64,000 nucleotides of DNA from Octopus sinensis (Eukaryota), in contig NC_043006.1 in assembly GCF_006345805.1 (NCBI RefSeq), positions 96,658,001 through 96,722,000 of the forward strand, given 5' to 3'. The notes under the pieces were generated by a model. It was not told the DNA's origin, made no database searches, and saw only the letters and a list, made by a program, of their open reading frames with translations. This document shows positions 1 through 64,000 of this stretch, in pieces; the first letter of the stretch is position 1, and each line of letters begins with the position of its first letter. The translations under genes and the position numbers were made by a program.

Positions 1-353
1 TGTTCATTTGTTTGCTTGTTTGTGTGTCTGTGTATGTTTGTGTATGTACGTGTGTGTGTGTGTGTGTGCAAGAGAGAGAAAGAGAGAGTATGTGTGCGCG
101 CGCTTATCTGTGTTTATGTGTGTACACACACACGCACATACATATATTCTCAATTTCTCAATTTTTGCTAATGCTCCTTTTGTAATACTGTTGTTGTTAT
201 GATCATCATCATCATTATTATTATTGTATTTGTTTCTTTTTTAATGTTTTTTTTTCATTACTATTTGTATATATAAAAGTATTACTGAAATTTCATTAAT
301 ATCTTCCAACTCATTCCATTCTGTTCATCAAATTTGTTGATGAAACAAGATTT

Positions 354-494
354 TTAGCGAACATGAATTCGAAAGAAACGAAAAGAAATATGGTGACTCC
401 GACGACGAAGACGATGATGACGACGATGATGGCAACGGTGATGATGACGATGTTGACGATGATGATGATGTTGACGATGATGACGATGTTGACA

Positions 495-531
<37 letters not shown>

Positions 532-687
532 CGATGATGATGATGATGATGATGATGACGGCGACGACTCCGACAACTCCGACGACGGTGCTGGTGTTTT
601 TTAGTATTAATGATAAGCAATTTTCACTCTAACAATAACGCTAACAACAAAAACAATAAAAACAACTGCTTTAATAATATAATAATA

Positions 688-732
<45 letters not shown>

Positions 733-908
733 TAATAATAATAATGATAATATAATAATAATAATAATATAATAATAATAATAATATAATAATAATGAAA
801 TAATAATTGATGATGATGATGGTGGGATGATGATGAAGATGATAATAATATGATTTAATACTACTACTACTACTACTACTTACTACTACTACTACTACTT
901 ACTACTAC

Positions 909-950
<42 letters not shown>

Positions 951-1170
951 GAAGAAGAAGAAGAAAGAAGAATGATAATGATTGATGATAATAATAATAA
1001 TGATGATTGATGATGATAATAATAATAATAATTATTATTATTATTATAATGATGATAATGATAATAAGAAGAAGAAGAAGAAGAAGAAAAAGAAGAAGAA
1101 GAAGAAGAAGAAGAAGAAGAAGAAGAAAAAGAAAAGAAGAAGAAGAACAACAACAACAACAACAACAATT
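354..1170. repeat. Compound trinucleotide microsatellite cluster (GAT, AAT, TAC, AAG, AAC)
   Basis: Directly visible tandem triplets; the homopolymeric ORFs here are translations of these tracts. Confidence 0.95.
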
Positions 1171-1810
1171 TCTTTTATTTGCAAGGAGGTCTTCGTATGA
1201 GTTTACGTTTTGTGCAGGGTTTTTCATAAAAGATGAAGATAAGGAGAATGTAAAAACAGTGAACTGTGTTAAATGGTATACAATGTATTCAAAAATGCGT
1301 GAACACATCTATTATTGAGTCCTACTATTTCCGAAGACCCTCTATCTATGGAGTGCTCAGCCGATTGTACCTAAATTTTACGAACAGGCTGTTCTGTTAA
1401 TCTGATCAACTGGAGCACTCGTCGTCGTAACTGACGGAATGCTAGTTATTTTACACATGCATATATATATATATACAACGGATTTCTTTCACTTTTTGTT
1501 TACCAAATCCACTCGCAAGGCTTTGGTCAGCCCGGAGCTATGGTAGAAAACAGTTGCTGAAGGTGCCACGTGGAGGGTTTGAACTCGGAACCATGTGTTT
1601 GGAAGGCGAGCTTCTTATCGTACATCTGCACGTAATTACTTTTTAAATTACATTACGGATGTACATCAAGAACAGATTACTGCTTAAAATGCTCAGCAAA
1701 GATTTGGTAGTTATGCAACATAATGACTCACTAAATCGAAATGATAAATTTGGTATTGAAGCGCAGATATTTTATTTTTCCTACTTTTTGCGTCGAGTTA
1801 CTGCCTGGTT

Positions 1811-2217
1811 ATATCTTTTGTACTCTGGACACAAGGTCCTAAAATTTTCGGAGTGGGGCCAGTCGATTAGATCGACTCCAGTAGGCAACTGGCACTTAAT
1901 TTATCGACCCCGAAAGGATGAAAGGCAAAGTCGACCTCGGTGGAATTTGAACTCCGAACGTAAAGACAGATGGACAAAATACCTATTTCTTTATTACCCA
2001 TAAGGGGCTAAACACAGAGAGGACAAACAAGGACAGACAAACGGATTAAATCGATTATATCGACCCCAGTGCGTAATAGGTACTTATTTAATTGACCCCG
2101 AAAGGAGGAAAGGGAAAGTCGACCTCGGCGGAATTTGAACTCAGAACGTAGCGGCAGACGAAATACTGCTAAGCATTTCGCCCGGCGTGCTAACGCTTCT
2201 GCCAGCTCGCCACCTTA
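1811..2217 (-). mobile_element. tRNA-derived SINE, family A, dimeric (head-body-tail1-body-tail2)
   Basis: Reverse complement of the recurrent head ggcggcgagctggcagaaacgttagc. The body gtcgactttgcctttcatcctttcggggtcgata occurs twice. The body resembles the MetaSINE central domain as I recall it (unverified). Confidence 0.85.
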
Positions 2218-3154
2218 CTGCTGGATTATATCGAACAGCGAAGTTCGTAACTCCATCATCAATTTTACTAGCCGTTTACAGTCCTCTCTTCCGAATTAAG
2301 GAATGATTAGGCGAGTTGCTGTCTCTTTATTACAATCAGTCTGAATGTGGTATTAAGTATTAGTTATACAAGCATTAGACTCTTCTTCGGCTCTCCGTGA
2401 GAACAAGCCAATCTTGTTATATTACGCAAACCAAAACAGAACATTAGTGGGAAACACGCAAATACTCTACAGAATTTCCGATAAATATACACACTTCATG
2501 ATGGAAGCAATATTTGCGAGTCAGCAAGGCGGCGAGCTGGCTGAAACGTTATGTTCTGAGTTCAAATTCCGCCGAGGTTGACTTTGCTTTTTCATCCTTT
2601 CGGGGTCGATAAATTAAGTTTCAGTTGCGTACTGGGGTCGATCTAATCGACTGCCCCCCCCCCCACCAATACATTATATGCTAGGAACAAAAATAAATTC
2701 CTAAATAAACACTTATGCTATGGCAGTGATCTAGCAGTCATTGGTTTAATTTTGATACCAATCATATTGGTTCTGCCTAACACAAAGAAGCAGCAACACA
2801 TGCAAACATAACTTCATCCTGAAGAAGAGCATGTGAAAGTATAGAAACACAGATGTTGAACATTTGCTGAAATTTTATTTACAAAGATTTCATACAAAAG
2901 ACTGAAAAAGGGAAATAAAAAAAAAATGAGGACAAAACTAAATCGTGTATTCAACATAATACAAATACATACAGCCAGCCACACACATACAACACGCACA
3001 CACGCACACCACACAAAGACACACACTCACACACACAAACATACACACAAGCACATACACACGTAAATTCACATACGTTGACAAGTATCTGTGTATTTGG
3101 TCTTGTCTCTCTCTCTCCCTCTCTCTTTCTTTCTCTCCTTTTCTTTATCTCTCT

Positions 3155-3186
<32 letters not shown>

Positions 3187-3477
3187 TCTTTCTTTATTCC
3201 TAGCTCTCCTTGTTTCGATCTCATGATTCCGTTTAATCTTCGTGATTATTTACTTACAGTGTCATAATCTTTAATAGTACCGTCTCTAATCTTGGTTTCG
3301 CCATCATCATTAGCACTTCAACGACGACGACCGCCACCACCACCACCACAAAAGCCGCCTCTGCCACCAATAAACAACCACGGTAGGCATCACTACTTCC
3401 ACTGCCGCAACCACTGCCACACCACCATTTAAAATCATTGAGGACACAATTATCGCACTCAATATTGAATTCCTTTT

Positions 3478-3990
3478 AAGGCGGCGAGCTGGCAGAAACG
3501 TTAGCACCACGGGCGAAATGCGTAGCCGTATTTCGTACCAGTTACGCACTGGGGTCGATATAATCGACTTAATCCCTTTGTCTGTCCTTGTTTGTCCTCT
3601 CTGTGTTTAACCCCTTGTGGGTAGTAAAGAAATAGGTATTTCGTCTGCCGCTACGTTCTGAGTTCAAATTCCGCCGAGGTGACTTTGCCTTTCATCCTTT
3701 CGGGGCCGATTAAATAAGTACCAGTTCCGCCAAGGAGTCGATATAATCGACTTAATACCTATGTCTGTCCTTGTTTGTCCTCTCTGTGTTTAGCCCCTTG
3801 TGGGTAGTAAAGAAATAGGTATTTCGTCTGCTTTACGTTCTGAGTTCAAATTCCGCCGTAGTCGACTTTGCCTTTCATCCTATCGGTGTCGATAAATTAA
3901 GTGCCTTTTGCGTACTGGGGTCGATCTAATCGACTGACCCCCTTCCCCAAAATTTCGGACCCCTTGTGCGTAGAGTAGAAAAGAATATTA
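3478..3990 (+). mobile_element. SINE family A, multimer (head + repeated body/tail units)
   Basis: Head at 3478; tail1 (gtctgtccttgtttgtcctctctgtgttt...aagaaatag) occurs twice, followed by body + tail2. Confidence 0.85.
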
Positions 3991-4029
3991 CAATCACTCT
4001 ATAATGACAACTACTATCTTGATATCACC

Positions 4030-4066
<37 letters not shown>

Positions 4067-5056
4067 AAGCGATGGCTTTACAACAACTACAAAAACTAGT
4101 GCTGTTGCGGCTGTCGGAACCATCACAGTGCTATCACAGATACCACTTTAACATCCATCATTGTATTCATAATACCACAACTGTCACCATAACTACTACA
4201 CATTACAGAACCACTGAAACCAGAACAAATACCTTTATTACTTCCACATCACCAACAAAGCTACAATTATCTCCCATATTTACACCACCACCACTACTAC
4301 CACCACCACCACTATTACTACTACTACTACCACTACCACCGTCTTGCTACTACTACAACCTCCAACACAATCACAACTCTCACGACCATTATCACCTCTT
4401 AACCACTACAACAAATAAAGTAAGTAAATGGATCATCAGAATGATATCGTAGTTGATCCATCGATTGAATTACTATGTACCATGTAGATGGTTGAGTATA
4501 CCGCAGACTTGTACACCTTTAACGTAATTCTTAGACACATTTTATGACAAAATGAATGTGTCAAAATGAATTTTATGGCAAAATGAATTACATATAAAAC
4601 CCATATATCAGGCTTCCATACAGTTTTCGAATGTTCATTTTCCGTCATAGGGCCTGAATTGATTAAAGGCAATAGTAGAAGGAAAAAAAACGTGACTTAC
4701 CCAAAGTACCAAGCAGTAGTATTGAACCTGAAACCTCTTGAATATGAAATAAAGTCCTTAACCATTTGGCCACGATGCCTCCACATTTCATCCTCTGCGA
4801 CTACACCGCATCCATCACAGTTACCATGACACAAACATTAAAAAGACAACCAGCGCCAGCACCACCACCGGCGTCAAAGCAGCAGCAGCACCACCAGCAC
4901 CACCACCACCGCCACCAACAACAACAACAACAACAATATCAACAACAACAACTCAGTCGTTTTTATTGTCATTGCTGAGGAGATGTAGCGTTCATATTTT
5001 AACTTTTATTAATTATTTTTTAAGTTCACATTGTCTCTTTTGGCCTTTCTTTACAT

Positions 5057-5112
<56 letters not shown>

Positions 5113-5139
5113 AAACTAGAACAAGCAAGAAAAAAGAAT

Positions 5140-5245
5140 AACGCGAGTACGTGGAACAAAGTACTGTGTTATTGGACACTGAGGAAAGGAAAGAAAAGAA
5201 ACAGGATTTCCACGTTCGAGCGGAGCTCTTCATCAGAAATATAGA
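5140..5245 (-). mobile_element. Probable Penelope-like pseudo-LTR remnant with hammerhead-like motif
   Basis: Minus strand reads ctgatga-agagc-tcc-gctc-gaacgt then a T-rich tract; a similar layout recurs near 53218 and 58032. Confidence 0.5.
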
Positions 5246-5344
5246 AAATACAGAGAGAAAAAAAAAAAAAATTATATATATATATTATATATATAATACA
5301 TATATAATATATATATAATCTTCTCTCTCTCTCTATCTATATAT

Positions 5345-5386
<42 letters not shown>

Positions 5387-6059
5387 TATATATATATATA
5401 TATATATAGATAGATAGATATATATATAGATAGATAGATAGATATAGATATACATATACATATATACATATAGTTATACATACAAGCATGTATGCATGCG
5501 TATGTGTGTGTGAGCTTGTGTGTGTGTGTCTGTGTGTGTGTGTGCGTGCGTGCGCATGTGTGTATTTAAAATTCTTTATTCGTGTACCTCTGCTTTTCAC
5601 CCTTCATCAACTTAATTCAATTCACTCACCAACATATAGTTTCGTCACCAATTCTTGTAGCATTTTGTCTTTTGCTGACACCACCTTCGCCATCACCACA
5701 ACCATCAGTATTTATTATTGTCATCTCAGTTGTGCTTGTTCCCCCTTTTTTTTCTATTTTAATATTTTTATTGCTGTTAATGTTTCACGTTCGAAACCAG
5801 TCTCTTGTAATAATGGGGGCACAAATGATTTATCGTCCTAGCCATCACCACCACAACCACCACCAAATCACTACTACTACCACTGTCATCTGTACAAAAC
5901 ACATCTTCCTGATGGCCAACAGCTTTTAGTCACCTTCAGTCACCTAGAAACTAACACAACTTTTTAAGCCGCTTTTTGAATTAACTTCAATAGGAAATGG
6001 AGAAAGAAAAACTAAAAAACAAAATACAATAAAATTGAAAGATATATGTGAGGGGATCT

Positions 6060-6148
6060 CTATTCGCAGACACACACACACACACACACACAATCACGTA
6101 TATATATGTGATTGATATATAAACATACATATGCATAAATATGCATAC

Positions 6149-6187
<39 letters not shown>

Positions 6188-6234
6188 TTATACAATGTAT
6201 ATATATTATATATATATATATATACAATGATATA

Positions 6235-6287
<53 letters not shown>

Positions 6288-6293
6288 ATATAT

Positions 6294-6372
<79 letters not shown>

Positions 6373-6688
6373 ATATATATATATATATGTATGTATGCAT
6401 ATGTGGACATATGTGTGTGAGGGGGTATGTGTGCGTGTGTGTCCCGGAAGATTTATACAAAAATATATAAAATAAATGCTGCAAATAACAAAATTCTTAT
6501 AAGCAAATATATGCACATCTCTCTGTCTCTCTCTGCCTCTCTCTCTCTGTCTCTCTGTCTCTCTGTCTCTCTGTCTCTCTCTCTATATATATATATAAAT
6601 ACATACATATATATGCATATATATACATACATACACATATATATATATGTATATATAAACATACATACATACAACATACATACATACA

Positions 6689-6781
<93 letters not shown>

Positions 6782-7059
6782 TATACATGTATATATATAT
6801 ATGTATGTATATATGCATACGTACAATACATACATACGTATATGATGACAGTATATGTATGTGATTTTTACCTCTTTCATCTTCACAGATTAACTCTCCG
6901 CTATCTCTGTGGCAATCAGTTTTGTACAGAAGTTTCAATATATGATGTTAGGGTATTTAAGGTAACATCTCCACTTTATCCAACCAATAACTCATACAGA
7001 CACTCCTTATTCATCATTCTGTCCAAAAAATCCCTCTTCTTCTTGTCTCTGTTCATCCG

Positions 7060-7141
<82 letters not shown>

Positions 7142-7142
7142 A

Positions 7143-7238
<96 letters not shown>

Positions 7239-7262
7239 CGAGAGAGAGAGAGAGAGAGAGAG
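6060..7262. repeat. Microsatellite cluster: (CA)n, long interrupted (TA)n, (TC)n, (TATC)n, (GA)n
   Basis: Directly visible. Confidence 0.95.
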
Positions 7263-7468
7263 AAAGAATATCTTACCTGTTGGTTTAACTACTCATGTAT
7301 CATATATGTTTGCACTTTCCCTATTTTCTGCCCTATCAATACATTGTAGTTCTTTTATAATATATCATACAGATTACCAGCCTTTTGACATCAATGTGTC
7401 TGGGGTCGAGAGTACGATATTTGTGTGCTTCTGTGTGTCTATGCGGGCATCATTTATATGTATGTATG

Positions 7469-7502
<34 letters not shown>

Positions 7503-7599
7503 TGTATGTATGTATGTATGTATGTATGTATGTATGTATGTATGTATGTATCCATCCATCCATCCATCTATCAATCTATCCATCTATATATCTATCTAT

Positions 7600-8745
7600 G
7601 AATGCTTCTTGTGGAAGGGAAGCATTCCGATGGTTAGGCGATCCATTTGCTGTCAACACCCGCTAAATGGAGGGCTAGGCATGCCGTGGTTGATGATGCG
7701 CAGACATGCGCTGAGACTGCGACATCTTCGGCGCTTCATAGACGACGGTGAACAGGTGTGGTCACCGTTTGTGTAGCACGCTTTCCCGCAGTTCGTCTCC
7801 TTGGCCGAACTGCAGTCATGGATCAAACAGAGACCGAGGCTAGGCGAATGGCACCGCGAGTGTCGCGTTGCTCTCAAGCAACTCTGCCGTCCGGGACCAA
7901 ACTTGTGCGACTCAATCACAACAAAGGCATTCTATAGAGGATTAGTGGAGGGGAGGTGCGACGACGAACTCGGGCAGAGTCTGGGCGTCGACGAGGAAAA
8001 TTTGACCCGCCTGTTCAGGACAACTTTCGGGCCGGAACCTATGGACACTCACCAAAGATCCCTGGCCTGGCAGTGCTATCAAGAAGCATTACCTGTTCGG
8101 GATAAGCTCTACAGGCACTATTCGAGACACACCGGACCGACTTGCTCGAGATAAGCTCTACAGGCACTATTCGAGACACACCGGACCGACTTGCTCGAGA
8201 TGCGGTCAGAGCGACGAAACCATTCTGCACGCACTCTTGCAGTGTCCAACCAGTTAGGACCTGTGGGCTTATGCCGAACGGCTGCTGTCACGTGTGGGAC
8301 GAGTCCGCCTGTCGGCCAAGTCTGACGAGGGAATTGCTCCGCCACCTTCCCTCAACCGGGAAGGCAAGGCAATCTTCATTGTACTGGTGGCTATGGTGAA
8401 AGAATGTGTGTGGTGGACTCGAGGGAAAGGATTAGAGACAAACAATTACCTCTCTGGCCAATCGCTCATCAACTTTTTCAAGTACCACTTGAAAAGGAAT
8501 GTGAGAATGGAGAGGCAGGTTTTGTCTCGTGAAAGTTTCAAAAAAAGGTGGGTGAATGTAGCAAAGATTGTGCGTGCGAGTGACGAAACTACTTTGAGCA
8601 TGACCCTGTAAATCGAAGAGAGAGAGAGAGCACTTTGCTCTCATGTGCTTATCCCCTCCCTGCCTGAGGTTACGGTGGTCTTTTGCGTAGGCTTTTCTTT
8701 CCACGGATAAACCTAATCTTGCTTCTTACATTTTAAAAATATATA
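7600..8745 (+). mobile_element. 5'-truncated L1/Tx1-clade LINE, ORF2 C-terminal part (zf-RVT region), decayed
   Basis: Peptides FLWKGSIPMVRRSICCQHPLNGGLGMP, LAWQCYQEALPVRDKL, CSRCGQSDETILHALLQC and FFKYHLKRNVRMERQVL are typical of L1/Tx1 ORF2 ends. It has stops, frameshifts and an internal 49-bp tandem duplication at ~8101-8200. Confidence 0.85.
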
Positions 8746-8810
8746 CATATGTTCATATATGTATGTATGTAAGTATGTATGTATATATTTGTATATATAT
8801 ATACATATAT

Positions 8811-8975
8811 ACGACAGGCTTCTTTCAGTTTTTCGTCTACCAAATCCACTCACAAGGCATTGGTTGGCCCGGGGCTATAGCAGAAGACACTTGCCCAAGA
8901 TGCCACGCAGTGGGACTGAACCCGGAACCATGTGGTTGGTAAGCAAGCTACTTACCACACAGCCACTCCTGCGCC
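8811..8975 (-). mobile_element. tRNA-derived SINE family B, 5' part
   Basis: Minus strand begins ggcgcaggagtggctgtgtggtaagtagcttgc...ggttccgggttcagtccc (A/B-box-like); same as copies at 14255, 32953, 40260 and 56211. Confidence 0.85.
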
Positions 8976-9152
<177 letters not shown>

Positions 9153-9414
9153 TTCATTCTGGCAAAGTTTCGAAATTATACTCGAGATGAAAATGAAAAG
9201 TAAAAAGAAAGAATAAGAATGAAGAATTTCTTGTTTATTCTTTTTAATTCTTTTTTTTTTTACTTTTGGCATTGCGAAGAAAAACATGTTAAGGAGTTGC
9301 TGGGTTGGGTAAGAAGGAATTTGGTTGGTATTAATTTTGGTTGTAGTAATCTGTAACTCGAATTAGCAATTTTTCAACCCAACAACCCAAACATTCATAC
9401 ATGTGGAAAGTTAA

Positions 9415-9469
<55 letters not shown>

Positions 9470-9499
9470 ATTTTATTATTATTATCATTATTATTATTA

Positions 9500-9569
<70 letters not shown>

Positions 9570-9626
9570 ATTTTATTATTATTATCATTATTATTATTAT
9601 TGTTATTATTATTATATATTATATTA

Positions 9627-9659
<33 letters not shown>

Positions 9660-10539
9660 TTGTTTTCTTTAAATCTCCCTGCTTGCCTTGCCTTATAACC
9701 ATTGATTAAATTAGTTTCCCCTAGAGTTTTCTCCTAACAAAACACGTTCGCAAAACACGCACACACACACACGCACGCACGCACGCACACACACAAACGC
9801 ACGCACACACACACACACACACACCACATACAAACACACACGCACACACACGTATGCACCAGAATATACACACACGCACACATACTTATACAATTCCTCA
9901 TATCCTCTGTTCGTTTGCATGTATGGCTGTGTTTTATTTTTTTTCCTCTAACGCGACAAGATTCGTTGTCATAGTAACAGCGACACGAAATGTGTTCAAG
10001 GTACTGCAATTTGTGGTGGGGGCATTTTTTTGTTTCCTTTCTTTTCATTTTTTTGTCTTTTATCTTATCTGTAACTTGACATACTGATGTTCAAATACCG
10101 GTAAAGTCGATTTTGTCTTTCATTTGATCCGGATTATAAATAATTATTTCCTCCATAGGCACAAGGTTAGCGATTTTTGTCGGTGCATGATGGGAAAAGC
10201 GGTTTGTAACCACTCTAGTACTGAGCTGATGCTATTTATCGACCGCGAAAAGGTGAAAGCAAAGTTGACTTTGGAGGGATTTGAACTCAGAATGTAAAGG
10301 TTTGGAACTACATATTGCCTATTTTGTGCAGGTACTTGATAACACCACGATGTCACCTTTTGTTCATTTTCAAAAGAAATTGACACTAGTTACTTCTGAA
10401 GTCGTCTTTGAACAGCTTGATGTCACTTTACCTGGGAAACACAACACAATTCTTCACAAAAAGATTTGAAAAACAACACAAGTTTTCATTAAAATTTTTG
10501 AAATTAATTCATGCAAGATTTCATACGTCTGGTATCACT

Positions 10540-11118
10540 CCTACATGGTCAGTCTATGAAATGTTCAGCCCACCCTTGTATAGTTAGTGAATGTAGTATG
10601 CTGGCACAGAAAGAATACAAGAAAAGGACTGACAACCTAAGAAAGCTAGCATTTGACCAGGATGTAGAAAGCTAGGAGTTGACCAGACTGATAAAAAGTA
10701 TGAACATGATTCCTCTAAAGTGCTAGAAAATAAAAAAATATAATTTGTGGGATTTTAAAATTCATTAGTCAAGAAGTGTCATGTAACTGACTTTACAATT
10801 TCAAATGATGAGAAAGTTAAAATGAGAGGTATAGAGAAAATAAGAAAGTACCAGGACGTAGCCATTGAGTTACAGAAGCAATGGAAAGTGTGGGTAAAAT
10901 GTACTCCCGTAGCAATGGGTGCATTAGGAACTATTCCTAACGAATTGAACCGATGGATAGACGAAATAGGCATTAAAAAACCAGTTTAGTACTGTTCCAG
11001 CAAACAATATAATTAGGGACAGCTAGGATACTTAGGAAGTTTCTTCGCGGCTAAGGATACTTTTTGCAGCCCGATGTTGGGAAAATTTCCAACAGTCTAA
11101 TCTGTTGTGCGTAAATGA
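10540..11118 (+). mobile_element. R4/Dong-clade non-LTR retrotransposon 3' fragment (CCHC knuckle + restriction-like endonuclease), decayed
   Basis: Translates to IVSECSMLAQKEYKKR...EKIRKYQDVAIELQKQWKV...PVAMGALGTIP...LGTARILRK; followed directly by (AAT)n. Confidence 0.85.
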
Positions 11119-11204
<86 letters not shown>

Positions 11205-11218
11205 TAATAATAAATAAT

Positions 11219-11261
<43 letters not shown>

Positions 11262-12853
11262 GTAATAATAATATGACTTTGAGAACAGTAGCCATATATA
11301 CGAAAGCCAGTGGGAGGCATTTTAACATCATGTAACATGAAGGCGAAATCAAAAATAACAATGAAGGACGGTAATAAAAATATAATAAACAGCGATAATA
11401 TTGAAGGGAAAATACTGGCAGTAAAACTTAAACAGTCGCTGTAAGAACAACGACTAAAAGAAGAAACAATAATACTTGTTACTCAAAACGATTTTATGTA
11501 CGAAGAGCGAATACACATTGCCACCTTCTTAATATTCTCAATTGTTTACTGGCACCGAAATTCATAGACGGAATAAAGATAGCTGAAGTATTTTTCTAAG
11601 AGGTAGGTTGGCTTCTGGTTAAGTACTGTGACCTTTATCTTATTTATACCTTTTTATTGCCAGCCTCGTTCTTTGTTTTCATTGCTTTAAGCGTTTATTT
11701 ACAGTTAATAAAAGACATAGTGATCATCACCGCCGCCGCCGCCGCCGCCGTCGTCGTCATCATTATCACCATCACTGTTGCTGCAACCCTTGTCTCTTTT
11801 AGGTTCTCTGGAAGTTACTTGAGAAGTGTCGAGCATGCCCTTGAGTGAAAATTATTCTTGCTTTGAACTCAGCGTTTGTATATCGTAAGCTGCGTTTAGG
11901 GAAAGGGCAGATGACTTTGGTAGAGAAAATTATAAAACATTCTTTGATTACCCCTTGCTGGTAATCCACTTACCTCCAATTGGCAGAATTTTATTTCATT
12001 CGTACAAGGCAAAGTGGGAGTCTGTTCATTATCATTCGATCTGTTAAGAATAGCAAAAGAATCTTTAAGTCATACTTTCTATCTATCGTCTGAAATAAGC
12101 AAGGGACGCATTGGATGATGTAATCGTATGCAGTTCTAAAAATGGTTGAATAGTTGCAGATGGAATACTTTTCTTCATTGGTATACTCGCTCAAACCTGA
12201 CTTGTTCATTCCTGGCTAAAGGACATTTCATTACATCGTTTGCTTTTTTATGACGTTTTTATGCTAACCTGAAAAACTGCAACCGTTATTCAGATTTCTC
12301 CTTGGAATGTCTCTCAACACTTCCCAGCGGAATAAAATATTGTTAAAGTACAAAATAGTTGCGTATCATCATCATCATCATTGTTATTATTACTAATGAA
12401 AGCGACGAGCTGGCACGATCGTTAGCACACCGGCCAAATTGCTTAGCGGCATTTCGTCCGTCTTTACATTCTGAGTTCAAATTCTGCCGAGGTTGACTTT
12501 GCCTTTCATCCTTGCGGAGTCGATAAGTTAAGTACCAGTTCAGTACTGCGGTCGACGTCATTGACTTTCCCCATCTCCAAAATTTCAGGTCATGTACATA
12601 CATTAGAAAGGATTATAATTATTATTATTATTATTAAGACATCGAAGTGGCAGAATCGTTAGTATTGCCGGGCAAAATGCTTATCGGCACTTCAGTCGTC
12701 GTTTGATTTCTGAGTTCAAATTCCGTCATGGTCGACTTTCTCTTTCAGCATTTCGGGGACGATAAATTAAGTACCAGTGAAACACTGGAGTCGTTGTGAT
12801 CGACTGTTCCCGACCCCACAAAAATCCAGGCCATGTGCCTATAGTAGAAAGAT

Positions 12854-12916
<63 letters not shown>

Positions 12917-13580
12917 GCTATTTTTTTTCCTTCTTTCTTCAAATTTTCTTCCGTTTCTCGCCGATTGTTTTCTTTACACCTAGGGCAGAGAAGCTCATCG
13001 TATGCATTCCCAGATTACACGCGCAAATTCACAGGTAAAATATGTATTTAAAAATTAATAAATAAATAAATTCAAGGATGGATGTTGTTTTCACAGCGAT
13101 AACACTCTTCTCAGTACATGAGTCGTTCCAGTTAAAACGATTTTTTGCACTTCCTGTGGGGATGGTAAGCCTTATAACATTTTCAAATAGGTTTCAGTAC
13201 CTTTTTTTTTATCATTCCTAGAGATCCTACAATGACTAGTACTGTAGTCGCCTTGAGATGCCACATTTTTTCAATTTCTATTAGCAAGTCTTTATATTTA
13301 CTAATCTTGTCAAGTTCTTTCGTCGCTATATTTTGATCGCAAGGAATACTCATGTCAATTAATAATCATACCTTTTTTGTCTGATCTTTTATAATAATAT
13401 CCGGTTTATTAGCTTTTATAGTTTTGTCGGTATGTACGGGGAAGTCCCATAGAATTGGCACATTTCTCCCTCAGTCACAGCTTCAGGATGGTGTTTATAC
13501 CATTTGTCTGCGGTTTTGATTTTATAATGCTGACATATTGTCCTATATAAATACTGGCCGACTCTGTCTTTATATTCTAC
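12917..13580 (-). mobile_element. R4/Dong-clade 3' fragment (RLE domain + 3' UTR), decayed
   Basis: Frameshift-joined minus-strand translation gives ADKWYKHHPEAV...ILWDFPVHTDKTIKANKPDIIIKD...IDMSIPCDQNIATKELDKISKYKDLLIEIEKMWHLK; ends at an (AAT)n tract. Confidence 0.85.
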
Positions 13581-13702
13581 AGGTGCTTTATATTCTACAC
13601 CCTGAGATTAGGTGGTCTATAGTTTCAATGCTAAGACTCTACACCCTGAGATTAGGTGGTTTGTAGTTTCTATATTTATTATTATTATCATTATTATTAT
13701 TA

Positions 13703-13737
<35 letters not shown>

Positions 13738-13763
13738 TATTATTATTATTATTATTATCATCA

Positions 13764-13818
<55 letters not shown>

Positions 13819-13921
13819 TACTACTACTACTATACTACTACTACTACTACTACTACTACTAATATTATTATTATTATTATCATTATTATTATTATTATTA
13901 TTATAATTTTTAGTAGTAGTA

Positions 13922-13955
<34 letters not shown>

Positions 13956-14254
13956 AGTAGTAGTAGTAGTGGTGGTAGTAGTAGTAGTAGGCAGCGAACT
14001 GGCAGAATCATTAGTACTCCGAGTGAAATGCTCAGTGGTATTTTGTCTGTCGCTACGTTCTGATTTCAAATTCCACCGAGTTCGACTTTTCCTTTAATCC
14101 TTTCGGGGGTGATAAAATAAGTACCAGTTGAGCACTGAGGTCGATGTAATAGACTTACCACCTCTCCCAGAATTTCAGGTCTGTAGTAGAAAGGATTATT
14201 ACTATTAATTTCTAATGTGAGTGGCTACCTCTATGTGATTTTAATTTTTTTTTT

Positions 14255-14456
14255 CTCCTTTACTTGTTTCAGTCATTTGACTGTGGCCATGCTTGAGCAC
14301 CACCATTAATCGAGCAACTCGACCCCGGGACTTATTCTTTGTAAGCCCAGTACTTATTCTATTGGTCTCTTTTTGCCGAACCGCTAGGTGACGGGGACAT
14401 AAACACACCAGCATCGGTTGTCAAGCAATGCTAGGGGGACAAACACAGACACACAA

Positions 14457-14487
<31 letters not shown>

Positions 14488-14658
14488 CATATATCCGACA
14501 GGCTTCTTTCAGTTTCCGTCTACCAAATCCACTCATAAGGCATTAGTCGGCCCGAGGCTATAGCAGAAGACACATGCCCAAGATGCCACGCAGTGGGACT
14601 GAACCCAGAACCATGTGGTTGGTTAGCAAGCTACTTACCACACAGCCACTCCTGCGCC
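14255..14658 (-). mobile_element. SINE family B, near full length
   Basis: Head, internal (CA)/(TA) tract and tail match the other family B copies. Confidence 0.9.
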
Positions 14659-15279
14659 TATTTATCATACGAAAAAATGTTTTTATTGTTCTAGATTTTA
14701 CTTACAGAAGTCTTTCGAATTGTTTGAGGATCTACTCAATTACCTGAAGGAGAATAAAGCTTGGTCTCTAGATATTTTAAACAGTTTACATATTTTTGGC
14801 AAATGGCCATTCGCAATATTAACATGCATTTCAAGATGGTTACCTCAGAAATAGCAGAATTAGTTCCTCTCCACAGTCTTTGAAGCAGTAAGTAGCGTCA
14901 GCAAACATACCATTTTACTTTAACGAAAGAAACGCATAAAAATTCCCAGATAATGAATACATAAAAAATAGACAGAACTTCAGGTTTAACCACTTATACG
15001 TACAAGTGTAAAATAAAAGACACAAAAATGTTGGAAACATTAACATGAAGGAGAATTTTGAAAAAGGCATCGGGGACACCAATATCAACAACAAAGTTTT
15101 ATTCACTTTAAGCTGAGAAAGAATTCACGTGGATGAAGGAGAACATATTCTGTGAGGAAAAACCAGCCCATGTCTGAACTTCCTTTTGCAAAGATCTGAT
15201 GTGACACTTGTGTTATGAATAAATGCAGTTTCCTTACAAAGTACGAATCAAGAAGGAAATGAGATAATTTATAAAAGCA

Positions 15280-15675
15280 CTAGCAGTATCGCCCGGCGTT
15301 GTTCGGGTTTGTAAGGGAAATAACCATATAAGCATTTTTAGAGAGTTATAGCCAAAAATAGCAAAAAAATGCATTAAAAATGGAAAAATAAAATGATGGT
15401 AAATTTTTTTTTTAATCGTTGACTCATGGTAGACATTTTTAGAGAGTTACTTCCCTTAAATAATAGCGAAAAATGCATTAAAATGGAAAAAATGATGGTA
15501 ATGTTTTTTTAAATCGTAGACTCATCGTAGACGCGCGCTAATACCCAGAAGGGCTCAATATGAATCACGACTATAAGATACCCGGTTTTGGTTAAACTGC
15601 ACCGCAAAATGTGGGAGTAGTTAGGAATCTAAATCGTGGGAGACAGATACACAACCTTACTTTTATATATAAAGA
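15280..15675 (-). mobile_element. Non-autonomous Helitron-like element
   Basis: Minus strand starts TC(tttatatataaaag) and ends in a GC hairpin plus CTAG, flanked by A and T with no TSD. Homologous ends at 43561, 53530 and 54095. Confidence 0.75.
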
Positions 15676-15959
15676 TAAAAAAAGCAGGATGCACATAGAC
15701 TTGTTTATCACTGATTCTGTCATCACAGTTCCTGGATAACACGGTATGCTCAGTTAAATAATGTTAAGCTTATCAGAGATTGATCTGTGTTAACACAGTT
15801 TGGCAATTTATCGAGTTTTCGGCATGTGCTCCACACCAACACCCTCTAGCGACTATCTATAATGCTCAGTTTCCCAGGATGCATTGATTATCGCTTCCGC
15901 TTACATGAACGCATGCGAGGCTGCGTACTTTTTATACGGGATTTCGTACTCGCATCCAA

Positions 15960-16230
15960 CGGTATGGGACCAATGAACAGAAAGTATGCAAAGGCGCCTG
16001 ATCATAACAAACGACATCGACGAGTGTATTCAATACAGAAAAAAAGGCAGAAGTGATCGCGAAAATACGCGATGATTGAATCTTCGCAGGTGTGGGCAGC
16101 AAGTTCGATGTGAGTAAATCTACCATTCGCTCCACTCACAATGTGTGCGAAGATGATTAATTTTTAGTGATTCATTTATTACTGATTATTTTTTAACTAT
16201 ATCCCCGTAATAAACGAGGACGTGTGTATT
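15960..16230 (+). mobile_element. pogo/Tigger-like DNA transposon remnant (CENP-B-type N-terminal HTH)
   Basis: Frameshift-joined KRHRRVYSIQKK-AEVIAKIRDD*IFAGVGSKFDVSKSTIRS resembles the pogo HTH. A possible right TIR aaacgaggacgtgtg-TA lies at ~16213-16229. Confidence 0.55.
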
Positions 16231-16712
16231 AGTAAAATTCCGTGTAGACTTTACATGGTGTTATGATAAGGGACCATTGAGCTTCGGTCCTCACTTGCAC
16301 ACGATGACACAAATACTCGAAGTGGAACATTCAGGAATGATTATCTATGAACAATATAGGATGGATGTAAAGCAGTTGCTTATCAGAAACGTTGGGTACT
16401 CCGATGAATGCAAGCGAACATTTTAATATTTATACAGCTATCTTGTTTTTGTAATTGTTTTATGTTTTACCATACCTTTTCACTCAACCCGTGTGAATAT
16501 TCGGGTTTTCATAATTTTTAACTCGTCCCATTCTTCACATTCACACGTAAACACAGACCCACAGACACAAGCACACGTACACACACACACACACTCATCT
16601 TGCATAATGTCCTTCACACCACTTAACTTTATATAATTTGTTCCTTCCACCCTGTACCCGTTTAGTGATTCTATTTTCCGGTATCTCTTGAGTTCCACTA
16701 GCTAATAAAGAA

Positions 16713-16811
<99 letters not shown>

Positions 16812-16842
16812 ATTATTGTTGTTGTTGTTATTATTATTATGT

Positions 16843-16873
<31 letters not shown>

Positions 16874-16960
16874 ATTGTTATTGTTGTTGTTGTTATTATT
16901 ATTATTATTATTATTGTTGTTATTATTGTTGTTATTATTATTATATTATTATTATTATTA

Positions 16961-17064
<104 letters not shown>

Positions 17065-17641
17065 ATTACTATTATTATTATCATTGTTTATTGTCGTTCT
17101 TGTTCTGCCCTAGTAGATATCTAGATATGGAGACATGTTAAGCACCGACATAAAAAAACAAGTTGTGCGAGCGTGTATGTGTGTGTGTGTGTCTATATGT
17201 GTGTGTATGTATATGTTTGTATGTATGTATGTATGAATGCATTTTTACTCAAGTGTGTAGTTATGTTGGACATATCGTAAACAAACATTTGTTGTATTTT
17301 GTTGTTGATATTGCTGATGGTGTCGAGTTATTTTTCGCTACTACTACTGATGTGGTGGCTGCTCTTAATGTTTATATCTTTGTCGCTCTTGTGATCGTTG
17401 TTGCTGTTGTTACTGCAGTTCTTACTAGATATCAAAATGACGGGCTAAAATATAGCAAATATACATGCTTGTTTCCTCTTCTGCACAATGTTTAAACACA
17501 CATAAAAAAAACTATAAAACTATATTAAGCAATAATAAATGGCAATTTCCTTGAAATTTTATCCCTTCCTTTCTTTATTCTTCATCAACAGTTCCATTTC
17601 CCATCTGCCTTCACTTCCTGAAAATCTTTATTATTATTATT

Positions 17642-18137
17642 GAGTGAGAGAGCAGTTCATGCCATCAAAGTGACACTGGGGTAAAATATACGAAGCCCAA
17701 TATACCCATCATGACTACCCGTCTGATAAGGGTACACCAGGCACATGCATCACAACCATATGTGCGCGACATAGTGATCACATATCAAGATAAACAGCAG
17801 ATAACCTTGCAGGTGGGGCCCAGTTAGAATTTTCTTCAGGTTGCGTAGCCCATCCCGCTCAAAAGGTCCCTGAATAAGGGTTGTTTAAGGATGTTGAAAG
17901 AACCACCCACGTTTCCAGAGGTGAATTATTCAAACCCCAAAGAATTCCTCTCAACACATGGCTGTGATGCTCCCCCACTACTTCTGCTCGTGATCAGAGA
18001 TGCACATATCGTCAGCCACTAAAGGACATGCTCAACTGGTTAAGGTCAAACAACTGACAAGTAAATCTGTGGTATTGAGCAGAATATTTGCTGTAGCCCA
18101 TCTTTTATACCAAGACAAAACAATGTACATGATAACA
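17642..18137. mobile_element. Unclassified ~500-bp interspersed repeat (family C) embedded in (TTA)n
   Basis: The first ~145 bp are nearly identical to 24275-24420; both copies are flanked by (TTA)n. Confidence 0.75.
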
Positions 18138-18149
18138 TTATTATTATTA

Positions 18150-18244
<95 letters not shown>

Positions 18245-20179
18245 TATTATTAAAGGCGGTGAACTGGCAGAATCGTTAGGACGCCGGGTGAAAGGCTTAG
18301 CGGTATTTCTCCCGTTGCTACGTTTTAAGTTCGAATTCCGCCGAGGTCGACTTTGCCTATCATCCTTCGGGGTCGGTAAATTACGTGAATTGTTTTTGAG
18401 TATACATTGTCTGGGAGATTCTTCACCCGGCATTTGATTTAAAATATTGAAATCTTTGTGCTGATGAAGAGAATGACAGAATGGAGATGTAATTCTTGCA
18501 TCTTTATATCTATCTAACGCAGAAACGCGTCCACAAGTAATCAAATGCCGGGTGAATTTTCGTTATTTTTCCCTCTACACCAGTGTGAATTATTTTTGAG
18601 TATACATTGTTTGGGAGATTCTTCTTATAGTAGAAGAAATAGCTAAGTACTTTGGCTGCTATTTCTAAAAGTTCGGTATGTGGCAAAGCAAAATTTTGCT
18701 GAGCCCTAATTATAATCATACTCATAATTATATAAAGTATATATATGTATATATATGTGTGTATGTGTGTGTGTGTGTGTACCTATTTGTGTGTGTGTTT
18801 GACGACCATTATCAATTGACAACCAGTGTTGTTGTGTTTACTTAGCCATAACTTAGCGGTTCGGCAAAAGGGGCCGATAGAATAAGAACTAGGCTTATAC
18901 ATTAAGTCCTGGGGCCGATTTGTTCGACTGAAATCCTTCAAGGTGGTACTCTAGCATGGCCGCAGTCAACTGACTGAATCTAGTAAAAGAACAAAAGAAT
19001 ATACAGATGAGGAGCTCATATTTTTATATTTTAACCGTCAGTTGTTTCAGTCGTTAGACTGCGGCCATGCTGGGGCAACGCCTTGAAGGATTTCAGTGAA
19101 ACGAATCGACCCCAGTAATTATTTTTGTTTTGAACCTCACCCTTACTCTAGTAGTCTCTCGTGCCGAACCACTAGGTTGAGGGGACGTAAACACACCAAA
19201 ACCGGTTGTCAAACGGTGGTGGGAAACAAACACAGACACGGAGATGGACACACACGCGCGCAAGCACGCACACACACACACACACACACACAAATACACA
19301 GACAGACACACACACGCACACTATTATTCACGGACCCCTATTGCTCTTTTTTTTTATCTCATTACATCTTCATTTCTGTTTATAGAAAGAAAGTTACTCT
19401 GACTCTTAATCATTAATTACTTATCCTCTTGATGGCGCCTCGGACTTATAATTCGTTACTTTGTACTGTTAATTCAACGAATACGGCGTCTTAGAATTTG
19501 TTTTTGACATATTAGAATAAAGAAAATCTCAATTCACTTATGTGTCCCTTTTTGTTGTAAGGTTTTCTGAGGGAGAATAGATTTTTGTATACCAGAATAC
19601 GAAGAAAGCATTTAGTGATATCTGAAAGTTGCCTCAATCGACCAAAAATGGTTCATCGTAAACAAAGAATTGATATTGATATGAATATTCGGTGATTGTT
19701 GATCGTCGACAACTATAAAAGTGTATTGATATCGAATCTGATTAAGGATAACAACAGATTTGATAAAGATCTCACTTAACCACAAACTGATTATCTCCAG
19801 GTTATGCAGCGTTAAACAATTTAAAAGTGTTTTTCCTTCGTTTGAGAAATTTTAAATTTCAAGAGTGACTCACTAATGAAGTGACTCACTAATGAAGCAC
19901 TGTTCTCACAACTGTAACAGCACCGCAATCACACACTTTATCAACCGCAACAAAGAGAAAGACATCTGACTGATCGGAAAGCATTCTCTAATCAATACAC
20001 TTCAACAAGATCCCAAAGCCGTGCTGTGTCCTCGCTCTGTTTTTATACCGACACTAGAACATCTGGTTGCGTACCACTTCCACACACAACTACTGGACAT
20101 TCCCTTTTCTCCTCTCCACCTCTGTACCTACCACTGTACCTAATCTCTTCTTCCAATAGCATCAGCCCTCTGGAATTCG

Positions 20180-20960
20180 GAAGTATCTCCAACAGTAATC
20201 GACGTCTAACTGTTCAACTGAATATTAGGCGCATCAATGTCTCAAATCTGAGAGAGACTGCAAGATCATTGGAACAATTGCTTCCTGGCTGAAACCATTA
20301 TAATCACACATTACGATGACTGTTGAAAACAAAATTGCACACACAGCCCACCTGACACTTCTGTACAGTTGTTACCGATATGATTGGTATCCAGATGGAA
20401 ATACATCAGATTAATTTGTCTGAAGGAAAAACATGCCGGGAAGGGTTCTCGATGGCATTCTTGTGAGGTACAGGATTGAGGAAAACATTTTTCGTACGGG
20501 ATATTGAGAGTGAGACACAATACTAAAGGTGACAGAAAAAAATATTGGCACTTATAGTGTAATTGTGCATGAAGAGCTATTTAGTTGAGAGGAAGAGGAA
20601 CTGTGATAGTGGTGGAAGGAATAACAGATGCAGGGTATATATTGCGTTGACGAGATGGAAATTGTGAGATGTTGGGGGCTAGAAGGAGGTAAGTTACTTA
20701 TAGGATAAATGCGTATGAATGATGCACAGCTGTGTATCAGTGGGGCACAATCTTTATTGAGATGATAGTTGTGCTGGGATAGTGTACAGCTGGCTAGTTC
20801 AGGGAAGCAGGAACAGTTGTAATAAGGTGGAAGAGAGTGACAGAGGATACATCGCATTCGAGATATGGGATATTGTAGTTGTAACGTATTTAGGAGGAAA
20901 TGAGGTGAGTTACTTCCTAGGGTGGCTACATTGGTTGCTGATACGAATATGTGTACAACA
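20180..20960. mobile_element. Highly degenerate LINE apurinic-endonuclease remnants
   Basis: Minus-strand LTSFPPKYVTTTISHI and LNKDCAPLIHSCASFIRIYP...QHLTISI...NIYP, and plus-strand RLTVQLNI, weakly resemble APE motifs. Judged by eye only. Confidence 0.3.
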
Positions 20961-23127
20961 ATTGTGCCATTTTATGTATAAAACGTTTAATATTAATAAC
21001 ATTCTCAGAAATCTAGCATCTTAACCTCAGTACTAAAGGAATTAAGTTTAAGTTCTCTAAAATACAAAATAATGTTGTGGATCGGGTTTGAGAGCCACCC
21101 CAACCGCTGAGATAAATGCCACTGCATAATGCCAAAGGTTCCTCCCTCTCCATTTAGAGTAAAGATCCAATGCTCTAAGCCTCAAAGAACCACAGCTTTT
21201 TAAAGTCTTTTTTTAAATCTGGGAAATGTACGAAGTGTAGGTGTAGCTCTGTTAAGAAGCAGTTTGACAAAATTCGATCTGTTATAGTAGTTGACACCAC
21301 ATCACACAAGAAACGTAAATAAATATCGCATTGTTCAAGTCTGATTCAGCCAAATCAATCAGTGTGCAATCCAGTTGAAGTGAATTGAAATAAATCATCA
21401 ATCATACCAAAAGTGGTATCCAAGCATGGCCACAGCCATCATCGGAAACAAGATAAAAAATTATGTCACCTAACTTCTTAAACATTTGAAAATTCTGCCT
21501 CTATAAAGGATAAGTGTCATAAAGATATATACAAGAATTCATCAAGTTTTTGCATATATCTGGCTTTTGTTGAAGAAGGCAAAAATATTTCTAACTTTAC
21601 TATAAAATTCTTTTAGTATTAAACATTGCAAAATCAATTTGAAATAGAAAAGAGTAATTGACCAAATGATAAGATTATAAGCACACCACCGATTGAGCTA
21701 CAGAGGATCTATAGTATAATAAACGCTCATTGTGAATTGTTTTGTTGATCCTGAGTTAGTGCATATTATTCTAATATAATGTTTGTTACGTTGAACATCT
21801 AAGCACTTCTGGATTAAGATTTTGAAATCTTAGCTGGCCTTGCGTATCACATATGATACACAGGACATTTTACTCGACATTCCAGCTTCATATATGATAA
21901 AGATTCCCGATTAAGCCACAATAGTATCTTGGGACTTTAAAAAATGTTTTATATAACTGATAATGGACTAATAAAATGTCCGAGATGAAAGCGTGGACGT
22001 GTAGAAAAAAAACCTATGAAAATACTTTGAACAGGCATAGGATTAAATGGGGTCATACAGGATTAAAGACCTGCTCTGAGGATGAATAATTTCCATCTTG
22101 TTCAACATTTTGCTTTTCAAATCGGCTTCTAACACAAAAGGAAAAATTCTTCATTGAAAAGAATAATATTGAATTTTAAATTTGGCATTTTATTTTCAGA
22201 TTGAGTCATCTTAATGAAGGTCGTCCTTACAGCGTGAAGTCGATGAACCAGCGTTAACAATTCTTTGACACAGAGCTCATCTCAGTAGGTTGCGTGCATG
22301 TTGCTGGTCATCCACTGTCTTACGTTGTTAGTGCCCTATATGTGCGGTTTCCTCTGCTGGAATAGTACCACACGTGATGGTTCACTCCAGACTATCAAAT
22401 GACTGGAAGCAAGTACGGGCCAAAGTATAATAGTTTCCTCTTCTGCACAATGTTTAAACACATCAAAAAACTATATTAAGCAATAATAGATGGCAATTTC
22501 CTTGAAATTTTATCCCTTCCATTTCTTTATTCTTCATATGCTGAAAAACCAGCACACTTCCATTTCCTATTTGCTCTCACTTCCTGAATTTTTTATTATT
22601 ATTTATTATGTTTTTTCTCTGTAAACTGCTAAACTTTTGAACCTGCATCCAAATCTGATAAAGATTTTGTATCATTTAAGCTAAAAATGAAACAGTTTCT
22701 ATCTTAATCTTTTAATCGCCCTTCGCTTCTCATCCTTTCTAACCTAAAGCACATCTGTGGCCTTTACAGTCTTTATCTTTCAATGAAATTTGCTACTGAG
22801 AAAAATTTTAAGCACACACGTACACACACACACACACACCCACTCACACACACACACACACACACATACACAAATACATACACCCACACATATATACACG
22901 CACATCATACATATATAAATATACCTACAATGGTGAGTGGGGTGTGCTCTTTCACGCTCATTTTAAATGACTTAAATATCTGACTAGGAAATTTTTTGAA
23001 AACGTAGCATTTAATAATTTAATATTCTGGATCGAATCTCACGCGACATAGGGGGTGAATCTCACGCGACATATTGACCAAAACCACCACCACAGCCACC
23101 ACCACCACCACCACCACCACCACCACC

Positions 23128-23170
<43 letters not shown>

Positions 23171-23194
23171 ATAATAATAATAATAATAATAATA

Positions 23195-23271
<77 letters not shown>

Positions 23272-23272
<1 letters not shown>

Positions 23273-23985
23273 TTCCTTTTATCTCAGGTTTTGTTGTACC
23301 TCATAGAGTTCTGCAGCGTACGGTACCATGCAATCTGCTTTTTCAACTATCTAATAATTTCCTGATTATTCTGGCCGTGTCAAGAAGGTAAAACTTTTGT
23401 AACAGTTCTACTGGGCACTATATTCAAATTTCCTTTATATTCCCTTTCAGGCCTTCCGGTACTGTGCCCAAGGACCCAGTGATAATTGGCACTATCTTCA
23501 CCTCCTTCATTTTCCGTAGCCGGGCTCTTTCGTACTTAAAAGCATTGTATGTATCTACCTATCTTTTCGCTTCCCTTCTCGATTATTCATGGGTCAAAGG
23601 CGCATGCATCATCAACTATATAGCATCAGTGGTGCACCTTGCCCATCACCACTAGATACGGTCAGTAATGCAGTGGTACCTGATCTGTTTGGATTGGGAA
23701 ACGCCTGAGGATTTTGCTCGTCTCCGACTCCGTCACTCTCTGCGGTTTGTCCTCATATCTCTTGCCTCTCTCAAGGCTCCGCTTTTCGCACAGTTTCCAA
23801 TGTACCACTTTCACTGCTTGTTCGTGTCGCAACAATTTGTGTGGTCTTGGGCAAGACTGGGGCATTGGTTCGTGCAATGGGCAATGGTTTCATCCACTCT
23901 GTTGCAGATGCGGCACAGTGGAGACACTTGCTCATTCCTAAGGTTGACCCCACCGCTTAGTTCGTGTCCAAAGATCGGTGTAGCG
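23272..23985 (-). mobile_element. R4/Dong-clade 3' fragment flanked on both sides by (TAA)n
   Basis: Peptides VVHWKLCEKRSLERGKRYEDKP...KILRRFPIQTDQ, VKIVPIITGSLGTVP and LLDTARIIRKLL. Confidence 0.85.
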
Positions 23986-24099
23986 ATTATTATTATTATT
24001 ATTATTATTATTATTTTATTATTATTATTATATTATTATTATTATATTATTATATTATTATTATATTATTATATTATTATTATTATTATTATATTATTA

Positions 24100-24131
<32 letters not shown>

Positions 24132-24166
24132 CATCATTATTATTATTATCATTATTATTATTATTA

Positions 24167-24208
<42 letters not shown>

Positions 24209-24274
24209 TATTATTATATATTATTATTATTATTATTATAATTATTATTATTATATTATATTATTATTATTATT

Positions 24275-24420
24275 GAGTGAGAGAGCAGTGCATGCCATCA
24301 AAGTGACACTGGGGTAAAATATACGAAGCCCAGTATACCCATCGTGGCTACCCGTCTGATAAGGGTACACCAGGCACATGCATCACAACCATATGTGAGC
24401 GACATGGTGATCTCATATCA
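24275..24420. mobile_element. Family C repeat, truncated copy
   Basis: Matches 17642-17790. Confidence 0.75.
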
Positions 24421-24421
24421 A

Positions 24422-24460
<39 letters not shown>

Positions 24461-24561
24461 TATTATTATTATCATCATCATCATCATCATCATCACCACT
24501 AGTGTTGTTGATGCTGTTGCTATTATTGTTAATGCTATTATTGCTGTTATTATTATTGTTC

Positions 24562-24617
<56 letters not shown>

Positions 24618-25017
24618 TGTTGTAGTAGTAGCAGTTTACAGAACAAGACGAAAGGAAAATGAATGAAAGCAAGCAGTAAACCTTGGCAAAGCTCGACAAA
24701 AGGTGAGTATTGCATGAGGTGAAGTTGATTATGACAAGAACGGGATTAATAAGGTAATTAGTAATACGCTGCGCTTTGCTGTTTCTTGTTGACCATTCAC
24801 AGCAAATTTCGTAGTAATGGGGAATTAATTTAGTCAGCTGACCACATTTTAATTCAATTATTTATCTCTCCATCTTGCTAGCAGTCAATTGATTTGCCAT
24901 TAGATACGCTTCCATCTAGAGAGCTTCCATCTGATAGGTTCGCATTAGCAAACACCTGAACAGGCAGCCATATTCTAATAAACAAAACGACACTCACACA
25001 CAGCGCATGCATCCGTG

Positions 25018-25122
<105 letters not shown>

Positions 25123-25352
25123 GCACATACAAACATATATATGTTTGCGCACTCATATACACATATGCATTTAGGGAAAGGTCTGTGAGAGTTATTGTAT
25201 GCATGGCTGGTTGGGGCCAGGCGTTTTGCATTTTGTGTATATGTATACACATATACAAACATGTGTGCATGAAGTCCAAACATTTATTCAAATTTTATAC
25301 CACACAGAGAACGTTCACGTTCACACATGGACGGATAAATTACCCTACCTAC

Positions 25353-25423
<71 letters not shown>

Positions 25424-25428
25424 CCTAC

Positions 25429-25460
<32 letters not shown>

Positions 25461-25461
25461 A

Positions 25462-25499
<38 letters not shown>

Positions 25500-25770
25500 A
25501 ATCATACACATTATACATATGTGTGTATATTTGTGTCTGCATGTATGCATGCTTGTACGTAAGTATGCGTGTATACATGCATATTTGTATTTATATACAG
25601 GAATATATATCTTTTGCGTGAGAGTTTTTTTTCTTGCGGTATGCGTGTACTGTGTATGCAAATGCACATTTGATCATGTGCGCCTGTATACATATATGCA
25701 TAAAGTCATATATACACATGTATATGTGTGTGTATGTGTGTATAAGCATATACATATATATGTATGTGTA

Positions 25771-25815
<45 letters not shown>

Positions 25816-25824
25816 TATATATAG

Positions 25825-25856
<32 letters not shown>

Positions 25857-25918
25857 TGAAACAAACAGACAGACAGACAGAGGCAGACAGATAGACAGAT
25901 AGATAGACAGACAGACAG

Positions 25919-26027
<109 letters not shown>

Positions 26028-27891
26028 AAAGTGTACGAGCACCAATATAACTCAAATCATACACTGAACGCAGATGTCATTATGGGTCACCGTTTATAAA
26101 TGATATATTCTTAATGGTGTTCCAATACATATGTATTAGTTTATATGTTGTCGTGTGCTGAGGCCCTTAAATAGCTATTGTGTATATCTAAAGATCGCAG
26201 AGGCGTAAAACATGAATCGCGAAATGATCATTCGGTTTACATGTATATATTTACAGATACACACACGCGCACGTGCACACACTCACACTCACACGCACAC
26301 TCTCACAAACACATACATGCATCTATATACACACACAGACACATGTACATACTCACACATATAAACATATACACACTTACACACGCACACACACATATGT
26401 ATGTATACGCAAACAAACAGATACATATATTATAGGATTTCCTTGCATTGAGGTACAGGAAATTTCCATTGCGGATGACCGTCTAATGATGCAAGAAGGG
26501 GTTAATTCTGCGATAGGGTTTCTATAATACAGAAAACTCAATAGAAGTCTGCAGCATATTTGTAGAAATATTGAAGTACGGATAAATCTAAACAAAGCAA
26601 CGACACATTTCATCAATAGGCTGGTAGAAAGTTAGGAAGTATTTCTTAGATTACTCACCTATGTTGGTAGAATCTCCATCAGCTTTGGATTAAAAGCCAC
26701 TTCAGAAAACTTTAAAGTTATAACAAATATCCACAGCACCATTTCTACAGACATCTCTTTACGAGTACAGAAATTAAATGTTGATGCACAGTGATATCGA
26801 ACTCGGAATCTACGAGACAGAAGAACCAACTACCTTAAAACACATCTTTGATATTGTTTAAAGAATGACGAATCTTGGTATAAGTGTTTTGTACGCATGG
26901 TTTCCAGTATTTCTTTCCGACTATTCTTTCTTTTGGATGTAACATCTTCCTTCTCGTTGTCATCATCAAAACCAACACAAATAACATCTTTATCTATACC
27001 TCTGCTGCCATCGCCATCATTGTTCCTCTTCCACTATCTAATCTGCTTTCTCTCCTTTGTCCTCGCCGCCTCCTCGCTGTCATCACCACCTGTCATCGTT
27101 GACCTCATTTTCTTGGCCATTTCTCTATTATATTCATTTTGTAAATACTATGTTTTCTTATCAAATCGTTATTGCCTAACAAAATGTGATTTTATTTTTC
27201 ATTGCTTACACATTTAAATAAAGTTATAACCGTGGCTATGTCCTTAAGACGTTCGCATCGAATCCACGCGGTCACAGGTTCTGTCACATTTCATGGATTA
27301 TTCCTGAAAATGTCTTCTAGTATAACTTGAGGCCAATCTACACCTTGTGAGCGAAGTCGGTAGACAAAGATTCTGCAGAATACCATCGCATGTTCACGTG
27401 TTTGAATAGCCTCACAATCGGTGTTACTTTGTGTAATTCCCTAAAAGGTAGCGGTTCGGTATAAATGAGACCGATAAAAATAAAGAATAAAACATTAAAA
27501 CTGAGAACTGATGTCGATTTGTAACTTCAGAAAGCTGTAGCACTACAGAACCGCAGACTAATGCTTCAAACCAGTTAAGTAAAATTATAGACAATTCTAT
27601 TAGGAATTCCTTTCTGAAAAGTATTAGTAATTTAAGTAGCAAGTTTGTGTCTAAGTTACTTAATAAACCCCAAAACTAAAAACAAAGCGCAGAAGTTTCT
27701 GTAACTAAAGGTGAGAACCGCTCAACTAGTTTCCCCTCTATTAGTGACACGTTATCTAGACGTTATCTCACTTTATATATTGCAGTGAAACTAAATATAT
27801 ATTTATTAAGTATATTCTCTACAATTTTGTAGACATACTCGCGTGTGTGTTTGCACCTCTTTGTGGAGAACAAAACGGAATGTGAGTTCTA

Positions 27892-28127
27892 AGGCGGTGA
27901 GCTGGCAGAAACGTTAGCACGCCAGGCGAAAATGCGTAGCCGTATTTCGTCTGCCGCTACGTTCTGAGTTCAAATTCCGCCGAGGTCGACTTTGCCTTTC
28001 ATCCTTTCGGGGTCGATAAATTAAGTACCAGTTACGCACTGGGGTCGATATAATTGACTTATTCCGTTTGTCTGTCCTTGTTTGTCCTCTCTGTGTTTAG
28101 CCCCTTGTGGGCAATAAAGAAATAGGT
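27892..28127 (+). mobile_element. SINE family A monomer with 12-bp TSD
   Basis: atgtgagttcta at 27880-27891 and 28128-28139 brackets head-body-tail1. Confidence 0.9.
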
Positions 28128-28438
28128 ATGTGAGTTCTACGAGCAAGAATATAAGGGTGTAGAGCAGAGATGTGATAGATAGATATATAAGAATAACATT
28201 TATAGTAGATTTAGTAAGTAAACATTCGTTTTCACCTGACAAGCAAAACTTGAAGACTCAGTCGAAACGGATGTAACAATAAATTTGATTCGGCTTTCAC
28301 TATTGAGTCTCCTCATAAGTAAATGCTCTATTGATATTCTTAAACTTACTTGAAAATGATTATCTTAAAGTTAACATTACTGAGCCTATATAAAGAGATA
28401 TAGGCTCAGTAATGTTAACTTTAAGATAAAAGAGATAT

Positions 28439-28745
28439 GTGGAGGCGCAATGGCCTAGTGGTTAGGGCAGCGGACTCGCGGTCGGAGGATCGCGGTTTCG
28501 ATTCCCAGACCAGGCGTTGTGAGTGTTTATTGAGCGAAAACGCCTAAAGCTCCACGAGGCTCCGGCAGGGGGTGGTGATCTCTGCTGTACTCTTTCACCA
28601 CTCTTTCTCCCACTCTTTCTTCTGTTGGCCTGCTCGCTTAGCCAGCGGGGTTGCGTCATTCGAAGGCTAAAAAAAACAATGCAAACGCATTGTGACCAGC
28701 GATGTGTAACAACATCTGATGGTCTGGTCGGTCACGTGATCACGT
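28439..28745 (+). mobile_element. tRNA-derived SINE (OR-like head), tail type 1, with 14-bp TSD
   Basis: Head tggcctagtggttagggcagcggactcg...ggtttcgattccc; TSD gataaaagagatat at 28425-28438 and 28746-28759. Assignment to published octopus OR SINEs is from memory. Confidence 0.85.
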
Positions 28746-29062
28746 GATAAAGAGATATAGAAAGAATTATATGGAAATAGTCATCCGGTGTAGAAGAGGT
28801 AAGGAACAGATGAAGAGGAAGAACGAAAATAAATAAAGAATAAACAAAAAACTTGGAAAAAAGGAAGAAAGGGTAAGAGAAAGACAAAGGCGAAGAATCA
28901 AGAATGAGGGGAAAAACAAAAGAATAGTCCATGAAAACGGAGTGACACAAAGGGAGAGAAAATGAAAGAGGTGTGAATTAAGGGACAGGGAGTGAAAGAT
29001 AAATATAAGGGAGAGTATGGCGAAAGGAGAGATAGAGCAGAGGAGAACGACAGAGGATGAGT

Positions 29063-29098
<36 letters not shown>

Positions 29099-29636
29099 GT
29101 GTGAGAGAGAGGGCAGGTTGACAGACAGTCAAACTGAAAGACAGTAGATAGAAGTAAGAGAAAAGAAGAACGTGGGCGAGAGAGAGAGAGAGGAAAGATA
29201 TTAGGAAGACAGAAAGAGTGAGGTACAAATATACACTGAACAAAGATTGGTACAAAGATAGCAAACATAACAACACACGCGCGCGCACACACACAAACGC
29301 ACACACATGTGTAGATGCAAGCTGTGTGAGAAGACGGAAGAGGAGAAGAATTATGCAAATAAAAAAATGAAGAAAATGAGGATGAAGAGTCACTCAAAGG
29401 GACAAATACAACAAGGCATACAGACAGACATAGGGACAGATGTGTATATATATATATATATATATATCTATATATATATATATATTATATATATATATAT
29501 ATGTATATGTATATGTAGTATAAAGGGAGAGAGAGAAAGAGAGAGAAGCAGACAGAGACAGAGATAGATATTAGATTGATGGATAGATTGATAGACTACG
29601 AATATATGTATGTGTGTGTGTAAGGAAAAGGGACGG

Positions 29637-29676
<40 letters not shown>

Positions 29677-29691
29677 GTAGATGGTGCAGAG

Positions 29692-29729
<38 letters not shown>

Positions 29730-30274
29730 GTGTGAGAGAGAGGGCAGGTTGACAGACAGTCAAACTGAAAGACAGTAGATAGAAGTAAGAGAAAAGAAGA
29801 ACGTGGGCGAGAGAGAGAGAGAGGAAAGATATTAGGAAGACAGAAAGAGTGAGGTACAAATATACACTGAACAAAGATTGGTACAAAGATAGCAAACATA
29901 ACAACACACGCGCGCGCACACACACAAACGCACACACATGTGTAGATGCAAGCTGTGTGAGAAGACGGAAGAGGAGAAGAATTATGCAAATAAAAAAATG
30001 AAGAAAATGAGGATGAAGAGTCACTCAAAGGGACAAATACAACAAGGCATACAGACAGACATAGGGACAGATGTGTATATATATATATATATTATATTAT
30101 ATATATATATATATAATATTATATATATATATATATATATGTATATGTATATGTAGTATAAAGGGAGAGAGAGAAAGAGAGAGAAGCAGACAGAGACAGA
30201 GATAGATATTAGATTGATGGATAGATTGATAGACTACGAATATATGTATGTGTGTGTGTAAGGAAAAGGGACGG

Positions 30275-30314
<40 letters not shown>

Positions 30315-30720
30315 GTAGATGGTGCAGAGAAAGAGAGAGAGAGAGAGAGAGAGAGTTTGTGTGTGAGAGAGAGGGCAGGTTGACAGACAGTCAAACTGAA
30401 AGACAGTAGATAGAAGTAAGAGAAAAGAAGAACGTGGGCGAGAGAGAGAGAGAGGAAAGATATTAGGAAGACAGAAAGAGTGAGGTACAAATATACACTG
30501 AACAAAGATTGGTACAAAGATAGCAAACATAACACACACGCGCGCGCACACACACGCGCACACACACACAAACGCACACACATGTGTAGATGCAAGCTGT
30601 GTGAGAAGACGGAAGAGGAGAAGAATTATGCAAATAAAAAAATGAAGAAAATGAGGATGAAGAGTCACTCAAAGGGACAAATACAACAAGGCATACAGAC
30701 AGACATAGGACAGATGTGTA

Positions 30721-30793
<73 letters not shown>

Positions 30794-30925
30794 GTATATA
30801 TGTATGTATAAAGGGAGAGAGAGAAAGAGAGAGAAGCAGACAGAGACAGAGATAGATATTAGATTGATGGATAGATTGATAGACTACGAATATATGTATG
30901 TGTGTGTGTAAGGAAAAAGGGACGG

Positions 30926-30967
<42 letters not shown>

Positions 30968-30994
30968 GTAGATGGTGCAGAGAAAGAGAGAGAG
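29063..30994. repeat. Tandem triplication of a ~630-650-bp microsatellite-rich unit
   Basis: Units start at ~29063, ~29691 and ~30329; the same ORF translations recur three times in the track. Confidence 0.95.
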
Positions 30995-31440
30995 AACGGG
31001 AAAGAGGAAATGGTAGGCGGAACAAAGAGTCCGAGATTGGAGGAAGTTATAGCAATTTTGTGATGTGTGTATGTGTGTGTGAACATTTGTGGTGGCAATG
31101 TGATACCTTCTGAGTATGTATATGTGTGTGTGTGTGTGTGCATGTGTGTGTGTGTTTCTGTAAGGAATGTAAATAGTCTTAAGATAGGAAATTATGCAGA
31201 CATAAGCCCCATCTATGCCACCACATCACACAGCTCTAAATTAACTTCTCTAAAAGATGTTGTTTCTGTTTAAACATAGAGGCAACTTACTCTGACCAAA
31301 GCACCTTTCATCTGGCACACAAGAATCACCTCGCACATCTACACACACACACACACACTCACGCTCACACTTACACATACACACACATACACACACTCAC
31401 ACAAACACTCGCAAGCACACACATATGCATACAAACATTG

Positions 31441-31498
<58 letters not shown>

Positions 31499-32046
31499 AC
31501 TTTCGAAGTACATTGACACATATAGTTACACACCCTCAACAAAAACGCGGACACACATCTATGTATATGCGTACGAATGTGTATGTGTGTGTGTTTGAGA
31601 GTCTCTATATATGCATGCATATATATGTGTATATATATGTATGTGTATATGTATGTATAGTCGTGTGTGTATACAAACATATGGGTATGAGTGTGTATAT
31701 ATATTTTCAAACCCTCGTGCATGCTTTCTCTTCAAACACACACATATTGATCGATATGAATAATGTATATAACTATGTATCCACTAAGACACAGACAAAT
31801 ACACAAACGCATACACACACATACAGACAAGCAAACAGATAGACGAACTGAGAGAGAGAGAGAGAGGGGGGAGGAGAGTGAGAGAATTTTGTGTGTAGCA
31901 TTTATCAAACTCTTTATGTTTAGTAAGTGATGCGCACGAAACTCTCAGTCCCTGAGATACGTTTGTCAACTGAAGAAAATTAAAGCGTATATCTACAGAC
32001 GCGTGTGCATGTGTGCTTTTGTGCGCACTCTTTCAGTATATGCGTA

Positions 32047-32657
32047 ATATACATACATACATACATACATACATACATACATACATACATACATACATAC
32101 ATACATACATACACACATACATACATATATACATACATACATACATACATATATACATACATACATACATCATACATACATACATACATACATACATACA
32201 TACTTCATACATACATACTACATACATACATACATACATACATATATACATACATACATACATACATAATACATACATACATACATTCATACATACATAC
32301 ATACATACATACATACATACATACATACATACATACATACATACATACATGCATGCATACATACATACATACATGCATATATACATAACATACATACATA
32401 CATACATACATACATACATAATACATACATACATACATATATACATACATACACACACATACATACATACATACTACATACATACATATACATACATACA
32501 TACATGCATATATACATACATACATACATACTACATACATACATACATACATACATACACACCATACATACATATATACATACATACACACATACATACA
32601 TACATACATACATACATACATACATACATACATGCATATATACATACATACATAACA

Positions 32658-32689
<32 letters not shown>

Positions 32690-32807
32690 CATACATACAC
32701 ACATACATACATACATACATAATACATACATACATAATATACATACATACACACATACATACATACATAACATACATACATACATAATACATACATACAT
32801 ACATACG

Positions 32808-32841
<34 letters not shown>

Positions 32842-32877
32842 CATACATACACATACATACATACATACATACATATA

Positions 32878-32908
<31 letters not shown>

Positions 32909-32910
32909 GT
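32047..32910. repeat. ~860-bp degenerate (TACA)n satellite
   Basis: Directly visible; source of the 200-300 aa YIHT/MYVC ORFs. Confidence 0.95.
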
Positions 32911-32952
32911 GTTTGTGGTAGGTGCATGTGTATATAAACGCATGAATGTACA

Positions 32953-33311
32953 TACTCTTACTCTTTTACTCTTTTACTTGTTTCAGTCATTTGACTGCGG
33001 CCATGTTGGAGCACCGCCTTTAATCGAGCAAATCGACCCCAGGACTTATTCTTTGTAAGCCTAGTACTTATTCTATCGGTCTTATTCTAGCAATGCTAGG
33101 GGGACAAACAGACACACAAACACACACACATACATATATATATACATACATACATCCGACGGGCTTCTTTCAGTTTCCGTCTACCAAATCCACTCACAAG
33201 GCATTGGTCGGCCCGGGACTATAGTTGAAGACACTTGCCCAAGATGCCACGAAGTGGGACTGAACCCGGAACCATGTGGTTGGTTAGCAAGCTACTTACC
33301 ACTCCTGCGCC
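32953..33311 (-). mobile_element. SINE family B with internal deletion
   Basis: Head at 33311 and (GAGTAAAA)n-type tail at 32953. Confidence 0.85.
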
Positions 33312-34299
33312 TATAATATTCTTCAGACAAACTTCTTGCTCAAACATCATACTCCCCTTCTCTAATACTCTTTCATTTCCTGCCATCTTTTCCATTACTA
33401 TCATCAACTTTTAGTTTCTCTTGTGAATTTTCAGTCCTGTTTCAAAGAAACAAGCAAAAGCCACATTCAATTTAAAAACATTACGCTTCTATCAATCTAT
33501 TTATATAACATTTTCTTCGATATATTGATACATAATGTATCGATCAATTCTGTTCATCGATCTTTTATATCTTAATTTATATTTTTCATTGTTATTGTTT
33601 CTTAGCCCTTCTCCCCAAATATTTGTACAGTTAAACATCGATTTTCCAGAATCCTTGGTTCCAAAGCCCTTCCGAACCAGTTGTGGTCACGCTCTAAATA
33701 CTAAATATGATTAAATCATTAAATGAAATACAGATACCTATGAATTGGTATAAATGATACCAACTTATAAATTAACACAAACTAGGAAATTAGTCAGGCG
33801 TATTTTAAGAGGCTCTTGACCATCGGTGTCCGAAATGTCGGTGTTGTACCTGAAGATGGCTGACATATAGGCAGACGACACGATGGAAAGAAAATAGCGG
33901 CATATGCAACATAATATTGGTTGTTTTGTGTACGTGTTCTTGACGCATATTATAGGATGATGCTGTGAACACCTTTCACTCTTATTATTGTAATCGTTCT
34001 GATGTACAACCCTGTAGTTATTGAAATAACACTCTCAATAGCTATGATGAGAAAATGCCGATGTTAAAACCGACCGATGAAATGATCTGATGATCTCAAT
34101 AATCTTCATAAAACCACAGTAACGAAAGAGGGCTGAAAGTAAACAATATGTTGTTTTATGTAAGTTATCCAGGATAGTTTGAATACTTTCTTATCATCTC
34201 TCATACACACTGACACTTAATTACAAAACACTCAGAATATTTGAGAAAAGCTTTGAGCAATGCATATGAAAAGTCAGGTAAAATATATAAGATTATGTC

Positions 34300-34655
34300 A
34301 ATAGATGGAAACAATGAGAAACGACATTGTATTATCTTACATTAATCGTTTAATAATCCTGCAATATTTCGCCAAAGATCACCTTTCAATAATGGTAATA
34401 ATGGAGCAAAATAGGAAAAATTTGCAGTATGCGAACAGTAAAGGTGGTGCCTATAATAACTGGTGCTTTGGCAACAGTCAGCAAAGATATAGACAAATGG
34501 CTGAAAGAGATTGAAATAGAATAGCAAGGACTATCAGGTGGGTTCTAAGCTCTTGAAAGACTCCTGAAAACATGTGGATCCCAAAGGTTACAGGGAGTAA
34601 CCTGCTACCCACATAAATGCTACAAGAATACGACCAAAGCTGAGCCAAACCAAAA
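34300..34655 (+). mobile_element. R4/Dong-clade extreme 3' fragment followed by (AAT)n
   Basis: Translates to VKVVPIITGALATVSKDIDKWLKEIEI. Confidence 0.75.
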
Positions 34656-34660
34656 TGATG

Positions 34661-34709
<49 letters not shown>

Positions 34710-34744
34710 TAATAATAACAATGATGATGATGGTGGTGATGATA

Positions 34745-34802
<58 letters not shown>

Positions 34803-34803
<1 letters not shown>

Positions 34804-35587
34804 GAGAAGAAATGCATTGATCAATAAAGAAAAGAAATCCCGGGCTGGTTGACAAAAGGACGAACGGAGTTGTGCCTGAAGGATGTATCAAAGGGAAATG
34901 CTGCTGTAATTACAGACGAATTTCCTTCTTCCATTAATGTGCAAGTTACTGTCAGGAGGAATTGCAGAACTGTATAGATTTCTTGATGAGAACGATATAT
35001 TACCGATGGAACAAAAAGGCTGTAGAAGGATATGCAGATGTCCCAAATATCAACTCTGATAGACAAAATGGTAATGCAAGATTGTAAACAAAGGAGAACA
35101 AATCTGGGAATGGCCTGGATTGACTGTCGCGAAGTTTATGATATAATGCCACATTCGTGGATCATCCAGTGCTTAGATCTGTTTGGAATTGCGAGGAATG
35201 CATTGTGTTTCCTGAAAAGAAGTGTGGTGGGATGGAAAACTATATTAGTACCGATATTAGAAAGGAACTTGGACTCACGAAGTGCGGTATAATCTACCTA
35301 AAAAGAGGTAAAGTACAGACCCAGGCTTGGATAGAATTACCGAATAGACACTTGATTAAACAAATTGAAACGGAAGGATATAAATATCTTGGTGTACTGG
35401 AGCTCAACGAGATAACGGAAAAGGAAATGAAAGAGCAACTGAGGATGGAGTATTGACTGGATGGAATAAAATAGCTAATACGTGGGCGATAGCATTACTT
35501 CGGTACGGAGCGGGAATTATAAAATGGCAAAAGGAAAGAAGTTGGATATCAAGACCAGAAAAATATTGACAGTACACGGAGCCTTGG
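34803..35587 (+). mobile_element. R4/Dong-clade reverse-transcriptase fragment, decayed with internal deletions
   Basis: IPGWLTKGRTELCLKDVSKGN...ILPMEQKGCRR...LIDKMVMQDCKQRRTNLGMAWIDCREVYDIMPHSWII...GYKYLGVLE is characteristic of R4/Dong RT. Confidence 0.9.
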
Positions 35588-35840
35588 ATTTTATTCCCTC
35601 CAGTCAATACTCCATCCTCAGTTGCTCTTTCATTTCCTTTTCTGTTATCTCGTTGAGCTCCAATACACCAAGATATTTATATCCTTCCGTTTCAATTTGT
35701 TTAATCAAGTCTCTATTCGGTAATTCTATCCAAGCCTGGGTCTGTACTTTACCTCTTTTTAGGTAGTACTGTTACTTCTCTACACAATCGTTAAACAGAC
35801 ATGAACAGACATGATATTTTTCTACCATGCATAATTGAAG

Positions 35841-36142
35841 GGCGGAGGTACATGGCCTAGTGGACAGAGCAGCGGACTCGCGCTCGAGGGATCGCGGGTT
35901 CGAATCGCAGACCGGATGATGCGTGTGTTTATGAGCGAGATACCTAAGCTCCACGCGGCTCCGGCAGAAGGTAATGGCGAACTTCTGCTGACTTTTTCGC
36001 CACAACTTTTTGTCACTCTTTCCTCTCGCATCCTGCAGCTCACCTTCGACGGGTCGGCGTCCCGTCCAGGTGGGGAATCTACACGCCGAGGAAACTGGGA
36101 AACTGGCCCTTATGAACCAGGCGTGGCTCGAGAAGGAACAAA
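35841..36142 (+). mobile_element. tRNA-derived SINE with the same head as 28439 but a different tail; 11-bp TSD
   Basis: cataattgaag at 35830-35840 and 36143-36153; the 5' ~130 bp align with 28439-28570, then diverge. Confidence 0.85.
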
Positions 36143-38167
36143 CATAATTGAAGAAGCATTAACAATGTCTGTTCCACCGAGAGAAAATTATTGAAAGATG
36201 TGCTTCATGTGTGGTCTGATTTCCTTAAGAATATCATCAAATTCTCCTCTCAGCCGCATCTTTACATGTCATATGATAAAAACACTTATTGATCTTTTTC
36301 CAAATTTCTTTACGCATTATATTCCTCGTTTTCTAAACTTCGCCGAATCGATTTTGCTTTCCATCCTTTCGGGGTTGATAAGATAAGTACCAGTTGAGCA
36401 CTTGGGTCGATGTAAGTGACTTATCCTGCACCCGCAAAATTGCTGGCCTTGCGCCAAAATTTGAAACCAATATTCCTCGCTTTCTGCTGTCATTTGTAAG
36501 TATCTCTCTTGGAAGTAATTATTTTTTTGGTTATCTGCAATTCCTCACTCATGTATTTATTCATCTGCAATATTTTCTTATATTCCTCCATTAAGTAGCT
36601 GTGAAAACGAATGAATAGGTAGGTGCATATGTACCAATGGATATGTGGCTCGTGCGTATGCAAATGTACATTTCATAGATTTTTTTTTCTTTTCATTTCT
36701 ACTATTATTGTTTCTGATTGCATTGCTGGTGTCATCACATCACTGCTGTCATTATTATGGTCATTGCTCTAGAAATTAGAACAGGTGTGTATATGACTAT
36801 AATCGAGTTTTAATATTGCTTCTATTGATCAAGTAATTGACAATGTTAACGACCGCAGTTAATGCTCGGATTATTAAAGATATCTGAACAATTATTCAAT
36901 AATACTCAAAAACAATCATACTTTATTTACCCTCCATCTCAAGGTGGACGTTAGTATTAAAGCTACATAAATTATTTTACACCATGTCTTAGCGGCCTTG
37001 CTCTTAGGAAGAAAATAAAAACTGACCTACCTTTACCGCCGTGTTGGATATTTTTATTACTGAGTTAGAGACGGGCAAAATACTTAGTAGCATTTCGCTC
37101 GTCTTTACGTTTTGAGTTCAAATTCCACCGAGGTCGACTTTAGCTTTCATTCTTTCGAGGTATCACGGTCAAAGACCAACGGGGAATGAAATGACTCTTA
37201 ATCGCTGTACCAATTCAAACGAAAACATTTTATTTCTATTTGAAATCTAAAAACCATCAAGACAAGTTGTATCGCGAGAATTGCTATTTTACCCATCAAA
37301 TATTAAGTAGTGGTTCTATTTCACTTATCATCATAACAAGTCAACTAAGGCATCGAGCAGCACGTCGGACAAAATGCTTAGTGACATTTCGTCCGCCTTT
37401 CCACTCTGAGTTCAAATGCTGCTGGAATCGACATTGTCTGTTATCCTTTTGATAAAAATAAGTAACATCGATAAAAATAAGTACCAATTGGGGTCAATGG
37501 AATCATCTTGCCCATCCCCACCAAAATTTCGGACCTTGTGCCTATAGAAAAAAAAAGGATTATTTAAAATTTGATTAATCAATTGATTGACTAATCTTTT
37601 GAACAATCAATCAATCTGTTAGTTTGTCAGAGTTCTTTCGTCGCCAGTGGCGTTCTCATTTACTTGTTTTCCTAGTCCTTGGTCTGTAACCATGTATCCA
37701 GACATAATATATAGAATTTTAGAAGTATTTTTACTTTTCGGGATGGGTGCATATCTTCTGAGAACGTGTGTATATGACTGTATAAATATGAATGCCTGAA
37801 TATATGAGCACTTTGTTGATTTTTTTTTTTTTTTTGTCTTTGTCTTGTTTGATAGAGTGTGTATGTAGAAAGATCTGAAAATAGAGACAACCGAATTGTA
37901 GGAGTAGAAAAAGAAAGGAAGAATCTCTATTCCAACGAGTATCTTTTATATTTTACACTTGCTTGTTTTAGCGAGACGCTGTGACGATACTGGGAAAGCA
38001 CTAGTGATGTGATTGCTAAGATAATTAATTACATTCCTACAGCCCTCTATTTATGCTTGATTTTTGATGAATGACAAATTAGGACAACGGCGCACGGATT
38101 TGCACGAATATATATGTACACGCACAACACACATGTATCATTTGAATAAAGTACATTTAAAAAGAAA

Positions 38168-39927
38168 ATTTTGCAATGTTGAAGTGTGTTAAACATTAAA
38201 AAAATTGTGTAATGCACATAAAGTTCAATTAACACTTTCATACCTTCGTAGTAATCATCAGATTTCAAAATGTATTTAACTGACAGCTGAGTTCTTGATA
38301 AATGGAGTAAAATGACTGATTTCCTTTTTATACCTTCTAGAAGCTGAATTTTTGGAATACGGTTTTGACCAATCAGCATGCAGCTTAAACGTCACGGTTT
38401 GCCGAGCACATCGATATTACTGACGTAGATGCCGCCTTTATTTTAACCAATTAGCTTGCAGTTTACATCTAATGGTTTTATGAGTGAGCAAACTTAATTG
38501 ATTTCGATCGCTCTTATTTCAATCGGTGGGAGTCTTCTGTAATTTGTTTATATTCATATGTTAAAGATATTTTTAGATCCACATCATTCACTGGTTGTTA
38601 TACTATTGTTGTTATTTCCGTTCAGAACAGGTTTGAACATTTTCATAAACCCTTTTTTCTTTTATATTTCTTCCAACCTGACTTGTGTCATGCAGTTTGT
38701 GGAAAGGAAAAATTATAAGAATTTACTGACTACACTCAATGGAATTTGGCGAACATTAGTGTTCCGGATTTGTTGTCTGTAGACTCGTGAGCATTCCGAT
38801 AATGCATTCTCTGTCTCACCAATATATAGTTCCTCGCAATTAGGACATTTAATGCAGTAGATCAAATTTCGGCTTTTGCAGTTCATATCTGCATTTGTGA
38901 AAATCTGTCCAATTTTTGTTCTAATGGATCTACCAATGTGCATGTGTTGACACGTTCCGCATCTGTTATCATTACACTTGGATACTGTGAATGTCTTATC
39001 CTCTTTGTTCAAGTTGAATTTTGCCTTGGTTAATAGTTTCTTCAAGTTATTGCTTAAGATGCGTTCGATTATCTATTATGTTTTTTAATTTTTCACTTTG
39101 TTTCATGATTGATAAATTTGTTTTGATGATGTTAACAATGTTTTGGTGATGCGGATTGTGTTACCAGAAATGATATTGTGTTCTGTTGCTGAGTTCGTCT
39201 CTCTCGTGATGCCCTAAGTTGTAATATAGGCGTCTCTTTTGATCGTTGTAAGTTATTTTCTATGAGTAGGAGAAGGTATTTTTGCTTGAGCAGAAATCCT
39301 TCGAGTTCTATAAGTCGTATGTTCCTGGTAATTGGAACATCTACTATACTACTAATTTTCCTGGCAAGAGAGTACGGGATGTCGCATTTTGTATGTCTTG
39401 GGTGGCATGATTTGAAATTTAGGAACTGGTGTGTATCTGTGCTTTTGTAATAAGTATCAGTTGTGATTGTGGTGTTGGTTTTGATAACCATTATATTAAG
39501 AAATGGTAATTGTGTGCTACTCAATTCTCTTGTGAACTTGAAGTGTAAATTGTTGAAGAGAGTGGGGAATTCTTTCAGATTTTCTAGGGATTTGATCCAA
39601 ATTAGGAAGCAGTCATAGAGGCATCTTTTCCATGTGTCTTCTATATGCCTTCTAAAGGTCATGCCGTAGTTCTCTTCAACTTTTGATATAGATTTTGTTC
39701 CAAATATCCCAGTACTGAGTTCGCGAGAGCTGGAGCAAATCGCGTCCTCATAACTGTGCCTCGAATTTGGAGGAAGTTTTTTTTCAGTTGAAAAGGAATG
39801 CATTGTTTTCGAGGCTGAGACTAGTATGAAGGTCAAAGTAAATCTACGGGGGATCGGTTCTTTGTTTCTCGACCCAACATTACAAAATATCTTTTTTATT
39901 GCTTAACGCACTTCAACGTTGTGAAAT
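38168..39927 (-). mobile_element. Penelope-like element, 5'-truncated: RT C-terminal part, GIY-YIG endonuclease and pseudo-LTR
   Basis: ORF 39132-39836: LPFLNIMVIK...TYYKSTDTHQFLNFKSCHPRHTK..IPYSLA. ORF 38713-39045: KCNDNRCGTCQH...NCKSRNLIYCIKCPNCEELYIGET. Frameshifted. Confidence 0.92.
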
Positions 39928-40094
39928 GAAAAAGAAATACAGTAATAAAAACGTGTAAAAAAGACCATGTTGCAAGTTTAATCAACTGATATATTATTCT
40001 ATATACATATACGCAAATTCGATATATATATACATGCACATACATACATACATACATATATATATTATATATAATATATATATATATATATATA

Positions 40095-40149
<55 letters not shown>

Positions 40150-40152
40150 ATG

Positions 40153-40199
<47 letters not shown>

Positions 40200-40259
40200 G
40201 CATATATATATATATATGTACATACATACATGCATACATACATATATATATATATATAT

Positions 40260-40667
40260 CTTTTACTCTTTTACTCTTTTACTTGTTTCAGTCATTTGAC
40301 TGTGGCCATGCTGGAGCACCGCCTTTAATCGAGCAACTCGACCCCGGGACTTATTCTTTGTAAGCCCAGTACTTATTCTATCAGTCTCTTTTGCCGAAGC
40401 GCTAAGTGACGGGGACATAAACACACCAGCATCGGTTGTCAAGCAATGCTAGAGGGACACACACAGACACACAAACATACACGCACACATATATATATAC
40501 ATATATACGACGAGCTTCTTTCAGTTTCCGTCTGCCAAATCCATTCACAAGGCTTTGGTCGGCCCGAGGCTATAGTAGAAGACACTTGGCCAAGGTGCCA
40601 CGCAATGGGACTGAACCCGGAACCATGTGGTTGGTAAGCAAGCTACTTACCACACAGCCACTCCTGC
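40260..40667 (-). mobile_element. SINE family B, full length
   Basis: Complete head-to-tail match with the other copies. Confidence 0.9.
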
Positions 40668-43560
40668 ATACACATATATACATACATATATATTCTTGTT
40701 GCTGCTGCCGCTGAGAGCAGGTTAGAGAAATGCTGCCGTGTCTTCCTATCATTCTTTGTATAGCTTTATCAAATGTTTGCTTGTTTAATGTATTTCATCA
40801 CAACACACACCAAGCAGCAGAGACGATTGTGTGCATTCCTGGATAAAGTAAATTATTGGCTAACTCAATATCTACAAAGGAACCCCAACTCGATCGCACT
40901 TCCCCTCCCCTCCCCTCTCTCTCTATCGATGTCTTCTTCTTTAATATCATCCTTCTATTTTCTTAATAAATTGTCTTCTCTGCTATGTTTTATGCATCTA
41001 TTTATTTATTGATAGTAGAGCTTCAATAACTGTACGTGTTTGTTTGTGTATGTAGGTGTGTGTGACTGTGTGCGTTTGTGTTTGTGTGTTTGTGTGTACC
41101 TTGATATAGAGAAAAAGAAAGGGTAAATACGAACAAAGAGGGTTTACAGAATAAGAAGGAAGAGTAAGAGAATTTAGAGAATACAAAGTGCTAGAGGACA
41201 AAGGGGAGGGGCTTTTTCATCTACGGTGATATATTAAGGGTTCATGAAACACTTTTGCTTCATATGTATCTATTACAAGAAGCAGCTAGATTTCTTCCTC
41301 TTACGTTTTTCACAAATTAATGCTTGAAAAACAAAATAGGTATTTTGAAAGAAGTATCTATAAATCTAGTTTTTAAGCATCGTATGGCTATGGAATCGAA
41401 TGGAATTGTAAGCAAAGGGTCCATAGATAAAGAATGGTTGTGAACCACCTGCCTGTACGTTCAAATTCTACAGAGGTCAACTTTGCCTTTCATTCTTTCG
41501 GGATCAGTGAAATAAGTACCAGTGGACTGCTGGGGTCGATGCAATCGACGAGCCCGCTCTCCTAAAACTGTCAGGCTTTGTGCCAATAGTTGAAGGAACT
41601 ACTAGTCGAGAAAGAAAAGCGACGAGCTGGCAGAATCGTTGGCGCGGCGGACAAAATGCTTAGCGGTATTTCGCCCGTCTTTATGTCCGTAATTCAAATT
41701 ATTTCTGAGTCAAGGAAATAAGTACCAGCGAAGTACTACAGTCAATGTACCTCTGCCCTAAAAGACATTGTATGTATGTATGTATGTATGTGTGTGTGAT
41801 TATTCAGTTTTATTTCAAGATTTCTAGCCTAGATCCAAGACTCCTTCGTTCTCTCTCGTTCTGTTGATTATTTTCAACTATCATCATCATCAGTACCACC
41901 GCCATCGCCACTACAACTGAAATACACACACCATTCAGACTTCTCATGACACCACCATTGATACCTTTGACTTCGCCGCCTTCCCCTCCACCATCATCAC
42001 CACTGCCTTTCACACTCCTAACTATCACCGTTGTCCCTGACTGCTTCAGCAACCACCACCACCGTCATCACCGCCTCTATCACAACTACAGCTCATACTA
42101 TTACTATCACCTGATTACCATCGCAATCGTGAATCTGCTACCGTCTCTATTCTTACCCCAACATGAGCCATAGGAGGAGTGTCAATGAATAGTTAGATAG
42201 GGAGTTGAAATGTGACACACTGACACACGGAAATTAGTTTTCGCATTGATTATATCAGATTATAAACTTCTGAAACGTTTTACAGATTTTTACAGTACCA
42301 GTGATGGACTGGATCTGTAGTCTTCGAATTAGCTTTCTCCTTTCTGGTTTTGAGAAGGTTAATTTCTCAAGATTGGTATTTAAGCAGTGCGTTACATATC
42401 CCAGTGCACCTGAATTATGTATGCATCTATGTATGTATGTGTGTATGTATGCATGTATGTATGTATGTATGTATGTATGTATGTATGTATGTATGTATGT
42501 ATATATGCATGTGTGTATGTATTTATGTTTGTATGAATGTATGTATGTTTATATGTATGTTTGTATGTATGTTTGTATGTATGTATGTATGTATGCATGT
42601 TTGTATGCATGTATGTATGTATGTTTGTATGTATGTATATTGTATCTGCTGTTAGGAATTAGGTAGTATCAATCAATAATAAGTTAATCAATACATATTG
42701 GTGTTTGTGTTAATGTTGGGGTCAGTGGTGGTGGAGAGGATTGTTGTTGTTATTGGTCGTATGGTCGCGGTAGAGAAGGTGGTGATGAAGTGGAGGATTT
42801 TAGTTTTGGTGATGGTATCGTTGGTGGTATTAGTGCTTCCGTAGGTGATTTAGTTGTAATGTTGTTGGTCGTGTTGGTGTGTTACTGACGATTTGTTGAT
42901 GTAGGAGGTGGTTGTCGTGATAGCGGTGATCATTGTTTTATGTCGTGCTCTTAATGATGTTCCAAGAAGAAATGTTAGTAACGATGAAAAATGATGCTGC
43001 TGCGGTTGTACTTCTTGTTGTTGTATTGGCCCAGGACATCCCCGATTTAACAGAGATATGATCCGAGACATTCCGACCATGACTATCCCGACTGTTTAAT
43101 TTAAATCTACAACTATTTTACAAAATATAAACTAACGTGCCCTTTCGATACGAAATACGTTGGTGTGTGATTTAAGGAAGAATTAGTCGCAGTTATATGT
43201 AGCAAATCGATTAGACTTGTGACTGAAGACGCTCCAGCTATGACCAATACGCCTTCTTTTAAAAACGTTTTACCTCATTTGTTTTTTATTTACAACAGGA
43301 GAGGGGAAGAAGATTTGGCTCCGGTTTCCATTAAGCCCAACAACTTTAGAGATGTTCACTTTTGTCTAATCGTAGTGAACATGGTGGTCAAACAGAAGAC
43401 AAAAAACTCAGTGTGAAGGAAAATTCAGCAACAACAATAACAGCAATTACATTACTTATGGTTTCTCTCACCCTGTCAAGTAAAAAAGTAACTGAAAACA
43501 TACGCATACATAGATACTCATATATATACATACATACATACATACATATATATATATATA

Positions 43561-43940
43561 CTAGCATATAGTATATATACTATTTCCCTTTGTAAGGGAA
43601 ATAACTATATACGCATTTTTAGAGATGTAAAGTATAATAGCCATCTCAATATGGCTAACCACAAAGGGGGGGGTGTTACTGTAACTTTTTACATTCTGAG
43701 ATTTAATAATAAATTTTTAGAGAGTTACTTCGCTTATATATGCCAAAAATGCATTAAAGAATGGGAAAAATTGATGGTAATTTTTTTTTAAATCGTAGAC
43801 TCATCGTAGACGCGCGCTAATACCCAGAAGGGCTCGATATGAATTACGACTATAAGATACCCGGTTTTGGTTAAACTGCACCGCAAAATGTGGGAGTAGT
43901 TAGAAATCTAAATCGTAGGAGACAGACAACACACAACCTC

Positions 43941-43950
<10 letters not shown>
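43561..43950 (-). mobile_element. Non-autonomous Helitron-like element, 3' hairpin region disrupted
   Basis: Body nearly identical to 53530-53929; CTAG at 43561. Confidence 0.7.
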
Positions 43951-43971
<21 letters not shown>

Positions 43972-44333
43972 CTTGATTGTTCCGGTCACAAAAATAGTGT
44001 CCACTTAATGACCCTATTTCACATGGGATGCCACATCATGTACTGTCTCGTCGTGATTGTTGTCAGGAACTATCAGCGAATTATGCTAACCCTGCAATTT
44101 TTCAAAGGAGAAAGGCGGGAGATTTGCTAAGGGAAATACGTGAGACAAATACGATTGAAAAACAGAGGTATTGACAGTAAGTGTAAGAGAGACAAAGATG
44201 CAGAAATTCGAGGTCACTGAGACGAGTTAAGGAGAAATATGAAGAAAGAGGACGAAGTCGGAGAAACGCTAATAATGATATTTCTTTCTCTTCCATTTTT
44301 CATACGCAGTAGTTTTATACATACATACACACA

Positions 44334-44367
<34 letters not shown>

Positions 44368-45170
44368 CATACATACACACACACACACATATATATATAT
44401 AAGTAGGTTTTATCTTAATATTAATAATGATGCGCACTCTTAACCTTTCTGTACCTCTCCCTCTCTCATCCTTCATTCTTTCTGATTTCCTTTTCTTCTA
44501 CCTTGATGTCTCTCCCCCTCTCTCTTTCATTCTTCATTCTTTCTGGTTTTCTCTACAACCATTCCCTTTTTTCTCCCCCTTTCTCTTGCCCCTCCTCCTC
44601 CCTCCCGTCGTCGACCCGCGACCAGAGGCCTGCTACTGTCTTTCTGACCTGGCTTCCTTCAAGTATGGATGGCTTTCCTGTCTCTGTCTTGCCGTCCTCA
44701 AAAGCGTTCATAATATTTTTTCTATCGTTCTGGTTTAACAGCTCTCAATGTTTGCGTTACTGTTATTCTCTGTGTCCTGTCTTTTACTGTTTATATTTTG
44801 TACTGTCTTTACTGTCCTGTTTTTGTTACCATTTTTACCCCTCCGCACAAAACTCGCAAATTTTATTTAATCTGCTTTTGCGGGAAGGACTGTTTCAAGA
44901 AATCGTGTCTCGCCTTTACCTTCGAAACGCGGAGTAGATGAAACAGAGGCGGCTGAAGAAGGAGAATTTTCCTTGTGTTGTATGTCTTGTACTCTATTTT
45001 TTCGTTGTTTAAGAAAAATGTCCATTTCCTTGGTTTTGAGTTTATGTTTTCGTTTCTCATTGTGTTCGACGTTTTTTAGTGTCCGTACCCATATATGCAT
45101 GTATATATACATATAGATGTAGGTACGTACATATATATATGTATATATGCATATGTTTTATTTGTTTGTT

Positions 45171-45222
<52 letters not shown>

Positions 45223-45556
45223 CATACATACATACGCGCACAGAATTGTAGTACACGGCACACAGAGGAAACTTGCATACACACTTTCATTCGTGCACAT
45301 ATGCATATATATACACTGATGCACTTATACAAATTAACAATAGAAATAGACATAACCAAAATACGTATGCGCATGTATACACATTCACAGTCGTATACAC
45401 GCAAGTACATAAATGTACGCGTGTTAAACCTCATTCATATCTATCTATCTATCTTCTGTCAGACTGATTGTCCATACATATATATATATATAGTATTGTC
45501 TATACATATATATATATATATGTATGTACATGTGTATATATATATGTATGTGTACA

Positions 45557-45587
<31 letters not shown>

Positions 45588-46325
45588 GTATATAAAGGTT
45601 ATTTGAGTTAGACGTTAAAATAACCGCCTAAGGGATAGAAGTATTCAATATAAACTGGTATATTACTAATATTTAACCTTGGGCATACATATGCAAGCAT
45701 ATTATGTTCATAAGTTATAGGTAAAATAAGGATAAACATGGTTTTATCAAGAATCAAAATTGAAAGAAAACTGAAAATGCAGAAGTACCGATTAACAACA
45801 AATTACTTACATCAATTATTATTTATTAACACAATGCAAATAAACTGCATACCATCTAACAGCTGTTTCTGCTTCCAATGTTGTATGATATTATCATTGA
45901 TATTCAAAAATATGTAGAAGTATTAATCATATTTGCTAATAAAACCGATCTGAAACAAGGAGCTTCATGAGAGTGAAGAATAAAGGACAAGAGTATAGAG
46001 AAGAAGAAGGGTAAAGTTGAATATGGTTGTAATCATACGATTTTGCTTGTGGATCTCTTTAGGCCGCTAAGTAAAAACTATAACCAAAATAGCGATTAGT
46101 GGATTAATCCTCTGAACAGGGGCGGAGAGGGATAAGATGGATAAATAACATATAATAAAAAAACAAATAAGAGTTGGATACGCCAATAGGTTTTAGTCAG
46201 AGAAATGGTGTAGATACAGTGAGGTTTTATATTAATCGTAATAATTCATAATACTTGTGTTTGCAGTACTTATTAATAACATTAATCACAATAAACTGCT
46301 AATGAGTTAATATAATATATTTATT

Positions 46326-46351
<26 letters not shown>

Positions 46352-46356
<5 letters not shown>

Positions 46357-46430
46357 ATATTAAATTAGAGATAAAACCACTATTAGGCAAATTGCCTAAT
46401 AGTGGTTTTATCTCTAATTTAATATAATAT
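46352..46430. repeat. Perfect 39-bp-arm hairpin with 1-nt spacer
   Basis: atattatattaaattagagataaaaccactattaggcaa-a-ttgcctaatagtggttttatctctaatttaatataatat. Confidence 0.95.
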
Positions 46431-46527
46431 ATATTTATACTATAATATATATTTATACTAAAAAATTGGATTTAATCCTAAATCTAATCTTTCCCTGTAA
46501 GTTTGGATTTACTCCCTAATATTATTA

Positions 46528-46567
<40 letters not shown>

Positions 46568-46585
46568 TACACACACAACACACAT

Positions 46586-46621
<36 letters not shown>

Positions 46622-46701
46622 CACAAAACAAAGAAGCAGATACTAACACACACATACAAGCACACATACATGCACACACACACATGTGTCCCCTCACACA
46701 C

Positions 46702-46761
<60 letters not shown>

Positions 46762-47229
46762 ATGAAAACAAAAAAAGATACGTAATAACGTGAAGAGGAT
46801 TAAGGCGAATGCAGTTGAGCAGTTGGCCTGTGGAAACAACGAAAGGTGTGTCACACACTGTAGAGCAAACACCTTTATTCACTAACCCCTACACACACTA
46901 AAACCGACCCCTATCATTTTAATTTTATTTTCCTTGTGTTGTTTTTTCGAGAAACCCCAAGGTACACATGCACACAGATCATAATTGTCACACACAGAAC
47001 ACAGAATGGATTGTCTTCTTTCTTTCCAAATGCTCCCCTTATGCAAATACACACACAAACACATACAAATACGCAGACACGCGCACACACAATTACGCGC
47101 AGGCGCATATACGTCTCACTTCAAACAGCTTCAATGAATCTCAGTTTCTTTTTTGCTTTTATTTGCTTTCTTTTGTTTTGTTTCGCCTCCACCACTTTTC
47201 TTCCTTTGGTCATATATATATATATATAT

Positions 47230-47292
47230 CTTCCATCACTACTACTACTACTACAACTACTTCTACCACCACCACCACCACCAACACCACCA

Positions 47293-47354
<62 letters not shown>

Positions 47355-47557
47355 ACACTACTACTACTACTACTACTGCTGCTGCTACTACTACTACTAC
47401 TACTACTACTGCTACTACTACTACAACTACTACTTTTTCTTCTTTTCGACTGAATGTCATGAACCTCATGATCACAATCATCATCATTAACATCACCACT
47501 ATCATCATCTCCTCCGTCATCATAGTCTTCGTCATGGTTGTCTTCTTCTTCTTCTTC

Positions 47558-47630
<73 letters not shown>

Positions 47631-49010
47631 CATTTGTTTGTTTGTTTGTCCTTATTAAATTCCGACAATGGTTCAATACCGGATTAATACCTCATCTTCC
47701 ACAATATTCAACTTGCCTCCATCCAATTTCCGTACCATTTACTTTGAAGACACACTTTCCGTTTTTTTTCTTCTTTTCTTTGAGTTTTTAATTTTCATTC
47801 CTGCCCCATCTTCTTCCTTCCTTCCTCAGCGTTTTCCATTGTTTCTTCTTCTTCTTCTTCTTCTTTTCTTCTTCTTCTTCTTCTTCTTCTTCTTCTTCTT
47901 CTTCTTCTTCTTCTTCTTCGTCTCGTCTTCTTCATCATCATCTTATCCTCATCCTCATCCTCCTCATCATTCATCTCCTCATCATCCTCCTCCTCTCATC
48001 ATCTCATCATCATCCTCTTTCTTCATCCCTCCTCCCTCCTCCTTCTTCTTCTTCTTCTTCTCCTCTTTTTTCTTCTTCTTTCTTCTTCTTTCTTCTTCTT
48101 TTCTTCTTCTTTTCTTCTTCTTCTTCTTTTCTTTCTTTCTTCTCTTCTTCTTCTTCTTCTCTTCCTCTTCTTCTTTCTTCTTTTCTTCTTCTTCTTCTTC
48201 TTCTTCTTCTTCTTCTTCTTCTTTCACTTTTATTCCCAACCACTTCAAATGTTTCAGGTTGTTTTTCCTTTATGTTTGGAATGAAAAAAAAAGAAAGAAT
48301 TATAAAGGCGTAGGCAGTGTTATGGCGGCGGTGGTGGTAGTGGTGGTAGTTTTGGTGGTGGTGGTTTCGGACGTAGTGATAATGACGGTGGTGACTGTGT
48401 TGGTGGTGTTGATGGGAGTGTTGGCCGGGATAGTTGCAGTGATGTTGGTGGTGGTGGTGGTGGTGGTGGTGGTGGTGGTGGCCGTGATAGTAGTGGTGGC
48501 GTTGATGGTGTAATGGTGGTGGTAGTGATGGTGGTGGTGATGGTGATGATGGTGTTGCTGATGATGCTGGTGACTGTGGTGTTGTTATGGTGATATGGTG
48601 GTGGTACCGGTGATAGTGATGGCAGTGGTGATGATGTTGGTGGTGTTGATACTGGGTAATGGTGTTGGTAGTGGTGGTTGTAGTGGTGATAGCATTGTGG
48701 TAGTGGTACTAGTACTGGTGGTAGTAGTGATGGTGTTCGTGGTCGTCACTATGGTACTGGTAGTGGTGATGGTAGTAGTAGCCGTCGTCGCGGCGTTGAT
48801 GCTAATGTTGGCGGAGGTGGTGGATATGATAGGCTGTGGAGGTGGAATGGCCACCACTGACAGAAAGCCTGCGGTAATGGTGTGACCGTTGTGGCACTGG
48901 TTATTGATAATGGTGGTGGCAGTGTTGGCAGTGGTGTTGTTAATGGTAGAAGTAGTGGTGGTCGTACGTCTTGTATTGTTGTATTGTTGTTGTAGTTATG
49001 GAACTCGTAT
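47230..49010. repeat. Long low-complexity triplet block (TAC/CAC/TGC, TTA, TTC/TCA, GGT/GAT)
   Basis: Directly visible; explains the poly-T/L/F/V ORFs. Confidence 0.9.
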
Positions 49011-49049
49011 AGTTCTGGTAATAGTGCTTTAGCAGTATATGAAAGAACT

Positions 49050-49370
49050 TGTGCGTAACACCGGTGACATTCTGAGGGTAAGTCTAGACATCGATGCGGA
49101 CGAAATAGCTGGCCTTTTCCGAGGACTCTTAGACCAAAGAATTCTATGAATAATTTCCAGAAATTCTAGACCTGGCAGTGCTATCGTGGGGCACAACAGA
49201 TCGAGATAAACACGATAGGAATGGAAGTGCTGCAAACCAACAAAAGTGTACAGCATGCACCCTTGCATGGTCGGGCATTTCCAATTCGTGCAGTTATACC
49301 AAACAGTTGTTGCCCGTAAGACATTTCCGGTTATTCGCCGAGTCCATCATTAGGATTGTCTCTTTTGCAT
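49050..49370 (+). mobile_element. Older L1/Tx1-clade fragment homologous to part of 7600-8745
   Basis: SLDIDADEIAGLFR...TWQCYRG parallels SLGVDEENLTRLFR...AWQCYQE. Confidence 0.55.
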
Positions 49371-50152
49371 CACACGTTTTATATTATATATGATATAATA
49401 TAAACTTCAATAACTGATTGGTACTTTTTTTATGGACTCGGAAAGGTTATAAGGTAACGCTTATGTATGTATGTATGTATGTATGTATGTATGTATGTAT
49501 GTATATGTGTATGTATACACGCACACATACACACATACACACATACACTCACATATAGGTATGGTGTTGTCAACACAGGAAATAGAACTCAAAATATGAG
49601 CATATATATATGGGTGTGTATATATGTATGTAAGTATGTATGTATGTAAATATGTATATGTATATATATATTTTATATATATATATATGTATATGGAAAT
49701 GGTGGTGGTGGCGGTGATAGTACTGGTGGCGGTGATGGTGCGATGGTGGTCGTATATATATATATATATTTATCCATACATAGAGTAGTATATGTCATGT
49801 CTGATGTTCTATTCAGGCTATAAAATCCACTGCTTTAATTTAAATTCTAAATTAATGAATAACAAAAACAAAGAAATGAGGCATGTACCGGAAATGGAAT
49901 GAAACACTCCAACTGTAGTTCGGTGGGTCGACAGGAAGTGCTGTGGTATTGTGGGATGTGAAATAGAGTGGAAATATTGCTGTTACCTTGAGTTTTGTGA
50001 GAGAAAGAAGTACATTGGGAGAAAGAAATATTCAGAAGAAAAGAAATAGGAAAAGAATGGTAAGAGAAAATTAGCCGGAAGAGAGATGTATGAAGGAAGA
50101 TAAGAGGACATAGAATATGATTTAAATACGTTTACAGAAATACATAGGCACA

Positions 50153-50197
<45 letters not shown>

Positions 50198-50457
50198 TAT
50201 ATATATATATATATATAGATATATAGATAGATATATATATATACCTCCATACATAGACATACACTTGTCCCTGTGTACATATATGTATGGAACAAAACCA
50301 GCGGGTTTCGGGGTAAGGTTGAGTCGACCGTAGTGTTCAAGTGGTGCTTATTTTATCTACCCCTAAACGATAAAATGCAAAGTGAAGCCCGGTGAAATTT
50401 GAACTCAGAACGGAACAAAAAAAAAAAGCGGATGTATCGCTGCTATCTATTTCAACA

Positions 50458-50557
50458 NNNNNNNNNNNNNNNNNNNNNNNNNNNNNNNNNNNNNNNNNNN
50501 NNNNNNNNNNNNNNNNNNNNNNNNNNNNNNNNNNNNNNNNNNNNNNNNNNNNNNNNN
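50458..50557. other. Scaffold gap (exactly 100 N)
   Basis: A round 100-N run is a conventional unknown-size gap; continuity across it is not guaranteed. Confidence 0.98.
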
Positions 50558-51118
50558 CTCGTAAAATGACAGTTTTAGCTGCTCATTTATCACAGAAATG
50601 TAACGACGCAAGCAATATTGCTTGGTTATACAATTAAATATGTCACACAGCAGTGAACTCTGGCTCACGAATGGTTATTCTTGATATGAGAACACCATTT
50701 AGTCGTGTTTGCAAGGTATTCATACAACAAGATTTACTTTCCTCACTAGCATAGATTCACGAATACCCATTATTATTTCGGAATTATTCTCGAACGTCTG
50801 CAACACGCTTTAAATACAAGCACACTAACCCAATGAAACCGCGCTCTCTTTCTCTTTCTCTATGTATTTCTCCATCACTCTTTCTCTCTGTATTTCGCTC
50901 TCTCTCTCTCTCTCTCTTCATTCTCTCTGAAGTAGTTATGTTTGAAGTCTAGTATCTATCTTTTCATTTCTGTTGTTGATATTCTATGTTACAGGTATGC
51001 AAACCAGCCAACACCAGTTATCAAGCAGTGGGAGGGGAACAAACATAGACACAAATGCAAGCGCGCACACACACACACACATCTCTATATACATACATAT
51101 AAATATATATGTGTTTAA

Positions 51119-51156
<38 letters not shown>

Positions 51157-52180
51157 TATAGATATTATATATATATATATAATAAATATATAATATATAT
51201 AGATATATATATATATATATTATATATATATATATATACATATATCTATATCTATATCTATCTATATATATCCTTATCCACACATACGCATAGATACACT
51301 CATACATACATATATATATATTATATATATATAATATATATATAATATATAATATATTATATATATATATACGATGGGCTTCTACATAGTTTTTCTTCTG
51401 AAGGTGTTTATTACTTCAGAGTCAGATGGTCAATAGTTTTCGTTCAAATGGCTTAGTTTTGGCTCTTACAAATGGCGTTGCGTTTCTTCAACTAATTACA
51501 TACAACCTTACTCATAAAACCAAATCTTTAGTCACACGCGCTTATTTAGATGATGTCATGAAATTTGGTTAGACAAGAGGTGGGGTATATGACAGAAAAC
51601 GATCGAAATTGATTAGATTTGCTCATAAATCTAACGACACTGTTAATTTTCATCTGCATCTATATGTTGTAGGTTATCAAATTTGACATGGAGTCCTGAC
51701 TCCTTACGTTTAACTCCACTTAAATAAATGCCCTGATCTAGTAATGAACAAACCTTGCTCAGTGTGGCAGTTCCGTCTGCATGCTACTCCTGAAGGATTG
51801 CTCACGTCTCTAAAAGTATAAGACCCCTAACCAACGTTTATTTTTCTACTCTAAAAGGCGGCAGCAACAGCAATCAACAATTTCATTTAGAAACATTCTG
51901 AAAGTTATAATTACACATAAAAAATTAGATATCGAAAGATACTGTCATTAATGACTTACTTATTCGGTAATTAGTTTGTCCTAATAATGGTTTGAAATTT
52001 TGGCACAAGACCACAAGACCAGCTAATTCGAGAGAAGGGTAAACCGATTATATCGATCTCAGTGCTCAGTTGGTACCTATTTTATCGATCCCGAAAGGAT
52101 GAAAGGAAAAGAAAACTTCACCGGAATTTGAATATACTACTTAAATAATATATATATTATATACTGTTATTGTACAGTTG

Positions 52181-52221
<41 letters not shown>

Positions 52222-53075
52222 CTGTGTGTCTGTGTCTGTGTGTGTGTGTATGTGTGTGTGTGTGTATGTATGTATATAGGGCAATATTCCTGCATAATCA
52301 TTGGTTTAATGGCTGAAACTAGTCAGAGATTAAAAGAATCTAACATCTTACAATGACTTCTAATTTCAACAATGAATTTAACACTAATTGCTCTAATCAC
52401 GCACTGTGGGTTTGATCCCTGTTCAAGCACTACTTAAGAAGACTACTAGCACTGTTAATCCTCCTCGGATTAACGATTAAAACCCATAAAAATTGTTAAG
52501 TGTTTATTACAAAGAAAAAAAAGAGAGACATATTCATGGCTATATTCAAGAAGTAACAAAACTTTCCTTTTCCATATAAATCTGAACCCTATATCATCAT
52601 CGGCATTGCAATATTACTATAAAGGCGGTTCGTTAGGGAGTTTCGATTCTCGGGTGCTTTGGGGTTTTTAATGCTACTTAGGTTTGTTTTCTTTCTGAAT
52701 GTCATTGAGCATAAATATGTATGTGTATGAGCGAATAGCTGTGTGCGAGTGTGTGTGTGTGAGTGTGACACTGGGTGTCTGTGTCTGATTCTCTCTCCCT
52801 TTCACTCTCTTATTCCGCCTCCCACATTTTTCTCTTATTCCCCGCTTCACTTCAAGTATTTGGCGGGAATAAATTTCTGTATATCGAATCCTTTCCTGAG
52901 CAGACAACTAATGGAGAATTTAACCAGCTAAGAATGGCAGCTAAGCAATCAAACAAATCAGTTCGGCTTTTACATACATATAGATGCGTATGCATGCATA
53001 TATTTACATATACATGCGCGCCATGTATATGTATGTATATGTATGCTATTGCCTATGTCTGTGCGTGCACCTCCC

Positions 53076-53122
<47 letters not shown>

Positions 53123-53306
53123 GTTGTAGAGATTTACAGAAAAACATAAAACGAAGATAGGTGTATGAACAAAAACAGGTGTATCAGTTTAACAATCGTG
53201 AAGGTTAGAAAGTCTTTTACGTTTCGAAACTGTGCTCTTCAATAGAGAGAGAATAAAAAAAAAACGTTTGGAGCTAGCGGTCAATACATATATAATATAT
53301 ATATAG

Positions 53307-53384
<78 letters not shown>

Positions 53385-53529
53385 GTATATATATATATAT
53401 ATATATATAGTAAAAAACATTTGCGCATTATATAGGCACCAGTATGACTGCTCAGATTAAGGACCCGAGACGCAAGATATAATAATATTTAAGAAGACAA
53501 TTCAAGTAGGTTCTACAATTTATAAAACA

Positions 53530-53929
53530 CTAGCAGTATCGCCCGGCGTTGCTCGTGTTTGTAAGGGAAATAACTATATAAGCATTTTTAGAGATGTAAA
53601 GTATAATAGCCATCTCAATATGGCTAACCACAAAGGGGTGGTGGTGTTACTGTAGCTTTTTACGTTCTGAAATTTATAATAAATTTTTAGAGAGTTACTA
53701 CTCCCTTATATATGCCAAAATGCATTAAACTGGGAAAATTGATGGTAAATATCTTTTTAAATCGTAGACTTATCGTAGACCGCGCGCTAATACCCAGAAG
53801 GGTTTCGATATGAATCACGACTATAAGATACACAACGCGTTTTGGTCAACTGCACCGCAAAATGTGGGAGTAGCTGGGAATCTAAATCGTAGGAGACACA
53901 GCACACAACCTTACTTTTATATATAACGA
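53530..53929 (-). mobile_element. Non-autonomous Helitron-like element
   Basis: Same termini as 15280-15675. Confidence 0.75.
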
Positions 53930-54094
53930 TATTTCAGCCATAAACCGATGTATACCAGTTATTAAAATATATTAAGGTATCAGTCATTAAAATATCGATA
54001 CATATAAAAAAATTATGAAAACATAAATATGTAAAAATATAATGTACATATATGGGTAGATCAAACTGAGGTATAAAAATGACGATGTATAAAA

Positions 54095-54600
54095 TCTATA
54101 TATATAAAACTGTAGTTGTGTGTCTGTCCCCTTCGATTTAGATTCCTAACTACTCCCACATTTTGCGGTGCAGTTTAACCAAATTCGGGTATCTTACAGT
54201 CGTGATTCATATCGAACCCGTCTGAGTATTAGCACGCTTCTACGATGAGTCTACGATTTAAAAAAAATAATTTAACATCATTTTTTATTCCATTTTAATG
54301 CATAATTTTTCGTGTGTCGATGGCGGCGGAGTTGGCGTCCATGGTCACACCTGCACCTGTTTGCTTCTCCCCCCTTCTTCCCTCCCTCGTAAGCTGTGGG
54401 GAGGGATTGTAAGGAAATCAACGTCGTAAAGCGTTGTCAAGGAGACCAGCGTTCTCTAGAACAACGACTTCATGGCTGAAGACACCAAAAGAAATGGCTA
54501 AGAAAGCCCAAATTGGCATCTATAAGGGAAGTAACTCTCTAAAAATGCTTATATAGTTATCTCCCTTACAAACCCGAGCAACGCCGGGCGATACTGCTAG
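54095..54600 (+). mobile_element. Non-autonomous Helitron-like element with a distinct ~200-bp interior
   Basis: A|TCTATATATATAAAAC...cccgagcaacgccggg-cgatactg-CTAG|T; no TSD. Confidence 0.8.
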
Positions 54601-55449
54601 TTGTATATAAACATCTTGAGGCAGTATTTAATACTAGGTTTGGAATAGCTTCAAATCTATAGATCGCCTGAAACGGCTGTTGTAACACCACTACCTATTT
54701 ATTTAAGCTGGATTACCTACATCTGTTCATTGGAAACCCAAACGTCCCTGATTAAAACTTTATTCATTCATTTTTTTTTCGTGTGGGATTATATTTATAT
54801 TCTTTAATATTTTAAACAATGCTTTTAATCTATTAATAGAATAGTCCTCTTTTACTCTTTTACTTGTTTCAGTCATTTGAATATATATTAGCATGTCTCA
54901 ATATGCAACTATATTCATGAGAATACACGCATAAGGCAAAATATAAAGCAAAACATACAATTCTGCACATAGACATACATACAAACATAGAAACAAAAAT
55001 ACCCTGTTGTTGATGTTGAAGTTCCAATGAAGGTGCCTTGAATTTAGGTTAAATACTAGCTCTTTCCCTAATGGCAAGAAATCTTGAAATAAAACTAAAC
55101 AATGACACACATACACAATCCATCCATCCATCCATCCATCCATCCATCCATCCATACATACATACATACATACATGCATACATGCATACATACATACATA
55201 CATACATACATACATGCATGCATACATACATACATACATACATACATACATACATGCATGCATGCATGCATACATACATACATACATACATACATACATA
55301 CATACATACATACATACATACATACATACATACATGTATATACATACATACATACATATTACCGCATAGAACTTCGACTTTATTCTCTACTTCATTGAAT
55401 TTCTGTTTGTCAACATTGCGTTCTTAACGATATAGTTGTACCTCTTACT

Positions 55450-56190
55450 CATGATAACAGCACTTTATGAATTTGATTATCAATTGGTGATTCTTAAAGG
55501 GAACACTTTCAAATAAGCATATATTACAGATGTGGAGATGGTCTTTGATATTGTTTGAAATTTTGACTGCTATCAGTATATTCGGGACAACGCTGGTATC
55601 TACAACGTCCCTAACTGGTCCTATACTGACCACGATATTACCTGCTGATGCAAATGTGTATATATGGAATCCATCAGCTAACAAGGCTTTTGACTTCAAA
55701 GTGTCCCAGTGATAAAAAAGAAATCTAGGTTGTATGTTTACATAAATAGGACAGAGCTGAAAAGCTGATGAAAATGGTTAGGTAGCCTCTGGTCATTTGT
55801 TACTTATTTATTAATTAATACCCTCCTTGTATTGAGCGTCTACTCATATAAGCGGGCAAAGCAGAGAATGTGAGACAATTTACAGCTTGCTTATGTTGTG
55901 CATCATAGGTATACTGGGTTTTAACCACTGCTCCAATGACTTTTTTAAATTCCTCTAAGAAAGAAAAGTGAAGGTAGAGAAGGAAGTGCTATCTCCCAGT
56001 GAATTCGTGAATATATGAGTAACTTTCGCCAAAATAGTTTAAGTGAATACTCTAAGTGTGCGCTTATAGATTGGAGATCAGCAGAGATGATTCAGACCTT
56101 TAAGTAGTCTAGATAATCCTGGATCTGTGGGATTCATTGCCTGGCCCTAGTTGGAGTTTCTCTTGTATTCGGAGAATTGCTTCATTTATG
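55450..56190 (-). mobile_element. Decayed DIRS/Ngaro-like tyrosine-recombinase coding remnant
   Basis: Minus-strand pieces NPTDPGLSRLLKGL...KRTLRVFT*TILAKV and LCPIYVNIQPRFLFYHWDTLKSKALLADGF...SIGPVRDVVDTSVVPNILI follow the order of YR motifs (DPT..LLKG..R.PIT..IL; LCPV...LF.HWDG...AL...GF...RIGAAT...GVP..LI). Multiple stops; aligned by eye. Confidence 0.55.
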
Positions 56191-56210
56191 TTGTCACACA
56201 TTTTGTATAC

Positions 56211-56674
56211 TATTCTTTTATTCTTTTATTCTTTTATTCTTTTACTTGCTTCAGTCATTTGACTGCGGCCATGCTGGAGCACCGCGTTTAGTCGAAGAAA
56301 TCTACCCAAGGACTATGTAAAGCATAGTACTTATCCTATCGGCCTCTTTTGCCGAACTGGGGGACATTAACGCACCAGCATATGATGTCAAGCGATGGCG
56401 AAGGGAAAAAACATAGACATAGAAACAGACAGGCAGGCACACACACATACACACACACACACACACACACGCACACAAACACACACACTCATACACACAG
56501 AAACATACAAACAGGCTGGCACACACACAAACACACACTCACACACACTCACACAAATATTGGTCGGCCCTTGGCTATAGTAGAAGATACTTGCCCAAGG
56601 TGCTACGCAGTGGGACTGAACCCAGAGCCATGTGGTTGGAAAGCAAGCTTCTTACCACATTGTCACACCTGCGC
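56211..56674 (-). mobile_element. SINE family B, full length, diverged
   Basis: Matches the other family B copies. Confidence 0.85.
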
Positions 56675-56754
56675 TTATACTTATATCACATTTCACTGTC
56701 TTTTCCATTTTTTCTCCCTATCCTTTATGTAAATCTCCGCGCAAACTTTTTTCA

Positions 56755-57160
56755 GCGGCGAGCTGGCAGAAACGTTAGCACGCTGGGTGAAAAAAATGCT
56801 TAACGGTATTTCGTCTGCCGTTACGTTCTGAGTTCAAATTCCGCCGAGGCCGACTTTGATTTTCATCCTTTCGGGGTCGATAAATTAAGTACCAGTTACG
56901 CACTGGAGTCGATGTAATCGACTTAATCCGTTTGTCTGTCCTTGTTTGTCCTGTCTGTGTTTAGCCCCTTGTAGGTAGTAAAGAAATATGTATTTCGTCT
57001 ATCTTTACGTTCTGATTGCAAATTCTGCGGAGATCGACTTTGCTTTTCATCTTCTCGTGGTCGATTAAATAAGTACCAGTTGCGTACAGTGGTCGATGTA
57101 ATCGACTGGCTCTCTCCCCCCAAAATTCGGGCCTGGTGCCTAGAGTAGAAAAGAAATTGC
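56755..57160 (+). mobile_element. SINE family A dimer (head-body-tail1-body-tail2)
   Basis: Same architecture as 1811-2217. Confidence 0.85.
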
Positions 57161-57232
57161 ATTCTGTTCTTCTTATGCCCTTCCTCATTCATACCTTGTG
57201 GCTAATAAAATAAATTATTATTACTATTATCC

Positions 57233-57374
<142 letters not shown>

Positions 57375-58189
57375 CATCATCATTTCTGTGTGTATGTGTG
57401 TGTTTGTAGTCTTCCACTCTTTACAAGCGGTATCTTAGGAAAGAAAAGTTTGTGGTTTCCAAGGAGCTTTTAAATAACAATGAATCCCTTACATAACAAT
57501 TCGTAAATTTTAAAATGCTGGAATACTCCTGGGTTTAAATTTTGTAGCCAGACTACGCACATTGAAATACAACACTTCATGTTTATTTATTCATAAGGCA
57601 CGCTGTATTAGTTCCTACAGTTATTAATAGCGTTAGTATATAGTTTGTAATATACAGAGTAACGGACCAGAACTACTTCCGCCATATATATCATATTATA
57701 ATCTGAGTGTACTTCAGGGTTACTGGTAAACGCTGACATACACGCTTGATTGTAAGTCTTAACGCTGTAGTTAACGCACGCAGTCATACACATACACCCA
57801 TATACATGCACACACGCATCAACTAACATTTTCACATGCAGACACACATACACACTTAAAGAAACAGAGAAAAACCGAAACCAAGAAGACTGCTAGTCAG
57901 CACAATTATTATTTATTATTTTACTAGTAAAATTTCTTAAGTAGATGTGTCACAGCGTAATTTTACTGATAAATAATTGTTATTGAAGTTACGTTGACAA
58001 ACACTGCAAGGAAAAGGAACAAAATATAAATGTTGAAACACCTCTTCTTCAGCCGTGCGTACCAGATGTCATCGTGATTTTGATCCTGACGTAGTCTGGC
58101 CCTCATCTCATAGAATCATTGATTTTAAACAATCAGCCAGGAAGGAGGAGAGACCGGTGATTTCACGTGTAATTAAATATATACATATG

Positions 58190-58255
<66 letters not shown>

Positions 58256-61200
58256 CACACACAAGAGCTCCACTCTCACAATGAAATTATGGCAATGAGC
58301 CGAGTTTTGCATCTACATTGCATTAGTTCGCAAAATATCATGAACGTACGAGGGATTTCTTCAAACAGTAAATCCCAGTAACTTTCGCAACTAATTTCGC
58401 GTGTATTGTATCTACCTTGATTTTTTTTTACCTTATGATTTTCTATTAACAAACCTCTTTAGATATTCTTGTTAGTATTTAAGGAATTCTATTTAGAATT
58501 ATAGTACTGATAACTAATGTATTTTTCTGTCTATGTACAGTACTGGATTGAATTATTTTTATTGCAAGGCTCCTCGTTGTGAATGCATGGAGAAACAACG
58601 GGCGAGCGTTGTACTTATATGACCAATCTGATAGCTTGGTTCATAAAGTTTACAGCTCCAAGTTTGTATGGGAATGTAAATATTATACTTAGCAGTTTGA
58701 AGTGTGTTCTGTTCTTTTTCGGTCAATGAGGTTTTGCGTTTTGGTGTCTTTGTAATATATTTTGACAGAATAAGAATATATTAGTTCTAAAGTTTTGGCA
58801 CTAAGCCAGTAATCTCGGAGCAGGGGTAAAAAAAAGTTGATTGCATTGACCCCAGTGTTCAACTGGTACTTATTTTGTCGAAGTCAACCTCAGCAGAATT
58901 TGAACTTAGAACGTAAAGACGGACGAAATGCTATTTAGTATCTTGCACGTCGTGCTAATAACTCTGCCAGCGACCTGCCTGGAGTGTAAAAATATACTAC
59001 ACACGAAAGATAATCACACAGAAGAAAACTCATCGATTCTAGTGGCGTCACTAAAACAATATAGGTTTGTGTGTATAGGTGTGTGTAATATATCATGTGT
59101 ATAGCTACGTAGGATTGTAAATAACATATACCAATGTACGATCGTATGCAGATATACATATGCTTAGATATATCGAAGGGTAAGTTTAACTCTCACCAAT
59201 GGTTCATTTTGTGTTAACAACATCTTGTTCTTGACAAGGTTTCTTAACTAGCAAACAGATGAGTTCACCTATCTGCATTTAAGTACTATAACTTGAGTAA
59301 CCCATTACTGTAACTGAAAATCTCAAAACCTTGAACTAAACAAGGAATCTCAATGTAATTCTTCAATCTGCTAGAAATAATAGTTAGACGTCTTAAAAAC
59401 AGAATGGCATACTAAATAATTTACGACCCAATTACAATGTTTATGCTAAAAGTGTTGACCTGATTTTAAATAAGGATAACAGCAACAAAGATTCCCATCC
59501 AGTTAGATCCAAAACAAAACTTTGAGTGATGAAAACACAAACTTTAAAAAGAATCTCACATCTCTCACAGAGTGTTGCCGATACGGAAAGACATAAGCCT
59601 TGCTCTATCTATCCAGGTTGCACCAATAAAATATGGGGTCTTTCGGTACGTCGTTTGGGGACGTAGAGAGAAAAAAATGGTTCTATTCACGTGGCCTCTT
59701 CCTAAGAATAAAAATCACACAACCACTTGAATTTTGGGGAACTCTCTCTTTTCTTTTCTTCTCTCTCCCTCTCTGTTTTGCATGGGCCTGAACGCTGTTT
59801 TGATTTGCCTTTCAAAATTTCTATATGAGGTCCTTATCCGGTTATATTGATATTTTACGGACAGTTGAATAGAATATGCAGAAACCAAGAGCCTTGATTC
59901 TGTACACAGAGATAATTTATTAATGTGATAACGAAACCTGGTTTGATAACCCAATCGATTAAACCCTTTTTATCTTTAAAATAAGAGAGTCCCCAACATT
60001 CAAGTGATCTGTGGGATTTTTATTTTTAAGAAAGCGCTTGGCAAATAGTTACTGCCTCCATTTTCACTCTCCAGGCCCTGGATAGACGTACTGAGTTACC
60101 CCATATTTTATAGACCTCGCCTGGATAGGTAGACCTCAGCTTATAGCCATACGCAGTGGGAACACTCTGTGAGGGATGAGAGTTTTATTAGTTTGTGCTT
60201 TCATAATTCAATGTCTTGTTGACCGTTCTAAGTCCTGTGAATCATTGCTTTTATCTCTATTTATTAAAGTCAGATCAACCCTCATGGGTAATTTATCCCT
60301 TAACCTCTCTATCCTTCCCCTCTCCTCCTGTATCCCAACTCTTCTCATCTTTCTTGCTTCTTGTACCTTCAATCACTTGTTAGCGTACATGTTTCTCCAG
60401 CTAGAAGAATCTCAACACAATTTATTTGGTGATGCACCTTTGTTTAGGAGTTTGCCTTCCTCACCACGAGAGGCTTTCAGATTATCGAGCCTGCATATTT
60501 TAGACACCTAGGTGCAACTTTGATCAAAACGTAAAGAAGGAGCAATAAATATAGCAAGGGATACGGTTCAGCATTTTGATAGTTCCACCAATTCACCATT
60601 CTGAATTGTTTCTTTTTTCGACTCTATAAGTGTGAAGGGCAAGGTAAGCTTCGGCAAGATATGATCTCAGAGAGGAAATCAAACAGCGTGAGATGTACAA
60701 TCCGACGCTCTAACGATTCTGCCAGTCGCTTACCCTCGGGTCAATACGTGTCACATAATTTTCGTGCTTTGCTGTTGCATTACTGAGTCAGGTACGAAAT
60801 GCAAAGTACCGGCTCTTCGGTTGACCAAGTTAAAGGATAAATCTCTCCAATCACTAGCCCCCCCCCCCCACCAAAACAAAAAACTAGATACAATCTTTCA
60901 ATATCTATTCATTTACAACACTCTCGCCTAGAATATATTGCATCAAATTCTTCTAACAATTAAATATTCTGGTACTTTGTCACAGATTTTGAAGCGACAT
61001 CAAAGATCTTCGTTAACCGAGTTACATTTGTGAATGTCTTAAAAATAAGACGAAAGCTATAGTACCCAAGTCTCTTTTGTGACTTGGGGAGAAAGAAAGG
61101 ATGTTCATTTTCGAACTGATGACAAGCTCCGACACAGGAACAAGTCTTGATACTTAACCGGATCGCTAACTAAATTAAATTTTGTTTTATCTATATGCAA

Positions 61201-61660
61201 TTCATAACCTTGAAATAACATCTAACAAAATTTATTTATTTTTTAATATATACAATACCTCGTTATGCGTAAAATTTACTACGAAATTCATAGATTTATC
61301 ATTGTAAATCTGCAAAATTCTGAACAAGTATTATTTTAATGGTCTTAGATAAAATGACAAGAAGATGGGATTATCCCAGTAAAAGTCAGAACGCAAGTGT
61401 TTATTTTTCTGCTATAAATTCACTCATTCATTCATTCATTCATTCATTCATTTATTCTTTCTTCATTTCACTTTGGTTTCTTATCTCTTATTTGTTTTAG
61501 ACGACAAAACTTTAATAACAAACACCTCCAATATATTGCCCACACCCATACACCTCACACCCACATCCACACCCATACACCCACACACATATTTATCTAT
61601 CTGTTTGTATATATATATATATATATTATATATATATATATATATATAATATATATTACA

Positions 61661-61836
61661 CACCAAGTATGTATACGTTTATTAAGATATATATGTTCCT
61701 ATATGAGTTTGTGCGTGTAAGTGTATACATACATACATATATACTAATACATACATACCATACATATATACATATATGCATAATACATGCATACATATAT
61801 GCATACATACTATATACATATAGACATAATACATAC

Positions 61837-61899
<63 letters not shown>

Positions 61900-62090
61900 A
61901 GTATGTATACGTTTATTAAGATATATATGTTCCTATATGAGTTTGTGCGTGTAAGTGTATACATACATACATATATACATAATACATACATACATACATA
62001 TATACATATATGCATAATACATGCATACATATATGCATACATAGATATATACATATAGACATAATACATACATACATATATATATACATA

Positions 62091-62100
<10 letters not shown>
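61661..62100. repeat. Tandem duplication of a ~235-bp (TA)/(TACA)-rich unit
   Basis: caagtatgtatacgtttattaagatatatatgttcctatatgagtttgtgcgtg occurs at ~61665 and ~61898. Confidence 0.9.
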
Positions 62101-62123
<23 letters not shown>

Positions 62124-62643
62124 TAATACATACATACATATATACATATATACATACATACATACATACATACATACATACAAGCAAAAATATTTAGAGA
62201 GGGAGAGATAGAGAGACGGACAGGCAGAGAGACAGGCAGAGAAAGAGAGATGCGTATGTGTGTGTTATTTGACGAATGTGCGTGTAATATTTTTTCTCCT
62301 CCTGTCTTCAATTCTGACGATGTAACTGATTGTTTTATGTGCTAGATTTACACGGATGGCGATTTCTCGACAGACTAAACAGATTAAGGATATTCTTAAC
62401 AAACAGAAGATTAATTTTTATATTCGCCTGTATAAACTAAAACTGTTCTACTCGTATCCTAGCCAGCTTAGCCTTCTTTGAATCCGCCTTTTATTTGATT
62501 ATACGTGTACGTACACGCATCACATACGCACACGCGCACTCACGCACACACACGGTCACACACACGCGCGCGCGATGCTCTATTTGGGGCTTTAAACTCA
62601 CTAGTAGCAGGTAGTCGTACAATATATATATATAAATATATAT

Positions 62644-63181
62644 ATCAACAATCAAGGAACGGCCATAATAGGCCATTCACCCACTAGAAATAACAGCCAA
62701 AGCTTCAACCGCAAATAAAAATTAATTCCGTAAACCAGGAGAAAATTTAAAAAACATTTACCCTGTAATTTCTTATACGATGCACCGTTTCATCTGCTGT
62801 TTAATGGTAAACTAACCTGATTAAATTAAATCAAGCCAATCTTCCTCCATAGGCCTCAGATTCTTCGTAAGAAATAGCCCAAGTCGGACAGATATTTTCA
62901 CGAGGCATTTCGGAAATGCCTCGTGAAAATATCTGTTCCGACTTGGGCTATTTCTTACTGAAGAATCTGAGGGCCTATGGAAGATTGGCTTGATTTAATT
63001 TAATCAGGTTAGTTTACCATTAAACAGCAGATAAACGGTGCATCGTATAAGAAATTACAGGGTAAATGTTTTTTTAAATTTTTCTCCTGGTTTACGGAAT
63101 TAATTTTTATTTGCGGTTGAAGCTTTGGCTGTTACTTCTAGTGGGTGAATGGCCTATTATGGCCGTTCCTTCATTGTTGAT
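62644..63181. repeat. 538-bp near-perfect palindrome centred at 62912
   Basis: Centre ...cacgaggcatttc-g-gaaatgcctcgtg...; the arms align over ~268 bp. Confidence 0.97.
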
Positions 63182-63315
63182 GTTGAACTTAAAAATGTCT
63201 ATGACTATTTAATTTTTTCCCCACTAGGCCGCTGGTGGCAAAAAAATTCTACAAAATTTTTTTGCCACCCTATATTGATTATTATAAATATATATATTAT
63301 ATATATATATATAAT

Positions 63316-63359
<44 letters not shown>

Positions 63360-63633
63360 TATATAGATTGGTAGATAGATATAGATATATACATACTCAC
63401 ACACACAAACACACACATATATACATATATATATATATATTTTATATATATACATATATACATATATGTACACGCATATATATGTGTGTATGGGTGTAAG
63501 TATGTATATATGTATGTAAATCTATCTATATTTCTATCTACCCGCTCCCTTTCTGTATATATATATATATATATGTATACATACATAGTAGCAAAGAAAC
63601 TTTATTAAAAGTCTTGGAATAATAATGATGATG

Positions 63634-63702
<69 letters not shown>

Positions 63703-63855
63703 CACACATACGAGGTGGGGGAGAGGCTGCAAAATTCTTAGTTTCAAGGCTATCGCCAAAGGCCTTGTTGGGCCCCCAACATTCCGAATTCTTTTGTAGG
63801 GCGTAGAAAAACTGAAGGACCGCTGCAATAAGAGTGTGCAACTGTTATTATTATC

Positions 63856-63900
<45 letters not shown>

Positions 63901-64000
63901 GTTATTATTCCTTTTAAGCCTAGTACGTATTCTATCGGTACACACATATACACTCACAAATACATATATATACATAACACAGACGCAGTTATATCTATAC

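What the first reader, a model, noticed from the sequence alone, without database searches (positions are those of the whole stretch)
62644..63181. 538-bp near-perfect palindrome with a 1-nt spacer
The ~268-bp arms differ by about 2 substitutions and 7 small indels, several in homopolymers. That pattern resembles unpolished long-read error, so the true arms may be almost identical. Spacer-less palindromes this long are normally unstable. Both flanks return to unrelated sequence, which argues against a simple fold-back chimeric read. I see no clear TSD, and the arms contain scraps resembling other local repeats (ctagaaataacagccaaa; cttcctccatagg), suggesting fold-back duplication of ordinary DNA rather than a classic MITE. 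If transcribed it would give a long hairpin RNA (siRNA or editing substrate).
Basis: partly seen in the sequence, partly recalled or inferred. Interest (0 to 1): 0.7.

Follow-up and report, generated by a model that had tools for sequence, protein, structure and literature searches.

The report
Young 538-bp single-locus DNA palindrome
A nearly perfect 538-base DNA palindrome next to a TA microsatellite, in what looks like an octopus genome, is most likely a recent inverted duplication made by a replication template switch, not a mobile element or a sequencing artefact; this is a known, fragile, fairly ordinary kind of feature.

Summary
Positions 62644-62911 and 62913-63181 are reverse complements around a single G at 62912. 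The arms differ by 2 substitutions and 7 small indels. The DNA hairpin folds at -299 kcal/mol (z = -52).

The arm is unique in the 64-kb window. It has no target-site duplication, no internal sub-repeats, no Rfam match and no coding capacity. The "scraps" shared with other local repeats are at chance level.

The indel-heavy difference pattern is significantly unlike older repeat pairs in the window (2:7 against 162:21, p = 2e-5). This fits residual long-read error in arms that short reads cannot map uniquely, so the true arms are probably almost identical.

The window holds three more unrelated perfect hairpins with short spacers, with arms of 39, 32 and 15 nt. One of them shows a 10-nt re-copied loop, the signature of a snap-back template switch. 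The left arm abuts a (TA)n tract.

Best reading (about 0.45): a recent single-locus inverted duplication by replication template switching at the (TA)n tract. Rivals are a palindromic MITE (about 0.28; genome-wide copy number could not be tested) and an assembly artefact (about 0.12). Any role as an RNA hairpin is untested.

Interest is modest.

The parts
62644..62911 (.). Left arm of the palindrome (268 nt, 37% GC, non-coding, no internal repeats)
   Evidence: alignment; no internal direct repeats; no open frame longer than 57 aa; GC content
62912..62912 (.). One-base centre (G) between ...GGCATTTC and GAAATGCC...
62913..63181 (.). Right arm (269 nt), the reverse complement of the left arm apart from 2 substitutions and 7 indel events
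62622..62645 (.). (AT)6.5-A-(AT)5 microsatellite directly abutting, and overlapping by AT, the outer end of the left arm. Proposed fork-stalling site and AT-microhomology return point; alternatively a TA-rich transposon target.
   Evidence: The chance that either boundary lies within 2 nt of the end of a (TA)>=5 tract is about 2.7%, a post hoc figure.
63175..63186 (+). Isolated tandem hexamer TGTTGA|TGTTGA straddling the outer boundary of the right arm. Its meaning is unexplained.
   Evidence: There are 36 such isolated non-SSR 6+6 tandems in 64 kb, giving about 0.6% for coincidence with a boundary (post hoc).

Best explanation
This is a real, evolutionarily very young, single-locus inverted duplication of ordinary non-coding DNA.

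Proposed mechanism (inferred, not shown):
1. A replication fork moving leftwards copied the sequence that is now the right arm.
2. The fork stalled at the hairpin-prone (TA)n tract that then lay directly next to it.
3. The nascent 3' end (...GGCATTTC) switched to the complementary strand, either sister or nascent, and copied back about 268 nt. This made the left arm.
4. It then returned to the original template on AT microhomology in the (TA)n tract.

Most of the 9 differences between the arms are probably uncorrected long-read indel errors, because reads from one arm map equally well to the other. The true arms are then nearly identical.

The structure has no demonstrated function. It should be cruciform- or hairpin-prone and unstable. 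If transcribed, it would give a dsRNA stem of about 268 bp.

Shown: the structure, its uniqueness in the window, the lack of TE hallmarks, the error-like difference spectrum, and independent template-switch hairpins nearby.

Inferred: the direction of the event, the role of the (TA)n tract, and the young age.
For: 1. Palindromic symmetry runs to a 1-nt centre, the arm is unique in the window, and both flanks are unique.

2. No TSD was found at any of 28 x 28 boundary offsets. Only a self-complementary AT is present, or TA on the left against TG on the right. There are no internal direct repeats and no sub-repeats.

3. The window contains three further perfect short-spacer hairpins with unrelated sequences:
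- 46352-46430, 39-nt arms, 1-nt centre.
- 28360-28429, 32-nt arms, 6-nt loop.
- 63234-63269, 15-nt arms.
A mirror-repeat control gives only one hit, of 11 nt, and there are no hairpins with arms of 10-14 nt.
Several unrelated sequences, each folded back on itself, point to a mutational process rather than one TE family.

4. The 28360-28429 hairpin has the 10-mer AAAGAGATAT at its centre (28392-28401) and again directly after its right arm (28429-38). This is the X-L-rcX-L-D arrangement expected from snap-back priming on the self-complementary ATAT followed by return to the template. Chance is about 5e-5.

5. The (TA)n tract lies exactly at the outer end of the left arm.

6. The arm difference spectrum of 2 substitutions to 7 indels compares with 162:21 in older repeat pairs (p = 2e-5). 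The short hairpins and the 179-nt LINE inverted repeat with a 115-nt spacer have 0 indels. Nanopore base calling is known to degrade at inverted duplications (PMC7229812).

7. Template switching is an established source of perfect reverse-complement repeats (PMC5453318 and PMC8794818).
Against: - No ancestral or empty allele, and no reads, could be examined. The event itself and its polarity are therefore inferred.
- The 268-nt copied fragment is far longer than the template-switch events catalogued in primates. I recall those as typically tens of bp, but the passages read give only the filters (14 bp minimum, 10 bp for high confidence), not a length distribution.
- The junctions show only trivial microhomology (AT, or a re-copied G). 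The TGTTGA|TGTTGA tandem at the right boundary is not explained by the model.
- Adjacency to (TA)n is equally expected for a transposon that targets TA.
- Genome-wide copy number is unknown.
- No decayed, older hairpins were seen in the window. This needs either rapid loss of palindromes or an assembly-related origin.
Confidence: 0.45

Rival explanations
1. It is a recently inserted copy of a palindromic non-autonomous DNA transposon: a whole-length-TIR MITE or foldback-like element, for example one mobilised by Tc1/mariner and inserted at a TA in the (TA)n tract.
For: - The whole element is an inverted repeat of MITE size.
- If the element is taken as 62645-63180, the left flank is TA and the right flank is TG. 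One lost base would restore a TA/TA duplication, and the region is indel-rich.
- A (TA)n tract is a natural target for a TA-specific element.
- Octopus genomes are reported to hold many recently active Tc1-Mariner and other TIR families (PMC13282606). Applying this to the window rests on my memory-based identification of its SINE as octopus.
- Absence of a second copy in 64 kb is uninformative for families below about 40,000 copies in a multi-gigabase genome.
Against: - There is no intact TSD.
- The termini (TCAACAATCAAGG...) do not resemble the usual Tc1/mariner, hAT, piggyBac or PIF ends. This point is from memory.
- There are no paired internal binding-site repeats of the IR/DR type and no FB-type sub-repeats.
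- No related sequence was found in the window, in viral or metagenome contigs, or in prokaryote genomes. These collections are poor in eukaryotic DNA.
- The other hairpins in the window are unrelated in sequence, and one carries a template-switch signature rather than a TSD.
- In the O. vulgaris annotation, the 65 recently active 'MITE' families contribute exactly 65 insertions. Structure-based MITE calls in octopus are therefore often single-locus hairpins.
Confidence: 0.28
2. It is an assembly or library artefact. The genome has only one arm, and the inverted copy was introduced by chimeric fold-back molecules, amplification chimeras or mis-consensus.
For: - Indel-rich arms show that this stretch was not well polished.
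- All four hairpins in the window are perfect or near-perfect, with no decayed examples. That pattern is what a technical process would give.
- Fold-back reads exist in ONT genomic DNA at about 0.6% (PMC12870357).
Against: - A fold-back read continues back into the reverse complement of its own upstream flank and is symmetric about its midpoint. Here the right arm is followed by at least 800 nt of unrelated unique sequence. Two precise switches would be needed in the reads that dominate the consensus.
- A rate of 0.6% of reads cannot win a consensus.
- The two arms carry different errors, as expected if both were sequenced independently many times.
- The small hairpins are perfect and short enough to be checked by single short reads during polishing.
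Confidence: 0.12
3. Whatever its origin, it is a functional hairpin-RNA locus: an endo-siRNA or hpRNA precursor, a young miRNA-like gene, or an ADAR editing substrate.
For: - A perfect stem of about 268 bp would be an excellent Dicer or ADAR substrate.
- Sub-threshold Rfam hits to miRNA precursor models at the centre show only that it is a good hairpin. The best is 54 bits against a gathering score of 83.
- Template switching has been proposed as a source of new miRNA hairpins (PMC10710096, listed).
Against: - Nothing reaches an Rfam gathering threshold.
- There is no evidence of transcription, of conservation or of a target gene.
- The arm matches nothing else in the window.
- The stem is far longer than a miRNA precursor.
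- Its youth and likely instability argue for a neutral, transient structure.
Confidence: 0.05
4. It is two independent head-to-head insertions of the same repeat.
For: None beyond the inverted arrangement.
Against: - Both copies would have to be truncated at exactly the same base and abut with 1 nt between them.
- No other copy of the repeat exists in a window full of SINE and LINE copies.
Confidence: 0.02

Closest known systems
Template-switch mutations creating perfect inverted repeats (four-point model, event type 3-2-1-4 / 1-4-3-2; Loytynoja & Goldman 2017, PMC5453318; Monttinen & Loytynoja 2022, PMC8794818)
   Same: A reverse-complement copy of immediately adjacent sequence is inserted in place, giving a perfect hairpin in one step. 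There is no TSD and it occurs at a single locus. A clear small example lies in the same window at 28360-28438.
   Different: The copied fragment is about 268 nt, not tens of nt. No ancestral sequence is available to define the four switch points.
Human palindromic AT-rich repeats (PATRR11 about 450 bp, PATRR22 about 600 bp, PATRR17 about 190 bp; PMC1851657, PMC4940405)
   Same: These are several hundred bp long, nearly perfect palindromes without a spacer. They are locus-specific sequences with no homology to each other, hard to sequence, and expected to extrude cruciforms and be unstable or polymorphic.
   Different: PATRRs are more than 90% AT, whereas this palindrome is 63% AT. PATRRs are defined by translocation breakpoints, which cannot be assessed here.
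Whole-length palindromic MITEs and foldback transposons (for example the C. elegans PAL-type elements and Drosophila FB; from memory)
   Same: Size, and an inverted repeat occupying the whole element.
   Different: No TSD, no sub-repeats and no second copy found. Family membership is untested at genome scale.
Replication-fork leading/lagging template switching that produces inverted amplifications (ODIRA; PMC4689423, PMC10766183)
   Same: Switching between strands at a fork, at or near short inverted or self-complementary sequence, creates an inverted junction with almost no spacer.
   Different: ODIRA yields kilobase-scale or larger inverted triplications via hairpin-capped intermediates. Here there is a 268-bp duplication with an immediate return to the template.
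Drosophila hpRNA (endo-siRNA hairpin) loci (from memory)
   Same: A long inverted repeat with a short loop that would give a long dsRNA.
   Different: hpRNA arms derive from, and target, protein-coding genes and are transcribed. Here there is no target and no expression evidence.

Membership tests
MITE / foldback DNA transposon | Terminal inverted repeats | tested here: met
   The whole 538 bp is an inverted repeat. This is trivially met and not discriminating.
MITE / foldback DNA transposon | Target-site duplication flanking the element | tested here: not met
   All boundary offsets from -12 to +15 and lengths of 2-11 nt were searched. No direct repeat lies at the ends. Only a self-complementary AT was found, or TA on the left against TG on the right.
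MITE / foldback DNA transposon | Multiple dispersed copies with different flanks | tested here: inconclusive
   There is no second copy in the 64-kb window, in IMG/VR, in JGI metagenomes or in GTDB genomes. The host genome itself was not searchable, and the window is too small to detect a low- or medium-copy family.
MITE / foldback DNA transposon | Sub-terminal repeated binding sites (IR/DR type) or tandem sub-repeats in the arms (FB type) | tested here: not met
   There are no direct repeats of 9 nt or more and no 14-mers with 2 or fewer mismatches within the arm.
Template-switch mutation (four-point model) | The inserted segment is the reverse complement of nearby sequence on the same molecule | tested here: met
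   The arms are adjacent reverse complements with 262 of 268 columns identical.
Template-switch mutation (four-point model) | An ancestral or sister sequence lacking the copy, from which the four switch points can be placed | not testable with these tools
   No orthologous or allelic sequence is accessible. Six exact-protein look-ups of ORFs from the window, five of them at or beside the palindrome, found nothing.
Template-switch mutation (four-point model) | Short range and short copied fragment (tens of bp in my recollection; the passages read give only the filters, a 14-bp minimum and 10 bp for high confidence) | tested here: not met
   The fragment is about 268 nt. The paper's filters and examples are tens of bp. 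The two smaller hairpins in the window (32 and 39 nt) do fit.
PATRR-type genomic palindrome | Several hundred bp, nearly perfect, no spacer | tested here: met
   538 bp with a 1-nt centre. Criteria are from PMC4940405.
PATRR-type genomic palindrome | More than 90% AT | tested here: not met
   63% AT. Quarter-arm GC is 24-45%.
PATRR-type genomic palindrome | Mediates recurrent translocations; size-polymorphic by central deletions | not testable with these tools
   This needs population or sperm data.
Long-read fold-back chimera artefact | The second half of the molecule retraces the first, flanks included | tested here: not met
   Symmetry ends at 62643/63182. The right flank is unrelated to the reverse complement of the left flank, and both are unique. 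The definition is from PMC12870357.
miRNA / hpRNA gene | Match to a curated RNA family or evidence of processing | tested here: not met
   There are no Rfam hits at gathering threshold. Only generic sub-threshold hairpin matches were found. Expression is not testable.

The most novel reading that the evidence does not exclude
The palindrome may be the largest member of an unusually active class of template-switch hairpin births in this (apparently octopus) genome. There are four perfect short-spacer hairpins in 64 kb and none decayed. If that density holds genome-wide, replication template switching at (TA)n-rich DNA would be a continuous source of new dsRNA-forming loci. Those loci could be raw material for the lineage's expanded miRNA repertoire and for ADAR editing substrates. 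This locus would then be a transcribed, young hairpin-RNA gene.
Probability: 0.07. Interest if true: 0.6.

Novelty: new member of a known kind. Interest (0 to 1): 0.3.

Why it matters
The locus is mainly a quality and variation flag. It is a spacer-less palindrome of this length that is probably mis-polished, and it is likely to be polymorphic and fragile. It will also confuse read mapping, variant calling and MITE finders.

Two points give it some wider value. First, with the three small perfect hairpins in the same window, one carrying a textbook snap-back signature, it suggests that template switching is a visible mutational process in this SSR-rich genome. Second, it gives a concrete, testable prediction of the empty allele. 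A genome-wide count of such hairpins would be cheap and could link replication errors at microsatellites to the birth of dsRNA-forming loci.

Tried and rejected
- **Rfam.** Nothing reached gathering thresholds over the whole window. A permissive scan of 62300-63500 gave only generic miRNA-precursor hits below threshold, on both strands. These reflect hairpin shape, not family membership.
- **tRNA scan.** None found.
- **Other copies.**
  - BLASTN (word size 7) and nhmmer of the arm against the window found nothing beyond the two arms.
  - IMG/VR gave 0 hits.
  - JGI metagenomes gave 3 hits that are only 19-33-nt chance matches.
  - GTDB genomes gave 0 hits.
They exist (16/18 at 18651-18668; 12/13 at 10147-10159) but do not extend, and they score within the null distribution. 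Rejected as evidence.
- **Independent assemblies.** Six exact-protein look-ups of ORFs from the window, five at or beside the junctions and one in the Penelope-like fragment 23 kb away, returned nothing on record.
- **Organism identification by protein homology.**
  - A Penelope-like ORF gave one unnamed 51%-identical ENA metagenome protein.
  - A LINE C-terminal fragment gave nothing. The protein collection evidently lacks this eukaryote.
  - A text search for a SINE 20-mer in the literature found nothing.
  - The octopus assignment therefore rests on my memory of the abundant octopus SINE and is unverified.
- **TSD search over all offsets.** Negative.
- **IR/DR or FB sub-repeats.** Negative.
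- **Junction microhomology.** Only AT or G was found. The TGTTGA tandem is noted but unexplained.
- **Endogenous parvovirus- or densovirus-type terminal hairpin.** Considered and dropped. There are no viral genes nearby, no viral-contig match, and the shape is wrong.
- **Literature.** A search for cephalopod foldback elements found no papers, and an octopus MITE search returned three papers that I did not open.

Full report
**Observation**

The palindrome is real in the sequence and sits at exactly the stated coordinates. The left arm is 62644-62911 and the right arm is 62913-63181, and they are reverse complements around a single G at 62912.

A global alignment gives 262 identical columns and two substitutions, at 62653 (C against G) and 62690 (A against G). 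There are seven indel events totalling nine bases. Four are in homopolymer runs, one is in a TCC.TCC repeat and two are isolated.

Symmetry stops abruptly at 62643/63182. As single-stranded DNA the region folds into one hairpin of -299 kcal/mol. Shuffles give -51 +/- 5, so z = -52.

**Context**

The window is eukaryotic. It is 35% GC and about 14% perfect microsatellite, and it is full of SINE, LINE and Penelope-like fragments. It has no tRNA or Rfam genes.

The abundant SINE (for example 8780-8990) matches my memory of the common octopus SINE. This is a lead only. Attempts to confirm the organism through protein homology or literature text search failed.

The palindrome lies in a unique island of about 1 kb between microsatellite arrays. 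Both flanks are unique in the window.

**What it is not**

- Nothing in Rfam reaches threshold. The sub-threshold miRNA-model hits at the centre, on both strands, only say 'good hairpin'.
- The arm has no open frame of note.
- It has no internal direct repeats or sub-repeats.
- It has no second copy in the window by BLASTN or nhmmer.
- No target-site duplication exists at any plausible boundary. The only candidates are the self-complementary AT at both ends, or TA on the left against TG on the right.
- Searches of viral contigs, metagenome contigs and prokaryote genomes found nothing related.
- Six exact-sequence look-ups of ORFs from the window, five at or beside the junctions, found no independent assembly of the locus.
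- The host genome itself could not be searched, so copy number remains the main open point.

**Are the arm differences real?**

Older repeat pairs in this window differ mainly by substitutions: 162 mismatches to 21 gap openings. The palindrome arms show 2 to 7, and Fisher's exact test gives p = 2e-5.

Other inverted structures carry no indels at all. These are a LINE-derived inverted repeat with 179-nt arms and a 115-nt spacer, and two perfect hairpins with 39-nt and 32-nt arms. Those structures can be spanned or uniquely placed by short reads. Reads from inside a 268-nt spacer-less arm map equally well to both arms and are normally ignored by polishers.

Nanopore base calling is also known to fail specifically at inverted duplications (PMC7229812).

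The most economical reading is that most of the nine differences are uncorrected long-read errors and the true arms are nearly identical. If the two substitutions were real, the octopus neutral calibration quoted in PMC13282606 (JC 0.09 for about 25 My) would put the event at roughly 1 My, with wide error.

**Artefact?**

A fold-back chimeric read retraces its own flank and is symmetric about its midpoint. Such reads make up about 0.6% of ONT genomic reads and are virtually absent from HiFi data (PMC12870357).

Here the right arm is followed by unrelated unique sequence. An artefact would therefore need two precise switches in the reads that dominate the consensus. I give this about 0.12. The remaining worry is that every hairpin in the window is perfect or near-perfect and none is decayed.

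**Other hairpins in the window**

I scanned for perfect inverted repeats with spacers of 8 nt or less in non-simple sequence. Besides the target, the scan found:

- 46352-46430: 39-nt arms with a 1-nt centre, GGCAA-A-TTGCC.
- 28360-28429: 32-nt arms with the loop AAAGAG.
- 63234-63269: 15-nt arms, lying 53 bp to the right of the palindrome.

Nothing was found with arms of 10-14 nt. A mirror-repeat control found a single 11-nt case. The four arm sequences are unrelated, so they are not one TE family.

The 28360 hairpin is informative. The 10-mer AAAGAGATAT occurs at the centre (loop plus the first four bases of the right arm) and again immediately after the right arm. This is the X-L-rcX-L-D arrangement expected in three steps:

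1. A nascent 3' end ...ATAT snaps back onto the self-complementary ATAT at the end of X.
2. It copies X.
3. It returns to the original template slightly upstream.

A hairpin-generating template-switch process is therefore visibly at work in this DNA. The process itself is well described (PMC5453318 and PMC8794818).

**Proposed mechanism for the 538-bp palindrome**

The outer end of the left arm abuts, and overlaps by AT, a (AT)6.5-A-(AT)5 tract at 62622-62645. The chance that either boundary touches such a tract end is about 2.7% (post hoc).

I propose that the right arm plus the right flank is the ancestral sequence, with the (TA)n tract originally adjoining what is now the centre. The steps would be:

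1. A leftward fork stalled at the (TA)n tract.
2. The nascent end ...GGCATTTC switched to the complementary strand and copied back about 268 nt.
3. It re-annealed on AT in the (TA)n tract.

With a 1-nt centre, an intra-strand snap-back is sterically unlikely. An inter-strand (leading/lagging) switch, as in ODIRA-type models, is more plausible (PMC10766183 and PMC4689423, listed).

The mirror polarity, with the left arm ancestral, cannot be excluded. The isolated tandem hexamer TGTTGA|TGTTGA sits exactly at the right boundary. There are 36 such tandems per 64 kb, giving about 0.6% for coincidence with a boundary (post hoc). The model does not explain it.

**Main rival: a palindromic MITE**

- A TA-targeting palindromic MITE would also explain the (TA)n adjacency.
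- Recently active Tc1-Mariner and other TIR families are reported in Octopus vulgaris.
- A 64-kb window cannot exclude a family of a few thousand copies.

Against it:

- There is no intact TSD.
- There are no binding-site repeats.
- The termini are atypical.
- The neighbouring hairpins carry a non-TE signature.
- In the O. vulgaris table of recently active insertions, 65 'MITE' families contribute exactly 65 insertions. Structure-based MITE calls there are therefore often single-locus hairpins of this sort.

I give the MITE reading about 0.28.

**Comparison with known things**

- In mechanism it resembles template-switch mutations of the inverted-repeat-creating type, but it is roughly ten times longer than the events I recall from primate genomes.
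- In architecture it resembles human PATRRs, which are several hundred bp, nearly perfect and spacer-less (PMC4940405 and PMC1851657). It is only 63% AT, against more than 90% for PATRRs.
- It fails the tested defining features of MITE and foldback elements other than being an inverted repeat.
- It is not a member of any Rfam family.

**Verdict**

The feature is most likely a young, single-locus, non-mobile inverted duplication whose arms are under-polished. That makes it a new example of a known kind of feature, of modest interest.

The dsRNA, siRNA and editing ideas remain untested speculation. One BLAST of the arm against the full genome and one look at spanning reads would settle the three-way choice between duplication, MITE and artefact.

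Noticed in passing
window 28360-28438: A perfect 32-nt-arm hairpin with the 6-nt loop AAAGAG. The 10-mer AAAGAGATAT at the centre (28392-28401) recurs directly after the right arm (28429-28438). This is a textbook snap-back template-switch insertion of about 37 nt, just upstream of a SINE head.
   Followed up: yes
window 46352-46430 (gapped extension 46319-46466): A perfect 39-nt-arm palindrome with a 1-nt centre (GGCAA-A-TTGCC). Its outer arms run into (TA)n-rich sequence. It is unrelated in sequence to the 538-bp palindrome.
   Followed up: partly
window 63234-63269: A small perfect hairpin (15-nt stem GGTGGCAAAAAAATT, 6-nt loop; DNA fold z = -5.1) lying 53 bp to the right of the big palindrome.
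   Followed up: partly
window 35294-35472 and 35588-35766: An inverted repeat with 179-nt arms (4 substitutions, 0 indels) and a 115-nt spacer, inside a LINE reverse-transcriptase fragment. It looks like an inverted partial duplication of a retroelement, of the twin-priming kind.
   Followed up: partly
window 29027-30995: Three tandem copies of a unit of about 630 bp. The best pair has 2 mismatches and about 17 indels over 1.3 kb, and nearly all the indels are inside embedded microsatellites.
   Followed up: partly
window 63175-63186: An isolated tandem hexamer TGTTGA|TGTTGA exactly at the right boundary of the palindrome. It is unexplained by any model considered.
   Followed up: partly
window 38713-39902 (- strand): A degenerate Penelope-like retroelement fragment: an RT C-terminal part followed by a GIY-YIG-like motif (CPNCEELYIGET). 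The only database relative is a 51%-identical unnamed metagenome protein.
   Followed up: partly
window 8780-8990, 14250-14655, 33086-33302, 40269-40693, 56420-56500 and others: Many 88-92%-identical copies of a tRNA-like SINE with microsatellite tails. From memory this matches the abundant octopus SINE, which suggests the window is from an octopod cephalopod. This is unverified.
   Followed up: partly
window 25345-26032: Two oppositely oriented arrays of a TATC/GATA-type tetranucleotide satellite form a long imperfect inverted repeat. This is a microsatellite effect, not a unique-sequence palindrome.
   Followed up: no
window 7777-8608 and 23814-24032: GC-richer fragments encoding the C-terminal zinc-knuckle-like end of non-LTR retrotransposon ORF2 (C..CG..ET..H.L..CP motif). 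There were no database hits.
   Followed up: partly
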